A stretch of 64,000 nt of DNA from an uncultured Gammaproteobacteria bacterium (GTDB lineage Bacteria; Pseudomonadota; Gammaproteobacteria; GCA-002705445; GCA-002716945), in the NCBI GenBank assembly GCA_902521725.1, contig CABYTF010000003.1:81709-145708 (forward strand), read 5' to 3'. Position 1 is the first letter of the stretch, and each line of letters starts with the position of its first letter. The notes beneath the pieces were generated by a model, which was not told the DNA's origin, ran no database searches, and worked only from the letters and a program-made list of their open reading frames with translations. Position numbers and translations under genes: made by a program. Shown here piece after piece: positions 1 through 64,000 of the stretch.

Positions 1-1249
1 GAATTAATGGCCCTATATCTTTAAACTTAAGCTTTAGATCTTCACATGATGACTTAACACAGGCACTTATTGACGGCTTGTCATTGAAATCTATAGTAAA
101 AAATTTAGTAACAATATCTTTCAGTATTTTTATAGTCTGAGTTTTTTCATACTTAGCAATTATATTAAAATCGTAATGAATCTCATCCTGATAAAAATAT
201 GTAATGCTACTAGCAATATTTTTAAGAGAAAATTCTCTCTCAATTCCGAGAAGTAATATATTTTTTAGATAATCATCATTTGATACTTTATTTGGAAGAT
301 TTTGTTCTTGTAAGTATGGAAGTATCTGCTCTGCCACATTATCAATGTCGTCATTTTTTATATAGTATTGATTTAACCAGTTCAATTTATCAATATCAAA
401 ACATGCCGCAGATTTGGTAACCCGACCTAAATCAAAAAGCTCCAATAGTTCCTTAATACTGAAAATTTCTTTATCACCATGCGACCAACCGGTTTTGACT
501 AAATAATTTATCAAAGCATCAACTCTGTAACCCTCCCTGAGAAAATGATTTATATCGACTGCCCCATGTCTTTTGGACAATCTCTTACCATCGGTCCCAT
601 GAATCATAGGAAGGTGACAAAAGATAGGAACATTTGCCTCAAATGATTTGAAAAGATTTACTTGTACAGGTAAGTTACTTAAGTGATCATCTCCTCTGAT
701 GAGATGCGTTATTTCCATATCAATGTCATCTACTACAGACGTAAGATTATAAGTAGGTACACCATTTGATCTAAGAATTACAACATCAAAAAAAACTTTT
801 GGATCAAATTTTATTTCTCCGTGAACAGAATCACTGATGCTAATTATATTTTCTCTCTGATTCCTAAATCTGATAACATATCCTTCTTTGTTAAGCCTAT
901 TATCATAGGCAAGAGCTAAATCAGTCTCTCTTGTCTTTTCATTTTTCTCCACTTTGTCATAGTAAGCTAAATCTTTGTTGAGAAGTTCCTCAACCTTATC
1001 AATGTAGTGACTGAATCTCTGTGATTGATAAGTAATTTCATCATCATGTTCCAGGCCAAGTTGTTTGAGTGCTGAGATGATTGAGTCTTTGAATTCATCT
1101 GTACTTCTGGAAGTGTCCGTATCATCTATTCTAAGGAAGAATTTTCCTTTATTTTTTCTTGCATACAACCAGCTATATAGAGCTGTTCTAACACCTCCTA
1201 TATGAAGCCATCCAGTGGGACTAGGTGCAAATCTTGTGTTTACTGTCAT
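1..1249 (-). CDS. gltX: glutamate--tRNA ligase (5' part of gene; continues beyond window start)
   Basis: Manual minus-strand translation from ATG at 1249: MTVNTRFAPSPTGWLHIGGVRTALYSWLYARKNKGKFFLRIDDTD... The class I aaRS HIGH motif and a KMSK-like motif (LSKR) are present. The ORF stays open to the window edge. Its ATG overlaps the pmbA stop (ATGA). Confidence 0.8.
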   Translation of the reverse strand, partial: MTVNTRFAPSPTGWLHIGGVRTALYSWLYARKNKGKFFLRIDDTDTSRSTDEFKDSIISALKQLGLEHDDEITYQSQRFSHYIDKVEELLNKDLAYYDKVEKNEKTRETDLALAYDNRLNKEGYVIRFRNQRENIISISDSVHGEIKFDPKVFFDVVILRSNGVPTYNLTSVVDDIDMEITHLIRGDDHLSNLPVQVNLFKSFEANVPIFCHLPMIHGTDGKRLSKRHGAVDINHFLREGYRVDALINYLVKTGWSHGDKEIFSIKELLELFDLGRVTKSAACFDIDKLNWLNQYYIKNDDIDNVAEQILPYLQEQNLPNKVSNDDYLKNILLLGIEREFSLKNIASSITYFYQDEIHYDFNIIAKYEKTQTIKILKDIVTKFFTIDFNDKPSISACVKSSCEDLKLKFKDIGPLI

Positions 1250-2574
1250 AAGGTCATCTTAAAATTATCTACTACTGCTCCAGGCAATCTAGCACTTGAT
1301 GTTGATCTTTCTTCATATGTTCCAGAATCAATCAATAATTCTCTGTTTGATGTGAGACCTATTAGGTTTTCACCAAGCATACTATATACACTGTCATCAA
1401 AACGCATAGTATTTATAGGGGCTGTAAGTTGACCATTCTCTACTACAAAACACCCGAACCTAGTTAACCCAGTCATCCTTGCATTATTTCGATCAGAAAA
1501 GTTTAGATACCAGAGATTACTTATATAGAGTCCATTATTGATTGTGCTTAAGATTGCATCATCATCGATAGCACCTGCTCTCATATCAATAGAATAGGGA
1601 TACTCAGAGATACTTGATGCATTATGAGCCACCGAGTATTCAAGAGATGACCGTGGAGAAGTTAGAGATTCAGTAAACTCTCCGTCTTTGATCATATTTA
1701 TTACGTCTGGCTTTATAAAGCCATCAGAACTGAAGTTAGCAGAAATCCCACCTTTAATGTTTTCATCAATTGATACTGAAGCATGGAGTGTTTTTTCGCC
1801 TTTACTCAATAAATGCAATGGGCTTGTCCCAATTTTGTTTGCTTTATAGCTAAATCCTCCCCAAGACATCATGTCAATTATTTCATTTAATGCTGACGGT
1901 TCTAAATATACCGTGTATTCACCTTTTGGTATGGTCCTAGGTGATTGGGATAATATTTTGAGTTTTTTGATTCCTTGGTCAAGGTTAGTTTCAAATTCCT
2001 CATTATTCCATTTTTTGGAAGAATAATTTAACTTTATTGCATTATTATTTTCATTATATATCGAATAATCAAAACTGAAAGAGTAATCACTATGCCAATT
2101 AAACTGACCTAATGAATTGGCTAGCCCTGTGTAAATATAGCCTGACGAATATATTCCTACTAGATCTAAGCTCGCAATCTTTGGGAGTATATAATCTAAA
2201 TTCTCTTCATCATTAATGTACTTTTTATCATCAGAAACCTCAGTCGATTGAACAGATTTTGAGAATAACAAGTAAGGGTCTTTTGGTAGGTCAGGAAGTT
2301 CTCTTCTCAAATAATTAAGTGTTTTTATAAGAGTTGATAGATCTTTATCGAAACTACCGTTTAATCGAACATAGGATTTCAAATTTCTCTTATCACGATT
2401 CGAAAGGCTAAGAGACATTGATATTTGCTTAACATTGCCAGGTTGTCTAATTTTTGCTTTATTCAATCTAACAAAATTTGAGACCTCAGCATCAAAATTG
2501 AGTATTAAAAATTCGTCTTTTTGAATATGCTTAAATAATTTCTGAGCTATATTTTCAAAATAATCTCTCATCAC
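1246..2574 (-). CDS. pmbA: PmbA/TldE-family metalloprotease partner
   Basis: 442 aa with TldD/PmbA-family length and composition. It lacks the HExxxH motif and directly follows tldD with a 4-bp overlap. Confidence 0.7.
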   Translation of the reverse strand: MMRDYFENIAQKLFKHIQKDEFLILNFDAEVSNFVRLNKAKIRQPGNVKQISMSLSLSNRDKRNLKSYVRLNGSFDKDLSTLIKTLNYLRRELPDLPKDPYLLFSKSVQSTEVSDDKKYINDEENLDYILPKIASLDLVGIYSSGYIYTGLANSLGQFNWHSDYSFSFDYSIYNENNNAIKLNYSSKKWNNEEFETNLDQGIKKLKILSQSPRTIPKGEYTVYLEPSALNEIIDMMSWGGFSYKANKIGTSPLHLLSKGEKTLHASVSIDENIKGGISANFSSDGFIKPDVINMIKDGEFTESLTSPRSSLEYSVAHNASSISEYPYSIDMRAGAIDDDAILSTINNGLYISNLWYLNFSDRNNARMTGLTRFGCFVVENGQLTAPINTMRFDDSVYSMLGENLIGLTSNRELLIDSGTYEERSTSSARLPGAVVDNFKMTL

Positions 2575-4004
2575 TCCCCACCAAAAATATCAATTTCTCT
2601 GAATAAACATGGTGGTGTAGCATGACCGACGAAAATAGTTTGATTCGGCTCTCCCTTTCCACAATTTGCTGTGCCTAGAATAGAAAAAGATGTTTCATCC
2701 CCTACCATAGATAGGTTATGCCAAAATTCTTTTGTAATTCCTCGATAGTTTGGATTTTTTGTTACAGATTTTAGTTCACCATTTTTAATAACTGTTCCTT
2801 TCTCGCAACCAAATTGGAATTTATTTCTGTAATCATCAATTGACCAAGAATTATTCGTTTCAAGTAAAATGCCATCTTCCACAGAAGCTATCATTTCAGA
2901 AAATGATGACTCTCCTGGCTCAAGATTTATATTTCCCATCCTATCAATTGGAGGTCTATTCCAACTTGTTGCACGAGAGCATGCCACATAATCTTGATTA
3001 ACTCTTTGAGAAGAATAAAAGCCTCCGATTGGTCTCTCCAGTATTCCGTCTTTGATAAGATATTTTTTAGTCGCAGCAGTTCCATCATCGTCATAATTAT
3101 ATGTCGCTAGCTCAGATTCTTGGTTTGGATTGAATGAAATATTTAATTTATCAGATCCATATTTATACTCTCCAAACATATCTAAGTTCACAAAACTAGA
3201 TCCGGCATAGTTTCTCTCATCGCCCAGTATTCTATCTAGCTCAAGTGGGTGTCCAATTGATTCATGTATTTGAAGAATCATTTGATCGGGGGCGATTAAT
3301 GCATCCATTTTAGAGTCAGGGCAATTAGGTGCCATTGATAACTCTATGGCATCATTCGCGATTTGCTCTGCTTTTGTAATTAGATCTGAGTCTCTCAGAA
3401 AATTGTAACCAATCTGTCTAGCATGGGCATGACCACCGAATGTTCGCGTTTGTATTTGTTTCTTATACTCAGCACATGCAACCAGCTGCGGCAGAATATA
3501 TGATATGTTTTGTCTGATATCGCTGCCGTTCGTATCAGTAAAAAGTGTTTCAATCTTATTATATCTGAAGCTAGCCCCCCAATTAGAAATTGTAGGTTTT
3601 GATTTGAGGGATTTATTAATCTGCATGAGGTAATCAACTTTATCTTTGTTAGACTCCTTCGCCCAGCTATCCTTTTCGTGTGTAAAGTATTTACCATCGT
3701 CTGTTCTCATAGAGGGAGGGTGTGGCACATGTACTAATTTTCCTGATGAATACTCTGCCCACTTTTTTGCTTCCTCGATAGCTTTTAGAATTCCCTCGCG
3801 TGTGAGATCACTACTTGCACCATATCCGTAACCTCCATTATGAATTATGGTTACCATTACCCCCTCATCTTCTAAAATTTCTATAGGCTCAAGAACATTT
3901 CTTGTGACAGAGACAATATTTGTGTATTTGTTCACAAATCTAAACGAACAATAGTCAACACTGGGAAAATAAGCACTTATCTGTTTGAGAAATTCGTTTT
4001 TCAT
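2571..4004 (-). CDS. tldD: TldD metalloprotease
   Basis: 477 aa. Contains the HESIGHPLELD zinc-binding motif (HExxxH) typical of TldD and has the expected family length. Confidence 0.8.
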   Translation of the reverse strand: MKNEFLKQISAYFPSVDYCSFRFVNKYTNIVSVTRNVLEPIEILEDEGVMVTIIHNGGYGYGASSDLTREGILKAIEEAKKWAEYSSGKLVHVPHPPSMRTDDGKYFTHEKDSWAKESNKDKVDYLMQINKSLKSKPTISNWGASFRYNKIETLFTDTNGSDIRQNISYILPQLVACAEYKKQIQTRTFGGHAHARQIGYNFLRDSDLITKAEQIANDAIELSMAPNCPDSKMDALIAPDQMILQIHESIGHPLELDRILGDERNYAGSSFVNLDMFGEYKYGSDKLNISFNPNQESELATYNYDDDGTAATKKYLIKDGILERPIGGFYSSQRVNQDYVACSRATSWNRPPIDRMGNINLEPGESSFSEMIASVEDGILLETNNSWSIDDYRNKFQFGCEKGTVIKNGELKSVTKNPNYRGITKEFWHNLSMVGDETSFSILGTANCGKGEPNQTIFVGHATPPCLFREIDIFGGE

Positions 4005-4022
4005 GATTTAACAAGAAATACA

Positions 4023-4997
4023 TTGTATCATTTAAGTGTAATTATGCATAAAATTTATCCACTCATAGAAAGCACTGACTTTCCACATATAGAGAGAGAT
4101 GACCTTAATATATTACAGGTTAATCTTGGTTATAAATGTAATCAGAGATGTCTCCACTGTCACGTTAATGCTGGTCCTAATAGGAAAGAAATGATGGATC
4201 TGAAAACTATCAATGAAGTGATAAAATTTTCAGTAGATAATAATATCAAAATAATCGATTTAACAGGTGGTGCACCAGAAATAAATAAGCACTTCAAATA
4301 TATTGTCCAGACTTGTAAAGAAAATAATATCCATATCATCGATAGGTGCAATCTAACAATCCTTGAAAGTGAGGGCATGAGAGATCTACCAAAATTTTTA
4401 GCAAAACATAAAATTGAGATAATTGCTTCACTACCTTGTTATATTGAAGAAAATGTAAATTCCCAACGTGGAGAAGGTGTTTTCAAGCAAAGCATCGAAG
4501 CGTTGAAAAAACTTAATTCACTTGGATATGGAAAGGATGAGGAATTAATATTGAATTTAGTCTATAACCCACAAGGCCCTGAATTACCACCAGAGCAAAG
4601 TAAACTGCAAGTCGACTATAAAAATTTTCTTGGTGAAAAATATAAGATATTTTTTAATAAACTTTATACAATTACAAATATGCCAATTAGTAGATTTGGA
4701 AGTACATTAGTCAGTAAAAAAATATTCCATGACTACATGAGTCTACTCAAGAATTCTTTTTCTAGCTTAGCATTGAAACAAGTAATGTGCAGAGGGCTCA
4801 TCAGCATAGATTATAATGGCTATGTTTATGATTGTGACTTCAATCAGATGCTTGATATGCCTCTGTCTGGTAAAAGAACCCATATATCAGAAGTTAATAT
4901 GAAAAGCCTCAAAGGAAAAAAGATTGCGACAGCTGACCACTGTTATGGTTGTACTGCTGGAACAGGAAGTAGTTGCTCTGGATCTTTAGTTCAATAG
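4023..4997 (+). CDS. radical SAM/Cys-rich domain protein (ArsS-like, rSAM-selenodomain family, Cys form)
   Basis: N-terminal CNQRCLHCHV (CxxxCxxC) radical SAM cluster motif preceded by LQVNLG. C-terminal Cys-rich tail HCYGCTAGTGSSCSGS. Followed by the GT2 and DUF2064 genes that habitually accompany this family. Confidence 0.7.
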   Translation: MYHLSVIMHKIYPLIESTDFPHIERDDLNILQVNLGYKCNQRCLHCHVNAGPNRKEMMDLKTINEVIKFSVDNNIKIIDLTGGAPEINKHFKYIVQTCKENNIHIIDRCNLTILESEGMRDLPKFLAKHKIEIIASLPCYIEENVNSQRGEGVFKQSIEALKKLNSLGYGKDEELILNLVYNPQGPELPPEQSKLQVDYKNFLGEKYKIFFNKLYTITNMPISRFGSTLVSKKIFHDYMSLLKNSFSSLALKQVMCRGLISIDYNGYVYDCDFNQMLDMPLSGKRTHISEVNMKSLKGKKIATADHCYGCTAGTGSSCSGSLVQ

Positions 4998-5669
4998 ATG
5001 AAATTTTCTATTATTATACCCACTTTAAATGAAGAACAAGCACTCAACACTAGCCAGAAGAGTTTAATCGCTTTAAAAAACAAATTAAATGCTGAAATCA
5101 TTATTGTTGATGGAAAAAGCGATGATAACACAACGCCTTTAGCGAAATTAGTTGCTGATAAGTTTTATGATCAATCACCCTCCAGATCAGGCCAGCTGAA
5201 TAAAGGTGCAAGTCATGCTAGTGGCGATTACCTAATATTTCTACATGTTGATACATACATAAATCTGAGAGGATTAGAGGAAATACTGAGTATTGATGAT
5301 GACTTCAATTGGGGATTTTTTAAAATAAGGCTGGATGATTCTCAATTAAAGTATAAATTTCTTTCTTATTGTATAAACCTCAGAAGCAAGATATTTTCTT
5401 ACTCTACTGGAGATCAAGTACTAATTATTAAAAAAGATTTATTTGATGACATCAAGGGTTATCTTGATATTAATTTGATGGAAGACGTAGAAATCACATA
5501 CAGATTAAAAAAAATATGCAAACCAATTTTATTCGAGGGAAATGCTATTAGCTCTCCAAGAAGATGGAAGAAGAATGGTTTTTTTAAAACTATTCTTCAG
5601 ATGAGGATTTTGAGAATGCTCTACCATTTAGGTGTTTGTACAAATAAATTAAATAAATTGTATAAATGA
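4998..5669 (+). CDS. family 2 glycosyltransferase (rSAM/selenodomain-associated transferase 2-like)
   Basis: N-terminal FSIIIPTLNEE GT-A fold start with DGKSDD and DxD-like motifs. Start codon abuts the rSAM stop. Confidence 0.7.
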   Translation: MKFSIIIPTLNEEQALNTSQKSLIALKNKLNAEIIIVDGKSDDNTTPLAKLVADKFYDQSPSRSGQLNKGASHASGDYLIFLHVDTYINLRGLEEILSIDDDFNWGFFKIRLDDSQLKYKFLSYCINLRSKIFSYSTGDQVLIIKKDLFDDIKGYLDINLMEDVEITYRLKKICKPILFEGNAISSPRRWKKNGFFKTILQMRILRMLYHLGVCTNKLNKLYK

Positions 5670-6250
5670 AATCAATTGTCCATATCTTATCAAAGAATCC
5701 TGATTTATGTGAATGCAAAACACGGTTGAGAGATTTTTTGTCTAACAAAGAACGAGTTTATTTGTCAAAAACTATGTTGACGATGTTATGTTCCGAAATG
5801 AATGAAATTGATGTATTTAAGCTATTGCATTTTTATCCGAGTAATCAAGGAAAGTTCTCAAAAAAGTTATCACAAAGATTTAATATTAACACTACAAGAC
5901 AAATATCAGGCTACTTAAGTGATAAAATATTTTCGGCATTAGATAATACCGACGAATCATACCAAAAAAGAATATTAATAGGGTCTGATGTACCCTCGCT
6001 CTCAAAGCATGATATTAAAGATAGTATTTATTACCTAGATACGTGTGACGTCGTTATAGGACCCTCTAATGATGGTGGATTCTATCTTGTAGGTACGAAA
6101 AATAATTCACACTATATTTTTAAAAATTTAAAGCTTAACAAAATTTCAAAACAGGATATTTTTAGTCTTTGCTCTAGAGAAAAGTTAAGTTTCAAAACAT
6201 TAAGAGTATTGAAAGATATTGATGTTCCTAAGGATCTGCTACTTTTGTAA
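5666..6250 (+). CDS. DUF2064 protein (rSAM/selenodomain-associated transferase 1-like, nucleotidyltransferase fold)
   Basis: Shows KTRL, GSDVPSL (GxDxP) and GPSNDGGFYLVG (DGGY-type) motifs characteristic of DUF2064. 4-bp overlap with the upstream GT2. Confidence 0.65.
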   Translation: MKSIVHILSKNPDLCECKTRLRDFLSNKERVYLSKTMLTMLCSEMNEIDVFKLLHFYPSNQGKFSKKLSQRFNINTTRQISGYLSDKIFSALDNTDESYQKRILIGSDVPSLSKHDIKDSIYYLDTCDVVIGPSNDGGFYLVGTKNNSHYIFKNLKLNKISKQDIFSLCSREKLSFKTLRVLKDIDVPKDLLLL

Positions 6251-6251
6251 C

Positions 6252-6998
6252 TTACTTTTTGTGAAGATCATTTAGTTTTGTATATTTAAGATAGGTATTG
6301 AACATTGTAGTCACTGCGACTTTAAATCCGTTTTTTCCCTGCAAAATACCTCCTTTGATAAAGAGTTTTTTAAAAAATGCAAATAATGCTCTTGTGATGG
6401 GGCGAACATCTGATGGCATCACACCATCTTTATAAAGCTGTCTAGCGCTCATTGAACTTCTGAAGTTCATTTTATCCACCCATTCTGCCATCGACTCATA
6501 TGTTGTATGGACAATATGGCAATTAGTTTTTAGGGTATTATTACTAATTACGGCAGCGTGGTCTGCTCTTGAATCATAGTTAACTCTGCTTTTGTCATAG
6601 AGTCGTGTCACATAATCTGGATAGAAGCCCGCTGCTTTTATCCATTCATCACCGCAATAATTCTTCCTTCTAAATGCAAAGCTATCATAGCTGGTATTAG
6701 ACAAGTCTGTCTTTTTGATAAAATCAATCAAATCCTGGTCAAGGTACTCGTCCGCGTCTAAACTAAAAATCCAGCTATTGGATGCAAAATTAGAAGCCTC
6801 TTTTTTTTGAAGTCCATCGCCAAGAAATTCCTGAGTATAGACTTTTACTCCAGCAGATTTTGCTATATCTCTAGTTGAATCAGTGCTTTTTGAGTCAAGA
6901 ACGATTATTTCATCAGAAATATTTTTTAAACTTTCAATAGCACGAAGGATATATTTCTCAGCATTCAACGTGATAATTGTGCCTGTTATTTTATTCAT
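6252..6998 (-). CDS. family 2 glycosyltransferase (LPS core-type)
   Basis: N-terminal IITLNAEKYILRAIESL...DSKSTDST GT2 signature. Lies in the heptose/LPS-core neighbourhood. Confidence 0.65.
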   Translation of the reverse strand: MNKITGTIITLNAEKYILRAIESLKNISDEIIVLDSKSTDSTRDIAKSAGVKVYTQEFLGDGLQKKEASNFASNSWIFSLDADEYLDQDLIDFIKKTDLSNTSYDSFAFRRKNYCGDEWIKAAGFYPDYVTRLYDKSRVNYDSRADHAAVISNNTLKTNCHIVHTTYESMAEWVDKMNFRSSMSARQLYKDGVMPSDVRPITRALFAFFKKLFIKGGILQGKNGFKVAVTTMFNTYLKYTKLNDLHKK

Positions 6999-8086
6999 TT
7001 TTCGCTACCCATTATCAATTCCTCGAATTTAACAAAGTGTTTATCATAATCATATCGCTCATTCGCAAACTGAGAAGCTTTATTTACTAACTGTTTAGTT
7101 GATTCTTTTTTTTCTATTATAAAATCAATTCTTTTTTGAAGATCTGTATAGTTTTTTGATTCAAAGAGTAATCCATTTTCTTGATGATTTATAATCTCAG
7201 GTACTCCGCCAGCATTGCTACCTATTACAGGAACTTCCATCATCATAGCCTCTGCAACAATTAAACCAAATGTCTCTTCGTAGGTAGGAAGTATTATCAA
7301 ATCGAAACAAGGCATGTATGACATGGGGGAATCTACAAAATCAATAAAATGAACATGATGATGTATATTAAGACGTAATGCATCGTCTTGAAGTCTCTGT
7401 TTATATGAATTATCCATGGAGTATCCAATAATACATAACTGTATTTCATGCTCACTCTGAGAAATCGCATTCAACACAAGATGTTGCCCCTTTTGCTCTT
7501 CAATTCTTGAGAATACACCAATCAAAAATATAGAATTATCTAGATCGTTATCGGAATAGAATTTTTCCTTATCTACTAATGAATCTTTTGATGGTATATT
7601 TATTCCATACTCCAACACATGAATTTTAGATTTGTCAATTGGTAAATAATCACATGCTTCATAATATAGTTTTTTGGTTATAACTAGAAAAACATCAATA
7701 TTACTATATACAAATTTATGGTAAAGATCTCTTTTTGGGCGAGATATCTTCATCTGCCGATAAAATACAATTTTAAGATATTTTTTTGAAAATACTTTTA
7801 AAAGAATTGCCAGAAATAGATCTTTAGACCAGCTTACATGAATTATATCTATATCTTTATCGACTATGTATTTTCTTAGCTTAAGGAAATTTAAAATATT
7901 ATTGATAAAGCCTCTAGGGTTACACTCTAACTTATTCTCAATAATATTTTTAGTAATATATGAGTTTCTTGTGCAAGCGACAAATAAATTATCATTGTTA
8001 TAATATCTAGCAAATTTCAGAAAATATAGCTCTAGTCCACCCTGATCTGGAGACATACATAGAGCTAGCATCTTATTCATAATCAT
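6995..8086 (-). CDS. family 4 (GT-B) glycosyltransferase
   Basis: C-terminal EETFGLIVAEAMMMEVPVIGSNAGGVPEII matches the GT1/GT4 EX7E-type region. Confidence 0.7.
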   Translation of the reverse strand: MIMNKMLALCMSPDQGGLELYFLKFARYYNNDNLFVACTRNSYITKNIIENKLECNPRGFINNILNFLKLRKYIVDKDIDIIHVSWSKDLFLAILLKVFSKKYLKIVFYRQMKISRPKRDLYHKFVYSNIDVFLVITKKLYYEACDYLPIDKSKIHVLEYGINIPSKDSLVDKEKFYSDNDLDNSIFLIGVFSRIEEQKGQHLVLNAISQSEHEIQLCIIGYSMDNSYKQRLQDDALRLNIHHHVHFIDFVDSPMSYMPCFDLIILPTYEETFGLIVAEAMMMEVPVIGSNAGGVPEIINHQENGLLFESKNYTDLQKRIDFIIEKKESTKQLVNKASQFANERYDYDKHFVKFEELIMGSEK

Positions 8087-8172
8087 ATTTTTCTAAATCA
8101 TTATAATCTTAATAAACTATTAAGGACAAAGAATAATTTGTAAGTAGTAGAATTTATTGGTGTAATAAAGAA

Positions 8173-9126
8173 ATGAGAAAACTCTTAGTTGTAAGAAATG
8201 ATAAGCTAGGTGATTTGATTTTGATCTTACCTGCCCTAAAGTTGATAAAATCCTCGTGTTCTAATATTCAAATTGATTGTTTAGTCGATAAGAAATACTC
8301 CGAAATAAGCTCAATAACGAAATATATTGATGCTACTATTTATGATGATACGAATTTAGTAGAAGTCATAAATAATAATAATTATGACTTTTCGATCTCT
8401 TTTTACTCTTCATTTGTTACTAGTTACAAATTATGGCTTTCAAATATCCCAAAAAGATATGCGCCTGCAACAAAACTTGCTCAGATTTTTCACAACAAAA
8501 AAATTAAACAAAATAGATCGCTGTCACTCAAATCTGAGTATGAGTATAATAATGCTCTTGCTAAATTTTTTCTCAAAGACAACTTCTATAAGATCCTACC
8601 AGCAGACAATTCTTATATATCATTAAATGAAAAAAGTATATCGAGTAAAAATAAGATACTGATTTTTATTCATCCATTTACTGGTGGATCCTCAAAAACT
8701 CTGTCTGGAGATGATTTTATTCAGCTTTGTTTTGAACTAGATAGGAATGTAAATTGTAAATTTATTTTGCATTGTGCTACTGACGATTACGTTAAATGCC
8801 AAAAACTAGCAGAAAAAGCAGAGGGACTAGATATAAGTACTATTGATCCTACAAATAACCTGATTGAAATGTACAAAAATATAAATAGTTGTGACTTGTT
8901 TATTGCAGGGTCTACAGGACCGTTACATGTTGCAGCATCATTGAATAAGAAGACTGTGGGTTTTTATCCATCGAAGCAGTCATCGACTTTAGTCAGATGG
9001 GATACGATAAATGATAGGAAAAATAAATTAACCTATAGTGATACTGGAAATGATAAGAATTTTATAAAAGTTGATCTTAAAAAGATAGCAAATGAAATCA
9101 GCAGGGATTTACTTAACCAATTGTAA
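8173..9126 (+). CDS. GT9 heptosyltransferase-family protein (WaaC/WaaQ-like)
   Basis: N-terminal RKLLVVRNDKLGDLILILPAL and C-terminal GSTGPLHVAASLNKKTVGFY are GT9 hallmarks. Confidence 0.55.
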   Translation: MRKLLVVRNDKLGDLILILPALKLIKSSCSNIQIDCLVDKKYSEISSITKYIDATIYDDTNLVEVINNNNYDFSISFYSSFVTSYKLWLSNIPKRYAPATKLAQIFHNKKIKQNRSLSLKSEYEYNNALAKFFLKDNFYKILPADNSYISLNEKSISSKNKILIFIHPFTGGSSKTLSGDDFIQLCFELDRNVNCKFILHCATDDYVKCQKLAEKAEGLDISTIDPTNNLIEMYKNINSCDLFIAGSTGPLHVAASLNKKTVGFYPSKQSSTLVRWDTINDRKNKLTYSDTGNDKNFIKVDLKKIANEISRDLLNQL

Positions 9127-10098
9127 AATTGAATTCTTTACGTTATCTACGGTTATATTGTTTAAACAATTCATGTGTCCTAGAGGACAAGTTTTTTTGA
9201 AACATGGACTACAGTTTAAACTCTCATAGTGGGTAATTTTTTTTTCGTCACTTAATAGTGGAGGTGTATAAATAGGTGATGATGATCCATAAATCCCAAC
9301 AACTGGTTTATCTAAAGCTGCTGCCACATGCATAAGACCAGAATCATTTGAAACAACACAACTCGATAACCTTATAATGTCTAAAGCATCAGTTATGGAA
9401 GTTTCGCCAATAAGATCTGATACATTGCTGCTTCCAAGTTCTTGGATATATTTGCTAATAGATTTATCTAATCCCACAAAAATCACTTGATGCTTATCGC
9501 TTATAGTTTTAGCTAAATCAATCCATTTATGGACAGGCCATTTCTTTGCTGGTCCAAATTCCGCATCAGGGCAAAAAACAACATAGTCTTTCTTGAGACT
9601 AAACTTATGATTCAGAGAGTTTTCGCTAACTGTCGACATGATTCTCGGCTTTAGTCTTGGTTGATATCTCTTATTAATGAGATTGAGATATCTATTTACC
9701 ATGCCCTCTTTACGATCTATTGTTTTTACTACTTTATTGATAAGTCCGTACCTAAACTCGCCAAGGTAGCCTATTCTCTTTTTTATTTTAGCAACAAAGG
9801 GAGTGATAGATGATTTAAAACTGTTGGAGAGAATGTAGCATTCTGAATATTTTTTTTCTCTAAGTTTTAATCCTAGCTTAATTCTATAAAAGAGTGATAA
9901 TTTACCATGCCGTGTCTTAGAGACAATAAGTTTAGAAACATTAGGTAGACATTGAGCAAGGTCATAAAGATTCTCATTAACTAATAAGTCTATTGTCACA
10001 TCTTTATTAATCTCTTTTAACGCATTCAATAATGTAAGGCTCATAACTAAGTCTCCAATCCATGCAGGCGCAACAATTAGAATCTTCGAGTTACTCAT
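9109..10098 (-). CDS. waaF: ADP-heptose:LPS heptosyltransferase II
   Basis: ILIVAPAWIGDLVMS, REKKYSECYILSNSFKSSITPF and RYGLINKVV align closely with E. coli WaaF. The C-terminal DSGLMHVAAAL...GIYGSSSP region also matches. Confidence 0.75.
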   Translation of the reverse strand: MSNSKILIVAPAWIGDLVMSLTLLNALKEINKDVTIDLLVNENLYDLAQCLPNVSKLIVSKTRHGKLSLFYRIKLGLKLREKKYSECYILSNSFKSSITPFVAKIKKRIGYLGEFRYGLINKVVKTIDRKEGMVNRYLNLINKRYQPRLKPRIMSTVSENSLNHKFSLKKDYVVFCPDAEFGPAKKWPVHKWIDLAKTISDKHQVIFVGLDKSISKYIQELGSSNVSDLIGETSITDALDIIRLSSCVVSNDSGLMHVAAALDKPVVGIYGSSSPIYTPPLLSDEKKITHYESLNCSPCFKKTCPLGHMNCLNNITVDNVKNSILQLVK

Positions 10099-11040
10099 TT
10101 ATGTTTTATCTAGAAAAGATAGGTATTCATTTACCCCATCCTCTAATTCAGTAGGCTTACCTGGGTATCCAGCATTATTAAGATTAGTCATATCTGCTTG
10201 TGTATAAGCTTGGTATTGTCTCTCAAGCCCCTCGGGAAAATCGATATAATCAATATATCCTGAATTAAAGTAATTTATAACAGCATTGCCTACGTCATTA
10301 AATGATCTGCTCTTACCCGTTGCGACGTTAAAAATGCCTGACAGGTTATTATTCATAAACCAAATCTTAATCTTCACAGTATCTTTTACATAAACAAAGT
10401 CTCTTCTTTGTTCCCCATCATCATAACCATGGCTCCCACGAAATAATTTTAACATCCCATGTTTTTTGAATTGATTGTAAAAATGATAGATTACACTACT
10501 CATAACTTCCTTGTGTCGCTCATATGGACCATAAACATTAAAATACCTTATTCCAACCACTTGAGATTTAATTTTTGAAAAATTCTCACGCACGAAGTTA
10601 TCAAATAATAACTTAGATTCAGAGTAGTGATTCAGTGAGGATTCATTTTCTGGCTCTTCTTTAAAGACATTGCCGCTTCCATAAACAGATGCAGATGATG
10701 CATACACCATATTTATATTATTATTGGCAGAATGTTCCAATAGGTCTTTCGAATACTCAAGGTTGGTAAACATAACATAGTCTCTATCCTGCTCAGTAGT
10801 TTTTGAGCAAGCGCCCAAATGAAAAATATATTCAATTTTATTCTTATATTTTCCATTCTTTAAGTCTTTTAAAAAATGATTATTATCCACGCAGTCTTCA
10901 ATATCGAGATCTTTTATATTTTCAAACTTTTTGGTGTACTTATCTAACTCTTCAACTACTAAAACTTTTTTATCAGATTCAAGTAATGATCTAACGAGAT
11001 TTGTCCCAATGAAGCCTGCTCCGCCAGTAACTACAATCAT
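10099..11040 (-). CDS. hldD: ADP-L-glycero-D-manno-heptose 6-epimerase
   Basis: MIVVTGGAGFIGTNLV NAD-binding N-terminus, like E. coli HldD (MIIVTGGAGFIGSN). The tracked ORF extends 10 codons further upstream, to 11070. Confidence 0.8.
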   Translation of the reverse strand: MIVVTGGAGFIGTNLVRSLLESDKKVLVVEELDKYTKKFENIKDLDIEDCVDNNHFLKDLKNGKYKNKIEYIFHLGACSKTTEQDRDYVMFTNLEYSKDLLEHSANNNINMVYASSASVYGSGNVFKEEPENESSLNHYSESKLLFDNFVRENFSKIKSQVVGIRYFNVYGPYERHKEVMSSVIYHFYNQFKKHGMLKLFRGSHGYDDGEQRRDFVYVKDTVKIKIWFMNNNLSGIFNVATGKSRSFNDVGNAVINYFNSGYIDYIDFPEGLERQYQAYTQADMTNLNNAGYPGKPTELEDGVNEYLSFLDKT

Positions 11041-11137
11041 AGTTTGAATGATACATGATTTTTTATTCAATTATAATAATACTCAATAAAAGTATTGTTA
11101 TGCTGTCAATTTAGCTGGTACAATTACTTTTTTTGAA

Positions 11138-11632
11138 ATGAAAAGATCACAAATACTTGTCGGTATAATCATGGGATCACAATCTGATTGGCCAGTCATG
11201 AAGCATGCCTCAGATACTCTAAAAGATCTATCTATAAAACATGAAAAGAAAGTGGTCTCAGCACATAGGACGCCTGATCTGTTATTTCAATATGCTGAAA
11301 ATGCATCTGAGCGAGGTATTGAAGTTATAATAGCAGGAGCAGGAGGTGCAGCTCACTTACCAGGTATGACTGCTGCAAAGACTCATCTTCCTGTGATTGG
11401 CGTACCGGTTAAAACTAAAAGTCTAGAAGGAAAAGACTCCTTATTGTCAATAGTACAGATGCCAGCTGGCATCCCTGTCGCCACTGTTGCAATTGGTAAG
11501 GCAGGATCAATAAATGCTGCATTACTTGCAGCATCCATATTAAGTATTAAATATCCTAATATTAATAAAAAAATATTAGCTTATAGAAAAAAACAAACTC
11601 AACGAGTCCTTAAATCTGCTAAATTAATCTGA
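11138..11632 (+). CDS. purE: N5-carboxyaminoimidazole ribonucleotide mutase
   Basis: IIMGSQSDW...[11 protein letters not shown] core PurE motifs. Confidence 0.85.
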
Positions 11633-12714
11633 TGAAGATTGCGATTTTTGGTGCAGGTCAACTTGCCATGATGATGATTGAAGCATCATCAGATCTTAGT
11701 CATGAATTTATTGTAATAGATCCAGCATCACGACCACCTGCGAGTAAGCTAGCCAAACATTATATGGTTGAATACAATGATGAGGAAATATTGAAATTTG
11801 TAGCCTCTGAGTGCGATATAGCAACTATAGATTTTGAAAACGTTAATATAAGTGCACTCAAGTACTTAGAGAATCATATCAAAGTTTCACCACCTTCAAA
11901 TGCACTTGAAATATGTCAAGACAGATTGTATGAGAAGAAGTTATTCACTGAGTTAGACATTAATGTTACTGAGTATCATTCTGTTAATAATATAAACGAT
12001 TTAGAAGACATCGTATTCGATGATAAGTCAAATTATTTACTCAAATCTAGGAGGTTCGGATACGATGGTAAAAACCAGCTCAAGTGTGATGAAGAAAAAG
12101 AATCATTAAATAATCTACTATCAAAAAATGACTGCATAATCGAGAAGATAGTTGATTTTAAAACAGAAGTGTCTTTGATATGTGTCAGACAAGATAAAGA
12201 TACTATTTTTTTCTATCCCCTTGTGGAGAATTTTCATAGAAATGGAATCTTAAGATATAGTATTTTCCCCTATTCAAATGCATCTCTACAAGGTGTAGCA
12301 GAAGAATATGCCACTAATCTATTAAATTATTTTAATTATGTAGGAGTTTTAGTAATTGAATTTTTTGTCAGCAATGATGGGTCACTTATTGCAAACGAAA
12401 TGGCACCACGTGTCCATAACTCAGGACATTGGTCTATTGAGGGATGTTCGATGAGTCAGTTTGAGTCTCACATCAGAGCGATAACCGGACAATTATCGAT
12501 GTTTGCTGATGATTTCAAACCATCCATTATGATGAATATTTTATCGAAATATCCTAAACCTGAAAAGATTAGTGAATTAGGAGAACATTACATGCACTCA
12601 TATAATAAAGAAGAAAGAGATTTAAGAAAGCTAGGGCATATTACGAAAGTTGCTGTTCAAAAAGAGGAAATTCTAAAAGACTTAAAAAGATATTTAGATA
12701 TTTTAGATAATTAG
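11632..12714 (+). CDS. purK: N5-carboxyaminoimidazole ribonucleotide synthase
   Basis: ATP-grasp protein immediately after purE (ATGA overlap). N-terminal [15 protein letters not shown]. Confidence 0.8.
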   Translation: MKIAIFGAGQLAMMMIEASSDLSHEFIVIDPASRPPASKLAKHYMVEYNDEEILKFVASECDIATIDFENVNISALKYLENHIKVSPPSNALEICQDRLYEKKLFTELDINVTEYHSVNNINDLEDIVFDDKSNYLLKSRRFGYDGKNQLKCDEEKESLNNLLSKNDCIIEKIVDFKTEVSLICVRQDKDTIFFYPLVENFHRNGILRYSIFPYSNASLQGVAEEYATNLLNYFNYVGVLVIEFFVSNDGSLIANEMAPRVHNSGHWSIEGCSMSQFESHIRAITGQLSMFADDFKPSIMMNILSKYPKPEKISELGEHYMHSYNKEERDLRKLGHITKVAVQKEEILKDLKRYLDILDN

Positions 12715-14132
12715 ATTTTTGCGAGATTTCTTTTCGCTTGAATTTTAGCCTCTTCCACACCCCATTGATCATAACTGTTAATACTCCATAAAATACCCTC
12801 AACAAAAACTTTATGCTCATACATACTTATCAACTTCCCAACTCTATCAGGAGATAATCTATCAATTCCTATCAAATTCGATGGTGAACTGCCTATTAAA
12901 CTTTTATGAATTTCTCTCGTTTTTTTACCTTTAAAAAGTAAGTCTGCCTGAGCAAAGACATTAGCAGCAAGGAATTTTTTAGAATCAGTATTAAGCGTTT
13001 TCAAATAAATAAAATCTAGATATACATCGAGTGTACCTTGATGAATTGCTTGGAAGAAAGAGTGTTGGCATTCAGTCCCAAGTGAACCAAACAATATAGG
13101 TGATGTTGAATTTAGTGTAATTTCATTGTTTGTTGTTACGGATTTACCATTACTCTCCATCTCAATTTGTTGTAGATAGTCCGGCAAGCTTCTGAGTCTG
13201 TATGAGTAAGGAACTATCACATTCGCATATTTTGATAAAAAATTTATATTCCAAATGTTTACTAGAGCCAAGTTCACAGGAAGATTATTAAGGATATTAC
13301 TTTTGTAAAAATGACTGTCCATACTCTTTACGCCTTGGATAATTTTTTTATAGTTATCAATTCCAAGCTCAAACATATTGATCAGATTTACAGGAGATAT
13401 GACTGAAAATCTACCTGGTAGTGTTTTCATGAAAGTAAAAATATTTTTTTCAGAGAAATTATGTTTTTTACATAATTGCTTATTAGCTGTTATAGCTACA
13501 TAATGATTTTTGAATATATTGCCAGCAACTTCAGAATGATTTTTATTAATATATTCATCTAGATATGATTTAACTCTCATAGTTTCATCAGTTTTAAAAC
13601 TTTTCGAGACAAATATGAATATTGTTTTTTTTACATCTATTTTTTTTAAAATGTCACTAATTTCATGCAGATCGCCACTAGAGACAAAGTGAGTGAGAAA
13701 ATGATTAGTTTTGTAATCCTCTAGTGCCTCAGATAAAAGTTTTGGTCCTAAGATTGAGCCACCTATGCCTATATGAACGATGTGAGATATATTAATATTT
13801 CTATGATTTCCTGTTTTGTTATTTATAGTCTTAAGATAAAACTTCGACATTTTATCTACATCACGCTGATAGGAAATACTGTTTCTGTAATAGACAAATG
13901 ACACTTTCTGAGATTCAGTATCACTAATATACTGATTATCAAATAATTGTTTACGTCTTTTAGAAAACTTTGATAGTGTCAACAAACCCCTCATCTTTAC
14001 AAGAATATCTCTACTTATGAGGTTTCTCGATAAATCTAAGCTTATACCACCAAAATTGATGTTCTTAGGAGGTTGTGCATTCTTTTTATTTGATTTCTCA
14101 TAAAAAGAATTTAATCGCTCTCTAATGTCCAC
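12711..14132 (-). CDS. pgi: glucose-6-phosphate isomerase (short form)
   Basis: IGIGGSILGP, SKSFKTDET and DQWGVE PGI signatures. About 80 aa shorter than E. coli Pgi. Its stop overlaps the purK stop convergently. Confidence 0.75.
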   Translation of the reverse strand: MDIRERLNSFYEKSNKKNAQPPKNINFGGISLDLSRNLISRDILVKMRGLLTLSKFSKRRKQLFDNQYISDTESQKVSFVYYRNSISYQRDVDKMSKFYLKTINNKTGNHRNINISHIVHIGIGGSILGPKLLSEALEDYKTNHFLTHFVSSGDLHEISDILKKIDVKKTIFIFVSKSFKTDETMRVKSYLDEYINKNHSEVAGNIFKNHYVAITANKQLCKKHNFSEKNIFTFMKTLPGRFSVISPVNLINMFELGIDNYKKIIQGVKSMDSHFYKSNILNNLPVNLALVNIWNINFLSKYANVIVPYSYRLRSLPDYLQQIEMESNGKSVTTNNEITLNSTSPILFGSLGTECQHSFFQAIHQGTLDVYLDFIYLKTLNTDSKKFLAANVFAQADLLFKGKKTREIHKSLIGSSPSNLIGIDRLSPDRVGKLISMYEHKVFVEGILWSINSYDQWGVEEAKIQAKRNLAKI

Positions 14133-14134
14133 AG

Positions 14135-14515
14135 CTATACAGCATTAATTTTCTTATTTACTGGTTTATCAATAATGTTATTCAATTCATCTACATAAAT
14201 GATTGTAGGTTTATGATTAACATATTCGTTGTCTTTTAACATGCAGTATGTACAAATAATAATTTGATCATTTACATTTATTTTATGGCAAGCTGCTCCA
14301 TTCACTGCAACTATACCTGTATCTGGTTTCCCAGGAATCGCATATGTGGAGAGTCTTTCCCCGTTTGAGATATCATATATATCTATTTGCTCATAAGGAC
14401 AAATGTTTGCTGCTTTCAACAAAGCGACATCAATTTCACATGAACCCTCATAGTCAATGTTTGAGTCAGTAACAATTGCTTTATGTATTTTTGAATTTAG
14501 GTACCTTCTTTCCAT
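14135..14515 (-). CDS. panD: aspartate 1-decarboxylase
   Basis: MERRYLNSKIHKAIVTD...YEGSCEID pyruvoyl-dependent PanD pattern. 126 aa. Confidence 0.85.
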   Translation of the reverse strand: MERRYLNSKIHKAIVTDSNIDYEGSCEIDVALLKAANICPYEQIDIYDISNGERLSTYAIPGKPDTGIVAVNGAACHKINVNDQIIICTYCMLKDNEYVNHKPTIIYVDELNNIIDKPVNKKINAV

Positions 14516-14550
14516 ACGGTTATACTACTATTATTTAGAAACTATTTTAA

Positions 14551-15381
14551 CTATATTTCAATATTATCTATCAATCTAACATCATCTAAATAACATGCTA
14601 TAAATATACCACAGCTTTTGAGCCTATCAGTCGCCTCCTCCAATGTTATCAGTGATCTGACATCAAGATACTCAACATGAATACCATTGCTCTCAAGATA
14701 CTCTACACTTTCTTCTTTTAAGTTATCAATCGTAGCACCTTTTAGTAACTCTGATTTCATATTATGTAAGGTCTCATAAATAATGCATGTTGAGCTAAGT
14801 GACTCTTTTGAGAGTCTAGTCAGCCTAGAACTCAATGCTATTTTATTTGCGTCTCTGACAGTATCTACATCGATTATACGTGTTTTTGGGAAGTAAGTGT
14901 TTGCAAGATACTTAATTAACAAAAGCTGTTGAAAATCTTTTTTACCAAAACATGCAAAATCTGGATAAACAATGTTAAAGAAATATTTTACTATTTTATA
15001 AACACCTAAAAAGTGACCTTCTCTTTTTTGTCCGCAGAGGTAACGTGTGAACTTTGGTAAATCAATGTTTTTTTCGGTTCCAACCTCGTGAGATATGTCC
15101 CCATCAGGAGCATATACAAGACTTATGTCATTTTTTCGACACACTTCTAGATCAGTTTGAAAACTCTTTGGATAATTTTGATAGTCATCATCATCGGTAA
15201 ACTGAAGTGGATTTACATATATGGTTGCTACTTTGACTGTATTTTTGGGGGCTTTAGAGAATAATACTTGATGTCCTTGATGAAGATTTCCCATCGTGGG
15301 TATCAATGTGATCTTATCTCCTCTAGATTTATACTCTTTGATTTTATCTGAGAAAGATTCTCTATTGTTAGTAACCTGCAT
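14551..15381 (-). CDS. panC: pantoate--beta-alanine ligase
   Basis: PTMGNLHQGHQVL HIGH-like motif of PanC. Confidence 0.85.
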   Translation of the reverse strand: MQVTNNRESFSDKIKEYKSRGDKITLIPTMGNLHQGHQVLFSKAPKNTVKVATIYVNPLQFTDDDDYQNYPKSFQTDLEVCRKNDISLVYAPDGDISHEVGTEKNIDLPKFTRYLCGQKREGHFLGVYKIVKYFFNIVYPDFACFGKKDFQQLLLIKYLANTYFPKTRIIDVDTVRDANKIALSSRLTRLSKESLSSTCIIYETLHNMKSELLKGATIDNLKEESVEYLESNGIHVEYLDVRSLITLEEATDRLKSCGIFIACYLDDVRLIDNIEI

Positions 15382-16127
15382 TATTTAAATTTTTTTGTAA
15401 ACTTAGAAATTTGTCTATCAAGTGAAATTTTATCATTAGTTATAAATCCATCTATTTTATTAAAACTAATACCGAGTAAATCATATATGACAGCTACTTG
15501 ACCATCAATGCCGTTCCCAGAGCCAATGCCAATCACAGGTGCACTACAATTTTGACTAATTTTCTTAGCTAGACTGTTTTCTAAACATTCAATTAATATC
15601 ACTTTTGCTCCTAGTTTATCTAGACTTACCGCTAGGTCATATAATTTTTTCGCCTCATCTTTACTTTTACCATATTTACGATACCCAGATTTAGATTTGA
15701 TAGTCTGAGGAAGTAGACCTATGTGTGCACATAAAGGTATATTTTTTTCTATGAGATATTTTGCTATTTCTATATTATTAGTATCTATCTCAATTTTTAT
15801 AAGATCAGCAAGTTTCGTTGAAATAAACTTGTGGGAATTTTTATAAGCTTTTGATTTTGTATTATATGAATTTTTTGGAAGATCGATCATTAGGATAGAG
15901 GTTTTTATTCCAGATTTTACACATCGTGCATGGTATGTTACTTCATTTAAAGTAACGCCATGTGTGGTCTTTTCACCTTTAATAACTTGTCCAAGCGAAT
16001 CTCCAACTAAGATGATATCTATCCCTGAACACTCAAGATATTTACTCATACTGGCATCATATGCAGTTATACATGAGATTTTCTTTCCTCTTTTATAGAG
16101 ATTTAATAATTTACTGAGTTTACTCAT
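15381..16127 (-). CDS. panB: 3-methyl-2-oxobutanoate hydroxymethyltransferase
   Basis: ITAYDASMSK...ILVGDSLGQV PanB signature. Sits in the panB–panC–panD order. Confidence 0.85.
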   Translation of the reverse strand: MSKLSKLLNLYKRGKKISCITAYDASMSKYLECSGIDIILVGDSLGQVIKGEKTTHGVTLNEVTYHARCVKSGIKTSILMIDLPKNSYNTKSKAYKNSHKFISTKLADLIKIEIDTNNIEIAKYLIEKNIPLCAHIGLLPQTIKSKSGYRKYGKSKDEAKKLYDLAVSLDKLGAKVILIECLENSLAKKISQNCSAPVIGIGSGNGIDGQVAVIYDLLGISFNKIDGFITNDKISLDRQISKFTKKFK

Positions 16128-16129
16128 AG

Positions 16130-16759
16130 TTATATCGATGATGGATTAAAGTATTTTTTTCCGTTTATATCTGATGATATTTCTTCTATGAGTATTTGAT
16201 AGTCAGTATCATTATTTATGTTTACGTTTGATGTATTAATTATGAGAACAGGTGAAGCGTTATACTCATGGAAGTGTTTCATGTATATCCCATTTACAGA
16301 ATCGATGTATTTTTTTTTGATATTTTTCTCTATGTCTAGACCTCTTCTCTTTATTCTCTCCAATAAAATGTCTGTTGAAGCTTGAAGATATATTATCAAA
16401 TCAGGTATAGGAGGTTTAAAATCTAGCTTTTTTCTCAATTCCTGATACATTTCATACTCAACTTCAGTTAGATTTAGTTTGGCAAATAACTCATCTTTAC
16501 CAAAGTAAAAATCCGAGATAAGTAAATTTTTTGTATCCTTTACTTCGATTGATTGTTCAATTCTTCTCAATAAGAAATAAACCTGTGTTGAAAAAGAGTT
16601 TAACTGGTTATGATCATAAAAATCTTTCAAAAATGGATTGGAGGCATAATCCTCAAACAAAGTTTGGCATTTAACAGTATCTGATATCTTTTTTGCTAGT
16701 GTTGTTTTACCAACACCTATAGCACCCTCAATAGCAATATATTTCTTTCCTATCATCAT
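16130..16759 (-). CDS. deoxynucleoside kinase family protein
   Basis: IAIEGAIGVGKTTLAKK P-loop plus the DRY-like ERIKRRG dNK/dCK/dGK-family pattern. Confidence 0.6.
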   Translation of the reverse strand: MMIGKKYIAIEGAIGVGKTTLAKKISDTVKCQTLFEDYASNPFLKDFYDHNQLNSFSTQVYFLLRRIEQSIEVKDTKNLLISDFYFGKDELFAKLNLTEVEYEMYQELRKKLDFKPPIPDLIIYLQASTDILLERIKRRGLDIEKNIKKKYIDSVNGIYMKHFHEYNASPVLIINTSNVNINNDTDYQILIEEISSDINGKKYFNPSSI

Positions 16760-17211
16760 AGGTTTTTTATTAATTTATTAATATTTCCATATTTTGGAAC
16801 CCTATAACCATAACTTGTGATCTCATAGAGTGGTATTAAAACAAACTCTCTGTATTCTAACCCAGGATGTGGGATGGTTAGTTTTTCAGTGTCCATTATG
16901 ACTTGCTCATATATGAGTATGTCTAAATCTAGACTTCTTGGTCCCCATCTCTTTGTTTTCTTCCTATTATGATTCTTCTCAAGAAATTGTAATTCCTCGA
17001 GTAGTTTATTTGGTGATAGCATAGTCTCTATTTCAACTACAGCATTTATAAAGTTAGGTTGACATTTCGGTCCAAGTGGCACAGTTTCATAAAGGCTAGA
17101 TTTTTTTATTAATCTAGTTTTATGTATTCTATTAATTTGTCTAAAAGCCCTTTGGACTCTAAAGTGAGGATGATTCTGGTTACTTCCGATACCTATGAAA
17201 ACTTGATTCAA
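16756..17211 (-). CDS. folK: 2-amino-4-hydroxy-6-hydroxymethyldihydropteridine pyrophosphokinase
   Basis: VFIGIGSNQ...GPRSLDLDIL...HPR-like HPPK motifs. Lies on the pan operon side as in E. coli. Confidence 0.8.
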   Translation of the reverse strand: MNQVFIGIGSNQNHPHFRVQRAFRQINRIHKTRLIKKSSLYETVPLGPKCQPNFINAVVEIETMLSPNKLLEELQFLEKNHNRKKTKRWGPRSLDLDILIYEQVIMDTEKLTIPHPGLEYREFVLIPLYEITSYGYRVPKYGNINKLIKNL

Positions 17212-17220
17212 TTTAAAGGT

Positions 17221-17565
17221 TTAAGTTAACTTTTCTTTAATTCTAGCAGATTTTCCTGATCTTTCTCTGAGATAGTACAATTTAGCTCTTCTAACATCAC
17301 CTCGACGTTTCACTTTTATGCTATCGATTAGAGGGCTATGTGTTTGAAACACTCTTTCGACGCCCTCGCCATAAGATATTTTTCTAACTGTAAATGACGA
17401 ACTTATTCCTCTATTTTTCACAGCAACAACTACACCCTCAAAAGCTTGAATACGCTCTCTTTTACCTTCTTTTACCTTTACCGAAACAACAACTGTGTCT
17501 CCGCTTGAGAATTTTGGGGTATCTTTAATCTGCTTCGCTGTAATTTCCTCTACGATTTTAGTCAC
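17221..17565 (-). CDS. rplS: 50S ribosomal protein L19
   Basis: FSSGDTVVV...[13 protein letters not shown] is the canonical L19. Confidence 0.9.
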
Positions 17566-18298
17566 TTTTCTTTTCCTGATGTTCAGCTATAAATTCTTGA
17601 AGTAGTCTATCATCTTCTTTTGAAAGATTCACGTTTTTTAGCAAATCGGGTCTCTTGAGATAAGTAGCTCCAAGTGACTGTTTTCTTCTCCAAAATTTTA
17701 TTTCACTGTGATTTCCTGAGAGTAATATTTCTGGAACACTGAAACCATCTATTTCATTAGGCTTAGTGTAATGTGGATGATCAAGTAGATGATCACAAAA
17801 CGAGTCATTATTTATAGATTCCATATTTTCTGGAATTCCAGGTATCAGTCGTGTTAGACCTTCGATAATTACAGCAGCAGGGATTTCACCACCAGATAAA
17901 ACGTAATCTCCAATTGAGATCTCCTCATCCACAAGATTATCTACTATTCTCTCATCAAATCCCTCATACCTGCCGCATATAAAAGTTATGTTGCTCTCGG
18001 TTGAGAGTTCATTAAATTTTGATTGTGTTAAAAGCTTACCTTGTGGAGATAGTAGGATCGTTTTTGATGACTTTATCTTTTTAAGAGCCTCTTTTACAGG
18101 AGTATACTGTATTATCATACCGGGACCTCCGCCAAAAGGTTTAAAATCAACTCTCTTGTGTTTATCACTGGTGTAATCTCTTAGGTTAATTACGTTTATG
18201 CTAATAAGTTCTCTATCTAGTCCTTTCTTCACGAGTCCATGACCTTTGAAGGATTCAAAGAAATCTGGATAAACAGTAAGTAAATTAAATAGTTTCAT
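17558..18298 (-). CDS. trmD: tRNA (guanine37-N1)-methyltransferase
   Basis: [21 protein letters not shown] and the SPQG motif. Sits in the rimM–trmD–rplS order. Confidence 0.9.
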
Positions 18299-18779
18299 GA
18301 TCTATAATAATTTTTTCATTAGGTATTACTTTGATGTGATCAATAACATACGGGATGTATACAAGTTCTTTATTATGTTTCACAGCCAGAATATCATTAG
18401 CTCCATTATTGAAAATAAAGTCCACAGATCCTATGTAAGAATTTCTAGAAGTATAAACTTCTAATCCTTCGAGATCTTTCCAATAATATTCTCCCTTTTT
18501 TAAAGCAGGAATGTCCGATGCTTCAATGAAAAGATCTTGTCCAACAAGTGGTTCTGAGGAGTTGATGTCATCATAGTCTTTCATTCGAATAATTATTTTT
18601 TTAGGCATGATCTTTAGGTTAACAATCTCAATAAACTCTTTTCTGTTTTTAATATAAAGAAAAGTATCATAGTTTTTGATGTTGTGTGTTGGGTAAGAGT
18701 AGGATTTAATTACAACCCAGCCTTTAATTCCATGTGTAGCAACTATCTTGCCTATATTGATGGCAGTACTCTTATTCAT
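18285..18779 (-). CDS. rimM: 16S rRNA processing protein RimM
   Basis: IGKIVATHGIKGWVVIKSY PRC-barrel RimM N-terminus. Positioned between rpsP and trmD. Confidence 0.8.
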   Translation of the reverse strand: MNKSTAINIGKIVATHGIKGWVVIKSYSYPTHNIKNYDTFLYIKNRKEFIEIVNLKIMPKKIIIRMKDYDDINSSEPLVGQDLFIEASDIPALKKGEYYWKDLEGLEVYTSRNSYIGSVDFIFNNGANDILAVKHNKELVYIPYVIDHIKVIPNEKIIIDHETI

Positions 18780-18802
18780 GATCTAATCCGTGAGCTACTG
18801 GA

Positions 18803-19351
18803 TCAGGATTTTTCTTTTTGTGTATCTGCTTCATCAGCATTAGCAGCATCTACAGGAACCTCTTCAGCTTTTGCTTCATTTGCAGGTGCGTCTTCTGCAG
18901 GCGCTTCTTCAGCTTTTACTTCTTCTGTAGGTGCTTCTTCAGCTTTTGCTTCATTTGCAGGTGCTTCTTCAGCTTTTACTTCTTCTGCAGGTGCTTCTTC
19001 AGCTTTTGCTTCTTCTGCAGGTGCTGCTTCTGATTCTTTAGTTTTAAGTTTTTTTACTCTATTTTTTTCTAGTAACTCATTCTTAATTTTATGGCGCTTC
19101 TCGAGATTATTTGGATCAAGTGAATATTTATGCAGCAATTTTACTCTGTCTGACATTTGAGCGCCTTGATTTAGCCAATACTCAAGTCTATCTTGTTTTA
19201 GTGTGATTCTTTTTTCGTTTTCTAAATTAGGATCGTAGCTACCAATTCTCTCGATGCATTTTCCATCTCTTTTAGACTTCTGATCTACCACCACAATGTG
19301 ATAATAAGGCCTTTTCTTGCCGCCGCCTCTTGATAATCTTACTCTGACCAT
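18803..19351 (-). CDS. rpsP: 30S ribosomal protein S16 with about 100-aa Ala/Glu/Lys-rich repetitive C-terminal extension
   Basis: MVRVRLSRGGGKKRPYYHIVVVD is the S16 N-terminus. The 182-aa product compares with about 82 aa in E. coli. Confidence 0.85.
   Translation of the reverse strand: MVRVRLSRGGGKKRPYYHIVVVDQKSKRDGKCIERIGSYDPNLENEKRITLKQDRLEYWLNQGAQMSDRVKLLHKYSLDPNNLEKRHKIKNELLEKNRVKKLKTKESEAAPAEEAKAEEAPAEEVKAEEAPANEAKAEEAPTEEVKAEEAPAEDAPANEAKAEEVPVDAANADEADTQKEKS
18856..19036. repeat. about six copies of a 30-bp tandem repeat (two alternating variants) encoding AEEAPAEEVK/AEEAPANEAK in the rpsP 3' end
   Basis: Direct reading finds units cttcttcagcttttgcttcatttgcaggtg and cttcttcagcttttacttcttctgcaggtg alternating on the plus strand. 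Confidence 0.75.
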
Positions 19352-19529
19352 TTGAACCTCATTTTTGAATCATGTGATTATATCACCAGACAGTAAAAAT
19401 CTCATACTTTTTAAACAAAAATTACAAAAATTTAGCCTATTAATACATAATTTTATATATAATCATCAAAGATGGACCTTTATAAAACTTGTTTAATTGA
19501 ATCAGCATCAGTAAACCAATAAAGTAACA

Positions 19530-20300
19530 ATGCTGTACCTACCGCATATAATTGGAATTATTTATCTCGCAATGTCTGTATGCCTGTTTAACTTATATAT
19601 GGGCAGAGACTGTAAGATCCCTTTGAGCATTTCTTATTTAAGAATTATTGGTTTATTTCTATTAGGATTGTTTGTTTTCAAGGTTGCATATCCATTTAAC
19701 GTTTTTAGCTTTGTAAGCTCATTATTTATAATATTATTCATAATAAATTTATTCTTTATGGTGCTTAATTTTTATCGACCTGTTGATTATATCGGTCTCA
19801 TACTTAATCCTGTAATATTTCTTGCGTTACTTACCTATATAATAGTTGACTTACCTCAGGCAGGGTCAATTGTTGAGAAAAATTTATACATACATATTAT
19901 ATTCTCATTGTCTTCATATGGTTTTCTCTTTCTTGCAGGTATCCAGGCTTTGATTTTGAAATATCAAATAACAAGTATTAAAAACATCCATCACTCAACA
20001 CTTCTGAATTCATTCCCTTCTATTGAGGAAATGGGTAAAATTATGCATAGATTAATTCTATCCGGGTTCATTTTACTTACACTCTCGCTTCTCTCTGGAA
20101 TACCATACATGACCAATGCTATTGGAACCGATAACAGTCAGAAGATAGTATTTTCAATAATTGCTTGGATTGCTTACCTATACCTATTGTTCAAAAAATC
20201 GAACTATGGAATTAATGATACAACTGCGGCAAACATGACTATTGGTGGCTTGGTGTTTCTAATATTTGCATACTTAGGAACAAAACTCTTTATTGGATAA
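19530..20300 (+). CDS. CcsA-like cytochrome c assembly family inner-membrane protein (YpjD-like)
   Basis: Polytopic membrane protein in the position E. coli ypjD occupies next to the rpsP operon and the corC-like gene. No WWD motif, so it is not CcmC. Confidence 0.5.
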   Translation: MLYLPHIIGIIYLAMSVCLFNLYMGRDCKIPLSISYLRIIGLFLLGLFVFKVAYPFNVFSFVSSLFIILFIINLFFMVLNFYRPVDYIGLILNPVIFLALLTYIIVDLPQAGSIVEKNLYIHIIFSLSSYGFLFLAGIQALILKYQITSIKNIHHSTLLNSFPSIEEMGKIMHRLILSGFILLTLSLLSGIPYMTNAIGTDNSQKIVFSIIAWIAYLYLLFKKSNYGINDTTAANMTIGGLVFLIFAYLGTKLFIG

Positions 20301-20309
20301 TTCATTATT

Positions 20310-21566
20310 ATGAGCTCTATAACTTTAGAAAGTCTTTTTTTGATCCTGATAATTTTATTATTCATGTCAGCATTTTTTTCTGGATCAGAAACAGCGCTGA
20401 TGAGTGTAAACAAGTATAAACTCAAACATCGTGTAAAAAATAATGAGTCTTCAGCGATAAGAGTAGAATACTTACTAAATAACACAGATAAAACACTAGG
20501 CTTAATATTGCTTCTAAATAACTTTGTTAATATTTTAGCCTCAGCTATCACAACTCTCATTGCCATTGAAGTTTATGGTGATAAAGGCGTCGCCATTGGA
20601 GCAGGAGTTTTAACTTTTCTGATATTAGTCTTCTCTGAGGTTACTCCAAAAACATTTGCATCGCATCATGCCGATGCTATTGCCTATAGAATATCTTTTA
20701 TATTCTACTATGCACTAAAAGTTTTCTCCCCAATTGTGATATTTATCAATTTTTTCTCAAAATCTATATTAAAAATATTTAGAGTAAATAAAAAATTAGT
20801 AGGGTCAGATAACCTTTCCAATGAAGAGATAAAAACTATTATCCAAGAATCATCGAGTAAAATCACAGAGAACTATGAGGAGATGGTGCTTAACTTACTA
20901 GATTTACAGCAGGTTACCGTAGAACATGCAATGATCCCAAAAAATGATGTGGAAGGAATTGATATAAATGACCTTGAGTCAAATATTAACAAAAAATTAA
21001 TAGATATAAATCATACGAGAATGCCGATTTATACAAAATCATTAAACAATATAAAAGGTTTCTTAAATAAGAAACATATCCCATCTATGGTAAAGGATAA
21101 TAATATAATTAAAGTTGAAAAATTGCTCGAATACACCACACAGCCTTATTTTATTCCTGAGGATACATCTTTACTCAGTCAACTTATAATCTTTAAGAAG
21201 GAAAAAAAGAGGATTGGTTGCGTTGTGGATGAGTATGGTGACATTAAAGGTATACTTACGCTTGACGATATATTAGAGGAAATTGTAGGAGAATACAGTG
21301 TGTCTGACCAAAAAGATGCTCTGATAAAGGACATATCTCAGAATAAAATTGAAGTTCATGGGTCTATTCAACTCAGAGACATAAATAAAAGGTTAGGTAT
21401 AAACTTGTCAGATTCTACAGTTACAACTATCAACGGATATATTCTTGAATCTTTGCAAGAGATCCCTCAAGCAGGTATGACTTTTAAGGAAGATAATATT
21501 ATTATAGAAGTAGAGAGGGTAAATAATAATTACGTAGAGAAAGCGATAATAACTAATAATGGCTAA
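20310..21566 (+). CDS. CNNM/CorC-family transporter (DUF21–CBS pair–CorC_HlyC)
   Basis: N-terminal DUF21 helices, a central CBS region, and a C-terminal transporter-associated domain ending KAIITN. Confidence 0.7.
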   Translation: MSSITLESLFLILIILLFMSAFFSGSETALMSVNKYKLKHRVKNNESSAIRVEYLLNNTDKTLGLILLLNNFVNILASAITTLIAIEVYGDKGVAIGAGVLTFLILVFSEVTPKTFASHHADAIAYRISFIFYYALKVFSPIVIFINFFSKSILKIFRVNKKLVGSDNLSNEEIKTIIQESSSKITENYEEMVLNLLDLQQVTVEHAMIPKNDVEGIDINDLESNINKKLIDINHTRMPIYTKSLNNIKGFLNKKHIPSMVKDNNIIKVEKLLEYTTQPYFIPEDTSLLSQLIIFKKEKKRIGCVVDEYGDIKGILTLDDILEEIVGEYSVSDQKDALIKDISQNKIEVHGSIQLRDINKRLGINLSDSTVTTINGYILESLQEIPQAGMTFKEDNIIIEVERVNNNYVEKAIITNNG

Positions 21567-21762
21567 GAAAAATACAAATTTAAGTAACTTTGAAAGTGAC
21601 TTGAAAAAACTTCAAGGTATATTAGATGATATTGAATCAGATAAGTTATCTTTAGAGGAATCAATTGAAAAATATAAAGAGGGTGTGGAGCTGTCTAAAA
21701 AATGTCAGAGAGCACTCGAAGATGCAAAACAAATAATTAAAGTCTTAGACGATGAAAAATAA
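21559..21762 (+). CDS. xseB: exodeoxyribonuclease VII small subunit
   Basis: 67 aa. FESDLKKLQGILDDIESDKLSLEESIEKYKEG matches the XseB consensus. Located upstream of dxs as in E. coli. Confidence 0.75.
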   Translation: MAKKNTNLSNFESDLKKLQGILDDIESDKLSLEESIEKYKEGVELSKKCQRALEDAKQIIKVLDDEK

Positions 21763-23641
21763 CAATTATCCTCTTTTGGATGAGATCAATACTCCGTCAG
21801 ATCTTAAAAAACTAAATGATGGTGAATTAAGATTACTTGCTGATGATATAAGAGCATACATACTAGAAGTTATCTCTCAAACCGGAGGACATCTTGCTGC
21901 AGGGCTAGGAACTGTAGAGTTATCTATATCTCTTCATTACGTATTTAATACCCCAATTGATAAGATCATCTGGGATGTTGGTCATCAATGCTACCCCCAT
22001 AAAATACTAACGGGTAGAAAAGACAAGATGCTGACAATAAGAAAATATAAAGGCATTAGCGGTTTCTTGAAGATAGATGAGAGTGAGTACGATGTTTTTG
22101 GAGCTGGTCATTCTAGTACATCCATAAGTGCAGCTCTAGGCATGGCGATAGCTAGAGATGCTAAGAATGAGAATTATAAGATTATTTCAGTTATAGGTGA
22201 TGGCGGTATTACTGCTGGTATGTCATATGAGGCACTATGTCATGCGGGATATCTGAAGAGAGATATGCTAGTGATTCTCAATGATAATGAGATGTCTATA
22301 TCGAGAAATGTAGGGGCGATGAATAAATATTTAACGAAGATTCTGTCTGGTAAGACTCTCTCAACTATTAAACAAAAAGGTGGTGAACTTCTTAGTGATA
22401 AATCTCCTATAAAAAGAATAATTAAAAAAATAAAAGATAATGCACAAAATATTTTATCTCCGGGACATTTATTTGAGGAAATTGGATTTAGCTATTATGG
22501 ACCTATAGATGGACATGATATTTCATCATTGAACAAGGTTTTGAGTAATCTCAGAGATAAAAGTGGTCCTATATTGCTACATGTGATTACAAAGAAGGGC
22601 AAGGGTTACAAGATAGCTGAACAAGATCCAATTAAGTACCATGGTGTAACTCCTTTTAATGTAAAGACGGGTGTCAGTGAGAAGATAAAATCACCAAAGA
22701 TGCTTACCTATACAAACATATTTAGTAAATGGATAAATTATGCAGCCTCAAATAATTCTAATTTCGTAGCAATTACTCCAGCAATGCGAGAGGGCTCTGG
22801 TCTCGTAGAGTTTGAGGAGAAATATCCTTCTAGATTCTTTGATGTTGGTATCGCAGAGCAACACTCCGTTACTCTAGCAGCAGGAATAGCATTAGGAGGG
22901 TTAAAACCAATTGTTGCAATATATTCTACATTTCTACAAAGAGCATTTGACCAGTTGGTTCATGATGTAAATCTTCAAAATTTAGATGTAATGTTTGCCA
23001 TAGATAGAGCTGGTCTAGTTGGTGCTGATGGAGAAACACACCATGGAATTTATGATATTTCTTTCATGCGTATACTGCCTAAAATTGTTCTAATGACGCC
23101 CTCAAATGAGAGAGAAATGTTATTAATGCTAAATACAGGACTCAATCATAATGGTCCATCAGCCATAAGATATCCCAGGGGTAACACCGAATCTAGTGAT
23201 ATAGATATGACAGAAGAAAAAATATTGATAGGTAAATCGAGACTGATCCAGAGAGGTGAGAAGGTTGCTATTCTTGTATTTGGACAATTATTGAATCAAG
23301 TAATTGATATTTCTAAGAGGTTATCTCTCACGCTCATAGATATGAGATTTGCCAAGCCTATCGACAAAGAGAGAGTAGATGAATTATCAAATACTCATCA
23401 ACACTTGATAACTATTGAAGATAACGTTGTCACAGGAGGGGCAGGATCATCTGTAAATGAATATCTTGTCGAGAAAGGATATGAAATTTCAATTACAAAC
23501 TTTGGGATACCTGATCAAATCATATCACATGGTAGTCAGGATGAGTTATATGCTGAGATCGGCTTAGATAAAAAATCGTTAGAATACAAAATTAATGAGA
23601 TATACAATTACATCTCAAGAAACAAAAAAATAGTAAAGTAA
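21752..23641 (+). CDS. dxs: 1-deoxy-D-xylulose-5-phosphate synthase
   Basis: GHLAAGLGTVEL, GDG TPP motif, HQCYPHKILTGR. 629 aa. Confidence 0.9.
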   Translation: MKNNNYPLLDEINTPSDLKKLNDGELRLLADDIRAYILEVISQTGGHLAAGLGTVELSISLHYVFNTPIDKIIWDVGHQCYPHKILTGRKDKMLTIRKYKGISGFLKIDESEYDVFGAGHSSTSISAALGMAIARDAKNENYKIISVIGDGGITAGMSYEALCHAGYLKRDMLVILNDNEMSISRNVGAMNKYLTKILSGKTLSTIKQKGGELLSDKSPIKRIIKKIKDNAQNILSPGHLFEEIGFSYYGPIDGHDISSLNKVLSNLRDKSGPILLHVITKKGKGYKIAEQDPIKYHGVTPFNVKTGVSEKIKSPKMLTYTNIFSKWINYAASNNSNFVAITPAMREGSGLVEFEEKYPSRFFDVGIAEQHSVTLAAGIALGGLKPIVAIYSTFLQRAFDQLVHDVNLQNLDVMFAIDRAGLVGADGETHHGIYDISFMRILPKIVLMTPSNEREMLLMLNTGLNHNGPSAIRYPRGNTESSDIDMTEEKILIGKSRLIQRGEKVAILVFGQLLNQVIDISKRLSLTLIDMRFAKPIDKERVDELSNTHQHLITIEDNVVTGGAGSSVNEYLVEKGYEISITNFGIPDQIISHGSQDELYAEIGLDKKSLEYKINEIYNYISRNKKIVK

Positions 23642-24009
23642 TGTTTAAACTTGTTGTTAAGAAAGAATTCTCATCGGCCCATATCTTGCATGGTCATCCA
23701 GGAGACTGCAAGCGGATGCATGGTCATAATTGGACAGTGGAAGCAAAAGTTGAGGGAGATAATATCAATAATATAGGTATGGTAATTGATTTTAAGGATG
23801 TAAAAAAAAGTCTAGCAGACATAATCTCCAAATTAGACCATAGGTTTCTTAATGAAATTGAACCATTCACTGAGGATAATCCTACAGCAGAAAATATTTC
23901 AAAATATATTTATAAAGAACTATCAAAAAATATTAATACTGATAACATTAAAGTCAGTGAAATTAAACTTTGGGAAACAAACAATTCTGCAGTGATTTAC
24001 ACGGAATGA
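23641..24009 (+). CDS. queD: 6-carboxy-5,6,7,8-tetrahydropterin synthase / PTPS-family protein
   Basis: CKRMHGHNW (CxxxHGH) motif. 122 aa. Confidence 0.7.
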   Translation: MFKLVVKKEFSSAHILHGHPGDCKRMHGHNWTVEAKVEGDNINNIGMVIDFKDVKKSLADIISKLDHRFLNEIEPFTEDNPTAENISKYIYKELSKNINTDNIKVSEIKLWETNNSAVIYTE

Positions 24010-24024
24010 ACAACAGGGGGTAGA

Positions 24025-24834
24025 ATGTCCACATCAAAGTCAAAATTAGAAATTAATAACCTTCCAGACACGCAAGGCCAGGCTGATACAAGAAACATGC
24101 CAATTAACAAAGTAGGGATAAAAGACATAGTTCATCCTATGATTATTAAGCAAAGATCAGGTAAAGAGCAATCTACAATTGCAAACTTCAACATGTATGT
24201 AAATCTTCCTCATGATTTCAAGGGCACCCATATGTCAAGATTCGTTCATATTCTTAATAATCATGAAGAACAAATTACAGTTGACTCCTTCAAAAAAATG
24301 ATTGATGAAATGCTTATTCTTCTTGAAGCAGAATCGGGTCATATTGAAATGAAGTTTCCATATTTTATTAATAAAACTGCACCTGTTTCAAAAGTACAAA
24401 GCTTGCTTGACTACTCTGTGTCTTTAATAGGTGAGATTGAAGACGGTAAATCAAAATTGAAAGTCAAAGTTTTAGTGCCTGTAACTAGCCTTTGCCCATG
24501 CTCAAAGAAAATTTCAGATTATGGAGCTCACAATCAAAGATCTCATGTAACGATTACAGTCACGATAAATGACTTTATATGGATTGAGGAAATAATTGAT
24601 ATAGTGGAAAAAGAAGCCTCGTCTGAATTGTATGGTTTGCTAAAAAGACCAGATGAAAAATTTGTTACAGAGCGAGCTTATGATAATCCCAAATTTGTTG
24701 AAGACATGGTCAGAGATATTGCGGTACACTTCAACAATGATGATAGAGTGACTGAGTATGTCGTTGAATCTGAGAATTTTGAGTCAATACATAATCACTC
24801 AGCGTATGCTCAGATTCATAAAGTCAAAGATTAA
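24025..24834 (+). CDS. folE2: GTP cyclohydrolase FolE2 (type IB)
   Basis: [22 protein letters not shown] matches the FolE2/MptA signature region. Confidence 0.8.
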
Positions 24835-24837
24835 TAT

Positions 24838-26049
24838 CTAACGAAGATTGGCGTACAGTCCTCTGATAAGCTCTTCTGTTGGCGAAGTCTGAACTTGGGT
24901 ATAAGATTCATTCTCAATTGTAACAAGTGTATGTTCTCCTTTTTCTCCACCTTGAGAAACTCTTACGATGATTGTGTCGGCTTGATCATCACCACCAAAA
25001 AGTTTATCAAACAACCCGGGGCTTTCTTTTACGGTTTTATTACTTAAAATTATCTGTCTTTTTTCAAGGTACTCACTTTCGGTAACAATCGATCTATCTC
25101 GTAAAGAGGAAAGCTTACTCAGTGCTTCAGTAACTTGTGGACTGTAACTTATTGATTCACTCAATGAGACTAGTATCAATCCATCAGAAGGATTTTCGGA
25201 AAGTATATTAATACCGAGTTTATCTAGGCTAGATATGATTCTAGGATAGACTCTTTCATATATGTCTGGAATGAATAATGTTTGAAATCCTCGATCGTCA
25301 CTTGATAATAATACCTTATCAGTTGTCCTATTAATATTTGCTACGACATATCCTGCTTCTCTTGCTTCATCGCCTCCGAGGTACATAAACATTCTGCTTA
25401 TCATCTCATTTTCAAATTCAATATCTCTTGGTCTATTTTGCCATCTGAATTCGGTGTCTCCATCAGACATAAATTCTTTACCATAATGGGTTACAACTAC
25501 ATCGTAGCCATTCTCTTTTTTTACTAGTCTAGTGCTGTAACTATCTCTTGTTTCAGGCGATACTAATAACGGTACATATCTTCCAACTACTCGCTGAACA
25601 GTACCAAGCTGTGCTTCACTAAGATTCTCTAAATAGTTTGTCCTAATAGAAGCAATAGTAATATCCTCATTAAGAATTTGAAATCCTTCAGTTAGCCAGA
25701 ATGATTTTATATTATTCCAAAGTAAAATTTTATCAGTTGTAGATACAGACAAGAACATACTTTGACCTTGCCTGAAAATTTTAATATTATCTAACTGGGT
25801 GTCCACAGTGAACAATTTTTCACTATCATTTTTCACAATCTCAGGTAAGGATAAGGATCTTTCAGTATTTGGTTGAGTCAGATCAGGGGGTATTATTAGC
25901 TCAATTTGAGAAGATGAATAATCTCTGTCTGTTTTATAAACTAGTTGTTCATTTCTGGGATCAGATAATATGTTTTTTGCATAGTTATTAAGACCAGAGC
26001 ATCCTGCGGAAAATATTGATAATAGTATGACTATTGCAATTTTATTCAT
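24838..26049 (-). CDS. lipoprotein, BamC/NlpB-like (downstream of dapA)
   Basis: Lipobox LSIFSAGCSG. Occupies the dapA–nlpB(bamC) position of E. coli. Assignment rests on synteny plus lipoprotein features only. Confidence 0.45.
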   Translation of the reverse strand: MNKIAIVILLSIFSAGCSGLNNYAKNILSDPRNEQLVYKTDRDYSSSQIELIIPPDLTQPNTERSLSLPEIVKNDSEKLFTVDTQLDNIKIFRQGQSMFLSVSTTDKILLWNNIKSFWLTEGFQILNEDITIASIRTNYLENLSEAQLGTVQRVVGRYVPLLVSPETRDSYSTRLVKKENGYDVVVTHYGKEFMSDGDTEFRWQNRPRDIEFENEMISRMFMYLGGDEAREAGYVVANINRTTDKVLLSSDDRGFQTLFIPDIYERVYPRIISSLDKLGINILSENPSDGLILVSLSESISYSPQVTEALSKLSSLRDRSIVTESEYLEKRQIILSNKTVKESPGLFDKLFGGDDQADTIIVRVSQGGEKGEHTLVTIENESYTQVQTSPTEELIRGLYANLR

Positions 26050-26929
26050 CGATGACTCCTGATTTTATCAAGCCCTCAGTCAACGGTCTATCGAATTTTT
26101 CATCCATCCATGTCAGAGGGAGTCTTATGCCTTTTTTGATGAGTCCCATCTTATGTAAGCACCATTTAACCGGTATGGGGTTAGATTCACAGAATAATAA
26201 ATCATGGAGAATATCTAATTTTAAATTTAATTTTGATGCATTTTCAATATCACCCTCAAGAGCACTCTGGCACATTTGATGCATCTCCAAAGGCGCCACA
26301 TTAGCAGTCACCGAAATATTCCCTGAAAACCCGTCTGCTATATCAGACATAGATGTTTTATCATCGCCAGTGAAAATCTTCATATTCTTCGAGCATAATT
26401 TCATAAGAGATGTTGATCTATCTTTACTGCCTGATGCTTCTTTTATACCGACAATATTTTTGTGAGTTGACAGTCTCAGTACAGTTTCAGGTTGCATATC
26501 CACGGATGTTCTCCCTGGCACATTATATAGGATTTGGGGAATATCAACCTGGTCAGCAATTTTTTTATAATGCTGATAAAGTCCTTCTTGTGTAGGTTTA
26601 TTGTAATATGGCGTGACAAGTAGGCAGCCATCAGCCCCATTATTTTTTGCGCTTTTTGTTAACTCAACTGCCTCTGATGTCGAGTTAGCACCTGTTCCAG
26701 CTATGACAGGAATTCTGCCATTTACAAACTCAATAGTTTTCTTTATTACTTGCGAGTGCTCATCGAAATCTAGTGTGGCAGATTCTCCAGTAGTTCCTAC
26801 TGATATAATTACATCTGTCTGATTTTCAATATGAAATTCAATTAAATTTTTAAGAGAAATGAAGTCAATAGAACCATCTTCATTCATAGGAGTCACTATG
26901 GCAACCATGCTTCCTCTAAACATATTCAT
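26042..26929 (-). CDS. dapA: 4-hydroxy-tetrahydrodipicolinate synthase
   Basis: MFRGSMVAIVTPM...GTTGES...YNVPGRT DapA motifs. The true start is probably Met3 of the tracked ORF. Confidence 0.85.
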   Translation of the reverse strand: MNMFRGSMVAIVTPMNEDGSIDFISLKNLIEFHIENQTDVIISVGTTGESATLDFDEHSQVIKKTIEFVNGRIPVIAGTGANSTSEAVELTKSAKNNGADGCLLVTPYYNKPTQEGLYQHYKKIADQVDIPQILYNVPGRTSVDMQPETVLRLSTHKNIVGIKEASGSKDRSTSLMKLCSKNMKIFTGDDKTSMSDIADGFSGNISVTANVAPLEMHQMCQSALEGDIENASKLNLKLDILHDLLFCESNPIPVKWCLHKMGLIKKGIRLPLTWMDEKFDRPLTEGLIKSGVIDE

Positions 26930-26938
26930 AAATATTCC

Positions 26939-27991
26939 TTATGTTGTTGCACGTGGCCATACATTTAAGATTGTATTAATCAATACTGCAAGAGGTATAG
27001 CGAAAAAGACACCCCAAATACCCCATACAGACCCAAAGAATAATATAGACAATAGTATAGCAAACGGATGGATATTTACAGCGTCTGAGAATAGAATTGG
27101 AACTACAACATTCCCGTCGATAGCCTGTATCAACAAATGACCAATCACAACGTACCAAAATTCTGATGCAATCCCCCATTGAAAATAAGCAACTAATACT
27201 ATAGGAATAGTGACAGCAATCATACCTACGTAGGGAATAATAACAGAGATGCCACATAGAAAGCTTAACAATAGGGAATAATTGAACCCCAGTGAAATGA
27301 ATAAAATAAATGATGCTACCCATACAATAATAATTTCGATGAATTTGCATCTTATGTAATTTCCAATTTTTAAGTTTAGTTCTGAGTAAGCTTTTTGAGT
27401 CAACTCTAATTTTTTAGGAAAAAATTTTGATATCCAACCATTGATAGCATCCTTATCAAACAGCATGAAAAAAATCATAATCGGTACCAGAATTGTGTAG
27501 ACAATTATTGCAAAAAGTCCGCCTGCTGATGCTAGAGAAAATGCAAATATAGAATTTCCTAATTTCGATGTTTCTCCCTGAAGACCAAGAAAGAGGCTAT
27601 CAATGTAGTCTTTGGGAATATACTCATTTTGATCATACATACCCAAAATGAGATTTTTGCTTTTATCAAATATTTCGGGTAGAGATTTTACAAATAATGT
27701 AAGTTGGTCAAGTAATAAAGGTATTAGCATGAACAATGTTATTACACTTAAAATCAAGAATATTAAAAAGACTACAATTACAGAAATATTTCTAACAATA
27801 TGAGCAGTCTTCATGAGATTTTGAACAAGACCCTCCAACATATATGCTAAAACAATAGCAACTAAAATAGGCGATATGGTTTGAATAAGAATATAAGTTA
27901 TTAAAACAGAAAAAATCACTATCAAAGCAAGTGATACCTGATTAGGGTCAGTAAAGTTTTCTTCGTACCATTGTTTTAAATAATTAAGCAT
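26939..27991 (-). CDS. AI-2E family transporter (PerM-like)
   Basis: 350-aa polytopic membrane protein with AI-2E family topology and composition. The E. coli perM-like neighbourhood (hda, purMN) is nearby. Confidence 0.65.
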   Translation of the reverse strand: MLNYLKQWYEENFTDPNQVSLALIVIFSVLITYILIQTISPILVAIVLAYMLEGLVQNLMKTAHIVRNISVIVVFLIFLILSVITLFMLIPLLLDQLTLFVKSLPEIFDKSKNLILGMYDQNEYIPKDYIDSLFLGLQGETSKLGNSIFAFSLASAGGLFAIIVYTILVPIMIFFMLFDKDAINGWISKFFPKKLELTQKAYSELNLKIGNYIRCKFIEIIIVWVASFILFISLGFNYSLLLSFLCGISVIIPYVGMIAVTIPIVLVAYFQWGIASEFWYVVIGHLLIQAIDGNVVVPILFSDAVNIHPFAILLSILFFGSVWGIWGVFFAIPLAVLINTILNVWPRATT

Positions 27992-28074
27992 TGATCAGTT
28001 TATCAAGATTATTGATATATATGATACATACAATCATGGTAAACTTAAACAATTATAGGTTTCTAAAGAGTGTA

Positions 28075-29331
28075 ATGAAGGCATCGAAATACCCACTATT
28101 TACCCAGAAAAATGAACCATCTGACGCTGAGATCATCAGTCACAAGCTTATGATTAAAGCAGGCTTAGTAAGACAACAATCTTCAGGACAATATAGTTTT
28201 CTCCCAATTGGCTTACGAATACTAAAAAAGATAGAAAATATCATTCGCCAAGAGATGAATGCAATTGGATCTGCTGAAATTCTTATGCCCTCAATTCAGC
28301 CGCGTGAGCTTTGGCAAGAATCAGGAAGATGGGATGATTACGGACCCGAGCTTCTAAGATTAAATGATAGACATGACAGAGAGTATTGTGTTGGTCCGAC
28401 ATTTGAGGAGGTTATAACAGATTTGATAAGAAAAGAACTTAATAGCTATAAACAACTTCCTATAAATCTTTATCAAATATCCTCAAAGTTTAGAGATGAA
28501 ATAAGGCCAAGATTTGGGATAATGCGAGCGAGAGAGTTCACCATGAAAGATGCTTACTCATTTCATATGGATAATACTTGTCTGGATGAGTGGTATGAAG
28601 TCTACAAAGAAGCATACAATAAGATATTCACGCGCCTACAATTAGAATACACTATGGTTGATGCAGATAGTGGCAATATTGGTGGGAGTAAATCAAATGA
28701 ATTTCATGTTATTGCAGACACTGGTGAGGATGATCTTCTAATTGATAAACATGGTGTTGGAATTAATTTTGAAATCGCAAAAGAAAAATATAAAACAGAT
28801 GATATAGAAAAAATTAGTAGTGAAAATGATCTTATACATAAAAAAGGCATAGAAGTTGGTCACATCTTTAAGTTAGGTGACAAATATAGTAAATCAATGA
28901 ATCTCTCTATCGCAGATTCGGAAAATAATAGTCATTTTCTTCAAATGGGCTGCTATGGCATTGGAGTGTCTAGAATAATCGCAGCAGCTATTGAACAAAA
29001 CTATGATGCAAACGGCATCATTTGGCCAAAAAGTATTTCGCCTTTTGATGTAGTCCTTATTGAAATCGACGGTGATAAAAATAAAGACGTTAGAGAATAT
29101 TCAGAAAATATTTATGAAATGCTAATTGATAAAGAACTAGACATAATTTTAGATGATAGAAATGCGAAACTAGGCAATAAACTCAATGACTGGGAGCTGA
29201 TAGGTGTTCCTCAGTTTATTATCATTGGGAGATCTGAAGCACAAAACAATGAGGTCACATATAAAAAAAGAGGTAGTGCAGAAAAAGATACTTTAAAACA
29301 CGATGATATTTATAACGTTCTAACAAGTTAA
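28075..29331 (+). CDS. proS: proline--tRNA ligase, short form lacking the INS editing insertion
   Basis: MKASKYPLFTQKNEPSDAEIISHKLMIKAGLVRQ aligns to the E. coli ProRS N-terminus. Class II motifs are FGIMRAREFTMKDAYSFH and GCYGIGVSRII. About 420 aa versus 572 in E. coli. The tracked ORF begins 28 codons earlier, at 27991. Confidence 0.8.
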   Translation: MKASKYPLFTQKNEPSDAEIISHKLMIKAGLVRQQSSGQYSFLPIGLRILKKIENIIRQEMNAIGSAEILMPSIQPRELWQESGRWDDYGPELLRLNDRHDREYCVGPTFEEVITDLIRKELNSYKQLPINLYQISSKFRDEIRPRFGIMRAREFTMKDAYSFHMDNTCLDEWYEVYKEAYNKIFTRLQLEYTMVDADSGNIGGSKSNEFHVIADTGEDDLLIDKHGVGINFEIAKEKYKTDDIEKISSENDLIHKKGIEVGHIFKLGDKYSKSMNLSIADSENNSHFLQMGCYGIGVSRIIAAAIEQNYDANGIIWPKSISPFDVVLIEIDGDKNKDVREYSENIYEMLIDKELDIILDDRNAKLGNKLNDWELIGVPQFIIIGRSEAQNNEVTYKKRGSAEKDTLKHDDIYNVLTS

Positions 29332-29633
29332 TCTAAAAAACGATATTTATCCTTTTGCTTCTCATACTGCTCATATGCCATATTAGCTTCATTCAACGCT
29401 TTTTTGGCTAATGTGACTGATTTCTCATAATTCTGCTCTTTGTGTGCCTTCTTAGCATTTTTAATTATTTTCTTGGTATCTCGCCATGCATTTTTAACCT
29501 TTAAAACTTTTTTATATTTTTTCTCAGCTTCTTGGATTATTTCAGAAGACGTTTGCTCATCGAATTGATCAGCGCTGATATTTGGTGCTAGGAATGATGA
29601 AAATATAAAAACTAGGAATAAAGCAATTCTCAT
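29328..29633 (-). CDS. small Lys-rich secreted protein, unknown function
   Basis: Signal peptide MRIALFLVFIFSSFLAPNISA followed by a charged helical region. Confidence 0.4.
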   Translation of the reverse strand: MRIALFLVFIFSSFLAPNISADQFDEQTSSEIIQEAEKKYKKVLKVKNAWRDTKKIIKNAKKAHKEQNYEKSVTLAKKALNEANMAYEQYEKQKDKYRFLD

Positions 29634-30052
29634 TTATCATTCTCCAAAAATATTATATCTGATTCTTCCCTATAACCGACAACCCAGAGACCCCTTATTT
29701 TTGCATATTCTCTAGCTTTGACTCTAGATTTATCTGAAATATTTCTGTGTATTATGAGGCTTTGGCCAGGTAAAATCAAATCTGCATCGTATATCTTATT
29801 TTGGTTGTTTTTGAAAATATTTGGCCAGACAAAAGGATCATCATAATATTTGTAAGATATATCCCATAATGTGTCTCCATAAACAACTGTGTGGTATTGA
29901 GTTGGCTCATTATCATCTACGATGCTAGAGAACTTTGTTGTGCCTTCGATATCTATGGTTTGAGATGTACATGATGATAGGGTAATTACTATAAAAAACA
30001 AAATTGATGCAAATGTGTTCTTTTTAAAGTTCATAAAAGGTATCCTATGCAT
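29630..30052 (-). CDS. LysM domain lipoprotein
   Basis: Lipobox LSSCTS. LysM motif YHTVVYGDTLWDISYKYY. Confidence 0.55.
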   Translation of the reverse strand: MHRIPFMNFKKNTFASILFFIVITLSSCTSQTIDIEGTTKFSSIVDDNEPTQYHTVVYGDTLWDISYKYYDDPFVWPNIFKNNQNKIYDADLILPGQSLIIHRNISDKSRVKAREYAKIRGLWVVGYREESDIIFLENDK

Positions 30053-30616
30053 ATGAATGATATCTTAATACTATATTACTCAAAAAATGATTCAACAAAA
30101 AAAATGGCTCGTGCTATAGCGCGTGGAATCGAATCATCAAATCTGGCAAGTTCATCTATAAGAACAGTTCACTCTGACAGTTACAAAGAAAGTGATGACA
30201 TACTTGTAACTAAAGAAGATCTTAAAAAATGCTCAGGAATGATAATTGGCAGTCCCACTCATTTCGGAAATATGGCTGCTCCTCTGAAAGCTTTTTTTGA
30301 TAGTACAACAGATGAATGGTTTAATAATACCCTAGAGAGTAAATTAGGTGGTGTATTCACTTCTACCTCAAGTATGCACGGCGGCCAGGAGACTACACTA
30401 ATAAGCATGATGATGCCTTTAATTCATCATGGCATGATCATAGCTGGGGTGCCATATAGTGAGAAAAATCTATCATCGACAATCTCAGGTGGAACACCTT
30501 ATGGTCCTAGTCACGTTTCTCACAATCAAAAAGTAGATTTGACTGAAGAAGAAAAACTAATTTGTTTATCATACGGCAAAAGATTTGCTGAGTTAGTGGG
30601 TAAGTTAAATTCTTAA
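30053..30616 (+). CDS. wrbA: NAD(P)H:quinone oxidoreductase, WrbA type
   Basis: ILILYYS...GSPTHFGNMAAPLKAFFD...GGTPYGPS aligns with E. coli WrbA. Confidence 0.75.
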   Translation: MNDILILYYSKNDSTKKMARAIARGIESSNLASSSIRTVHSDSYKESDDILVTKEDLKKCSGMIIGSPTHFGNMAAPLKAFFDSTTDEWFNNTLESKLGGVFTSTSSMHGGQETTLISMMMPLIHHGMIIAGVPYSEKNLSSTISGGTPYGPSHVSHNQKVDLTEEEKLICLSYGKRFAELVGKLNS

Positions 30617-31302
30617 TCGTTATGCAACGTAATGACCTTCTTTATAAATGGTATAGTTATTTTTCTTCGCATCGAAAGCGAAACTTTATCAAGATTCTTA
30701 ATTAGTGCGCATAAAAAATACAAGTCCCTACTGCAGTTATTCATTATGTATTGTAGAACTTTTTCATGTATCTCAAGACCTCTCTGAGAGCAATAAAATG
30801 TCATCATGTTTATTTTATCTGAATCGCTGAGATCACTTATAGTAAATATCTTATCTGAGAGTAGTCGAGAAGATAAATCTTTTAGTTGGATTCCACAATC
30901 ATTTACATCCGTTGATGATGATATTACTACGGGTTTTTTATAAAGAATTTGATTATTTATCAAGTTAAAAAGACTCTCCTCATCTTGTTTCGATGAGATT
31001 AACTTATCCAAATCGTCTATAACTAGTAACTCATAAAAATCAAGTGATACAAGGTCCGATAATTTAGATTTACTATCTATCAACGTAACGCTATCAAGGT
31101 ATGTATTGCATAAGGCCTCACAGATATGAGTTTTACCTGATGATTTATTGCCGTATATGAGAATTAGTTGATCAGTATCTATGATATTTTGTAAGGAGCT
31201 ATATAGTTTTTTATTATCACCGATAATAAAATTATCGAAAGTCTTCACAGTAAAAAATCCAAAATCTATTGGTATCTGATTATAATGAAGCTCTTGAGTC
31301 AT
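30613..31302 (-). CDS. hda: DnaA-homolog regulatory protein Hda-like AAA+ protein
   Basis: Walker A YGNKSSGKTHI. 229 aa. Adjacent to purMN as in E. coli. Confidence 0.6.
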   Translation of the reverse strand: MTQELHYNQIPIDFGFFTVKTFDNFIIGDNKKLYSSLQNIIDTDQLILIYGNKSSGKTHICEALCNTYLDSVTLIDSKSKLSDLVSLDFYELLVIDDLDKLISSKQDEESLFNLINNQILYKKPVVISSSTDVNDCGIQLKDLSSRLLSDKIFTISDLSDSDKINMMTFYCSQRGLEIHEKVLQYIMNNCSRDLYFLCALIKNLDKVSLSMRRKITIPFIKKVITLHND

Positions 31303-31354
31303 ATAAGTATCTATAATAATTCCTTTGGGATATAATTATACCCTATCTACAGTA

Positions 31355-32395
31355 ATGAATAATAAGCAAAAAACGAAAATTAATTACCAAAAATCAGGCG
31401 TTAGTATTGATAGAGCAGATAAGCTAATTTCTTCACTCAAATCTAAAAATATAAATAAAGATAAGAATGTCCTGTCAAATATTGGAGGGTTCTCTAGCCT
31501 CTATAAAATAGACACAAAGATTAAAGATCCAGTTATTGTCTCGGGTACAGATGGTGTAGGGACGAAATTAAAAATCGCTAATAAGCTTAAATGCCACAAA
31601 CATATCGGCCAAGATCTGGTTGCTATGTGTGTGAATGATATAATAACTAGTGGAGCAAAGCCTTTGTTCTTCTTGGATTATCTAGCGACGAGTAAAATAA
31701 AGCAGAACATACATTCTGATGTGCTCAAAAGTATAAAAAATGCATGCCATAAATGTGGAATGAGTTTGATAGGAGGTGAAACTGCGGAAATGCCAGGCAT
31801 GTATCATAGAGATGATTATGACATAGCAGGATTTTGTGTCGGAATAGTATCTCAAAAAAAAATTATATCTCCAAAAAAAGTCAAATCTGGAAATATCATC
31901 ATTGGTCTTCCATCGAGTGGTTTTCATTCAAATGGATTCTCTTTAATCAATAAATTAATTGAATCAAAAAGATTAAATCTAAACAAAGTTTTTCACAAAT
32001 CAAGCCTAGGCAATATTCTTATAAAGCCAACAAGACTTTACTGGAAAATAATTAATTCTCTCCAGAAAGAAATCCAAATAAATGGATTAGCTCACATAAC
32101 TGGTGGAGGTATTACAGATAATGTTCCGCGCATACTTCCTGATAACTTATCGGCAAGTATTGACCTACGTACTCTAAAAATACCTAATATATTTAGATAT
32201 ATTCAAGATTTGTCAAAAATAAATGATCTTGAAATGCTCCAAACTTTCAATTGTGGCATTGGTATGGCAGTTATCGTAGATGAAAGGAATATTTCAAAAG
32301 TAGATAAGATTTTCAAAAAAAATAGACAACCATACAAAATTATTGGTCAAATAATCTCCAAACCTTTCAAAGAAAAAATAATATATGTCGATTAA
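31355..32395 (+). CDS. purM: phosphoribosylformylglycinamidine cyclo-ligase
   Basis: YQKSGVSIDRADKL...VSGTDGVGTKL...DYLA PurM motifs. The tracked ORF starts 10 codons earlier. Confidence 0.85.
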   Translation: MNNKQKTKINYQKSGVSIDRADKLISSLKSKNINKDKNVLSNIGGFSSLYKIDTKIKDPVIVSGTDGVGTKLKIANKLKCHKHIGQDLVAMCVNDIITSGAKPLFFLDYLATSKIKQNIHSDVLKSIKNACHKCGMSLIGGETAEMPGMYHRDDYDIAGFCVGIVSQKKIISPKKVKSGNIIIGLPSSGFHSNGFSLINKLIESKRLNLNKVFHKSSLGNILIKPTRLYWKIINSLQKEIQINGLAHITGGGITDNVPRILPDNLSASIDLRTLKIPNIFRYIQDLSKINDLEMLQTFNCGIGMAVIVDERNISKVDKIFKKNRQPYKIIGQIISKPFKEKIIYVD

Positions 32396-33014
32396 AAAAA
32401 GCGTAGTTTTGTTTTCAGGTAATGGCTCTAATTTAAAAAATCTTTTGGAAAATAGTTCAAATATAAAAGATAAATTAATCTATGAAGGCGCCTTCACGAA
32501 TAATCCAAAAGCAGGAGGCATAGAGATTTGTCAAAATTTCAATCTAGATGTATGTGTATGTAGTGATGAAGATATTAACTCAGAATTATCTAAGTTTTTA
32601 AATCAACATGATCCGGATCTAATTGTGCTTGCAGGTTATATGAAAATAATACCTCCTGAAATTGTAAATCGATATTCTGGTAAAATAGTTAATATACATC
32701 CATCCCTTTTACCTAAGTATCCTGGGCTCAATACCTATGCAAAAGTTTTAGCTCATCATGATGTATATAATGGTGCGACGGTTCATTTTGTTACATGTGA
32801 TCTTGATCAAGGTCCAATAATAATCCAAGGTAAATATACTGTTCCAAATGGGTCAGACGAATCATCGCTACAGACTTTAACTCACAACGCTGAGCACATG
32901 ATATATCCTATTGCAGTAAAGTGGTTTGCAGACAACGTGATCAAAATGAAAGGGGGGAAACTATACTTCAACAATAGAATGATTGAATCTCCTATAGTTT
33001 TATTAATTGAGTAG
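32385..33014 (+). CDS. purN: phosphoribosylglycinamide formyltransferase
   Basis: VLFSGNGSNL...NIHPSLLPKYPG PurN motifs. Confidence 0.85.
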   Translation: MSIKKSVVLFSGNGSNLKNLLENSSNIKDKLIYEGAFTNNPKAGGIEICQNFNLDVCVCSDEDINSELSKFLNQHDPDLIVLAGYMKIIPPEIVNRYSGKIVNIHPSLLPKYPGLNTYAKVLAHHDVYNGATVHFVTCDLDQGPIIIQGKYTVPNGSDESSLQTLTHNAEHMIYPIAVKWFADNVIKMKGGKLYFNNRMIESPIVLLIE

Positions 33015-33729
33015 TCAGATGTATATCATTGTTAAATATATAATCATTTTTTTATGTATGTCACCAATACTTTCATATTCTGAGCCCGATCAATATAAAG
33101 CAGTCTATAGTTTTTCGCTAAAGGGAATTGAATTTGCTAACTCAGAGCACAACCTCACTTATGATAAGAATAGAGATGAATGGTGTATAAACACTATAAG
33201 CTATACAGTAAACATTTTTAGTCTCAAAGAAGATACGAGAACAGAAAATAGTTGTTTTACTTTTCATAAAACTAACAACACAGATTTAAACATACCATTG
33301 TTGAATGGTTACTTAGGATTTAAAAGCTATCACTTTGAGAGGATAAGATCAGGAGAAATAACTAGTGTTGTCAGTAAAGTGATTGACAGTGAAGTAGTAT
33401 CTACCCTTAATGAAAAGGAGGTTAGATATGATGATAATTCGAAACTTGATAGACTTACTGCTCAACTATTTGGTTATGCTCTTGGTGAGATAAATATAAA
33501 TGATAAAGGTCGTGAAAGAAAATATACTTTTAGACACATTCGTGATGATAAGATTAAAACAATTTTTGGAGACACTAACGTTAAAATTATTAAAAAAGAT
33601 ATTGTTAATAATAAAAGAAGCTCATTGATATGGTACTCCATAGACAATAACTACCTGCCAGTAATGATTGAACAATATAGACTAGATAAACTAATGTTTA
33701 GAGCAAAACTAAAAAGCTTCGAAGATTAA
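33007..33729 (+). CDS. DUF3108-like secreted protein
   Basis: Signal peptide. Occupies the position after purN that DUF3108 proteins commonly hold in gammaproteobacteria. Confidence 0.4.
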   Translation: MSSQMYIIVKYIIIFLCMSPILSYSEPDQYKAVYSFSLKGIEFANSEHNLTYDKNRDEWCINTISYTVNIFSLKEDTRTENSCFTFHKTNNTDLNIPLLNGYLGFKSYHFERIRSGEITSVVSKVIDSEVVSTLNEKEVRYDDNSKLDRLTAQLFGYALGEININDKGRERKYTFRHIRDDKIKTIFGDTNVKIIKKDIVNNKRSSLIWYSIDNNYLPVMIEQYRLDKLMFRAKLKSFED

Positions 33730-34926
33730 TTATTTCTGCCTTGTTTTTAATCTTAAAGAGTTAATCTTTATAAAGCCCTCAGCATCTCTTTGGTCATATG
33801 CTCCAGAGTCGTTTTCGAAAGTAGATAAGTCCTCGGAATACAACGAATTTGGCGATTTTCTACCTTCAACAATAACATTGCCTTTGAACAGTTTCAGTCT
33901 TACATTCCCTGATACCTTTGCTTGTGATTGGTCTATTAAATTTTGTATTGACTCTCTCTCGGGACTAAACCAGTAGCCATTATAAATCAGTCTAGAATAT
34001 CTATTTGTTAAATCCTCTTTTAAATGAAGCAGCTCTCTATCAAGAGTGATTGATTCCATTGCTTTGTGTGCTTTATAGTAGATTGTTCCACCAGGTGTTT
34101 CATAACAACCTCTTGATTTAATTCCGACATATCTGTTCTCTACTATATCATCCCTACCAATGCCATGATTGCCTGCCATGATATTCAAATGATGAAGTAC
34201 ATTCGAAGGACTCATTTTCTTGCCATTGATGGCAGAAATATCACCCTTGGTGAAGGTAAGATCTAAACGCTGTGGTTTTGATTTGCTATTTTCAAGCGAT
34301 TTAGTTCTTAGCCACATAGATTCTTCTGGTTTCCTCCATGGATCTTCAAGTATCCCTCCCTCATATGATGTATGTAAAATGTTTGCATCCATTGAGTAAG
34401 GGCTTTTTTTTCCATGATCAAAGTCAACTGCGATTTGATGTTTTCTAGCATATCTCATCAAATCAGACCGAGAAACGAAGTCCCATTCTCTCCATGGCGC
34501 TATTACTTTTATTTTTGGATTTAATGCATAGGCGGCTAGTTCAAACCTAACTTGATCATTGCCCTTACCTGTTGCACCATGACATATGTAATCAGCTTTT
34601 TCTTTTTTTGCTATTTCTATAAGCCGTTTGCTGATTAATGGTCTTGCAATTGACGTTCCTAAAAAATATTCTCCTTCATAAATCGCATTTGCTCTAAACA
34701 TTGGGTACACGTAATTTTTAACAAAATCTTCACGCAAATCCTCAATATAAATTTTTTTGATACCTAATTTTTTTGCTTTAACCCTAGCATCTCTTGTTTC
34801 CTCTCCCTGCCCAATGTCTGCGGTAAAGGTGACTACTTCAAGGTCATACTCTTCCATAAGCCATTTCGCAATGACGGAAGTATCTAAGCCACCAGAGTAA
34901 GCTAGAACAACCTTCTTAGGCCTCAT
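33730..34926 (-). CDS. argG: argininosuccinate synthase
   Basis: [13 protein letters not shown]...[13 protein letters not shown] ArgG signatures. Confidence 0.9.
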
Positions 34927-35374
34927 TCATATCCTCTGATATTTCTGCTTGAGGTTCAACCCACCTAAAACCTTTATCAGTAGATTCCTTTTTCCAAAAA
35001 GGAGCTTCACTTTTTAGTGCTTCCATGATTTCTCTAGTAGCATCGAATGCATCTTCTCTGTGTTCAGACCATGTTGCAACTAAAACAATTGGATCTGATG
35101 GACTAACAAGACCGACTCTATGTAAAATTATAGTATCAATAATTTTATATTTTTTAATGGCGTTCTCCGAAATCTTCTCAAGGTAGGACTCAGTCATCTC
35201 AGGGTAGTGCTGTAATTCCATAGACTTTATCTCATCACCAGAATTAATATCTCTCATAGTCCCTAAAAAAACACTGCACGCGCCTATATTTTTTCTATCT
35301 TTCAGCTGAGACTTTTTATAGTCAACAAGCTTCTGCCACGGATCAAACTCTTCATTTATAATTTCAATATACAT
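34916..35374 (-). CDS. moaE: molybdopterin synthase catalytic subunit
   Basis: 151 aa. MoaE-like with GxxxVFxGxxR-type core ([11 protein letters not shown]). Confidence 0.7.
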
Positions 35375-35376
35375 AT

Positions 35377-35610
35377 TTAGCCACCTGTCACTGGGGGAAA
35401 GAAAGCAACTTCATCCTCATCTCTAAGTAAATAGTTTTCATCTACATACTCATGATTCACTGCCGTCATAACCTTACCAGCATATTTTATATTTTTTGAA
35501 ACATCTGTCCAAACTTCCCCAACAGTCATTTCATGCTGGAGTACTATTTTTTCAGAAGTCTTTCCTACTGCATCACTGATACTTGCAAAGTATTTTACTA
35601 CAATTATCAT
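35377..35610 (-). CDS. moaD: molybdopterin synthase sulfur-carrier subunit
   Basis: C-terminal ...FPPVTGG Gly-Gly. The likely start is MIIVVKYFA, so the tracked ORF is 7 codons longer. Confidence 0.65.
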   Translation of the reverse strand: MIIVVKYFASISDAVGKTSEKIVLQHEMTVGEVWTDVSKNIKYAGKVMTAVNHEYVDENYLLRDEDEVAFFPPVTGG

Positions 35611-35667
35611 TATTATGAATGAATGATACATATATGTTTGAGTAAGTTCAAATATAATGTATGAGGG

Positions 35668-35925
35668 TTACGCTCGAGTCCTTACTTTATTACTGAAAAC
35701 GACTCCTAATAAGATCGATAGATAACATACAATCAAATAGATCCAGTTGCCATCATTCAATGCTGGATAGATCGGGATTAGCGGAAAAAACATTGCCGTT
35801 CCTATAAAGCCTACAAGGATGTGGAACACACCATAATCTGGAAACATTTGAGCTAATATCTCAAAACCAGCGGCCAAAGCTGAGAGTATCGCAATTGAAT
35901 AGAAAATATATGACAAAACTCTCAC
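35668..35925 (-). CDS. small hydrophobic membrane protein, unknown function
   Basis: 85 aa with 2–3 predicted TM helices. Wedged between moaA and moaD. Confidence 0.35.
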   Translation of the reverse strand: MRVLSYIFYSIAILSALAAGFEILAQMFPDYGVFHILVGFIGTAMFFPLIPIYPALNDGNWIYLIVCYLSILLGVVFSNKVRTRA

Positions 35926-35926
35926 A

Positions 35927-36949
35927 TTATCCTCCGATGTAAGACATTTCGACCTTAGGTAGATCTCTTTTTGATGAAAATCTTATCTGAGAGTACTGAT
36001 CTGAGCGTTCCATCCAGATTTTTTTGAAGAACTCTAAAAGTTTTTCCTCATAATCACCAGATCTTATTACGCTTTTGATATCAAATCCATTGCTTGCGAA
36101 TAAGCAGGTGAATAGTTTACCATCAACAGAAAGTCTTGCTCTGTTACAGCTTGAGCAAAAGGGTTGGGTAATGGAAGATATTAATCCAATTGAAGAATTA
36201 CTACCTTTAATATGCCATTTTTTTGCGGTTGAGGAAGTCTCCGTTTTCATTTGCTTAAGACTATAATGCTGATTTATACTCTCAAGTAGACTCTCAGATG
36301 AGACAACTTTGCTTGGGTCCCATTTATTTGACTCACCAACATCCATATACTCTATGAATCTGATCTCAGATTTAAAATTTTTCATATGATTGATAATATC
36401 TATTACCTCATCATCATTGACACCCTTTATAACAACAGTATTTGTTTTTATAATATTAAAGTGCTTTTCGATACTCTCTAAAATAGGCATTAAGCTGAAA
36501 TTTTTTTTTGTACCATTAATAACAGAAATTTTATCTTTATCCAATGTATCTAAGCTTAAGGTAATTGAGTCCAGACCTGATTTTTTGAGTTCACTTACTT
36601 TATCATCTGATAACAAAGAGCCATTTGTTGTCATGCTAACATGATCAAGCATGACGTCTGTTTTGAGCTTAAAGATAAGTTTATCAATATTTTTTCTCAA
36701 AAGAGGTTCACCTCCTGTGATACGAACTTTCATCAAACCTATTTTTTTTAGGAGTTTGCAGATATCAATTATCTCCTCATATGACAAAATATTGTCCTGA
36801 GATATATAACTATAGTCTTTATTAAATATATCGGAGGGCATACAATAGCTGCACCTAAAATTACATCGATCAGTTACAGATATTCTTAAATATTCGAAAT
36901 TTCTTGATAGTTTGTCTGTTACAGTGTTAGTCACAAAATTTGCACTCAT
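35927..36949 (-). CDS. moaA: GTP 3',8-cyclase
   Basis: LRISVTDRCNFRCSYCMP radical SAM motif of MoaA. The C-terminal Cys cluster is present. Confidence 0.85.
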   Translation of the reverse strand: MSANFVTNTVTDKLSRNFEYLRISVTDRCNFRCSYCMPSDIFNKDYSYISQDNILSYEEIIDICKLLKKIGLMKVRITGGEPLLRKNIDKLIFKLKTDVMLDHVSMTTNGSLLSDDKVSELKKSGLDSITLSLDTLDKDKISVINGTKKNFSLMPILESIEKHFNIIKTNTVVIKGVNDDEVIDIINHMKNFKSEIRFIEYMDVGESNKWDPSKVVSSESLLESINQHYSLKQMKTETSSTAKKWHIKGSNSSIGLISSITQPFCSSCNRARLSVDGKLFTCLFASNGFDIKSVIRSGDYEEKLLEFFKKIWMERSDQYSQIRFSSKRDLPKVEMSYIGG

Positions 36950-37694
36950 GATCTTTGTTTATGGTTATAGTCTTAAACTCATAATTTTTCATATCGATCA
37001 ACATTAGTTTACTGCCGAAGTTATCACCTATGTCACAAATTAACTTGATGCATTCTGTTGCTAGCATAGTACCTACAAGCCCAGTGACACTTCCAAGTAT
37101 TCCTGAATCGAGACATGATGGAGAAGTGTCTGGCAAATCGTTATATAGGCATCTGTAACATGGCATGTCATCAAGGTCATTTCTAAAAGTAGCAATCTGA
37201 CCCTGCATTTTTATTGCCGCTCCACTTATTAGCGGTATCTTATTCGCTATTGAGATATTATTAATTTCACTCCTGGTTTGAAAGTTATCTGTACAGTCTA
37301 TAATGTAGTCATAATCTTTGAGCAGATCTTTATCAAATTTATTATCAATTTTTCTTGGAATTGACTTAATATCTATCTCTGAATTCAATGATTGAAGATT
37401 TTTTTTTGCTGCCTCAGCTTTTTTTTCAGATATATCATCTTCAGAGAATAAGACTTGACGATTTAAATTAGATAAAGACACATGATCAAAATCAATTAAA
37501 CACAAATGGCCTACTCCTGATGATGCTAGATATGTAGCTGCGGGGCATCCAATTCCTCCCAAACCAATTACTGCTACTTTTGATTTAAGAAGAGATAATT
37601 GACCGTCTATGTCTATCTCTGGTAAAACAATATTTCTGTTATATCTCAGAAGATCTTTGTCTTGAAGTTCAGCCTTTGTTTTTTTGGCTTGCAT
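36927..37694 (-). CDS. moeB: molybdopterin-synthase adenylyltransferase (ThiF/MoeB family)
   Basis: RYNRNIVLPEIDIDGQ...VIGLGGIGCPAA nucleotide-binding motif. C-terminal CxxC (HECKFCD). The likely start is MQAKK rather than the longer tracked ORF. Confidence 0.7.
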   Translation of the reverse strand: MQAKKTKAELQDKDLLRYNRNIVLPEIDIDGQLSLLKSKVAVIGLGGIGCPAATYLASSGVGHLCLIDFDHVSLSNLNRQVLFSEDDISEKKAEAAKKNLQSLNSEIDIKSIPRKIDNKFDKDLLKDYDYIIDCTDNFQTRSEINNISIANKIPLISGAAIKMQGQIATFRNDLDDMPCYRCLYNDLPDTSPSCLDSGILGSVTGLVGTMLATECIKLICDIGDNFGSKLMLIDMKNYEFKTITINKDHECKFCD

Positions 37695-37962
37695 TGAATT
37701 TTTCCAGCTGTTCTTTAGTAGCTTCTTTTTGATGTTTATTTTTGTACTCATCATATGGCATACCATAAACTAACTCTCTAGCTTGATCGTATGATATTTC
37801 CTCTCCATGAGTTGTTGATTCTGAGACATACCATTTAGAGATACAGTTTCTACAAAAATTAGCTAAGTTCATCAGATCAATATTCTGCACTTCGGGGTTA
37901 TCTTGTAAGTGCCTTACTATCCGTCTAAATGTAGCTGCTTCAATTTCTGTTTTTTTATCCAT
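37669..37962 (-). CDS. DUF1244-like small protein
   Basis: FRRIVRHL...NIDLMNLANFCRNCISKWY pattern, as I recall for DUF1244. 97 aa. Confidence 0.45.
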   Translation of the reverse strand: MDKKTEIEAATFRRIVRHLQDNPEVQNIDLMNLANFCRNCISKWYVSESTTHGEEISYDQARELVYGMPYDEYKNKHQKEATKEQLEKFNASQKNKG

Positions 37963-38001
37963 GGTTTAATGATACTACAGATCAATCTCTGGTGAAATAA
38001 A

Positions 38002-38883
38002 TTAAGGAATAGAATTAGCTAGCTTAATACCAAATAGAATTACTAGAAGGCCAAGAATATAATTCCAGCTGAATTGATCATTAAGAATAATGATACCAAA
38101 CAGGATAGCCCATAGTGGTATTAAAAAATTCATCATTGAAATAAATGATGCTCCCTCACTCTGCAATATTTGAAAATAAATTACTGTCGCGATAGCTGTA
38201 CACAAAACCCCAAGAAGTAAAATATTCATATCTAGTAGAAGGTTAGAATAACTTGGTTTCGATTGGTCTATGAATATTAAATAGATTGTCATGAAGAAAG
38301 TCGCAAATAAAATCGTACCTGTTGATGCACTAAGCGGATCAGTAATTTTATATTTCTTGCCATAGATTGCTGCAAATGCATAAAGTGTTGCTCCCAATAT
38401 TACTAATAATTGGGATTCAAATGTTTCGCTTATAGAGTTATCAATAAATAAATCATCCCGATATATAAGAATAAATACGCCTAGGAAAGATATTATAAAG
38501 CCTATAAATTTCTGTTTGTTCATTTTTTCATCGTCTAAAAACAGATGAGAAAGTAAGATAGTGGAGATTGGCATTGTAGCCATCAATATGCCGGCCATCG
38601 CACTATCAATATTCTTCTGACCAGTGATAATTGCAATAAATGGAATAACAATACCCACCAAGCTCATGAATAAGTAATAATTTACTTGAGCAAGATTTAT
38701 TGAAAATCTTTTATATAAAAAATATATCAATGCGACTAAAAACACCGATCCTGAAATAAGCCTTCCTGCAACGATCACCTCTGGCGTGAATGAGTCTAGA
38801 GCCATCTTATTAAGGGTGAATGCCCCGCCCCATATAGCAGATAGTAAAATTAGTAGGAACCAGTTAGATTTGACTAAATTCAT
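38002..38883 (-). CDS. EamA/DMT-family transporter
   Basis: About 10 TM helices with two EamA-like halves. Confidence 0.65.
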   Translation of the reverse strand: MNLVKSNWFLLILLSAIWGGAFTLNKMALDSFTPEVIVAGRLISGSVFLVALIYFLYKRFSINLAQVNYYLFMSLVGIVIPFIAIITGQKNIDSAMAGILMATMPISTILLSHLFLDDEKMNKQKFIGFIISFLGVFILIYRDDLFIDNSISETFESQLLVILGATLYAFAAIYGKKYKITDPLSASTGTILFATFFMTIYLIFIDQSKPSYSNLLLDMNILLLGVLCTAIATVIYFQILQSEGASFISMMNFLIPLWAILFGIIILNDQFSWNYILGLLVILFGIKLANSIP

Positions 38884-38903
38884 GTTAATATCATTGAAAG
38901 CAT

Positions 38904-39563
38904 ATGAAAATTTTATCTATAAATACTTCTGAACCGCAAAAGGTTATTTTTAATGGTAAAGAGCTTATCACAAGTATCTATAAAAAGCCTGTTTCAAAAA
39001 AGGTGCAAGTGACACCCCAAGGCATAGAAGGTGACAGGCAAGCTGATTTAAGTGTTCATGGTGGTTTTGATAAAGCAGTATATGGGTATTCTTACACTCA
39101 TTACAAACTATGGGGTGAACGTTTAGAAAAAGATTTCAAAGAATTTGGACTGGTTGGAGAAAACCTAACAATTGATGAGTTTGATGAAAACACTATAAAC
39201 ATCGGCGACAGATTCCAGATAAATGATTGTATTCTTCAAGTCAGTCAACCAAGGATTCCTTGTTATAAAATTGGGATTAAAATGAATAGCAGAGATTTTC
39301 CTAAAATGTTTTCTCAATCAGGTCTACTTGGAAGCTATTTCAGAGTTATCCAACAGGGTAGCATTGAAACCGGTGATCAAATAGAGAAGGTCCATTCAGA
39401 AGAAAATTCAATGAGCCTAAAAGAAATAGCCTCTGTCCTATTTGTAGATATAAAGAACATAGACCTAATGAAAAAAGCGCTCGATATTAAACCTTTAACT
39501 GAAGAGATCAAAGAAAAATTCAGAGAAAGGCTCATGAAACTTGGTGATTTTTCTTCGCTCTAA
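38904..39563 (+). CDS. yiiM: MOSC domain protein, YiiM-like (Moco-dependent)
   Basis: GDRQADLSVHGG...IGDRFQINDCILQVSQPRIPCYK aligns well to E. coli YiiM. Confidence 0.7.
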   Translation: MKILSINTSEPQKVIFNGKELITSIYKKPVSKKVQVTPQGIEGDRQADLSVHGGFDKAVYGYSYTHYKLWGERLEKDFKEFGLVGENLTIDEFDENTINIGDRFQINDCILQVSQPRIPCYKIGIKMNSRDFPKMFSQSGLLGSYFRVIQQGSIETGDQIEKVHSEENSMSLKEIASVLFVDIKNIDLMKKALDIKPLTEEIKEKFRERLMKLGDFSSL

Positions 39564-39566
39564 AAT

Positions 39567-39788
39567 ATGATTAAACGTCAAAATCTTAAGGTTGTTGAAA
39601 ATACAGTAAATAAAGTCTCATGCGCAGGTGATGAAAAGTCTGGCAAACATCCATTAGTTTATTTAACTATAAAAGATGGAAGTGCAGAATGTTATTACTG
39701 TGGTAAAATGTTCGTTACTAAAGATACACATGAGAAATACCTCAATAAAGTGAGAAAAAAATTTAAGAAAGCCACTAAAAATGTTTAA
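39567..39788 (+). CDS. zf-CHCC type zinc-finger small protein
   Basis: VSCAGDEKSGKHPLVYL...AECYYCGKMF pattern (C..H..C..C). Confidence 0.4.
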   Translation: MIKRQNLKVVENTVNKVSCAGDEKSGKHPLVYLTIKDGSAECYYCGKMFVTKDTHEKYLNKVRKKFKKATKNV

Positions 39789-40236
39789 AGAGAGAAAGAC
39801 AATAAAACAAGTTGAAGAGGGAAATGAGCTTGCTCCTAAATTTGACCAAAATGGTTTTATACCTGTCGTAACGACTGATGCTAAGTCAGGAATAGTTTTA
39901 ATGCATGCCTATATGAATGATGAGGCATTAAAGAAAACTATCGCGACTAAGGAAGCTCATTACTATAGTAGAAGCAGAAAATGTTTATGGCACAAAGGCG
40001 CGACTAGTGGATTAATACAAGATGTGAAAAATATATATATCGATGATGATCAAGACTGTGTTTGGTTGAATGTAATCGTTCGTGGCGAAGCCAGTTGTCA
40101 TGTGGGTTACAAATCATGTTTTTATAGAGAGATTGATATTGACTCAAAACAACTTGAACTCAAGTTTATTGAAGATGAAAAAATATTTGATCCTGATGAG
40201 GTTTATGGTGATGCACCAAACCCTACCATCCTATAG
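39781..40236 (+). CDS. hisI: phosphoribosyl-AMP cyclohydrolase (stand-alone)
   Basis: HAYMNDEALKKTIATKEAHYYSRSRKCLWHKGATSG...CHVGYKSCFY is the canonical PRA-CH. Confidence 0.8.
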   Translation: MFKERKTIKQVEEGNELAPKFDQNGFIPVVTTDAKSGIVLMHAYMNDEALKKTIATKEAHYYSRSRKCLWHKGATSGLIQDVKNIYIDDDQDCVWLNVIVRGEASCHVGYKSCFYREIDIDSKQLELKFIEDEKIFDPDEVYGDAPNPTIL

Positions 40237-40458
40237 ATTCAAGTTTTTAACAAAAAAATTGGCAAATAAACCCAGCAAGTAAAGTGTTACTATTAAATAG
40301 ACAATTCCTAGTGACATTGACGAGAAAAAATATAATATTGACGGAATTGGACTGTATTGCGAAAAATATCCATGGGTAAAATGTATAAATATTAACAATG
40401 GTATGGATATTAGAGAACCATGTAATACGTTTTTAATAATGCTTTTAATAAAATCCAT
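40231..40458 (-). CDS. small membrane protein, unknown function
   Basis: 75 aa, two hydrophobic segments. Weak support. Confidence 0.25.
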   Translation of the reverse strand: MDFIKSIIKNVLHGSLISIPLLIFIHFTHGYFSQYSPIPSILYFFSSMSLGIVYLIVTLYLLGLFANFFVKNLNL

Positions 40459-40469
40459 AGCTTTACCTA

Positions 40470-41231
40470 ATGTCTAAAATCAGTATATCAAAAAAAACTG
40501 CTTGGTCACTTATTTTAAAAATTAATACTAAAATTTCATGCAATAATAATTTAGTTAATATTAATGAAGATATAAGTGGTCATAAAATTAATATTATCTT
40601 CAACAAGAGCAATAATCATATAGAAAATTCCAATCTAAGAGATGATCATGAAGTAAATGACTTACTTAAAATTTTCCTCCCTATCGTTTGCTCCTCAAAA
40701 AAAACACAATTTATTGCACACATCGCACAGTCATTGGACGGTTTCATTGCGACTAATTCAGGAGAATCAAAATATATAAGTAGTAAAGAAAACTTAGACC
40801 ATATACATCGTTTACGTGCTATCTCAGATATCATAATTGTAGGCGCCAATACTTTTCGTGAAGATAAACCAAAACTGACAACACGGTTGGTTGAGGGCAA
40901 TAATCCTAAAATATATGTGTTTGATCCAAAAAAAATTCTTAAATCAAATCAAACATCAAACATAAAAGTAATAAGTGATAAAGATATAATGAGAAATAAA
41001 TTTAAGAAATACAAGACAATATATATTGAAGGTGGTGGAAGAACAATTTCATATTTTATGGAAAAAAATATACTTGATCGTATTCATGTCTGTCTATGTC
41101 CTATCATGCTCGGTGGAGGAAGGCCTTCTTTTATTGAAAACAAAAACATAAGTATAAACAATTTAAAATCTTATGATCCAAAGCATTATCAAATGGGAAA
41201 TGATGTTCTGTTCGATCTTAAGGTTAGATAG
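40470..41231 (+). CDS. RibD C-terminal-domain (dihydrofolate reductase-like) reductase with low-complexity N-terminal extension
   Basis: FIAHIAQSLDGFIATNSGESKYISSKENLDHIHRLRAISDIIIVGANTFRED is the RibD_C/DHFR-like fold signature. Confidence 0.5.
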   Translation: MSKISISKKTAWSLILKINTKISCNNNLVNINEDISGHKINIIFNKSNNHIENSNLRDDHEVNDLLKIFLPIVCSSKKTQFIAHIAQSLDGFIATNSGESKYISSKENLDHIHRLRAISDIIIVGANTFREDKPKLTTRLVEGNNPKIYVFDPKKILKSNQTSNIKVISDKDIMRNKFKKYKTIYIEGGGRTISYFMEKNILDRIHVCLCPIMLGGGRPSFIENKNISINNLKSYDPKHYQMGNDVLFDLKVR

Positions 41232-42096
41232 TATTTCTTTTTAAGAAGAAATAAGCGCCTGGCAAAGAGCACAACAAATTACATAGACCATAAACTATAG
41301 CTACGGTGACACTGGCTGATACTGATAAACCAAGGAGAAATGATATGACTAGCGCAGTCGTTTCTCTTATTCCCCAGCCTCCTATACTTACTGGGAGTGC
41401 CATAGAAAATAAGATAATTGGTGCAAAAACGAAGAAACTTATTAAATCAATGTTCAAATTTAATGAGTACGCACAGATTATATATGTTGTTATGTAAGTC
41501 AAAACAATAATTAAAGATAATAAAAAATGCTTGTAAAGGCGTTTACCGCTAAATATATATTTGAAGTTTATAAAATACTGATTTTTCTTTTGATAAAAAA
41601 ATAAGAGCTTTGTCAGAATAACAAATATAATGATTACAGCTAGTACATAAGTGGAGGCCATATATTTTTCATTTACTATAAAAAATATCTGAAGTGAAAA
41701 TATGAATGTTACTACAAGAGCAAGTTGTCCAGATAATCTTTCAAAAATTACCGACTGCAAAGATTTTATGAAATTGCTACTGTTTTTATTATTAACTTTG
41801 ATATTTAGTGTTCTATATAGATCTCCTAGGATTCCTGTTGGTAAGATGTTATTCATAAATCCTGCAATATAATAATACCTTATTGCGTCACTATAATTTA
41901 TCGAAGACTGTGTTTTGGATGCAATAAAACACCATCTCCATGCGGATAGTAAATATTGAAATATACTCACTGCTAATACCAGCGGCAAAAAGATCAGATC
42001 AACACTTCCTAAAATGTATACTATTTCACTTCCATATGTCTGTAATATATAAAACATAAGAGTTAGTGAAAGTATGTATTTAATATATTTCTTCAC
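41224..42096 (-). CDS. UPF0104 'flippase-like'/lysylphosphatidylglycerol-synthase-TM-region family membrane protein
   Basis: LPVSIGGWGIRE and GILGDLYR motifs typical of the family. About 8 TM helices. Confidence 0.55.
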   Translation of the reverse strand: MKKYIKYILSLTLMFYILQTYGSEIVYILGSVDLIFLPLVLAVSIFQYLLSAWRWCFIASKTQSSINYSDAIRYYYIAGFMNNILPTGILGDLYRTLNIKVNNKNSSNFIKSLQSVIFERLSGQLALVVTFIFSLQIFFIVNEKYMASTYVLAVIIIFVILTKLLFFYQKKNQYFINFKYIFSGKRLYKHFLLSLIIVLTYITTYIICAYSLNLNIDLISFFVFAPIILFSMALPVSIGGWGIRETTALVISFLLGLSVSASVTVAIVYGLCNLLCSLPGAYFFLKRNTI

Positions 42097-42965
42097 TTTT
42101 TATACAGCAATAAATCTTTATGTCCGACTTGAACCTTAATTGATTTGTTTGTAATACTGTCAATTTTGTCATTATGCCAGCGCCTTAGCATAGACCTATC
42201 TATACCATCCATGTGGAAAAGAGATTTTTTAATATCTGATACATATCTTTTCAAGAATGTAATATCATCCAAAGATTCATTCTGAATGATCCAAGGGGAA
42301 TCAGCAATTTTGATCTCATACCCTAATTCTCTTGCTTTTTTGGAAACATAATCAATGGATTTGTATCCTAAAGCCTTGCCGAATCCTTTGTCATATGACT
42401 GGTGTTTATTGAAATAGGACATAATATATTTATCATATGGATGACTCAGCTTCCACTTGACTTTACCGTCAAAGCATAATGATAAAAATAATATATTGTA
42501 ATGATTTATTTTGTTCAGACAAATATCAATAGATGATTTGGACATTAGGTCTATGGCCGCAGAATAACTTATGATATGTGGTTGTGTGTCTTTTATTTCA
42601 TACGTATCACAATTTTCTTTAACTATAGACACATCAAATTTTTTCTGAGATTTATCACTTATAGTAAGATCTAGATTATTTGTGTTTGATTTAATTACAT
42701 AAATATTTTTAAAATTTTGTCTAAGATTGCTTTTTATAGATTTAAGTAAATTGATGTCATTATCGACAAGTATAGCTCTATTAGGAAATAGTCCCTGTTT
42801 AAGTGCCCATATTAAAAAACTCCCGGAGCCTGTACACATATCGATCATGTGATAGTTTTGTTTTAGATTATTTTTCTCAATGAATTCATTTAGAATTCCA
42901 CTTCTTGCTATGGTGTCATAGTGAATTCTCATGTTTATCCAAGATTTACTAAACTTACTATCCAT
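42093..42965 (-). CDS. class I SAM-dependent methyltransferase
   Basis: Motif I IDMCTGSGSF. Confidence 0.5.
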   Translation of the reverse strand: MDSKFSKSWINMRIHYDTIARSGILNEFIEKNNLKQNYHMIDMCTGSGSFLIWALKQGLFPNRAILVDNDINLLKSIKSNLRQNFKNIYVIKSNTNNLDLTISDKSQKKFDVSIVKENCDTYEIKDTQPHIISYSAAIDLMSKSSIDICLNKINHYNILFLSLCFDGKVKWKLSHPYDKYIMSYFNKHQSYDKGFGKALGYKSIDYVSKKARELGYEIKIADSPWIIQNESLDDITFLKRYVSDIKKSLFHMDGIDRSMLRRWHNDKIDSITNKSIKVQVGHKDLLLYKK

Positions 42966-43944
42966 CTAACACCCGCTTGAATTTCGAGCCTACATCATCC
43001 CAGCTCATAAGAGAGGAATTTTTGATTGGGGATATATCATGTGACAAATCATTAACTGCTTTTGCAATCTCCAGGTAGTTATTTTTATTAACATATTTTC
43101 TTTTAAAGCCTTTTAAATTTTCATGAAATACAGGCAAGTCCGAGACTACGAGAGGTAGTCCAAGTGCTCCAGCTTCGACGTTTGCTATACCATATCCCTC
43201 ATAATGACTCATACACATATAAATCCTAGAATTAATCAAAGTCTGAAATAGATCCGAATGTTTATTGATTACTCCAAGAAACTTAACTCTATTTGTAAGA
43301 CCTAGCTGCGTAATAATTTCGTTTATAGTTAAGAAGTAATTATCATCATTTTCATATTTTCCAACGATTAATAATTTCCATTTATCATCCAGATGAATTA
43401 GTGCTTGTATACATGATTCTATATTTTTTCTTGGGATGATGGATCCAACACAGATAAGATTATAATTTTTTGGCTCGTGCTGGTTATTTCTTAAATATAT
43501 GTCATCGATACCAGGTTGTATTACATCGATTGTTTTTCTGTTATTTAACATTTTCTGAATTACTTTCCTCATAGTTTTACTTACAGTAATCAGGCCATGT
43601 GCTTTCGAAAAAATCATTCGTTCTTTTAGTTTTAAAGAAATAACTCCAAATTTATTATTTTCATATGAGACCGGATGATGGATCAATAGAATTACACGGT
43701 ATTTTCTTACAATTGTGTTCATTAAACAATACATCTTCGATGCTAAAAGGCCATCAATAATTAGTGTAGATCTTTTGGGCAAACCGTTTATGGTGTTAAA
43801 GAAATTGAAAGTAAGTGCTGATGAATTTGTTGGATAAATATTGGTAATTTTAAATCCTATTTTCTTAAGATAATTTAAAATTTTTTTATCGTATTTATTT
43901 CCGCCAGTGATGCTTGAAAGATCTGGAGTGATAAAATAATTCAC
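42958..43944 (-). CDS. family 4 (GT-B) glycosyltransferase
   Basis: EGYGIANVEAGALGLPLVVSDLPVFHE GT1/GT4 C-terminal motif. Confidence 0.65.
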   Translation of the reverse strand: MNYFITPDLSSITGGNKYDKKILNYLKKIGFKITNIYPTNSSALTFNFFNTINGLPKRSTLIIDGLLASKMYCLMNTIVRKYRVILLIHHPVSYENNKFGVISLKLKERMIFSKAHGLITVSKTMRKVIQKMLNNRKTIDVIQPGIDDIYLRNNQHEPKNYNLICVGSIIPRKNIESCIQALIHLDDKWKLLIVGKYENDDNYFLTINEIITQLGLTNRVKFLGVINKHSDLFQTLINSRIYMCMSHYEGYGIANVEAGALGLPLVVSDLPVFHENLKGFKRKYVNKNNYLEIAKAVNDLSHDISPIKNSSLMSWDDVGSKFKRVLDG

Positions 43945-43945
43945 T

Positions 43946-44338
43946 TTATATTGTTTTTGTATATGAAGCTGAGGCTAAATGATTTTCTTTAAGTGATATT
44001 TTGATTGCAGAAAGTTTATTTACTTGGAAATTTCGTGTTTGTAGTTCATCATAGATCTCATCAGTAAATCGTTTAGCCATAAACTCTGTTGTGGTAATCT
44101 CGTCTTTAAGCTCATCTAAATTATCTAGATTTTTATAATTATATTTCTCTATTACAGTTTTCAGAATATCTGTTGCTAGGCCAATATCAATTATAATATT
44201 ATTGTTTATAAGTTTGTCGGAGAGTAACATCATATCAATAATATATGTTGTTCCATGAAGGTGTTTAGCTGGTCCAAAGAAATCATCTTTCAAACTATGA
44301 GCAATAAAACAGTAGTCCCTTATTTTTAATTCATACAT
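43946..44338 (-). CDS. 6-pyruvoyl-tetrahydropterin synthase-family (PTPS-like) protein, non-canonical active site
   Basis: FIAHSL...HLHGTTYII...DIG...YNYKNLD...TTEFMA follows the PTPS fold pattern. It lacks the CxxxHGH of QueD. Confidence 0.5.
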   Translation of the reverse strand: MYELKIRDYCFIAHSLKDDFFGPAKHLHGTTYIIDMMLLSDKLINNNIIIDIGLATDILKTVIEKYNYKNLDNLDELKDEITTTEFMAKRFTDEIYDELQTRNFQVNKLSAIKISLKENHLASASYTKTI

Positions 44339-45306
44339 TAGTACCTCACTACCTTACATAAACCTTTAAGGTATTCCTTTTTGAAAAACATAGGTAAGTC
44401 TTTTAACTTGATCTCATTTTTATCAATCAATATATCGAGAACATCATCATCCAACATTTTTAATGCGAGATTCCTTCTTTTTAGGTTATCAAATTTTCTA
44501 AGTTTATAAGATGGCATATTACCTACTTGCGAGAATATTATATTTAAACGTCTTGAAAAACAATTCTCTCCCATTCTAATTTTGGACTGTTGCTTCCCGT
44601 ACCAGCTTAACACACAAATTTTTGTATCAAGATCGGTGAAACGCTGAAGTTGGTCAAGCGCAGCAATATTTCCTGAGCATTCGTATATTATGTCGGGATT
44701 TTTGATGTTTTTGATATTATTGTCAAAATTTATATTCAATCTATTACATAACATTCTTTTTTTGTTGTCTTTATCAATCATGATAACTTCAATACCAAAA
44801 GTTTTTGATAGAACATAAGCCATTAATAGACCAACAATCCCAGCGCCGATTATGTAGACCTTATCACCAATAGATGGCATGCTATCCCACATAGCATTTA
44901 TAGCTGTCTCCATATTTGCCGTAAGTAGTGCTCTCTTAAGGGGAATTGTTTCTGGGATAACACTGACCAAAGAGGAATTGATAATATATTTTGTTTGATG
45001 CGGATACATCGTGTAAACCATTTTATTTATGAAATCCTTTGGACCATCAATTACCTTTCCGACATTCAAATAACCATATTTTACACGTGTATTGAATGAA
45101 CCTTCCTGATGTGGTGCTTTCATGTACTGGAACTGATTAGATGGAACCTGTGAGTTAAAAACAATTTTCTCTGTCCCGTAGCTAATTCCAGTATAAAAAG
45201 TTTTTACAAGTAATTCATCATGATCTAAATTCTTTTTTAAATATTCCGTTTCAATTGTTCCTTTTTTCTTCGAAACCCAAAATGATTGTGCGTTATACTG
45301 ATCCAT
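44338..45306 (-). CDS. MDR-superfamily (zinc-ADH-like) dehydrogenase without obvious Zn-Cys ligands
   Basis: Rossmann IIGAGIVGLLMAYV in the mid-protein region. 322 aa. Confidence 0.45.
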   Translation of the reverse strand: MDQYNAQSFWVSKKKGTIETEYLKKNLDHDELLVKTFYTGISYGTEKIVFNSQVPSNQFQYMKAPHQEGSFNTRVKYGYLNVGKVIDGPKDFINKMVYTMYPHQTKYIINSSLVSVIPETIPLKRALLTANMETAINAMWDSMPSIGDKVYIIGAGIVGLLMAYVLSKTFGIEVIMIDKDNKKRMLCNRLNINFDNNIKNIKNPDIIYECSGNIAALDQLQRFTDLDTKICVLSWYGKQQSKIRMGENCFSRRLNIIFSQVGNMPSYKLRKFDNLKRRNLALKMLDDDVLDILIDKNEIKLKDLPMFFKKEYLKGLCKVVRY

Positions 45307-45308
45307 GA

Positions 45309-46019
45309 ATGAATTATATCAAAAATATGTTATCTAGATATGCAGGTTTTCAGTTATTTTTTCTCAACGTATCATACTTAATGTTACTGGTTCTACTCTT
45401 GACGCCAGGAGAAATAACACAAAGCATACTGACCTCCTCTTTGTATGTGCTAATGTTTATTTCTGCAATCTCAATTTACACTCTAAGGGAAAGTCGGATA
45501 GATTTTAATATTCCAAATTTGATCACAAACTTTAGACTAGTTTTAAACATTTTCATTTTCGTCTGTATCTATAATACTGAAAGTTATAATATCGAAACAA
45601 TTCTACTTCTCGTTATAATAAGCTTGATATTAGATGGAGCCGATGGCTACTTATCTAGATACCTAAATCAAATGACCTTATTTGGGAAGACATTTGATCA
45701 AGAGGTTGATAATTTCTTAATATTTATTCTCTCATTCTCATTGATATACAACTATGATTTCAACATAGCATTAGTTTGTATCCCTCTATATAGATATATT
45801 TTTCTGATTTTGATTAATCAGGAATTCATTAGTAATCATGAGCTTCCTGAATCCTTATTCAGAAAAACAGTCTGCGTTATAACAATATTGTCTCTAGCTG
45901 CATGTAACTATTACAATATGGTTGAATCAATGAGAAGTTTAATATATATAATTATAGTATTAGTTTCATATTCATTTTTGAAAGACACTATTTACTTATA
46001 TAGGAGAAAGAATGCTTAA
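45309..46019 (+). CDS. CDP-alcohol phosphatidyltransferase family protein
   Basis: LDGADGYLSRYLNQMTLFGKTFDQEVD fits D-G-x2-A/S-R-x8-G-x3-D-x3-D. Polytopic. Confidence 0.65.
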   Translation: MNYIKNMLSRYAGFQLFFLNVSYLMLLVLLLTPGEITQSILTSSLYVLMFISAISIYTLRESRIDFNIPNLITNFRLVLNIFIFVCIYNTESYNIETILLLVIISLILDGADGYLSRYLNQMTLFGKTFDQEVDNFLIFILSFSLIYNYDFNIALVCIPLYRYIFLILINQEFISNHELPESLFRKTVCVITILSLAACNYYNMVESMRSLIYIIIVLVSYSFLKDTIYLYRRKNA

Positions 46020-46587
46020 AAAATTTATAATACTTTTATTGTTCCCTGTAATAACTTTTGCGTCTACAGACAAATACATAATCGATAAGTCTCACTTTGC
46101 AATTGGTTTCTTAGTTGAACATGTCGGCTATGCAAAAACATTGGGAATGTTCCGTGAAATTGATGGAAATTACTCTCACGATACTGAAAATAACACAATT
46201 AACGACATTAACATTATTATTAAAACAGATAGTGTCTTCACAAACCATGATAAGAGAGATGAACATTTAATGAGTCCCGATTTTCTTAATGTCAGTAAGT
46301 ACCCAGAAATGACCTTCAGAGCAAGTAACATAAAAATTGACAATGAGGAAACTATCATAGATGGTCAACTGACACTCCTGGGCATCACGAAGCCATTAAC
46401 ACTCTATGGAAGGATAAATAAAATAGCGAAATATCCATTTGGCGGAATAATTAAACCTTATGTAATGGGCATATCAGCAAAAGGTGTTATCAAGAGATCT
46501 GATCATGGGATGATGTACGCCGTTAAAGACAATCTAGTTGGTGACGAAATAGAACTTATTATTGAATTCGAAGCCATAAGACAATAA
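46012..46587 (+). CDS. yceI: YceI-family periplasmic protein
   Basis: Signal peptide plus YceI-like core. yceA/trhO follows two genes later, as in E. coli. Confidence 0.65.
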   Translation: MLKKFIILLLFPVITFASTDKYIIDKSHFAIGFLVEHVGYAKTLGMFREIDGNYSHDTENNTINDINIIIKTDSVFTNHDKRDEHLMSPDFLNVSKYPEMTFRASNIKIDNEETIIDGQLTLLGITKPLTLYGRINKIAKYPFGGIIKPYVMGISAKGVIKRSDHGMMYAVKDNLVGDEIELIIEFEAIRQ

Positions 46588-47249
46588 TGTCAGCCGATTC
46601 TCCAATAATAAAAAAAGAGCTGCGTGAATATGTTGATATCCTTGGTTATAGTGAATCTGAATTATTAAAAAAAAATAGAGAAGAGACAAAGAAGCTGGGT
46701 CCAATATCCATAATGCAAGTCGGCGCTGCACAAGGCGCTTTTTTGTCAATATTGTGCAAATGCGGTAAATTTAAGAATTGCCTTGAAGTGGGTGTATTTA
46801 CGGGTTACAGCTCATTGTGTATAAGTTCAGCAATAGAGAATGATTCAAGGCTAACAGTTATTGATAATAATAATGAATATTTAGATATTGCAAAAAAGTA
46901 TTGGAAATTAGCAAACGTTGTAGAAAAAATAAATGTGATCAAGAAAGATGCTTTAGAGGCCTTGTCAGAATTAAAAAGTAATTCTGATAAACAATTTGAT
47001 TTTGCTTTCATAGATGCAGATAAAGCAAACTATGTTGAATATTATGATTTGATATTGCCATTAATGAGTCGAGGAGGGATATTGTGTATAGACAATACAC
47101 TTTGGAAAGGAAGAGTATATGATCTTGACAATCAAACTGATAGTACAAAAGCAATCAGATCACTTAACCAAAAAATAAAAAACGATAAAAGGGTTGAACA
47201 CTCTATTCTTACAATTTATGATGGCATGACAATTTGTTACATTAAATAA
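46587..47249 (+). CDS. class I SAM-dependent O-methyltransferase (caffeoyl-CoA OMT-like)
   Basis: LEVGVFTGYSSL...FDFAFIDADKANY...GGILCIDNTLW motifs. Confidence 0.7.
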   Translation: MSADSPIIKKELREYVDILGYSESELLKKNREETKKLGPISIMQVGAAQGAFLSILCKCGKFKNCLEVGVFTGYSSLCISSAIENDSRLTVIDNNNEYLDIAKKYWKLANVVEKINVIKKDALEALSELKSNSDKQFDFAFIDADKANYVEYYDLILPLMSRGGILCIDNTLWKGRVYDLDNQTDSTKAIRSLNQKIKNDKRVEHSILTIYDGMTICYIK

Positions 47250-47941
47250 TGTTCGTATACAATTTCTATAAATTCATAAATATTCCTGATTTATCTATAA
47301 AAAAAGATATTTTGTTAAAAAGGCTAAATCATTTAAATATAAAAGGGACGATTCTCTTGGCAGCTGAGGGTATCAATGTAAACATAAGTCAAAAAAAACA
47401 ACTTCTTGATAAGGCATTAAAGGTTATTAATGAGCAAATATCTTTGGAAGATATACATATAAATAAAACAAAGAGTGATGATATCGCTTTTCAAAAACTC
47501 AAAGTGAAAGTGAAGAATGAAATTATTAGATTTAATTCTCTATTAAAGTATAGTGATAAAAAATATTTAAAATGCATCACTCCTCAACATTGGGATGAAA
47601 TAATTAAAAATGATGCTCAAATCATCGATATGAGAAATAATTTCGAATACAACTTAGGGACATTCAAAGGTGCCATAAATCTTTGTCTGATAAACTTTAC
47701 AGACCTTAAGGATAAGACTAATGAGCTAGACAAGTTAGATAGAAAAAAGAAAACTGCAATCTTTTGTACTGGTGGGATTAGATGTGAAAAGGCTGGAAAA
47801 TACCTCAGTGATATTGGTTTTGAGGATATATATCAACTTCAAGGCGGAATAATTAACTATTTAAATAGCACAAAGAATAAATATTGGAAAGGTGAATGCT
47901 TTGTATTTGATGACAGAATACTACTAAAAGGTAACTCGTAA
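47249..47941 (+). CDS. trhO: rhodanese-domain tRNA U34 hydroxylase (UPF0176/YceA)
   Basis: FCTGGIRCEKA rhodanese active-site loop. Located next to yceI. Confidence 0.7.
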   Translation: MFVYNFYKFINIPDLSIKKDILLKRLNHLNIKGTILLAAEGINVNISQKKQLLDKALKVINEQISLEDIHINKTKSDDIAFQKLKVKVKNEIIRFNSLLKYSDKKYLKCITPQHWDEIIKNDAQIIDMRNNFEYNLGTFKGAINLCLINFTDLKDKTNELDKLDRKKKTAIFCTGGIRCEKAGKYLSDIGFEDIYQLQGGIINYLNSTKNKYWKGECFVFDDRILLKGNS

Positions 47942-48892
47942 TATTTCTTTTTTGACACTATTGTAATTACTGATATTCATTCTAAATACTTCTATAAGAT
48001 TTACATCACTTGAAAATCGGTCACTTTTTGAATGTTTGATTATGAATTCAAAGTCATTGGGGACATTTGTGTTCTCTTTCACCATGAAATCATTGGATGT
48101 GAACTTTACATTAAAGTTGGCACTGTTTATTTTAACTCTTTTAATGGCGAAAGGCTGATTAATATTTTTCTCTTTCAATATCATAAAGAAGTAGCCCTCG
48201 TATTTATCCCTCGAAGTAACTGATAAGTCTAGTATGGTTTGAGATAGACCTGAACTATCTTTTAGGTTTGTTAGTAATTTCTTATATTCATTTTTATTAG
48301 CTATATTTGGATGTTGGATTATTTCATTCAATGTATTTTGTGCAAGAAGATTATCATTCACATTGAAAGAAAAACTTAGAAGATCTAGTAAAGCTTGAGG
48401 TTCATTGGTTTTGTCAATGTAAATAACAAAATATTTTTCTATCAAATCTTTATTGATAATCTCGCCATCGCTCCTTAGTACTAATATGTACTCACGAAGT
48501 GCGTCCATATTATCAGGTCTTAAATTAATAGCTATCTGATATGCTTTTGATGCTTTTTGATAATTTTTCAGAATCGAATACGATTTTCCAAGCATCAACC
48601 ACCCATTGAAGTCGTCTGAAGAATTAAGAAGCCGTGATTCTAGTTTGGGTATATTTTCTCTGATAGTTTTAATATTATTACGCACTGACATATTCTTAGA
48701 GTGAATTTTTTTGTAATCAGCTGTATTAGATAGGTCATAACTTAATGAAAAAATATAGACGGTGATTACCGATAAAAATAGGACAATAAATAAATACAAC
48801 TTCATGCTCGTAAATTGTCCATCAACATTTCTACTCTTGAAGAGAATAAATAAATATATGAGGATGATCACAGAGAGGAAAATATAAATCAT
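47924..48892 (-). CDS. ccmI: cytochrome c-type biogenesis protein CcmI-like (TM + TPR)
   Basis: N-terminal TM helices then TPR-like repeats (GWLMLGKSYSILKNYQKASKAYQIAI). Last gene of the ccm cluster. Confidence 0.5.
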   Translation of the reverse strand: MIYIFLSVIILIYLFILFKSRNVDGQFTSMKLYLFIVLFLSVITVYIFSLSYDLSNTADYKKIHSKNMSVRNNIKTIRENIPKLESRLLNSSDDFNGWLMLGKSYSILKNYQKASKAYQIAINLRPDNMDALREYILVLRSDGEIINKDLIEKYFVIYIDKTNEPQALLDLLSFSFNVNDNLLAQNTLNEIIQHPNIANKNEYKKLLTNLKDSSGLSQTILDLSVTSRDKYEGYFFMILKEKNINQPFAIKRVKINSANFNVKFTSNDFMVKENTNVPNDFEFIIKHSKSDRFSSDVNLIEVFRMNISNYNSVKKEILRVTF

Positions 48893-49251
48893 TTTATATA
48901 TCGCCTAAGCAAGAAATATCCTAGGAACATTATGAATATAAATGGGCCAAGCCAAAGGAGGATATTTTGCATATTAACAGGTGGGTCGTAAAGGATGTAT
49001 GAGCTATATCTTTCAGACAAAAAACTTTTTATTTCTTTTTCAGTCTTACCAGCTTCAAGCATATCTCGAATTTTTTCTTTCATATCTACTGCTAAGGGCG
49101 CTTCCGACTCTGCAAGATTTTGATTTTGACAAACCATGCATCTAAGCTCCTCAATGAGCTTTGTGTATTGTCTTTCAATATCAACTGACGCAAATGATGT
49201 GTTGCTTATCAATAAGAAAATCATTAAGTGGTAAATTCTCATCTTATTCAC
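48889..49251 (-). CDS. ccmH: cytochrome c-type biogenesis protein CcmH
   Basis: LRCMVCQNQNLAESEAPLA is the LRCxxC motif. Confidence 0.85.
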   Translation of the reverse strand: MNKMRIYHLMIFLLISNTSFASVDIERQYTKLIEELRCMVCQNQNLAESEAPLAVDMKEKIRDMLEAGKTEKEIKSFLSERYSSYILYDPPVNMQNILLWLGPFIFIMFLGYFLLRRYIK

Positions 49252-49798
49252 TCAGAATAGGTAGCATTTCCTCTTGGATAATTTGATTATTGATGGGTCC
49301 AATATGTTTGTATTGAATTACTTGATTTTTATCCAAAATATATGTCTCAGGCACTCCATATACACCAAGATCAAGTGATAAATCACCTATGCTGTCTTTG
49401 ATAATTATCCTATAGGGATTTCCCCTCATGCTCAACCATCCCATAGCTTCACTTGTCTCATCCTTATAATTAATCCCAATCATATCAATATCTTTATTTT
49501 TTGAAAGCTGAATCAAATATGAGTGCTCTCTCTCACATTCAAGACACCAACTAGCCCATACATTTACAATAGTTTTTTTTTCTAGGAAGTTACTATTTGT
49601 AAGTGTGTCCTTGGTATATAGATCTGTTAGTTTAAATTCCGGAAAAGTTTTGCCAATCAAAGGGGATTCAATCTTTTTAGGATCATAGTGCAGCCCTTTA
49701 TACAGGAATATAGTTACGGATATAAAAATTAGGGCATAGAAGATAGTGATTTTATTCATATATTTTCGATTGCTTAAATCTAATACTAAATATAGCAC
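49244..49798 (-). CDS. ccmG: thiol:disulfide interchange protein DsbE/CcmG
   Basis: WASWCLEC CxxC thioredoxin motif. Single N-terminal TM. Confidence 0.8.
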   Translation of the reverse strand: MLYLVLDLSNRKYMNKITIFYALIFISVTIFLYKGLHYDPKKIESPLIGKTFPEFKLTDLYTKDTLTNSNFLEKKTIVNVWASWCLECEREHSYLIQLSKNKDIDMIGINYKDETSEAMGWLSMRGNPYRIIIKDSIGDLSLDLGVYGVPETYILDKNQVIQYKHIGPINNQIIQEEMLPILSE

Positions 49799-51641
49799 CT
49801 AATATCATGAATATCGTCCCAATCCATATAAGTCTAATCAATGGTTTATCGTAAATTCTCATAGACCATTTATTATCAGATACCATATTTCCAAGTGAAA
49901 CATAAAGATCCCTATCGAGCCTTCCATTTATACCTGCTTCGGTCATCGGAGAATCACTTGAGTGATATAGCCTTTTTTCTGGATTAATTTCTGTAATGAA
50001 TCTGTCATCTTTACTGACAATAATAGAAGCAATTACCGCATCATAATTAGCAGACTTAAACTCTTTGAGATTTTCAAATCTATAATCAAAGACACCTACT
50101 TTTTTTGACTCTCCAATTTCAAGAGTAAACTCTTTCTCTATTTTATTACTCTCTGAGACGCTTGCTCCAATTATAAATATCGCCAGACCAAAATGTGCAA
50201 AGTACATGCCTACTCTTCTTCTAATTTTCACAGAATTATCTGACGATCTATAGAAATCAAAAAGTATATTCGCAATGATCCAAACAGTAGAAAATATACC
50301 AACGAAAAAAAGTACAGATTGTACGGAAAAGATAAATGACAAAAATATACTAATAACAAATATTATAAATAACTGAACTAGTTGTGAATCAATTGAGGTC
50401 CTTGACAGAAGAATAGGAACATAGCCAACCAATAATATCAATGGAATCATTAAAGGCACAAACACAGCATTATAGTAAGGAACCCCCACAGAAATTTTTT
50501 CAAGTCCCAATATATCTAAAAATAACGGATACATTGTTCCAAGAAGGATAGTAAATGTAGCTGTTACAAGAAGAATATTGTTAAGTAAAAAGAAACCTTC
50601 CCTAGAAATAAGTCTTACGTCACTGTCGTCTATGAATTTTTTTGAGTTTAGTGCATAAGATAAAAGTCCTCCACCTATCAATGCAACCAGCATAAATAAT
50701 ATAAATACTCCCCTGGAAGGGTCATTTGCAAAAGAATGAACAGAGATCAAAATACCAGATCTAACTAAAAAAGTGCCAAGCAAACTTAAAGAAAAAGTAA
50801 AAATCGATAATAATATTGTCCAACTTTTAAAAATTCCTCTTTCACTTGTAGCAATCACCGAATGAAGAAGCGCTGTAGCCATAAGCCATGGCATAAAGGA
50901 TGCGTTTTCGACGGGATCCCAGAACCACCATCCTCCCCAGCCTAATTCATAGTATGCCCACCAACTTCCAAGCGCTATCCCTAAAGTTAGAAATGCCCAC
51001 GAGGCTAATACCCAAGGTCTGATCCATTGAGCCCATTCTTTTTTGAAATCATCCTCGAAACAACACGCAACGGCAAAAGAGAAAACAACTGATAGACCAA
51101 CATATCCCATATACAACATTGGAGGGTGAACTATTAAGCCAAAATCTTGTAAAAGTGGATTGAGGTCATTTCCATCAAGAGGGATAGTCATATTTCTATC
51201 AAAAGGATTGGAGGTTGCGACCACAAAAAGAAGAAAGCCAAGATTAAGGATGCCCATTATCGCTAAAAAATTGACTCTCAGGCGCTTGTGTAGATTAGTA
51301 CTGTACATACTTGCAAGAAACATCCAAAAACTTGAGACCACGCACCATAAAAGCATTGATCCCTCATGTCCTGCCCATGCTGCTGATATTTTATATATGA
51401 GCGGAAGGCTTGAATTTGAATTTTTAGATACATAATCTAGAGAGTAGTCTTCACCTACAAAAGTTGTTATCAAGCATAAAAAGGAGATAAGTATAATTGG
51501 AAAGTGTAATTTAGATGCAGAGAATAATATTTCCTGTGAAATATTTGAATTTGTTAATACTTTGGGCGAAAGCAGTATAATACAATTCATAAGGCCTAAT
51601 AGTAGAAGGAAGTGCCCGACATATCCAATCTCGATAATCAT
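49752..51641 (-). CDS. ccmF: cytochrome c-type biogenesis heme lyase CcmF
   Basis: GWGGWWFWDPVEN WWD domain. 629 aa polytopic. Confidence 0.9.
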   Translation of the reverse strand: MIIEIGYVGHFLLLLGLMNCIILLSPKVLTNSNISQEILFSASKLHFPIILISFLCLITTFVGEDYSLDYVSKNSNSSLPLIYKISAAWAGHEGSMLLWCVVSSFWMFLASMYSTNLHKRLRVNFLAIMGILNLGFLLFVVATSNPFDRNMTIPLDGNDLNPLLQDFGLIVHPPMLYMGYVGLSVVFSFAVACCFEDDFKKEWAQWIRPWVLASWAFLTLGIALGSWWAYYELGWGGWWFWDPVENASFMPWLMATALLHSVIATSERGIFKSWTILLSIFTFSLSLLGTFLVRSGILISVHSFANDPSRGVFILFMLVALIGGGLLSYALNSKKFIDDSDVRLISREGFFLLNNILLVTATFTILLGTMYPLFLDILGLEKISVGVPYYNAVFVPLMIPLILLVGYVPILLSRTSIDSQLVQLFIIFVISIFLSFIFSVQSVLFFVGIFSTVWIIANILFDFYRSSDNSVKIRRRVGMYFAHFGLAIFIIGASVSESNKIEKEFTLEIGESKKVGVFDYRFENLKEFKSANYDAVIASIIVSKDDRFITEINPEKRLYHSSDSPMTEAGINGRLDRDLYVSLGNMVSDNKWSMRIYDKPLIRLIWIGTIFMILGAIFSIRFKQSKIYE

Positions 51642-52093
51642 TGAGTAATACTTTCCATAGTTTTATATTTACCATCTTCAGTTAAGCCTAGTGAGTCTTT
51701 TACCTCTGGTGGCATGTAGGTCTCATCATGTTTTGCTAGCACCTCCTCGGCGACAAAAAGGTTATTCTGAAGGTAACCTCTAATCACGACACCCTGACCC
51801 TCTCTAAAAAGATCTGGTAATATTCCATCATACTTAACTAAGACTTTGTTGTTAAAGTCTGTAACGTTAAAAGAAACTTTCTTTGTCCCTGATACTCTAA
51901 TAAGTGAGCCCTCCTCGACCATTCCTCCGATTCTAAATATATAATTATCCGGGAAGTTACCATTAACTAATTGAGTTGGGCTACGGTAATATAACAAGTT
52001 TTCATTAAATGTTTTAACGAATGCATACAAAACGAATCCTAAAATAACGAGTAAAAAGGAAACATAGTAAATTCTTGCGGATCTTTTCTTCAT
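51638..52093 (-). CDS. ccmE: cytochrome c-type biogenesis protein CcmE
   Basis: VLAKHDETYMPPEV heme-binding His region. Confidence 0.85.
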   Translation of the reverse strand: MKKRSARIYYVSFLLVILGFVLYAFVKTFNENLLYYRSPTQLVNGNFPDNYIFRIGGMVEEGSLIRVSGTKKVSFNVTDFNNKVLVKYDGILPDLFREGQGVVIRGYLQNNLFVAEEVLAKHDETYMPPEVKDSLGLTEDGKYKTMESITQ

Positions 52094-52100
52094 AAGCAGT

Positions 52101-52223
52101 CTATCTTTCAGAGATTTTTTTTCTAATTTCTCTACCTTTGTATATCAAAATAAGCACAACCAAAACCATTGGTACAATTACCAAGAAATATGCCCAAAAT
52201 ATGTAAGGTGCGTAATCAAACAT
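52101..52223 (-). CDS. ccmD: heme exporter protein D (40 aa; not in ORF track)
   Basis: Manual translation gives MFDYAPYIFWAYFLVIVPMVLVVLILIYKGREIRKKISER. Single TM plus basic tail. Lies 7 bp upstream of ccmE. Confidence 0.55.
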   Translation of the reverse strand: MFDYAPYIFWAYFLVIVPMVLVVLILIYKGREIRKKISER

Positions 52224-52713
52224 TTGTAAAATATATCTTAAATTTAAGCCAATAAAAACAATAAGATTTTAACAGGAACTTGACTTATTTACTCAAGAAT
52301 TACGTCTTCAGAGTGAAGATTTATACATAATTTTAGATCTCTGCAAAACAGGATTTTATTGGGTTTTTAATGAATAACTATGAGATTAAGCTGAAGGAAG
52401 TCGAGTAATTAGCTTCGCCGCAGCTTGTCTAGTGTAAATTCTCTTGATTGGTTCTTGTGATTCTTATGATGTAGTATTTCATCCACAGAGTGTTCAGTAG
52501 CGTGGTGAGCGTTTAAATACAAACAAGTTATAAATAACCTCATATATCCAAAGTACTCTCAAAAAAAAGAAATTTCTACAGCTAAATTTAATTATTTTTA
52601 TTGACTTTTTATTGCGTATTTATCACATCAAAATAGCCAGAACTCTGAATCATATTTTTAAAAAATAAACAAGATTATAAAGAAATATTTAATGTATTAT
52701 AATATTTCATCTC

Positions 52714-52944
52714 GTGGATCTTAGTGGTATTAGTAACATTATCGAGAAACAGATGGATCAAATATCATTAATCACAATCTTTTCAATAACAATAGTCTAC
52801 TTCCTGCTAAGACCATATTATCTTAAAGATATTGTCAATTATGAGTACAAAACTATAGCAGATATTCTTGCTTTTCTATTTCTATCATGGGTTGTAAGTA
52901 CAGTGCTGGGATTAATTCTTGCTATGAACTTAGTTCCTATCTAA
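52714..52944 (+). CDS. small membrane protein, unknown function
   Basis: 76 aa with two hydrophobic segments. Its stop overlaps the next ORF start (TAATG). Confidence 0.3.
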   Translation: MDLSGISNIIEKQMDQISLITIFSITIVYFLLRPYYLKDIVNYEYKTIADILAFLFLSWVVSTVLGLILAMNLVPI

Positions 52945-53120
52945 TGAAAATTAAAAAGCAAAAAAAGTGCTCACAATGTTCAAAGGAATTTTATAAACTT
53001 TTCCGATGCAGATACGGGAATACAGACTGGGTTTTTTTATGTCAGGATTGCCTATCCAAAGTTAAGCAAAAGTATGACAAATCATATCAATATGGGGGAA
53101 CCTGGAAATCAACTAATTGA
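52944..53120 (+). CDS. small zinc-ribbon protein (CxxC...CxxC)
   Basis: MKIKKQKKCSQCSKEFYKLFRCRYGNTDWVFLCQDCLSK. The tracked ORF starts earlier, in the overlap with the upstream gene. Confidence 0.4.
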   Translation: MKIKKQKKCSQCSKEFYKLFRCRYGNTDWVFLCQDCLSKVKQKYDKSYQYGGTWKSTN

Positions 53121-53481
53121 TCTCAATTATTGAATTACATAAGTCTTTGTATTCTCTCTCTACTTTTAGATCTGAATACCTTTGACCTTTTTCTTGAGCT
53201 TCATATGACCAAGACTCCATGATACTTGTAATAGACAATATATAACTGGATGTTGATACTTCTGGATATCGAGTCATGAAAATTTCTTTTAGATTATTAA
53301 AGTATTTATTATGATAATTGTATTTTTCTTCTCCGAAATACTGGCTGTTGAGTTTTTCTTTGAAATGGTAAGCCGAACAAGTCAATAGATTACTTTTATC
53401 ATAAGTCTTATCTGCAAGAGATGTATGTGAAATCGCAATAAGCGAGAATATTGAGATTAGAGATAATAGGTTCTTAGTCAT
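53113..53481 (-). CDS. secreted hypothetical protein
   Basis: Signal peptide LLSLISIFSLIAISHTSLA. 122 aa. Confidence 0.35.
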   Translation of the reverse strand: MTKNLLSLISIFSLIAISHTSLADKTYDKSNLLTCSAYHFKEKLNSQYFGEEKYNYHNKYFNNLKEIFMTRYPEVSTSSYILSITSIMESWSYEAQEKGQRYSDLKVEREYKDLCNSIIEIN

Positions 53482-53550
53482 GAATTGAGTATATGTTGAT
53501 GAACTATAATTACAAATATATTTTTATTTAATGAGACTAATTTTCAAATG

Positions 53551-53579
53551 ATATTATGCCGAGTAACCCGACATAATAT
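53551..53579 (-). terminator. AT-rich hairpin (8-bp stem atattatg/cataatat, 13-nt loop) just past the TonB receptor stop
   Basis: Seen directly. The stem is all A/T and there is no clear U-tract, so this is weak. Confidence 0.2.
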
Positions 53580-53590
53580 CTTTGTGCCCT

Positions 53591-55561
53591 CTAGAATTTG
53601 TAATCAAGCGATACGTCAAATCCGAAGCTTGATGCTGGTAGTGGGACATGTGCTTTTACAAATGAAGCATGGTTTCTTCTAGTCGTATCTAATAAATTGT
53701 TACCAAATAGATTCACGTTGAGATCATAGTTGTTACTAATGGCAATCTTATTTGAGTATTTCATTGCAAGATCAACATAGGAATTTGTTTCTGTCTCAAT
53801 AGATGAAAAATCTTTTTGACTCTCTGAGAAAATTAAACTTATTACATATGTCTCATTTTTATGACCCAGTATAGCTAGATCTAAAACATTTTTAGCGCTA
53901 GGTATTCTTGGTACATATGTATCGTTTTCAAATGTTGCAGATATATCATCCCTACTTAGGGTAAGAAATAAATCAGTATCACCTAGAGTAAATGGTTTCA
54001 TGTATGAAATTTCATAGCCTTGAAATACAGCATCTTTTTGAGACCAATTAGCATCTTGATGTGTGCCATCATAAGTCTTGGTACCTAAATCTCTCAAGTA
54101 AATAAAGTCTTTAACATCATTGTGATAGAGAGAAAAATCTAAAATGGAATCTCCGCTTGTAAACTGAAGTCCTAGATCAATATTTTTTGAGACTTCTCTA
54201 TCAAGTGAACTATCCCCCTTCTCATATCTGTTTGTCGGTCCATGTTTCCCATCTGCAAATAATTCAGCCATATTGGGGCTTCTTGATACATGTGATAGAC
54301 CCAGATTATATGACAGATTATCTGTAATTTGCTGACTGGTGTTTGTAGATATGCTAATTGCTGAGTCTTCATAATTTTTCGTCGAAGTTAGTCTCTCATT
54401 AAAATCATATCTAAGCGCATAATTAAAATCTAAACCATACATCTTTGACTGAGAGTAATATGCAATTGATCGATCAAAGCTCTCTGACTTTGGAACATAT
54501 GCATTGCTTGAAAATGGGGATTTGGCATGCTCATAACTTAGCAGTAATCTTTTTTCAATATCATTGGAATCAAGATTAAACTTAAAATTATATGCTGTAG
54601 AGTTATTATTCATAACTTTGAAGGTCCCGTTTTCTTCATGCTCTTTAATGTGTGCATTCGTATTGCTGATAGAAAAGTCAAGAGAATGTGCAAATGCAAG
54701 GTTGTCCAATCTTCCGATAAAATTATATGTATCTGACTTATGTGCTGAATAAATCCTATGCTCGCCCTCTTCCTCTTCTTCCTCTTCTTCCTCAGCGTGA
54801 TAGGCTATACCATAAGTACCTTTATTATTCACAAAAGAGAAACTTAAGTAACCCCAATCCTTGATCAATGATAATCCAATAGTTGAACTTTTATCAGCGT
54901 AGTCAGAATTATTTAAGGTATGGACTTCACTACCCTCTTCATAGAGCGATCCCTCTGATAGATCATACTTAAAATAATCTCTCTTATCTTGTGAGAAGTA
55001 AAATGCAATGTCACTGATATTTTTCTTAAGAAGGAAATTATTTGAATAACCTTCGCTGACAGTATCGTAAGATCTACCTAAACTTATTATTTCATCAGTG
55101 TACAACTTATCTGTAGATGAGCCTGTGATTACGTTAACTATACCACCGGTGGTTCCACTGTGATTGAATAATGACGATGGACCTTTGATGATCTCTATGT
55201 GCGATGCATGATTTAGATTTAACATAACCGGATGATCCGCACTGAAAAAACTCAAATCGCTGACATAGTTATTGTTTGAAAGCACTCTCACTCTACTGCC
55301 TCCTAAACCTCTAATGACCGGTTGACCGACAGAAGTACCGTAATCAGAATTAGACACTCCTGGGATACGCCTTAAGTTGGTACCGATAGATTTAGACGGA
55401 TCTAAGTCTTTACCTTCTATTAAAGATGCGGGATATTTATTTTCTGTAATTGAATTAGATAAAATTGATGACTCAACTTTAATAGACGTGAGATCCTCAG
55501 AATGTACATATGGTGTTACAAATAATGCCGCTACTAATGGCATTAACCTAAAAGTTTTCAT
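53591..55561 (-). CDS. TonB-dependent outer-membrane receptor with internal poly-Glu/His loop (ZnuD-like?)
   Basis: Signal peptide and plug region (IRGLGGSRV, GPSSLFN). C-terminal ...LDYKF terminal Phe. Internal YHAEEEEEEEEEGEHRIYSAH segment. Confidence 0.75.
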   Translation of the reverse strand: MKTFRLMPLVAALFVTPYVHSEDLTSIKVESSILSNSITENKYPASLIEGKDLDPSKSIGTNLRRIPGVSNSDYGTSVGQPVIRGLGGSRVRVLSNNNYVSDLSFFSADHPVMLNLNHASHIEIIKGPSSLFNHSGTTGGIVNVITGSSTDKLYTDEIISLGRSYDTVSEGYSNNFLLKKNISDIAFYFSQDKRDYFKYDLSEGSLYEEGSEVHTLNNSDYADKSSTIGLSLIKDWGYLSFSFVNNKGTYGIAYHAEEEEEEEEEGEHRIYSAHKSDTYNFIGRLDNLAFAHSLDFSISNTNAHIKEHEENGTFKVMNNNSTAYNFKFNLDSNDIEKRLLLSYEHAKSPFSSNAYVPKSESFDRSIAYYSQSKMYGLDFNYALRYDFNERLTSTKNYEDSAISISTNTSQQITDNLSYNLGLSHVSRSPNMAELFADGKHGPTNRYEKGDSSLDREVSKNIDLGLQFTSGDSILDFSLYHNDVKDFIYLRDLGTKTYDGTHQDANWSQKDAVFQGYEISYMKPFTLGDTDLFLTLSRDDISATFENDTYVPRIPSAKNVLDLAILGHKNETYVISLIFSESQKDFSSIETETNSYVDLAMKYSNKIAISNNYDLNVNLFGNNLLDTTRRNHASFVKAHVPLPASSFGFDVSLDYKF

Positions 55562-55591
55562 TTATTACTCCTTAATTAATTAAAAAAAATT

Positions 55592-55837
55592 TTAATTAAT
55601 CAGAAGTGGTGGAGCTCGAGTAAAGAAGTATTCTTGAGAGCATTGCTCATGTAAACTCTCTATTTTTTTAGAGAGGGTTTCCTCAAGACAGTGATGTTCT
55701 TTAATGAAATAAACTGAATGGACTTTACCGCATTGGCGACAAACTGAACTGTGTATATGATCATTATCATGGCACTGCTCAGTATGGGTATGTTCGTTTA
55801 CATGATCATGATTATCGCACATGAGATTATGATACAA
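55592..55837 (-). CDS. His/Cys-rich small protein (putative metal-binding), co-directional and upstream of the TonB receptor
   Basis: MCDNHDHVNEHTHTEQCHDNDHIHSSVCRQCGKVH. Confidence 0.4.
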   Translation of the reverse strand: MYHNLMCDNHDHVNEHTHTEQCHDNDHIHSSVCRQCGKVHSVYFIKEHHCLEETLSKKIESLHEQCSQEYFFTRAPPLLIN

Positions 55838-55957
55838 TAAACCATGTCAAAAAGAACTAAATCATTGATCTTAATTATATTTAGTTTGACCGCGTTCTAT
55901 GTTTATCAATATGTCATTGGTATTCTTATTTTATTGCTTGCTATACATACCATAATG

Positions 55958-55981
55958 AATGATTGAATATGCTTGATCATT
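55958..55981. promoter_or_regulatory. candidate Fur/Zur-family operator-like palindrome (AATGAT-n12-ATCATT) upstream of the His-rich gene/TonB receptor operon
   Basis: Palindromic AATGATTGAATATGCTTGATCATT about 120 bp upstream of the 55837 start. Resembles the AATGAT/ATCATT halves of Fur-type boxes. Confidence 0.25.
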
Positions 55982-56109
55982 TGATGTTGATGAGAATTAG
56001 GACTGCTAAACCCACAAAAGAGACTCCAATAAGAAGAAGCTTAAAAATCTCCATTAAAATTACTTTCTTTGTTTTGTCTTTTTCAGCCATAAATATAAGG
56101 TGATTCTCG

Positions 56110-56301
56110 CTAGCCGTAAATAAAAAACCAAATTATTATCAAGACTAATGGAAAAACAACGCTGCCAAATGGATTTGCTTTTAGCATCTCTAGTGACATT
56201 CTTGGATTTGTAAACCAGGCATTTAGAAACTTATATAAATCGGTGGACACAAGCAAGACAATTGCAGCAATTAAAAGATAAAAAAGGATATCATACAACA
56301 T
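56110..56301 (-). CDS. small membrane protein, unknown
   Basis: 63 aa with two TM segments. Confidence 0.25.
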   Translation of the reverse strand: MLYDILFYLLIAAIVLLVSTDLYKFLNAWFTNPRMSLEMLKANPFGSVVFPLVLIIIWFFIYG

Positions 56302-56355
56302 ACATTGGGGATTATAAGATGCTATCCATAATCATACAAATCAAATGATCCTATT

Positions 56356-56724
56356 TTAGAACTTATACTTTGTGTTTATCTTTAGCTGATTGTTATCTTT
56401 AGCTGATGAGTTTAGCTTACTTTCAAACTGAACCTCAAGATCAAGAGAATCAAAATACTTAGTCTCAAATCCAACTTTATAATAATCATAGTCTGATCCA
56501 GATCCAATGGATTGCCCTTCGGTTATGTCCTCTCCAAAACCTATTTCACCAAAAACTTGATAGCCATCGAGCGTAATATTTCTACCAATAACTACTCTTT
56601 GCTCTGTCTGTTCATAAGCTCCATTTTTAAATTTCAGCTCATGCTCTGAGGCAATATAATTATAATCTGAAGCATAAATATCATATGCAAAAGTAGCTAA
56701 ACCAATTAACAACAATTTTTTCAT
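56356..56724 (-). CDS. small secreted beta-rich (OMP-like) protein
   Basis: Signal peptide MKKLLLIGLATFAYDIYA. Alternating hydrophobic pattern. C-terminal ...KYKF. Confidence 0.4.
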   Translation of the reverse strand: MKKLLLIGLATFAYDIYASDYNYIASEHELKFKNGAYEQTEQRVVIGRNITLDGYQVFGEIGFGEDITEGQSIGSGSDYDYYKVGFETKYFDSLDLEVQFESKLNSSAKDNNQLKINTKYKF

Positions 56725-56815
56725 GTCTTCCCCCTAGTTTGGGAAAAGATTAACACATATCGCTAATTTATTAACAGTTATTGACAATAATTCAATAAAA
56801 GCTAATATACCCCAT

Positions 56816-57421
56816 ATGGGTATATATAAATTCATTGGATTATTTGTTGCGCTTATGTCAGCGTCAATAGTTGAGGCCCGTCCAATATCATGGACTGGAG
56901 GTTCAACGATAATGTATAAATCCAACTCAATGATGTCATCGTACTACTATCATTATTCGCCGAGTTTTAAATATTCAGTGGGCGCTGAATATATAAATGA
57001 TAGATATTATAATGATCAATACATTAGTATACGATCTACCTATCTGTTAGACAGGAAAAATACTAAAGCATCTCAGAGAAATTTATATCTAACTGCATCA
57101 ATATCTACAAAAAATAACGATGATTTGTACTATGGCGTCCATGGTGATTGGGAGACACGGAGGTACTTTACTTCTTTTTCAATACTTGATAAACGTGCTA
57201 GTCAAGAGGATTATACTGAAAATGAATTCCAAATAGGTATAGCGCCATACCTTGGAGAATATAATCAGCTTCATACATGGATCATGCTCAAATCAAAAAA
57301 AGATACTAGAGAAGATAAATGGAAAACTTATCCTTTTATCAAGCTATTTAAAGGGGATTTTTTATTAGAAGTTGGAAGTAAAGAGTCGCATTGGGATTTA
57401 CATTTCATGAAAAGGTTTTAA
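56816..57421 (+). CDS. Tyr-rich secreted outer-membrane-like protein
   Basis: Signal peptide ...SIVEA. Amphipathic beta pattern. C-terminal aromatic ...KRF. Confidence 0.4.
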   Translation: MGIYKFIGLFVALMSASIVEARPISWTGGSTIMYKSNSMMSSYYYHYSPSFKYSVGAEYINDRYYNDQYISIRSTYLLDRKNTKASQRNLYLTASISTKNNDDLYYGVHGDWETRRYFTSFSILDKRASQEDYTENEFQIGIAPYLGEYNQLHTWIMLKSKKDTREDKWKTYPFIKLFKGDFLLEVGSKESHWDLHFMKRF

Positions 57422-57438
57422 ATTTATAGGGAGAAAAT

Positions 57439-57849
57439 ATGTATAAAATAATAATATTAACAACATTATTCATTTCTAATAACTTATATGCAATGGATAA
57501 TATGCATGATCATGATTCAAAACAACATGATCATAATTCACATGTTGCAGTAGATGGTTCAAAAACAAAATTAGACGACGCAATGTATAATAAATTCGTC
57601 TCTGACCTTGGTAGTTCTCAAGTAGTTATCGTTGATGTTAATGGAATGGTATGTGACTTTTGTGCCAGAGGAATTGAAAAAACATTTTACGACGATGCTT
57701 TAGTAAAAAGAGTACTAGTAAGTCTTGAGACTGGAAAAGTGCTTATTGCCTATGATAATGCTAAAAAAGTAGACTTTGGAGAAATTAAGAATATATTTTT
57801 ATCTAATGGACAGTCAGCTACTGGTATGACATTGAAGAAAATTACATGA
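57439..57849 (+). CDS. periplasmic heavy-metal-associated (HMA) domain protein, MerP-like with His-rich N-terminal region
   Basis: Signal peptide. MHDHDSKQHDHNSH region. GMVCDFCARGIEK (GMxCxxC) HMA motif. Confidence 0.65.
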   Translation: MYKIIILTTLFISNNLYAMDNMHDHDSKQHDHNSHVAVDGSKTKLDDAMYNKFVSDLGSSQVVIVDVNGMVCDFCARGIEKTFYDDALVKRVLVSLETGKVLIAYDNAKKVDFGEIKNIFLSNGQSATGMTLKKIT

Positions 57850-58223
57850 CCAATAAACAAGAATCGTCAAAGCTAGGTTTGTTGACGCTTTTAGCTTCAA
57901 CGTCAACATTAATATGTTGTGCTTTACCTGCACTGTTTGTAGCCCTCGGTGCAGGCGCTACTTTTGCATCAATGGTTAATGCTTTTCCGCAGCTTGTTGT
58001 AATTTCACACTATAAAATATATATATCGGTTATAACGTTAATAATTCTTGTTATTGCTGGTCTTTTAATTGAAAAATCTAAAAATGATCCATGTCCAGTA
58101 GATCCAGATTTAAGAGACATTTGCTTGAGAACCAGAAAAAGGACTTCTAGTATCTATTACGTATCTGTTGGTATATTCATATTCGCTAGCTTCTTCACTT
58201 ACGTTCTACCGGAGTATCTATAA
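57846..58223 (+). CDS. MerT-like metal transport membrane protein
   Basis: TM1 contains vicinal Cys (STLICCALPALFVALGAG) as in MerT. A second Cys (DPCPVD) lies in the loop. 125 aa. Confidence 0.5.
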   Translation: MTNKQESSKLGLLTLLASTSTLICCALPALFVALGAGATFASMVNAFPQLVVISHYKIYISVITLIILVIAGLLIEKSKNDPCPVDPDLRDICLRTRKRTSSIYYVSVGIFIFASFFTYVLPEYL

Positions 58224-58225
58224 CT

Positions 58226-58489
58226 ATGAAAGATCATCCATCGCATCAATCTCAGTTGTCTGCTCTTAAAAGAGTCGAAGGTCAAATTAGAGGTGTAATC
58301 AAAATGATTGATGAGGGTAAATATTGTATAGATGTCATAAACCAGATCAAAGCTGCAAAAGCTGCTTTAGTAAGAATTGAGTCAAATGTTCTAAAAAAAC
58401 ACGTTGAATCTTGTGTAGTAGAGTCATTTAAAAATAAGAAAGCTCTTGATAATAAAGTCGAAGAGCTATTAAAGTTGATCAATAAATGA
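58226..58489 (+). CDS. csoR: CsoR/RcnR/FrmR-family metal-sensing repressor (CsoR-like C-H-C spacing)
   Basis: LKRVEGQIRGVIKMIDEGKYCIDVINQIKAAKAAL. Cys34, His59, Cys63 have the same spacing as the M. tuberculosis CsoR ligands. Confidence 0.7.
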   Translation: MKDHPSHQSQLSALKRVEGQIRGVIKMIDEGKYCIDVINQIKAAKAALVRIESNVLKKHVESCVVESFKNKKALDNKVEELLKLINK

Positions 58490-58763
58490 ATGACTGTAAA
58501 GATAAAAATGTCGAAGCTATCGATATAAAGAAAAAAGAGAGAGAAAAAGCTGAAAAAATAGTCAGGGACTATCTCAAGCCATCTTGTGATGAGGAAATTT
58601 CTGAGGAAGAGTATCCTATTGTAAAAGATTAGTATAATGTCTGATTTAGGAAAATTATTTAAAGGCTTAGTAATAGCAGTTATTGTTTTGACAATATTTG
58701 CTTATCTTGGAGTGTATATTATTTCGCTTGTTATTTAATGAGTTAACTTTGATGGAAATAAAA

Positions 58764-58925
58764 TATGAGTAAATGGGAATATAAAACTTTCACATCAACA
58801 GGAGGGCTTAGGATCGCAGTTGAAGAAAGTTCGAGTCTTGGTGAAGACGGTTGGGAGTTAGTAACAATAAATTACTGTAATGATTATCGTGAGTGGGTAT
58901 TTACTTACAAAAGACCTCAAGAATA
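58764..58925 (+). CDS. DUF4177-like small protein (53 aa; not in ORF track)
   Basis: Manual translation gives MSKWEYKTFTSTGGLRIAVEESSSLGEDGWELVTINYCNDYREWVFTYKRPQE. Shows the WEYK...GWELV pattern. Confidence 0.35.
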
Positions 58926-58941
58926 ATATTGAGACAAGTAG

Positions 58942-59136
58942 ATGGAAGTCATTGCTTTCCTGATTGGAGTTATCATCCTAGTCGTATACATGGGGATATG
59001 GTATGCGATTGGTTGTGAGCTTAATGCCAGATATGGTGAGAAGATTGCGGTCTTTTTTTCCGCGTTGGGAATTATTGTTTTCTTTCCATTACCTATGAGT
59101 ATTTTTACCCAAGTCGCCAGCATTCTGGGTGTCTGA
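58942..59136 (+). CDS. small membrane protein, unknown
   Basis: 64 aa with two TM helices. Confidence 0.3.
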   Translation: MEVIAFLIGVIILVVYMGIWYAIGCELNARYGEKIAVFFSALGIIVFFPLPMSIFTQVASILGV

Positions 59137-59267
59137 GTACAATAGCAGATAGTTCATTTGAAAAACCTGTTCTTCATTCATAACCTTGGGTGAATCTATC
59201 TTAACTTTTATGAATATTTAGGGTTAAGATAAGGACTATGAAATATACTTAATGAGAGAGTAATAAT

Positions 59268-59630
59268 ATGAATTTAATAAAAGTTATAGAAAAAGGATTG
59301 CTTGGTGTGATTGCCTTACTAACGATTGTTGCAACCATCCAAGAGATAATGTCAATATACACAATTGGTAGAGTAAACTTGCCAGATTTGTTGTTACTGT
59401 TTATATACACAGAGGTTTTAGGCATGATTGGTGTATTCTATGTAAGTAACAAAATACCTATAACATTACCCTTGTTCATTGCCATGACGGCACTATCAAG
59501 ATTGATAATATTACAGGGTAAAGACATGGAACCAAGTACATTAATTTACGAAGCGGGTGCAATATTACTGATTGCAATTGCTTGTCTGATCATTAGATAT
59601 AGACCACCCAATCAGAGTAAAGAATTATGA
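59268..59630 (+). CDS. psiE: PsiE-family (phosphate-starvation-inducible E-like) membrane protein
   Basis: Topology and the ALSRLIILQGKD...LIYEAGAILLIAIA motif resemble E. coli PsiE. Confidence 0.45.
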   Translation: MNLIKVIEKGLLGVIALLTIVATIQEIMSIYTIGRVNLPDLLLLFIYTEVLGMIGVFYVSNKIPITLPLFIAMTALSRLIILQGKDMEPSTLIYEAGAILLIAIACLIIRYRPPNQSKEL

Positions 59631-60088
59631 GTGTAACAATATGTAAATTTCATGAGCATTGATTATTTTAAAAAGATTGCATTTGTTATATGCCTTGCTC
59701 AATTAATAATATCTACTTGTTATTGGTTCATACAGTGGTATCTCTAATTGACTCGCAAATCGCGCACAAACATTGACTAATTTGTACACATGTCTCATTT
59801 ATTTACGCGTTTCTCGACTTATTTTTAAGATCTTCTTCTCTCTCGATTTGCATTTCTTTGTGCAGTTTTTCTTCTTACACTTCTTAGAACAATAAATCTT
59901 TAATTTTGACATTGCATTATTATGCACCAGATAACTAAATAATAAAAAAATAAAAAATAAAAGGTTTTTAAAGATAGCAATCTTTTACTCTTAATACCCT
60001 CATAAAAAATGTTTAATTTATTGGCAATATTTTTTTCATAATTATCATCTAGAATAAGATAACTTTTCCTCCAGAAAGGTGCTTTAGG

Positions 60089-60123
60089 GGCTAATCGACA
60101 GACACCTCTCCCTGCGATTAGCC
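60089..60123 (+). other. perfect 9-bp stem / 17-nt loop hairpin (ggctaatcg-N17-cgattagcc) in a long 5' leader
   Basis: Seen directly. Lies about 60 bp upstream of the 60182 ORF start. Not followed by a U-tract. Confidence 0.3.
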
Positions 60124-60181
60124 TCTTTACTAGTCAGCACTTACAGTTGCGTATATAGTTTGATCATACAGGAGAATAACT

Positions 60182-60403
60182 ATGAGTTTAACACTACTAA
60201 AATGGGGGAGCACATTTCTGGTCTTAACAGGGATACTCGTTGCTCAATTTAATGTATATCCTCTATATATCTTTATACATTCAATTGGCGCATTAGGTTG
60301 GATGATATCTGGATATTTGATGAATGATAAAGCTGTAATGACTAACTTTGGACTACAGCTACCTATATTTGGAATTGGTTATATGAATTATTTTTTGATC
60401 TAA
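60182..60403 (+). CDS. small two-TM membrane protein, unknown
   Basis: 73 aa. Preceded by a plausible RBS (caggagaataactATG). Confidence 0.35.
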   Translation: MSLTLLKWGSTFLVLTGILVAQFNVYPLYIFIHSIGALGWMISGYLMNDKAVMTNFGLQLPIFGIGYMNYFLI

Positions 60404-60530
60404 TAACACGTAATTTTATCTGAGGATATATGATCCAATACTACTAATGAGATGCAGTCACTAGTCTAAAGACGATGGGGATATAATAGGCTGGAGTTAT
60501 TTAATAAAATCACAATATAATTCAGTTATA

Positions 60531-61556
60531 TTGAATAGTGTGTTTAGGATAATATTTTTATTTTTATTTCTTGGGTTAATAACTGTGGTGGCCTCATTGA
60601 ACCCATACCATGCTTGTTATCATAAGGATAGTACAACAATTACACATAAATCTGATGTTTTTACCGCATGTGTAACATCATCAAACACATTTGATTATAA
60701 TTATGATAATTCACAGCATCATTTGAGTGTACCCGTGCATTTTTATTTTCCAAAATCATCGAATAAGGTACCCATAATTATTATTTCGCATGGAGCAGGT
60801 GGTATTTTTCAGTTCCATCATAATTATAAAGATATTTTTTTATCAAACGGTTTTGCTGTTGCGATAATAGATCATTTTAGCCCAAGGAATATTGCAATTG
60901 ATTTTAATTTTGTTGATGTCTCAGAGGCAATGATGTTGTCTGATGTATCTGGAACTTTAAAACATCTTATCAACTACTATAGCCATAGAATTAATGGGCA
61001 AATTGGTTATATTGGTTGGTCAAAGGGTGGAATCTCTTCACTTTCACTAAGAAGCAAAAAAATATACGATAAATATATCCCAACGAACATCAAATTATCA
61101 TTTCTGGGAGGCATATATACATACTGTGGTGTCTCATTCGAAGATTATCAATCTTCAAACACTCCTTTATTATTAATTAGTGGAGAAATGGATGGGATAA
61201 CCCCTTCAAAGTATTGCGAAAATTTATATGAAGACTACAGAGATGATGAGGAGATTGAGTATCATCAGTTAGAGAATGCTCACCACGGATTTGATAATCA
61301 TGCTTTTTTACTGGGTGCATACCTACCATGGCAACCCACGCTAATTAAATCTGAGACATGCACAATCAAAATTAATGATTCACTGATGACAGTGAATGAA
61401 GCCGGAACCTATTCCTTGAATGACCAGCAATCTAGAGGGGAATTTGTAGAAGTTTGTACAAAAAAAGGAGCTTTTGTAAAGTATGATACTTCTTCTAAGA
61501 ATAAATCACAGAAGATTGTTTCAGAGTTCGTCAAGTCTAAATTCAAGTTTAATTAA
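60531..61556 (+). CDS. secreted alpha/beta-hydrolase (dienelactone hydrolase-like)
   Basis: Signal peptide. IIIISHGAGG and GYIGWSKGG (GxSxG) nucleophile elbow. C-terminal His (ENAHHGFD). Confidence 0.55.
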   Translation: MNSVFRIIFLFLFLGLITVVASLNPYHACYHKDSTTITHKSDVFTACVTSSNTFDYNYDNSQHHLSVPVHFYFPKSSNKVPIIIISHGAGGIFQFHHNYKDIFLSNGFAVAIIDHFSPRNIAIDFNFVDVSEAMMLSDVSGTLKHLINYYSHRINGQIGYIGWSKGGISSLSLRSKKIYDKYIPTNIKLSFLGGIYTYCGVSFEDYQSSNTPLLLISGEMDGITPSKYCENLYEDYRDDEEIEYHQLENAHHGFDNHAFLLGAYLPWQPTLIKSETCTIKINDSLMTVNEAGTYSLNDQQSRGEFVEVCTKKGAFVKYDTSSKNKSQKIVSEFVKSKFKFN

Positions 61557-61612
61557 TAAAATTTTCAAAAACCTTTAACTTTATTACCATCATTGGTAAA
61601 TATTATTATTTA

Positions 61613-62395
61613 GTGCAAGAGCATGACTATAGATCGATTTTTATTTCCGATATACATCTCGGGACGAAAGGATGTCAAGCTGACGTCCTACTTAGTTTCC
61701 TGAAAAGATACTCTTCATTGAATCTATATTTGATAGGCGACATCGTTGATGGATGGCAGGTAAATAATGGATTTTATTGGCCACAAGAGCATACAAATGT
61801 CATTAGGAGATTTTTAACATCTGCAAAAAGAGGAACTAAAGTAAGATATATTCTTGGCAATCACGACGAGGCTCTCAGAAAGTATTTAACATATGATATC
61901 ACTTTTGGAGACATATCTATTCTTGATGAATGCACTCACTATGGTACTGATATGAAAAAATATCTCATAACACACGGGGATCATTATGATAAAACTATGG
62001 AGTACCCATGGCTCAGTTACTTCGGAGACCGAGCATACAACTATGCCGTGTGGTTAAGTAGGCAACTCAATAAAGTGAGACGATTACTGAGATTACCTTA
62101 CTGGAGTTTCTCAGGAATGTTAAAACAAAAAGCAAAAGGTTATCTTGATTATCTCTACCAATTTGAATCACAGATTGCAAAACATGCTCAAATAAGAAAC
62201 TTTGATGGTGTTATTTGTGGTCATACGCATACAGCAAAAATTGTTGAGATTAATGACATAATTTACATGAACGATGGTGATTGGGTCGACAGCTGTACAG
62301 CTTTAGTGGAACACCATAATGGACAATTTGAGATCATCAATTGGAGGGATAAAAGTAAACAGCTTGACCTTGGTTTAGAGGAATTTTACCAGTAA
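61613..62395 (+). CDS. calcineurin-like metallophosphoesterase, LpxH-like
   Basis: SDIHLG ...(27)... IGDIVDGW ... ILGNHDE spacing matches the LpxH-type metallophosphoesterase motif series. Confidence 0.45.
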   Translation: MQEHDYRSIFISDIHLGTKGCQADVLLSFLKRYSSLNLYLIGDIVDGWQVNNGFYWPQEHTNVIRRFLTSAKRGTKVRYILGNHDEALRKYLTYDITFGDISILDECTHYGTDMKKYLITHGDHYDKTMEYPWLSYFGDRAYNYAVWLSRQLNKVRRLLRLPYWSFSGMLKQKAKGYLDYLYQFESQIAKHAQIRNFDGVICGHTHTAKIVEINDIIYMNDGDWVDSCTALVEHHNGQFEIINWRDKSKQLDLGLEEFYQ

Positions 62396-62473
62396 TAAAT
62401 ACTTAATAAAATTGTAGATAAAATAAAACTAAACGTTTTTATTATTTTAATAATTTTTAATTACATTGCGAAT

Positions 62474-63328
62474 GTGATTAATTTAATTACTCAAAAGAGC
62501 AGAGATCTCACAAATCATCTATTTGATCATAGTAAATCATACCCTAAATTTTCGTTCAAAGAAGCTGAGACTATAAAAGAAACAAATCAAGCTCAGAATT
62601 TGAGATACAAGATTTTTAAAAATGAGCTGCATGTTACGACAAAATTAAAGGGGAAACTGATTAAGAGAGAGTTTGATCAGTATGATGAAAAAGCTTCTCA
62701 TATAATCGTTAAATCTAAATCTACACCACTGAGTCGTGAGAAGGTGGTTGGTGTGTATCGAGTAATAAAATATTCATCCTCCTCTCAGTTAGATAACTGC
62801 TATACGGTAAAGAGCATGTGCTTTAACCTAGATCTTTTTAAAAAAAATATTGGATATAGTAACTTTCTAGAACTGGGTCGCACTTGCATACTCCCAGAGT
62901 ATAGAAAATCTGGAGTTCTCAAGCTTCTTTGGAAAGGATTATATAATTATATTATGCAAGAGAAAATAGATGTCCTACTGGGATGTGCAAGTTTCTGGAC
63001 AATTGAGCCCGATGAAATAGTCCCGCAACTCAGTTACCTCAAACAAAACCATCTTATGGATGAAAAAATTTTAGTAACACCAAGGGAGAGTATATCTCCA
63101 TCTGTTGACAAGTTATCAAAATGTAAAATGTATGATAGCTTTGATCTTCATGGCACCGAAAAATCAGTATTCAAATCACTTCCAAGTTTAATTAAAGCAT
63201 ATATAAATGTTGGGTCTAAGTTTGGAGATGGTGCTGTGATTGATTATGAGTTTAGATCTATTGATGTTTTTACCTATGTCGATATCCATAGTATCGATGA
63301 TAGAGTTAAAAGATTTTATGCAAAATAA
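62474..63328 (+). CDS. olsB: GNAT-fold N-acyltransferase, OlsB-like (ornithine lipid / N-acyl amino acid synthase family)
   Basis: LRYKIFKNELH N-terminal motif of the COG3176 'hemolysin-like' acyltransferases. Directly followed by a PlsC-type acyltransferase. Confidence 0.5.
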   Translation: MINLITQKSRDLTNHLFDHSKSYPKFSFKEAETIKETNQAQNLRYKIFKNELHVTTKLKGKLIKREFDQYDEKASHIIVKSKSTPLSREKVVGVYRVIKYSSSSQLDNCYTVKSMCFNLDLFKKNIGYSNFLELGRTCILPEYRKSGVLKLLWKGLYNYIMQEKIDVLLGCASFWTIEPDEIVPQLSYLKQNHLMDEKILVTPRESISPSVDKLSKCKMYDSFDLHGTEKSVFKSLPSLIKAYINVGSKFGDGAVIDYEFRSIDVFTYVDIHSIDDRVKRFYAK

Positions 63329-64000
63329 CACTCGTAATAGAATATCAATAGCAGCCTTTGAGAAAAATATTATAAAAAGAAACATACTAGTTTTTTTAGA
63401 AAAATTGTTAGGTATCACGGTGATTGATAAGTTATATGGAGAATCAATAGCCAAAAATACAAACGATAACTTTTGGTCGTCAGCAATAAAAGTACTGAAT
63501 ATAGATCTGGAAATTAATTATCAAAATGATGCTGAAGTACCTCGTCAAGGTCCATTGATAGTGGTTTGCAATCATCCTTTTGGAATTATAGACGGAATTT
63601 TGATAGGAAAAATCATTTCCTTTTATAGAGATGACTATATGTTTCTTGCTAATTCAGCTCTTCAGAAAATTCCAGAGATAAAAGATAGAATTATTCCTGT
63701 CGATCTTAGTACTCTCGAGAAAAAAAATTCTAAGGCCAGTTCGTTATCATCAATGAGAAAAGTACATTCTCATTTAAATGAAGGTGGTGTACTCATAATT
63801 TTTCCAGGAGGAGAAGTCTCAAGCGCCCAAAGAATATGGGATACACCAGTCGATCCAGTATGGAGCCCTCTGCCTGTGAAGTTGTCAAGAACTTTTAATT
63901 GCGGAATACTTCCCATTTTTATACACGGTAGCTCTAGCCTATTATTCCAATTTGTAACAAAGATATCATTTTCTCTAAGAAAATATTTTTTGTTTAGAGA
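63318..64000 (+). CDS. olsA: lysophospholipid (PlsC/OlsA-like) acyltransferase, 5' part (runs off window end)
   Basis: Manual translation from ATG 63318 gives MQNNTRNRISIAAFEK...VVCNHPFGIIDG (HX4D motif)...IFPGGEVS. The ORF stays open to position 64000. Confidence 0.6.
   Translation, partial: MQNNTRNRISIAAFEKNIIKRNILVFLEKLLGITVIDKLYGESIAKNTNDNFWSSAIKVLNIDLEINYQNDAEVPRQGPLIVVCNHPFGIIDGILIGKIISFYRDDYMFLANSALQKIPEIKDRIIPVDLSTLEKKNSKASSLSSMRKVHSHLNEGGVLIIFPGGEVSSAQRIWDTPVDPVWSPLPVKLSRTFNCGILPIFIHGSSSLLFQFVTKISFSLRKYFLFR

Follow-up and report, generated by a model that had tools for sequence, protein, structure and literature searches.

A conserved four-gene operon

The window analysed here is a 64-kb stretch of DNA from an uncultured gammaproteobacterium. 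We confirmed all five open reading frames of the region between 56356 and 58489, and found that the conserved unit within it consists of four plus-strand genes, the first of which starts at 56816. Gene 1 (56816–57421) encodes a 201-aa secreted protein that is predicted to form an outer-membrane barrel; gene 2 (57439–57849), a 136-aa HMA metallochaperone-like protein, predicted to be periplasmic; gene 3 (57846–58223), a 125-aa putative membrane protein of the MerT superfamily; and gene 4 (58226–58489), an 87-aa predicted Cu(I)-sensing repressor of the CsoR type. An earlier note on this DNA had described a module of three genes at 57439–58489, encoding a secreted, His-rich HMA protein with a GMxCxxC motif, a MerT-like membrane protein with vicinal cysteines, and an 87-aa CsoR-family regulator with a Cys34/His59/Cys63 set of Cu(I) ligands. 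All three genes are as described there, and the regulator gene is indeed last rather than first, but the unit has four genes and begins at 56816.

The genes at 56816–58489 form a single operon, in which successive genes are separated by 17, -4 and 2 nt in the window and by medians of 11, 3 and 2 nt among related loci. A GGAG ribosome-binding site lies 17 nt after the gene 1 stop codon, the gene 3 start codon overlaps the gene 2 stop codon (ATGA), and gene 4 starts 2 nt downstream of gene 3. As the earlier note had advised, we compared neighbourhoods in related genomes, and found the order barrel-HMA-MerT-CsoR in about 85 of 88 related loci, which are carried by SAR86, Porticoccaceae/SAR92 and a few Alphaproteobacteria. 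Gene 1 holds the first operon position in 87 of these 88 loci, and gene 2 is present in all 88. Since homologues are numerous and gene order is conserved, we regard these as real genes rather than chance open reading frames.

The surroundings of the operon are far less constant. Two OMP-like genes had been proposed as outer-membrane partners of the module; gene 1 is supported as one, whereas the 122-aa gene at 56356–56724 (minus strand) lies outside the operon and was rejected as a second partner, being a lineage-specific neighbour found in 7 of the 88 loci, where it always accompanies a divergent cluster of a TonB receptor and a His/Cys-containing open reading frame. PepSY_TM, TonB-receptor and SDR genes adjoin the operon in the first loci that we inspected; we rejected them as parts of the system, each occurring in at most 22 of the 88 loci. 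The nearby TonB receptors may nonetheless hint at a metal-related neighbourhood. The P-type ATPase motif DKTGT is absent from all six reading frames of the 64-kb window, and its large open reading frames include no MerA or multicopper oxidase, as had been claimed; merR and merA are absent from the window and from the conserved neighbourhood. With DKTGT, MerA and multicopper oxidase all lacking, we rejected a classical mer or cop operon for the window.

The barrel-HMA-MerT triad extends beyond these relatives, to at least 60 of 80 diverse metagenome loci with GC contents of 27 to 63%, and in this wider, more diverse set it persists under other regulation. Two other clusters have a heavy-metal MerR-type sensor read directly into a barrel homologue. 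Fused upstream of the barrel homologues, these regulators have a Cys where divalent-metal sensors typically have one, and their ZntR, CueR and MerR scores are equal. Such sensors feeding barrel homologues are an independent link to metal excess. Neighbours in the wider family include SCO1/SenC (5 loci), small Cys/His/Met-rich secreted proteins encoded upstream, and nearby TonB receptors, all of which point to copper supply rather than defence.

A candidate CsoR operator at the first start codon

The best promoter-like site of the region is a putative sigma-70-type promoter at 56781–56808 on the plus strand, matching 10 of 12 positions, with a -35 box TTGACA at 56781–56786, a 16-nt spacer and a -10 box TAATAT at 56803–56808. 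The end of the -10 box is separated from the gene 1 ATG (56816) by 7 nt. A TAnnnT hexamer ends 6–9 nt before the start codon in 70 of 73 related loci, with 53 of these at 7 nt, and a Shine-Dalgarno-like motif precedes the first gene in 2 of 73. Judged from this geometry of -10 box and ATG, the operon transcript is probably leaderless.

The promoter is overlapped by a candidate type-2 CsoR operator of canonical form, ATATACCCCATATGGGTATAT, at 56805–56825 (no strand assigned), which has a TAC-N9-GTA dyad with C/G tracts, covers part of the -10 box and contains the gene 1 start codon. The published, experimentally defined type-2 consensus is ATATACCCCTNAGGGGTATAT, with an essential TAC-X9-GTA dyad (PMC3902906). 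The window operator ATATACCCCATATGGGTATAT agrees with both the consensus and the dyad, and is the sole match within the 64-kb window, where 0.04 would be expected by chance. An operator had previously been suggested upstream of 57439; we found none there, the sole site being that at 56805–56825. Of about 84 non-redundant related loci, 78 have the operator, likewise placed at the first start codon. In the wider set, the barrel gene carries it in 3 of 7 loci with a CsoR gene and in 0 of 73 without one, so that within the wider family the candidate operator is limited to loci with a CsoR gene. With its start codon inside the operator and its leaderless geometry, the operon would illustrate how compactly a gammaproteobacterium can arrange control by a repressor.

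Gene 1 encodes a predicted outer-membrane barrel

We found no match to the 201-aa gene 1 protein in Pfam or NCBIfam, and none among PDB sequences, even by profile and even at E = 10, which places the protein outside every family described in these three collections. It nevertheless belongs to a large family: we recovered 1001 homologues with a single-sequence search and 1920 (protein clusters) with a profile, and the family comprises 701 clusters at 50% identity. All homologues among the matches listed lack a Pfam domain and are named only 'hypothetical'. The AlphaFold2 model (pLDDT 83.6, pTM 0.74) consists of a signal helix and 12 strands. In Foldseek, this model retrieved the 12-stranded outer-membrane barrels of invasin, intimin and FapF with E-values of about 5e-4, and aligned with the KdgM porin at TM-scores of 0.55/0.63. 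The protein ends in ...MKRF, and the terminal RF is nearly invariant. With a signal peptide, 12 antiparallel strands and a C-terminal aromatic residue, gene 1 has the hallmarks of the barrel fold, and we predict that it encodes a 12-stranded outer-membrane barrel. Along the strands, the conserved alternating residues include many His, Met, Asp and Glu.

Genes 2 and 3 encode MerP- and MerT-like proteins

The gene 2 protein begins with a signal peptide (…NNLYA|MD), followed by a His-rich tail (HxH…HxH), in which relatives carry HEGHxH, and then by an HMA domain. The domain motif GMVCDFCARGIEKTF, with GMVCDFC as its GMxCxxC site, is invariant, and GMVCDFCA is kept in at least 98% of 83 distinct orthologues. 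We compared the protein with the HMA families PF00403, TIGR02052 and NF033795. Residues 65–118 match Pfam HMA (E = 8e-4; 20.1 bits against a cut-off of 24.8), and the protein matches NCBIfam CopZ (4.6e-9), with 36.3 bits for CopZ_Bs against a cut-off of 91 and 17.7 bits for the MerP model against a cut-off of 92.55. Thus, it has the HMA fold and the GMxCxxC site but misses the curated MerP and CopZ cut-offs. The N-terminal signal peptide, as judged from sequence, is conserved across orthologues, and the protein is predicted to be periplasmic, as MerP is.

The gene 3 protein has vicinal cysteines, Cys24-Cys25, in its first hydrophobic helix, and a second pair, Cys83/Cys93, in a Lys/Arg-rich loop that we predict to be cytoplasmic. 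All four cysteines are invariant among 18 aligned relatives, and Cys24-Cys25 is conserved (at least 90%) across 78 distinct orthologues. We found 531 homologues, and MerT-like relatives in 265 species-level genomes. Single-model searches linked the window protein to MerT only distantly: it scored 18.9 bits (1.2e-3) against a cut-off of 150 for NCBIfam MerT (NF010314) and did not match Pfam MerT (PF02411), a family matched by 7 of 18 close relatives (best 1.2e-5). The MerT homology, on which the earlier reading depended, was recovered by profile-profile comparison. hhalign of the gene 3 family with three annotated plasmid MerT proteins gave a probability of 95.2% (E = 2.9e-8), aligned residues 1–124 with MerT 1–115, and placed C24C25 on C24C25 of MerT; the second pair is spaced C-x9-C, against C-x5-C in MerT. 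AlphaFold2 placed helices at residues 7–33, 57–79 and 87–124, in agreement with the hydrophobic stretches, although mean pLDDT was only 61, so that we rely on this model for the number of helices alone. Searches against the sequences of solved structures gave no link for this family, even at E = 10. By profile comparison, gene 3 is a distant member of the MerT superfamily, with homology over its full length.

Gene 4 encodes a CsoR-family regulator of predicted Cu(I) type

The gene 4 protein matches Pfam Trns_repr_metal (PF02583) with E = 1.3e-25 and 90 bits, against a cut-off of 22.8, and its best NCBIfam match is RicR (1.9e-18). Its closest PDB entries are the CsoR proteins of S. lividans (4ADZ, 7.8e-15) and G. 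thermodenitrificans (4M1P, 2.8e-14), with whose YCID...H...C pattern C34/H59/C63 align. All of 76 distinct orthologues keep Y33, C34, H59, C63 and E80. By position, we take Y33 and E80 to be the equivalents of Tyr35 and Glu81 of M. tuberculosis CsoR, the second shell that couples Cu(I) binding to DNA release. Where the RLXR DNA-contact motif of helix 1 would be expected the protein has ALKR, of which only the second Arg (R16) is invariant. His7 in the tail is also invariant.

Other members of the family fit less well. We rejected an RcnR identity (6.6e-8; 33.1 bits against a cut-off of 138), for which the ligand fingerprint is an N-terminal His with His-x3-His, the Z position here being a Cys. 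An FrmR identity, named in the earlier note as a possible refutation, was rejected too (3.7e-6; 27.3 bits against a cut-off of 133): the protein starts MKD, lacking the Pro2 of FrmR, and its nearest relatives are bona fide Cu(I) CsoRs, Cys/His/Cys being invariant in orthologues. InrS was rejected because it ranks below four CsoR entries among the PDB matches; the offset of its alignment puts the 'W' ligand position of gene 4 on Lys2, giving the x-C-H-C fingerprint of Cu(I) sensors. To our knowledge, CstR-type persulfide sensors lack a His equivalent to His59. The sequence comparisons lead us to predict that gene 4 encodes a CsoR of the Cu(I) type and that it regulates itself by way of the operator at the operon's start.

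Discussion

In published work, CsoR regulons serve copper efflux or defence (PMC3902906). Because the predicted switch is a sensor of copper excess, we read 56781–58489 as an operon for copper defence, and consider it fairly probable, judging by its sequence, that it is self-regulated, copper-inducible and acts across the envelope without an ATPase. At low cytoplasmic Cu(I), a tetramer of the gene 4 repressor would sit on the palindrome over the -10 box and first start codon and block transcription. Binding of Cu(I) to Cys34/His59/Cys63 would then release the repressor from DNA, and all four genes would be expressed on one, probably leaderless, transcript. The products would provide one metal-binding station per envelope compartment, namely the barrel, the periplasmic HMA protein and the MerT-like inner-membrane protein, the last with three predicted helices, a membrane-embedded Cys pair and another on the cytoplasmic side. 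We infer that the metal handled is copper, and that these three proteins cooperate physically. Copper could be handed along by ligand exchange without an ATPase, and an outward path would lead from the cytoplasm or periplasm to the HMA protein, through the barrel and into seawater, driven by proton exchange on thiols or by oxidation of Cu(I) in the periplasm.

The direction of transport is less secure than the defensive role. We tentatively prefer efflux or removal to mer-like import, while leaning slightly to doubt on this point. The operon contains no recognisable energy-coupling module, so that, under copper stress, passive transfer along the relay would be directed inward; that MerT and MerP are importers in mer systems likewise counts against an outward path. 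We hold it doubtful that the triad is a complete ATPase-free efflux path for copper over both membranes, working as an outward MerT-type thiol relay (by proton exchange or Cu(I) oxidation), that it is the main copper defence of SAR86, SAR92 and relatives, which are streamlined and highly abundant in the ocean, and that it has been rewired to other metal sensors in other Proteobacteria.

If copper instead moved inward, as in mer systems, the barrel would admit it, the HMA protein capture it and the MerT-like protein pass it to the cytoplasm, which would either clear periplasmic Cu(I) into a thiol-buffered compartment or supply cuproenzymes. Homology to the MerT/MerP importer pair, the MerT-like placement of the Cys pairs and an operon without an ATPase or other energy module are all consistent with such a relay, as are the genes that some lineages carry close to the triad (SCO1/SenC, DUF2946-like small proteins, TonB receptors), and the His-rich tail, a feature common on metal-acquisition proteins. 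However, a sensor of copper excess would shut down nutritional uptake exactly when copper is scarce, and to induce an extra outer-membrane pore plus importer when copper is in excess would do harm if there were no sink elsewhere. More than 150 loci were inspected, and systematic clustering of flank neighbours found no co-encoded cytoplasmic sink comparable to MerA. The import role raised in the earlier note was not established, derepression by Cu(I) arguing for defence, and we regard inward relay as unlikely, though it is the alternative that we take most seriously.

Two further explanations appear much less probable. The HMA protein could be a periplasmic Cu(I) sponge whose CxxC is kept reduced by the four-Cys membrane protein with reducing equivalents from the cytoplasm, following the logic of DsbD or ScsB-ScsC. 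A copper-induced periplasmic CxxC protein beside a membrane protein with membrane and cytoplasmic Cys pairs would suit this sequestration or thiol-redox role, and thiol relays in copper tolerance have precedent in Scs and DsbD/CutA2. Yet we saw no homology to CcdA, DsbD or ScsB, gene 3 aligns with MerT, whose accepted role is metal rather than electron relay, and the conserved barrel would be left unexplained; the explanation is improbable. Most improbable, in our judgement, is that the operon handles another thiophilic metal, or that the regulator senses Hg(II), Ag(I), Ni/Co, formaldehyde or persulfide. Gene 4 scores far higher as CsoR/RicR than as RcnR or FrmR, with Cu(I) CsoRs ahead of InrS in the PDB, lacks Pro2 and retains His59; the operator is a type-2 copper-CsoR site, and the window has no merA or merR. 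This must be set against a MerT/MerP-like transport pair, the barrel-linked MerR-type regulators with their divalent-type Cys and equal ZntR/CueR/MerR scores, and the invariant His7 of gene 4, which could be an extra ligand; moreover, Cys-His-Cys members of the CsoR family can also bind Ag(I) and other metals.

Copper defence is our preferred reading. Copper toxicity and copper limitation both shape bacterial communities of the surface ocean, and the copper systems of the dominant uncultured heterotrophs have been inferred almost wholly from the paradigms of E. coli and Bacillus (CopA, CueO, Cus). Our searches of the literature on MerT with CsoR or copper, on SAR86 with copper, and on the operator sequences did not find a description of this operon, which appears to be an undescribed way to handle copper without an ATP-driven pump. 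To parts of mer transport and of CsoR regulation, both textbook systems, it adds an undescribed family of outer-membrane barrels. If the operon does transport copper, it would represent a new class of copper transporter, and MerT-type proteins would not be limited to mercury. As a marker set, the genes could reveal copper stress in metagenomes and metatranscriptomes from the ocean, and cultured carriers (SAR92 isolates, among them strains H921 and H231, HTCC2207 and IMCC14465) make the operon open to direct testing.

Comparison with known systems

In mer operons (e.g. Tn501), MerT is a small membrane protein of three helices, the number predicted at low confidence for gene 3. Both proteins have vicinal cysteines in helix 1 and another Cys pair in a basic loop, which in MerT joins helices 2 and 3, and there, as here, the MerT-type gene adjoins that of a secreted HMA partner with GMxCxxC. 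However, gene 3 has about 21% identity to MerT and does not reach the Pfam and NCBIfam cut-offs, the HMA gene precedes the MerT-like gene where mer operons have merT-merP, and the HMA protein has a His-rich N-terminal extension that MerP lacks. In place of MerR and MerA, the operon has a CsoR regulator and a co-transcribed outer-membrane barrel.

The regulation resembles that of the CsoR-controlled copZA/cso operons of M. tuberculosis, B. subtilis, S. lividans and L. monocytogenes, which share with it the Cys-His-Cys ligands and Tyr/Glu second shell, a type-2 TAC-N9-GTA operator overlapping the promoter, autoregulation, and an HMA protein in the regulon. By contrast, the transporter regulated here does not belong to the P1B-type ATPases, the HMA protein is predicted to be periplasmic rather than cytoplasmic, the start codon of the first gene falls within the operator, and the regulator gene is last. 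The host also differs, being a Gram-negative gammaproteobacterium, a group in which CueR or CopRS usually serve.

Among outer-membrane proteins, KdgM (4FQE/4PR7), the beta-domains of invasin and intimin, and FapF share the fold and the size (12 strands) of the gene 1 model. Compared with these barrels, gene 1 has about 10% identity, no shared sequence family and another genomic context, and its conserved alternating-strand residues are rich in His, Met and acidic side chains. CusCFBA with CusF, and PcoB/CopB, are copper-induced, have one component per compartment and combine a small periplasmic metallochaperone with a barrel, as we propose here. Unlike these systems, the operon encodes no RND pump and no membrane-fusion protein, its barrel is small, monomer-sized, 12-stranded and outside the Pfam, NCBIfam and PDB sequence families, and its ligands are Cys and His, where CusCFBA- and PcoB/CopB-type systems use Met and Trp.

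Four genes form a conserved operon

We recovered, with unchanged coordinates, all five open reading frames that an earlier note on this DNA had claimed: a 122-aa gene on the minus strand (56356–56724), a 201-aa gene on the plus strand (56816–57421), and the genes for an HMA protein (57439–57849), a MerT-like membrane protein (57846–58223) and a CsoR-type regulator (58226–58489). The window has a GC content of ~32%, and its closest relatives are SAR86-type marine Gammaproteobacteria. Homologues of the MerT-like protein fall into 531 clusters, nearly all from marine metagenomes, and a row of four genes, encoding a ~200-aa protein without a Pfam hit, an HMA protein, a MerT-like protein and a CsoR-like protein, was present in every context fetched. 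A scan of one genome per species found MerT-like relatives in 265 genomes; the best 80 of these belong to SAR86, to Porticoccaceae (SAR92, HTCC2207) and to a few Alphaproteobacteria such as IMCC14465, an isolate that is a genuine carrier of the operon. Near-identical SAR86-type operons were also observed in four loci (L011, L028, L068 and L031) under MAG labels that include Flavobacteriales, Dehalococcoidales, Rhodobacteraceae and Alphaproteobacteria; these odd labels probably reflect binning errors rather than horizontal transfer.

Gene presence was counted by searching all ORFs of 88 related loci with family profiles. The HMA gene was found in all 88 loci, the 201-aa and MerT-like genes in 87 each, and the CsoR gene in 85, with the order and strand of these four core genes constant throughout; no other neighbour exceeded 22 loci. 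The spacing of the genes is operon-like both in the window (17 nt with a GGAG, a 4-nt overlap and 2 nt) and in its relatives (medians of 11, 3 and 2 nt). Based on presence and order across the 88 loci, we conclude that the 201-aa gene is the conserved first gene of the operon. Hence, the suggestion that two OMP-like genes accompany the metal module holds for the 201-aa gene and fails for the 122-aa gene (7 of 88 loci), which is instead part of a lineage-specific divergent cluster.

This cluster occupies 53591–56724 on the minus strand, and its four genes are found together in only 7–12 of the 88 loci. It comprises a ZnuD-like TonB-dependent receptor with a poly-Glu/His loop, HAEEEEEEEEGEH (53591–55561; NCBIfam ZnuD at 1e-58, far under the cut-off; a receptor of this type in 12/88 loci), an 81-aa His/Cys-rich ORF without a signal peptide (55592–55837; 9/88), a 63-aa membrane ORF (56110–56301) and the small 122-aa barrel, which scores 26.3 bits with Pfam Phage_OMP (cut-off 27). 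The cluster may be a separate metal-uptake unit. A few kb upstream of the operon (49752–52093) lie ccmF (Pfam CcmF_C) and a 151-aa ORF that looks like ccmE; the ccm genes are housekeeping context, with no link to the operon in relatives. On the other side of the operon, some SAR86 relatives (L001–L004) carry a gene for a 219-aa PepSY_TM protein after the CsoR gene, on the same strand and with overlapping stop and start codons, followed in L001 by DUF2141 and DUF2306 genes. The window has no PepSY_TM, DUF2141 or DUF2306 gene downstream of CsoR, only small unannotated ORFs and psiE (59268–59630).

The earlier note had also reported no MerA, P-type ATPase or multicopper oxidase in the window, and a motif scan combined with identification of the large ORFs led to the same conclusion. 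The DKTGT motif is absent from all six reading frames, and the large ORFs encode housekeeping proteins (TldD/PmbA, PGI, a class II tRNA synthetase of the His/Pro/Ser/Thr type, DXS, CcmF and argininosuccinate synthase); therefore, none of the three is encoded there.

The regulator resembles Cu(I)-sensing CsoR proteins

The 87-aa regulator clearly belongs to the CsoR/RcnR family (PF02583 at 1.3e-25, above the gathering score), and within NCBIfam it matches the copper sensor RicR best (1.9e-18). Across 76 distinct orthologues, the residues H7, R16, G19, Q20, G23, M27, Y33, C34, Q40, A43, E52, L56, H59, C63, K77 and E80 are invariant. Since these include C34, H59 and C63, the predicted Cys-His-Cys triad for Cu(I) is conserved in the orthologues. 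Also conserved are a Tyr directly preceding the first Cys and a Glu located 17 residues past the last, which by position we take to be equivalent to Tyr35 and Glu81, the second shell in M. tuberculosis CsoR. Among solved structures, the Cu(I) CsoRs of S. lividans (4ADZ, 7.8e-15) and G. thermodenitrificans (4M1P, 2.8e-14) are closest, with InrS ranking behind them (8.8e-9). By alignment offset, the position of the N-terminal His ligand of InrS falls on Lys2 of the regulator, giving an x-C-H-C fingerprint. FrmR and RcnR were rejected as identities for the regulator: their models score far below RicR, and the protein has no Pro2. The invariant His7 lies in the N-terminal tail, off the N-terminal ligand position of RcnR and InrS, and could be a lid or an extra ligand.

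A candidate CsoR operator covers the promoter and the first start codon

The search for a CsoR operator upstream of 57439, as the earlier note had proposed, found none there; instead, a putative type-2 operator, ATATACCCCATATGGGTATAT, was identified at 56805–56825 by its match to the published consensus. The type-2 consensus of streptomycetes, which was defined experimentally, is ATATACCCCTNAGGGGTATAT, and a TAC-X9-GTA dyad that is needed for binding is common to the sites of S. aureus, L. monocytogenes and B. subtilis (PMC3902906). The window site agrees with both consensus and dyad. The 64-kb window contains a single occurrence of its core pattern, where 0.04 would be expected. Every one of the first seven related loci contains exactly one TACCC-N-GGGTA site, without exception at the first gene's 5' end, and the operator has this location in 78 of ~84 non-redundant loci. 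The wider family provided a control: the operator was found at the barrel gene in CsoR-encoding loci, and in 0 of 73 loci without CsoR.

The best sigma-70-like site of the region, TTGACA-16 nt-TAATAT, is at 56781–56808. Its -10 box, which overlaps the operator's left arm, ends 7 nt upstream of the ATG at 56816. This start codon is itself inside the palindrome, such that the right arm forms the first codons, ATG GGT ATA. The first gene of the operon has no Shine-Dalgarno sequence in the window, and a Shine-Dalgarno-like sequence precedes the first gene in only 2 of 73 loci. A TAnnnT hexamer ending 6–9 nt before the start codon is found in 70 of 73 loci, 53 of which have it at exactly 7 nt; in Porticoccaceae, a 6-nt shift of the operator leaves the spacing between the -10 box and the ATG unchanged. 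The conservation of this promoter geometry points to a leaderless transcript whose start site would lie under the repressor. Leaderless mRNAs are unusual for Gammaproteobacteria.

Three predicted envelope proteins

In the HMA protein (136 aa), a signal peptide (…NNLYA/MD) is followed by a His-rich stretch, MHDHDSKQHDHNSH, and by an HMA domain that contains GMVCDFC, the sole GMxCxxC motif in the window. It matches Pfam HMA (8e-4) and NCBIfam CopZ (4.6e-9) and MerP (3.7e-3), all under the curated cut-offs. The signal peptide, the His-rich segment (mostly HEGHxH) and GMVCDFCARGIEKTF are conserved in orthologues.

In the MerT-like protein (125 aa), the first hydrophobic helix contains Cys24-Cys25 and a Lys/Arg-rich loop contains Cys83/Cys93; all four cysteines are invariant in the family, as is the motif STLICCALPA. 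Taken alone, the window protein has a marginal match to NCBIfam MerT (1.2e-3) and no Pfam hit, and 7 of 18 relatives match Pfam MerT (best 1.2e-5). We compared the family, profile against profile, with annotated MerT genes from plasmid mer operons. This comparison upheld the proposed MerT homology: the match extends over the whole length with the CC pairs aligned (95.2% probability, E = 2.9e-8). The second Cys pair is C-x9-C rather than the C-x5-C of MerT. We consider the protein a distant member of the MerT superfamily and not a MerT orthologue. An AlphaFold2 model shows three long helices, but with poor confidence (pLDDT 61).

The 201-aa protein has no sequence match in Pfam, NCBIfam or the PDB. 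Its homologues form ~1900 clusters, and those among the matches listed are all unnamed or "hypothetical" and without a Pfam domain. AlphaFold2, using a 40-sequence alignment, predicted a signal helix followed by 12 beta strands (pLDDT 83.6, pTM 0.74), and Foldseek matched this model to 12-stranded outer-membrane barrels, including invasin/intimin beta-domains and FapF (E ~5e-4) and the KdgM porin (TM 0.55/0.63). The protein ends in RF. Invariant residues occupy alternating strand positions (S42/Y44/H46/S48, H109/D111/E113, H153/W155/M157/K159 and H196/M198/R200), a pattern that suggests a barrel lumen lined by His, Met and acidic residues.

The triad is more widespread than CsoR

The barrel family reaches much further than SAR86 and Porticoccaceae: at 50% identity, an exhaustive profile search returned 701 clusters when E values up to 1e-3 were accepted and 453 at the stricter limit of 1e-10. 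Scanning metagenomes with distant barrel sequences yielded 80 loci (L091–L170) ranging in GC content from 27 to 63%. The triad of barrel, HMA and MerT-like genes is whole in ~68 of these loci, the remainder being mostly truncated contigs, whereas CsoR is encoded in only 7. We therefore conclude that the triad is the conserved functional core, and that the marine gammaproteobacterial branch containing the window recruited CsoR to regulate it. Small secreted Cys/His/Met-rich proteins (114–139 aa) are encoded 40–75 bp upstream of the barrel, on the same strand, in 24 of the 80 loci; they form three sequence clusters, one with a weak DUF2946 match. SCO1/SenC is encoded just downstream, on the opposite strand, in 5 high-GC loci. 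The window has neither gene.

Two barrel clusters from outside the window (representatives P0449 and P0489) are 360-aa proteins that begin as a heavy-metal MerR-type regulator and continue, in the same frame, as a barrel homologue with a signal peptide of its own. The regulator part matches Pfam MerR_1 and MerR-DNA-bind, and NCBIfam ZntR, CueR and MerR about equally, all under cut-off. Its divalent-sensor position is occupied by a Cys, and it contains a CPGD…CP loop. A different metal-excess sensor thus directly precedes the barrel gene in those lineages, and the 360-aa proteins probably represent either two genes in one frame or a read-through by the gene caller.

A model for copper handling

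The last gene of the operon encodes a CsoR-type repressor whose predicted Cu(I) site is intact, and the predicted promoter and first start codon lie under a canonical CsoR operator. Predicted locations of the remaining three products are the outer membrane, periplasm and inner membrane, and two of these three have conserved thiol metal sites. In our model, apo-CsoR would repress the operon and Cu(I) would derepress it, making the system autoregulated; the envelope proteins would hand copper on by ligand exchange among their sites, namely the Cys pairs in the cytoplasm and the membrane, the CxxC and His-rich tail in the periplasm, and the barrel.

We read the operon as a probable copper defence system and tentatively prefer outward transport. 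A mer-like inward relay, in which the same proteins would import the metal, is a serious if rather unlikely rival: the module shares homology with an importer and lacks an energy module, and in some other lineages its neighbours are related to copper supply. In favour of defence and efflux, the module is attached to two metal-excess sensors that are unrelated to each other, CsoR in this operon and a MerR type in other lineages, an outer-membrane pore would be co-induced, and clustering of neighbours across >150 loci revealed no co-encoded cytoplasmic sink. A sequestration or thiol-redox role, and a metal other than copper, are minor alternatives to copper defence.

The operon is abundant in ocean bacteria and testable through cultured carriers, namely SAR92 H921 and H231, HTCC2207 and IMCC14465. 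We found no description of it in the literature, and the database entries listed are all "hypothetical." Its parts are of known kinds, namely the MerT superfamily, an HMA metallochaperone, CsoR with a type-2 operator and a 12-stranded outer-membrane barrel; their assembly, however, is not known. The target of CsoR here is a MerT-type protein rather than a P1B ATPase, the HMA protein is periplasmic with a His-rich tail, the first gene represents an undescribed barrel family, and the operator holds the start codon.
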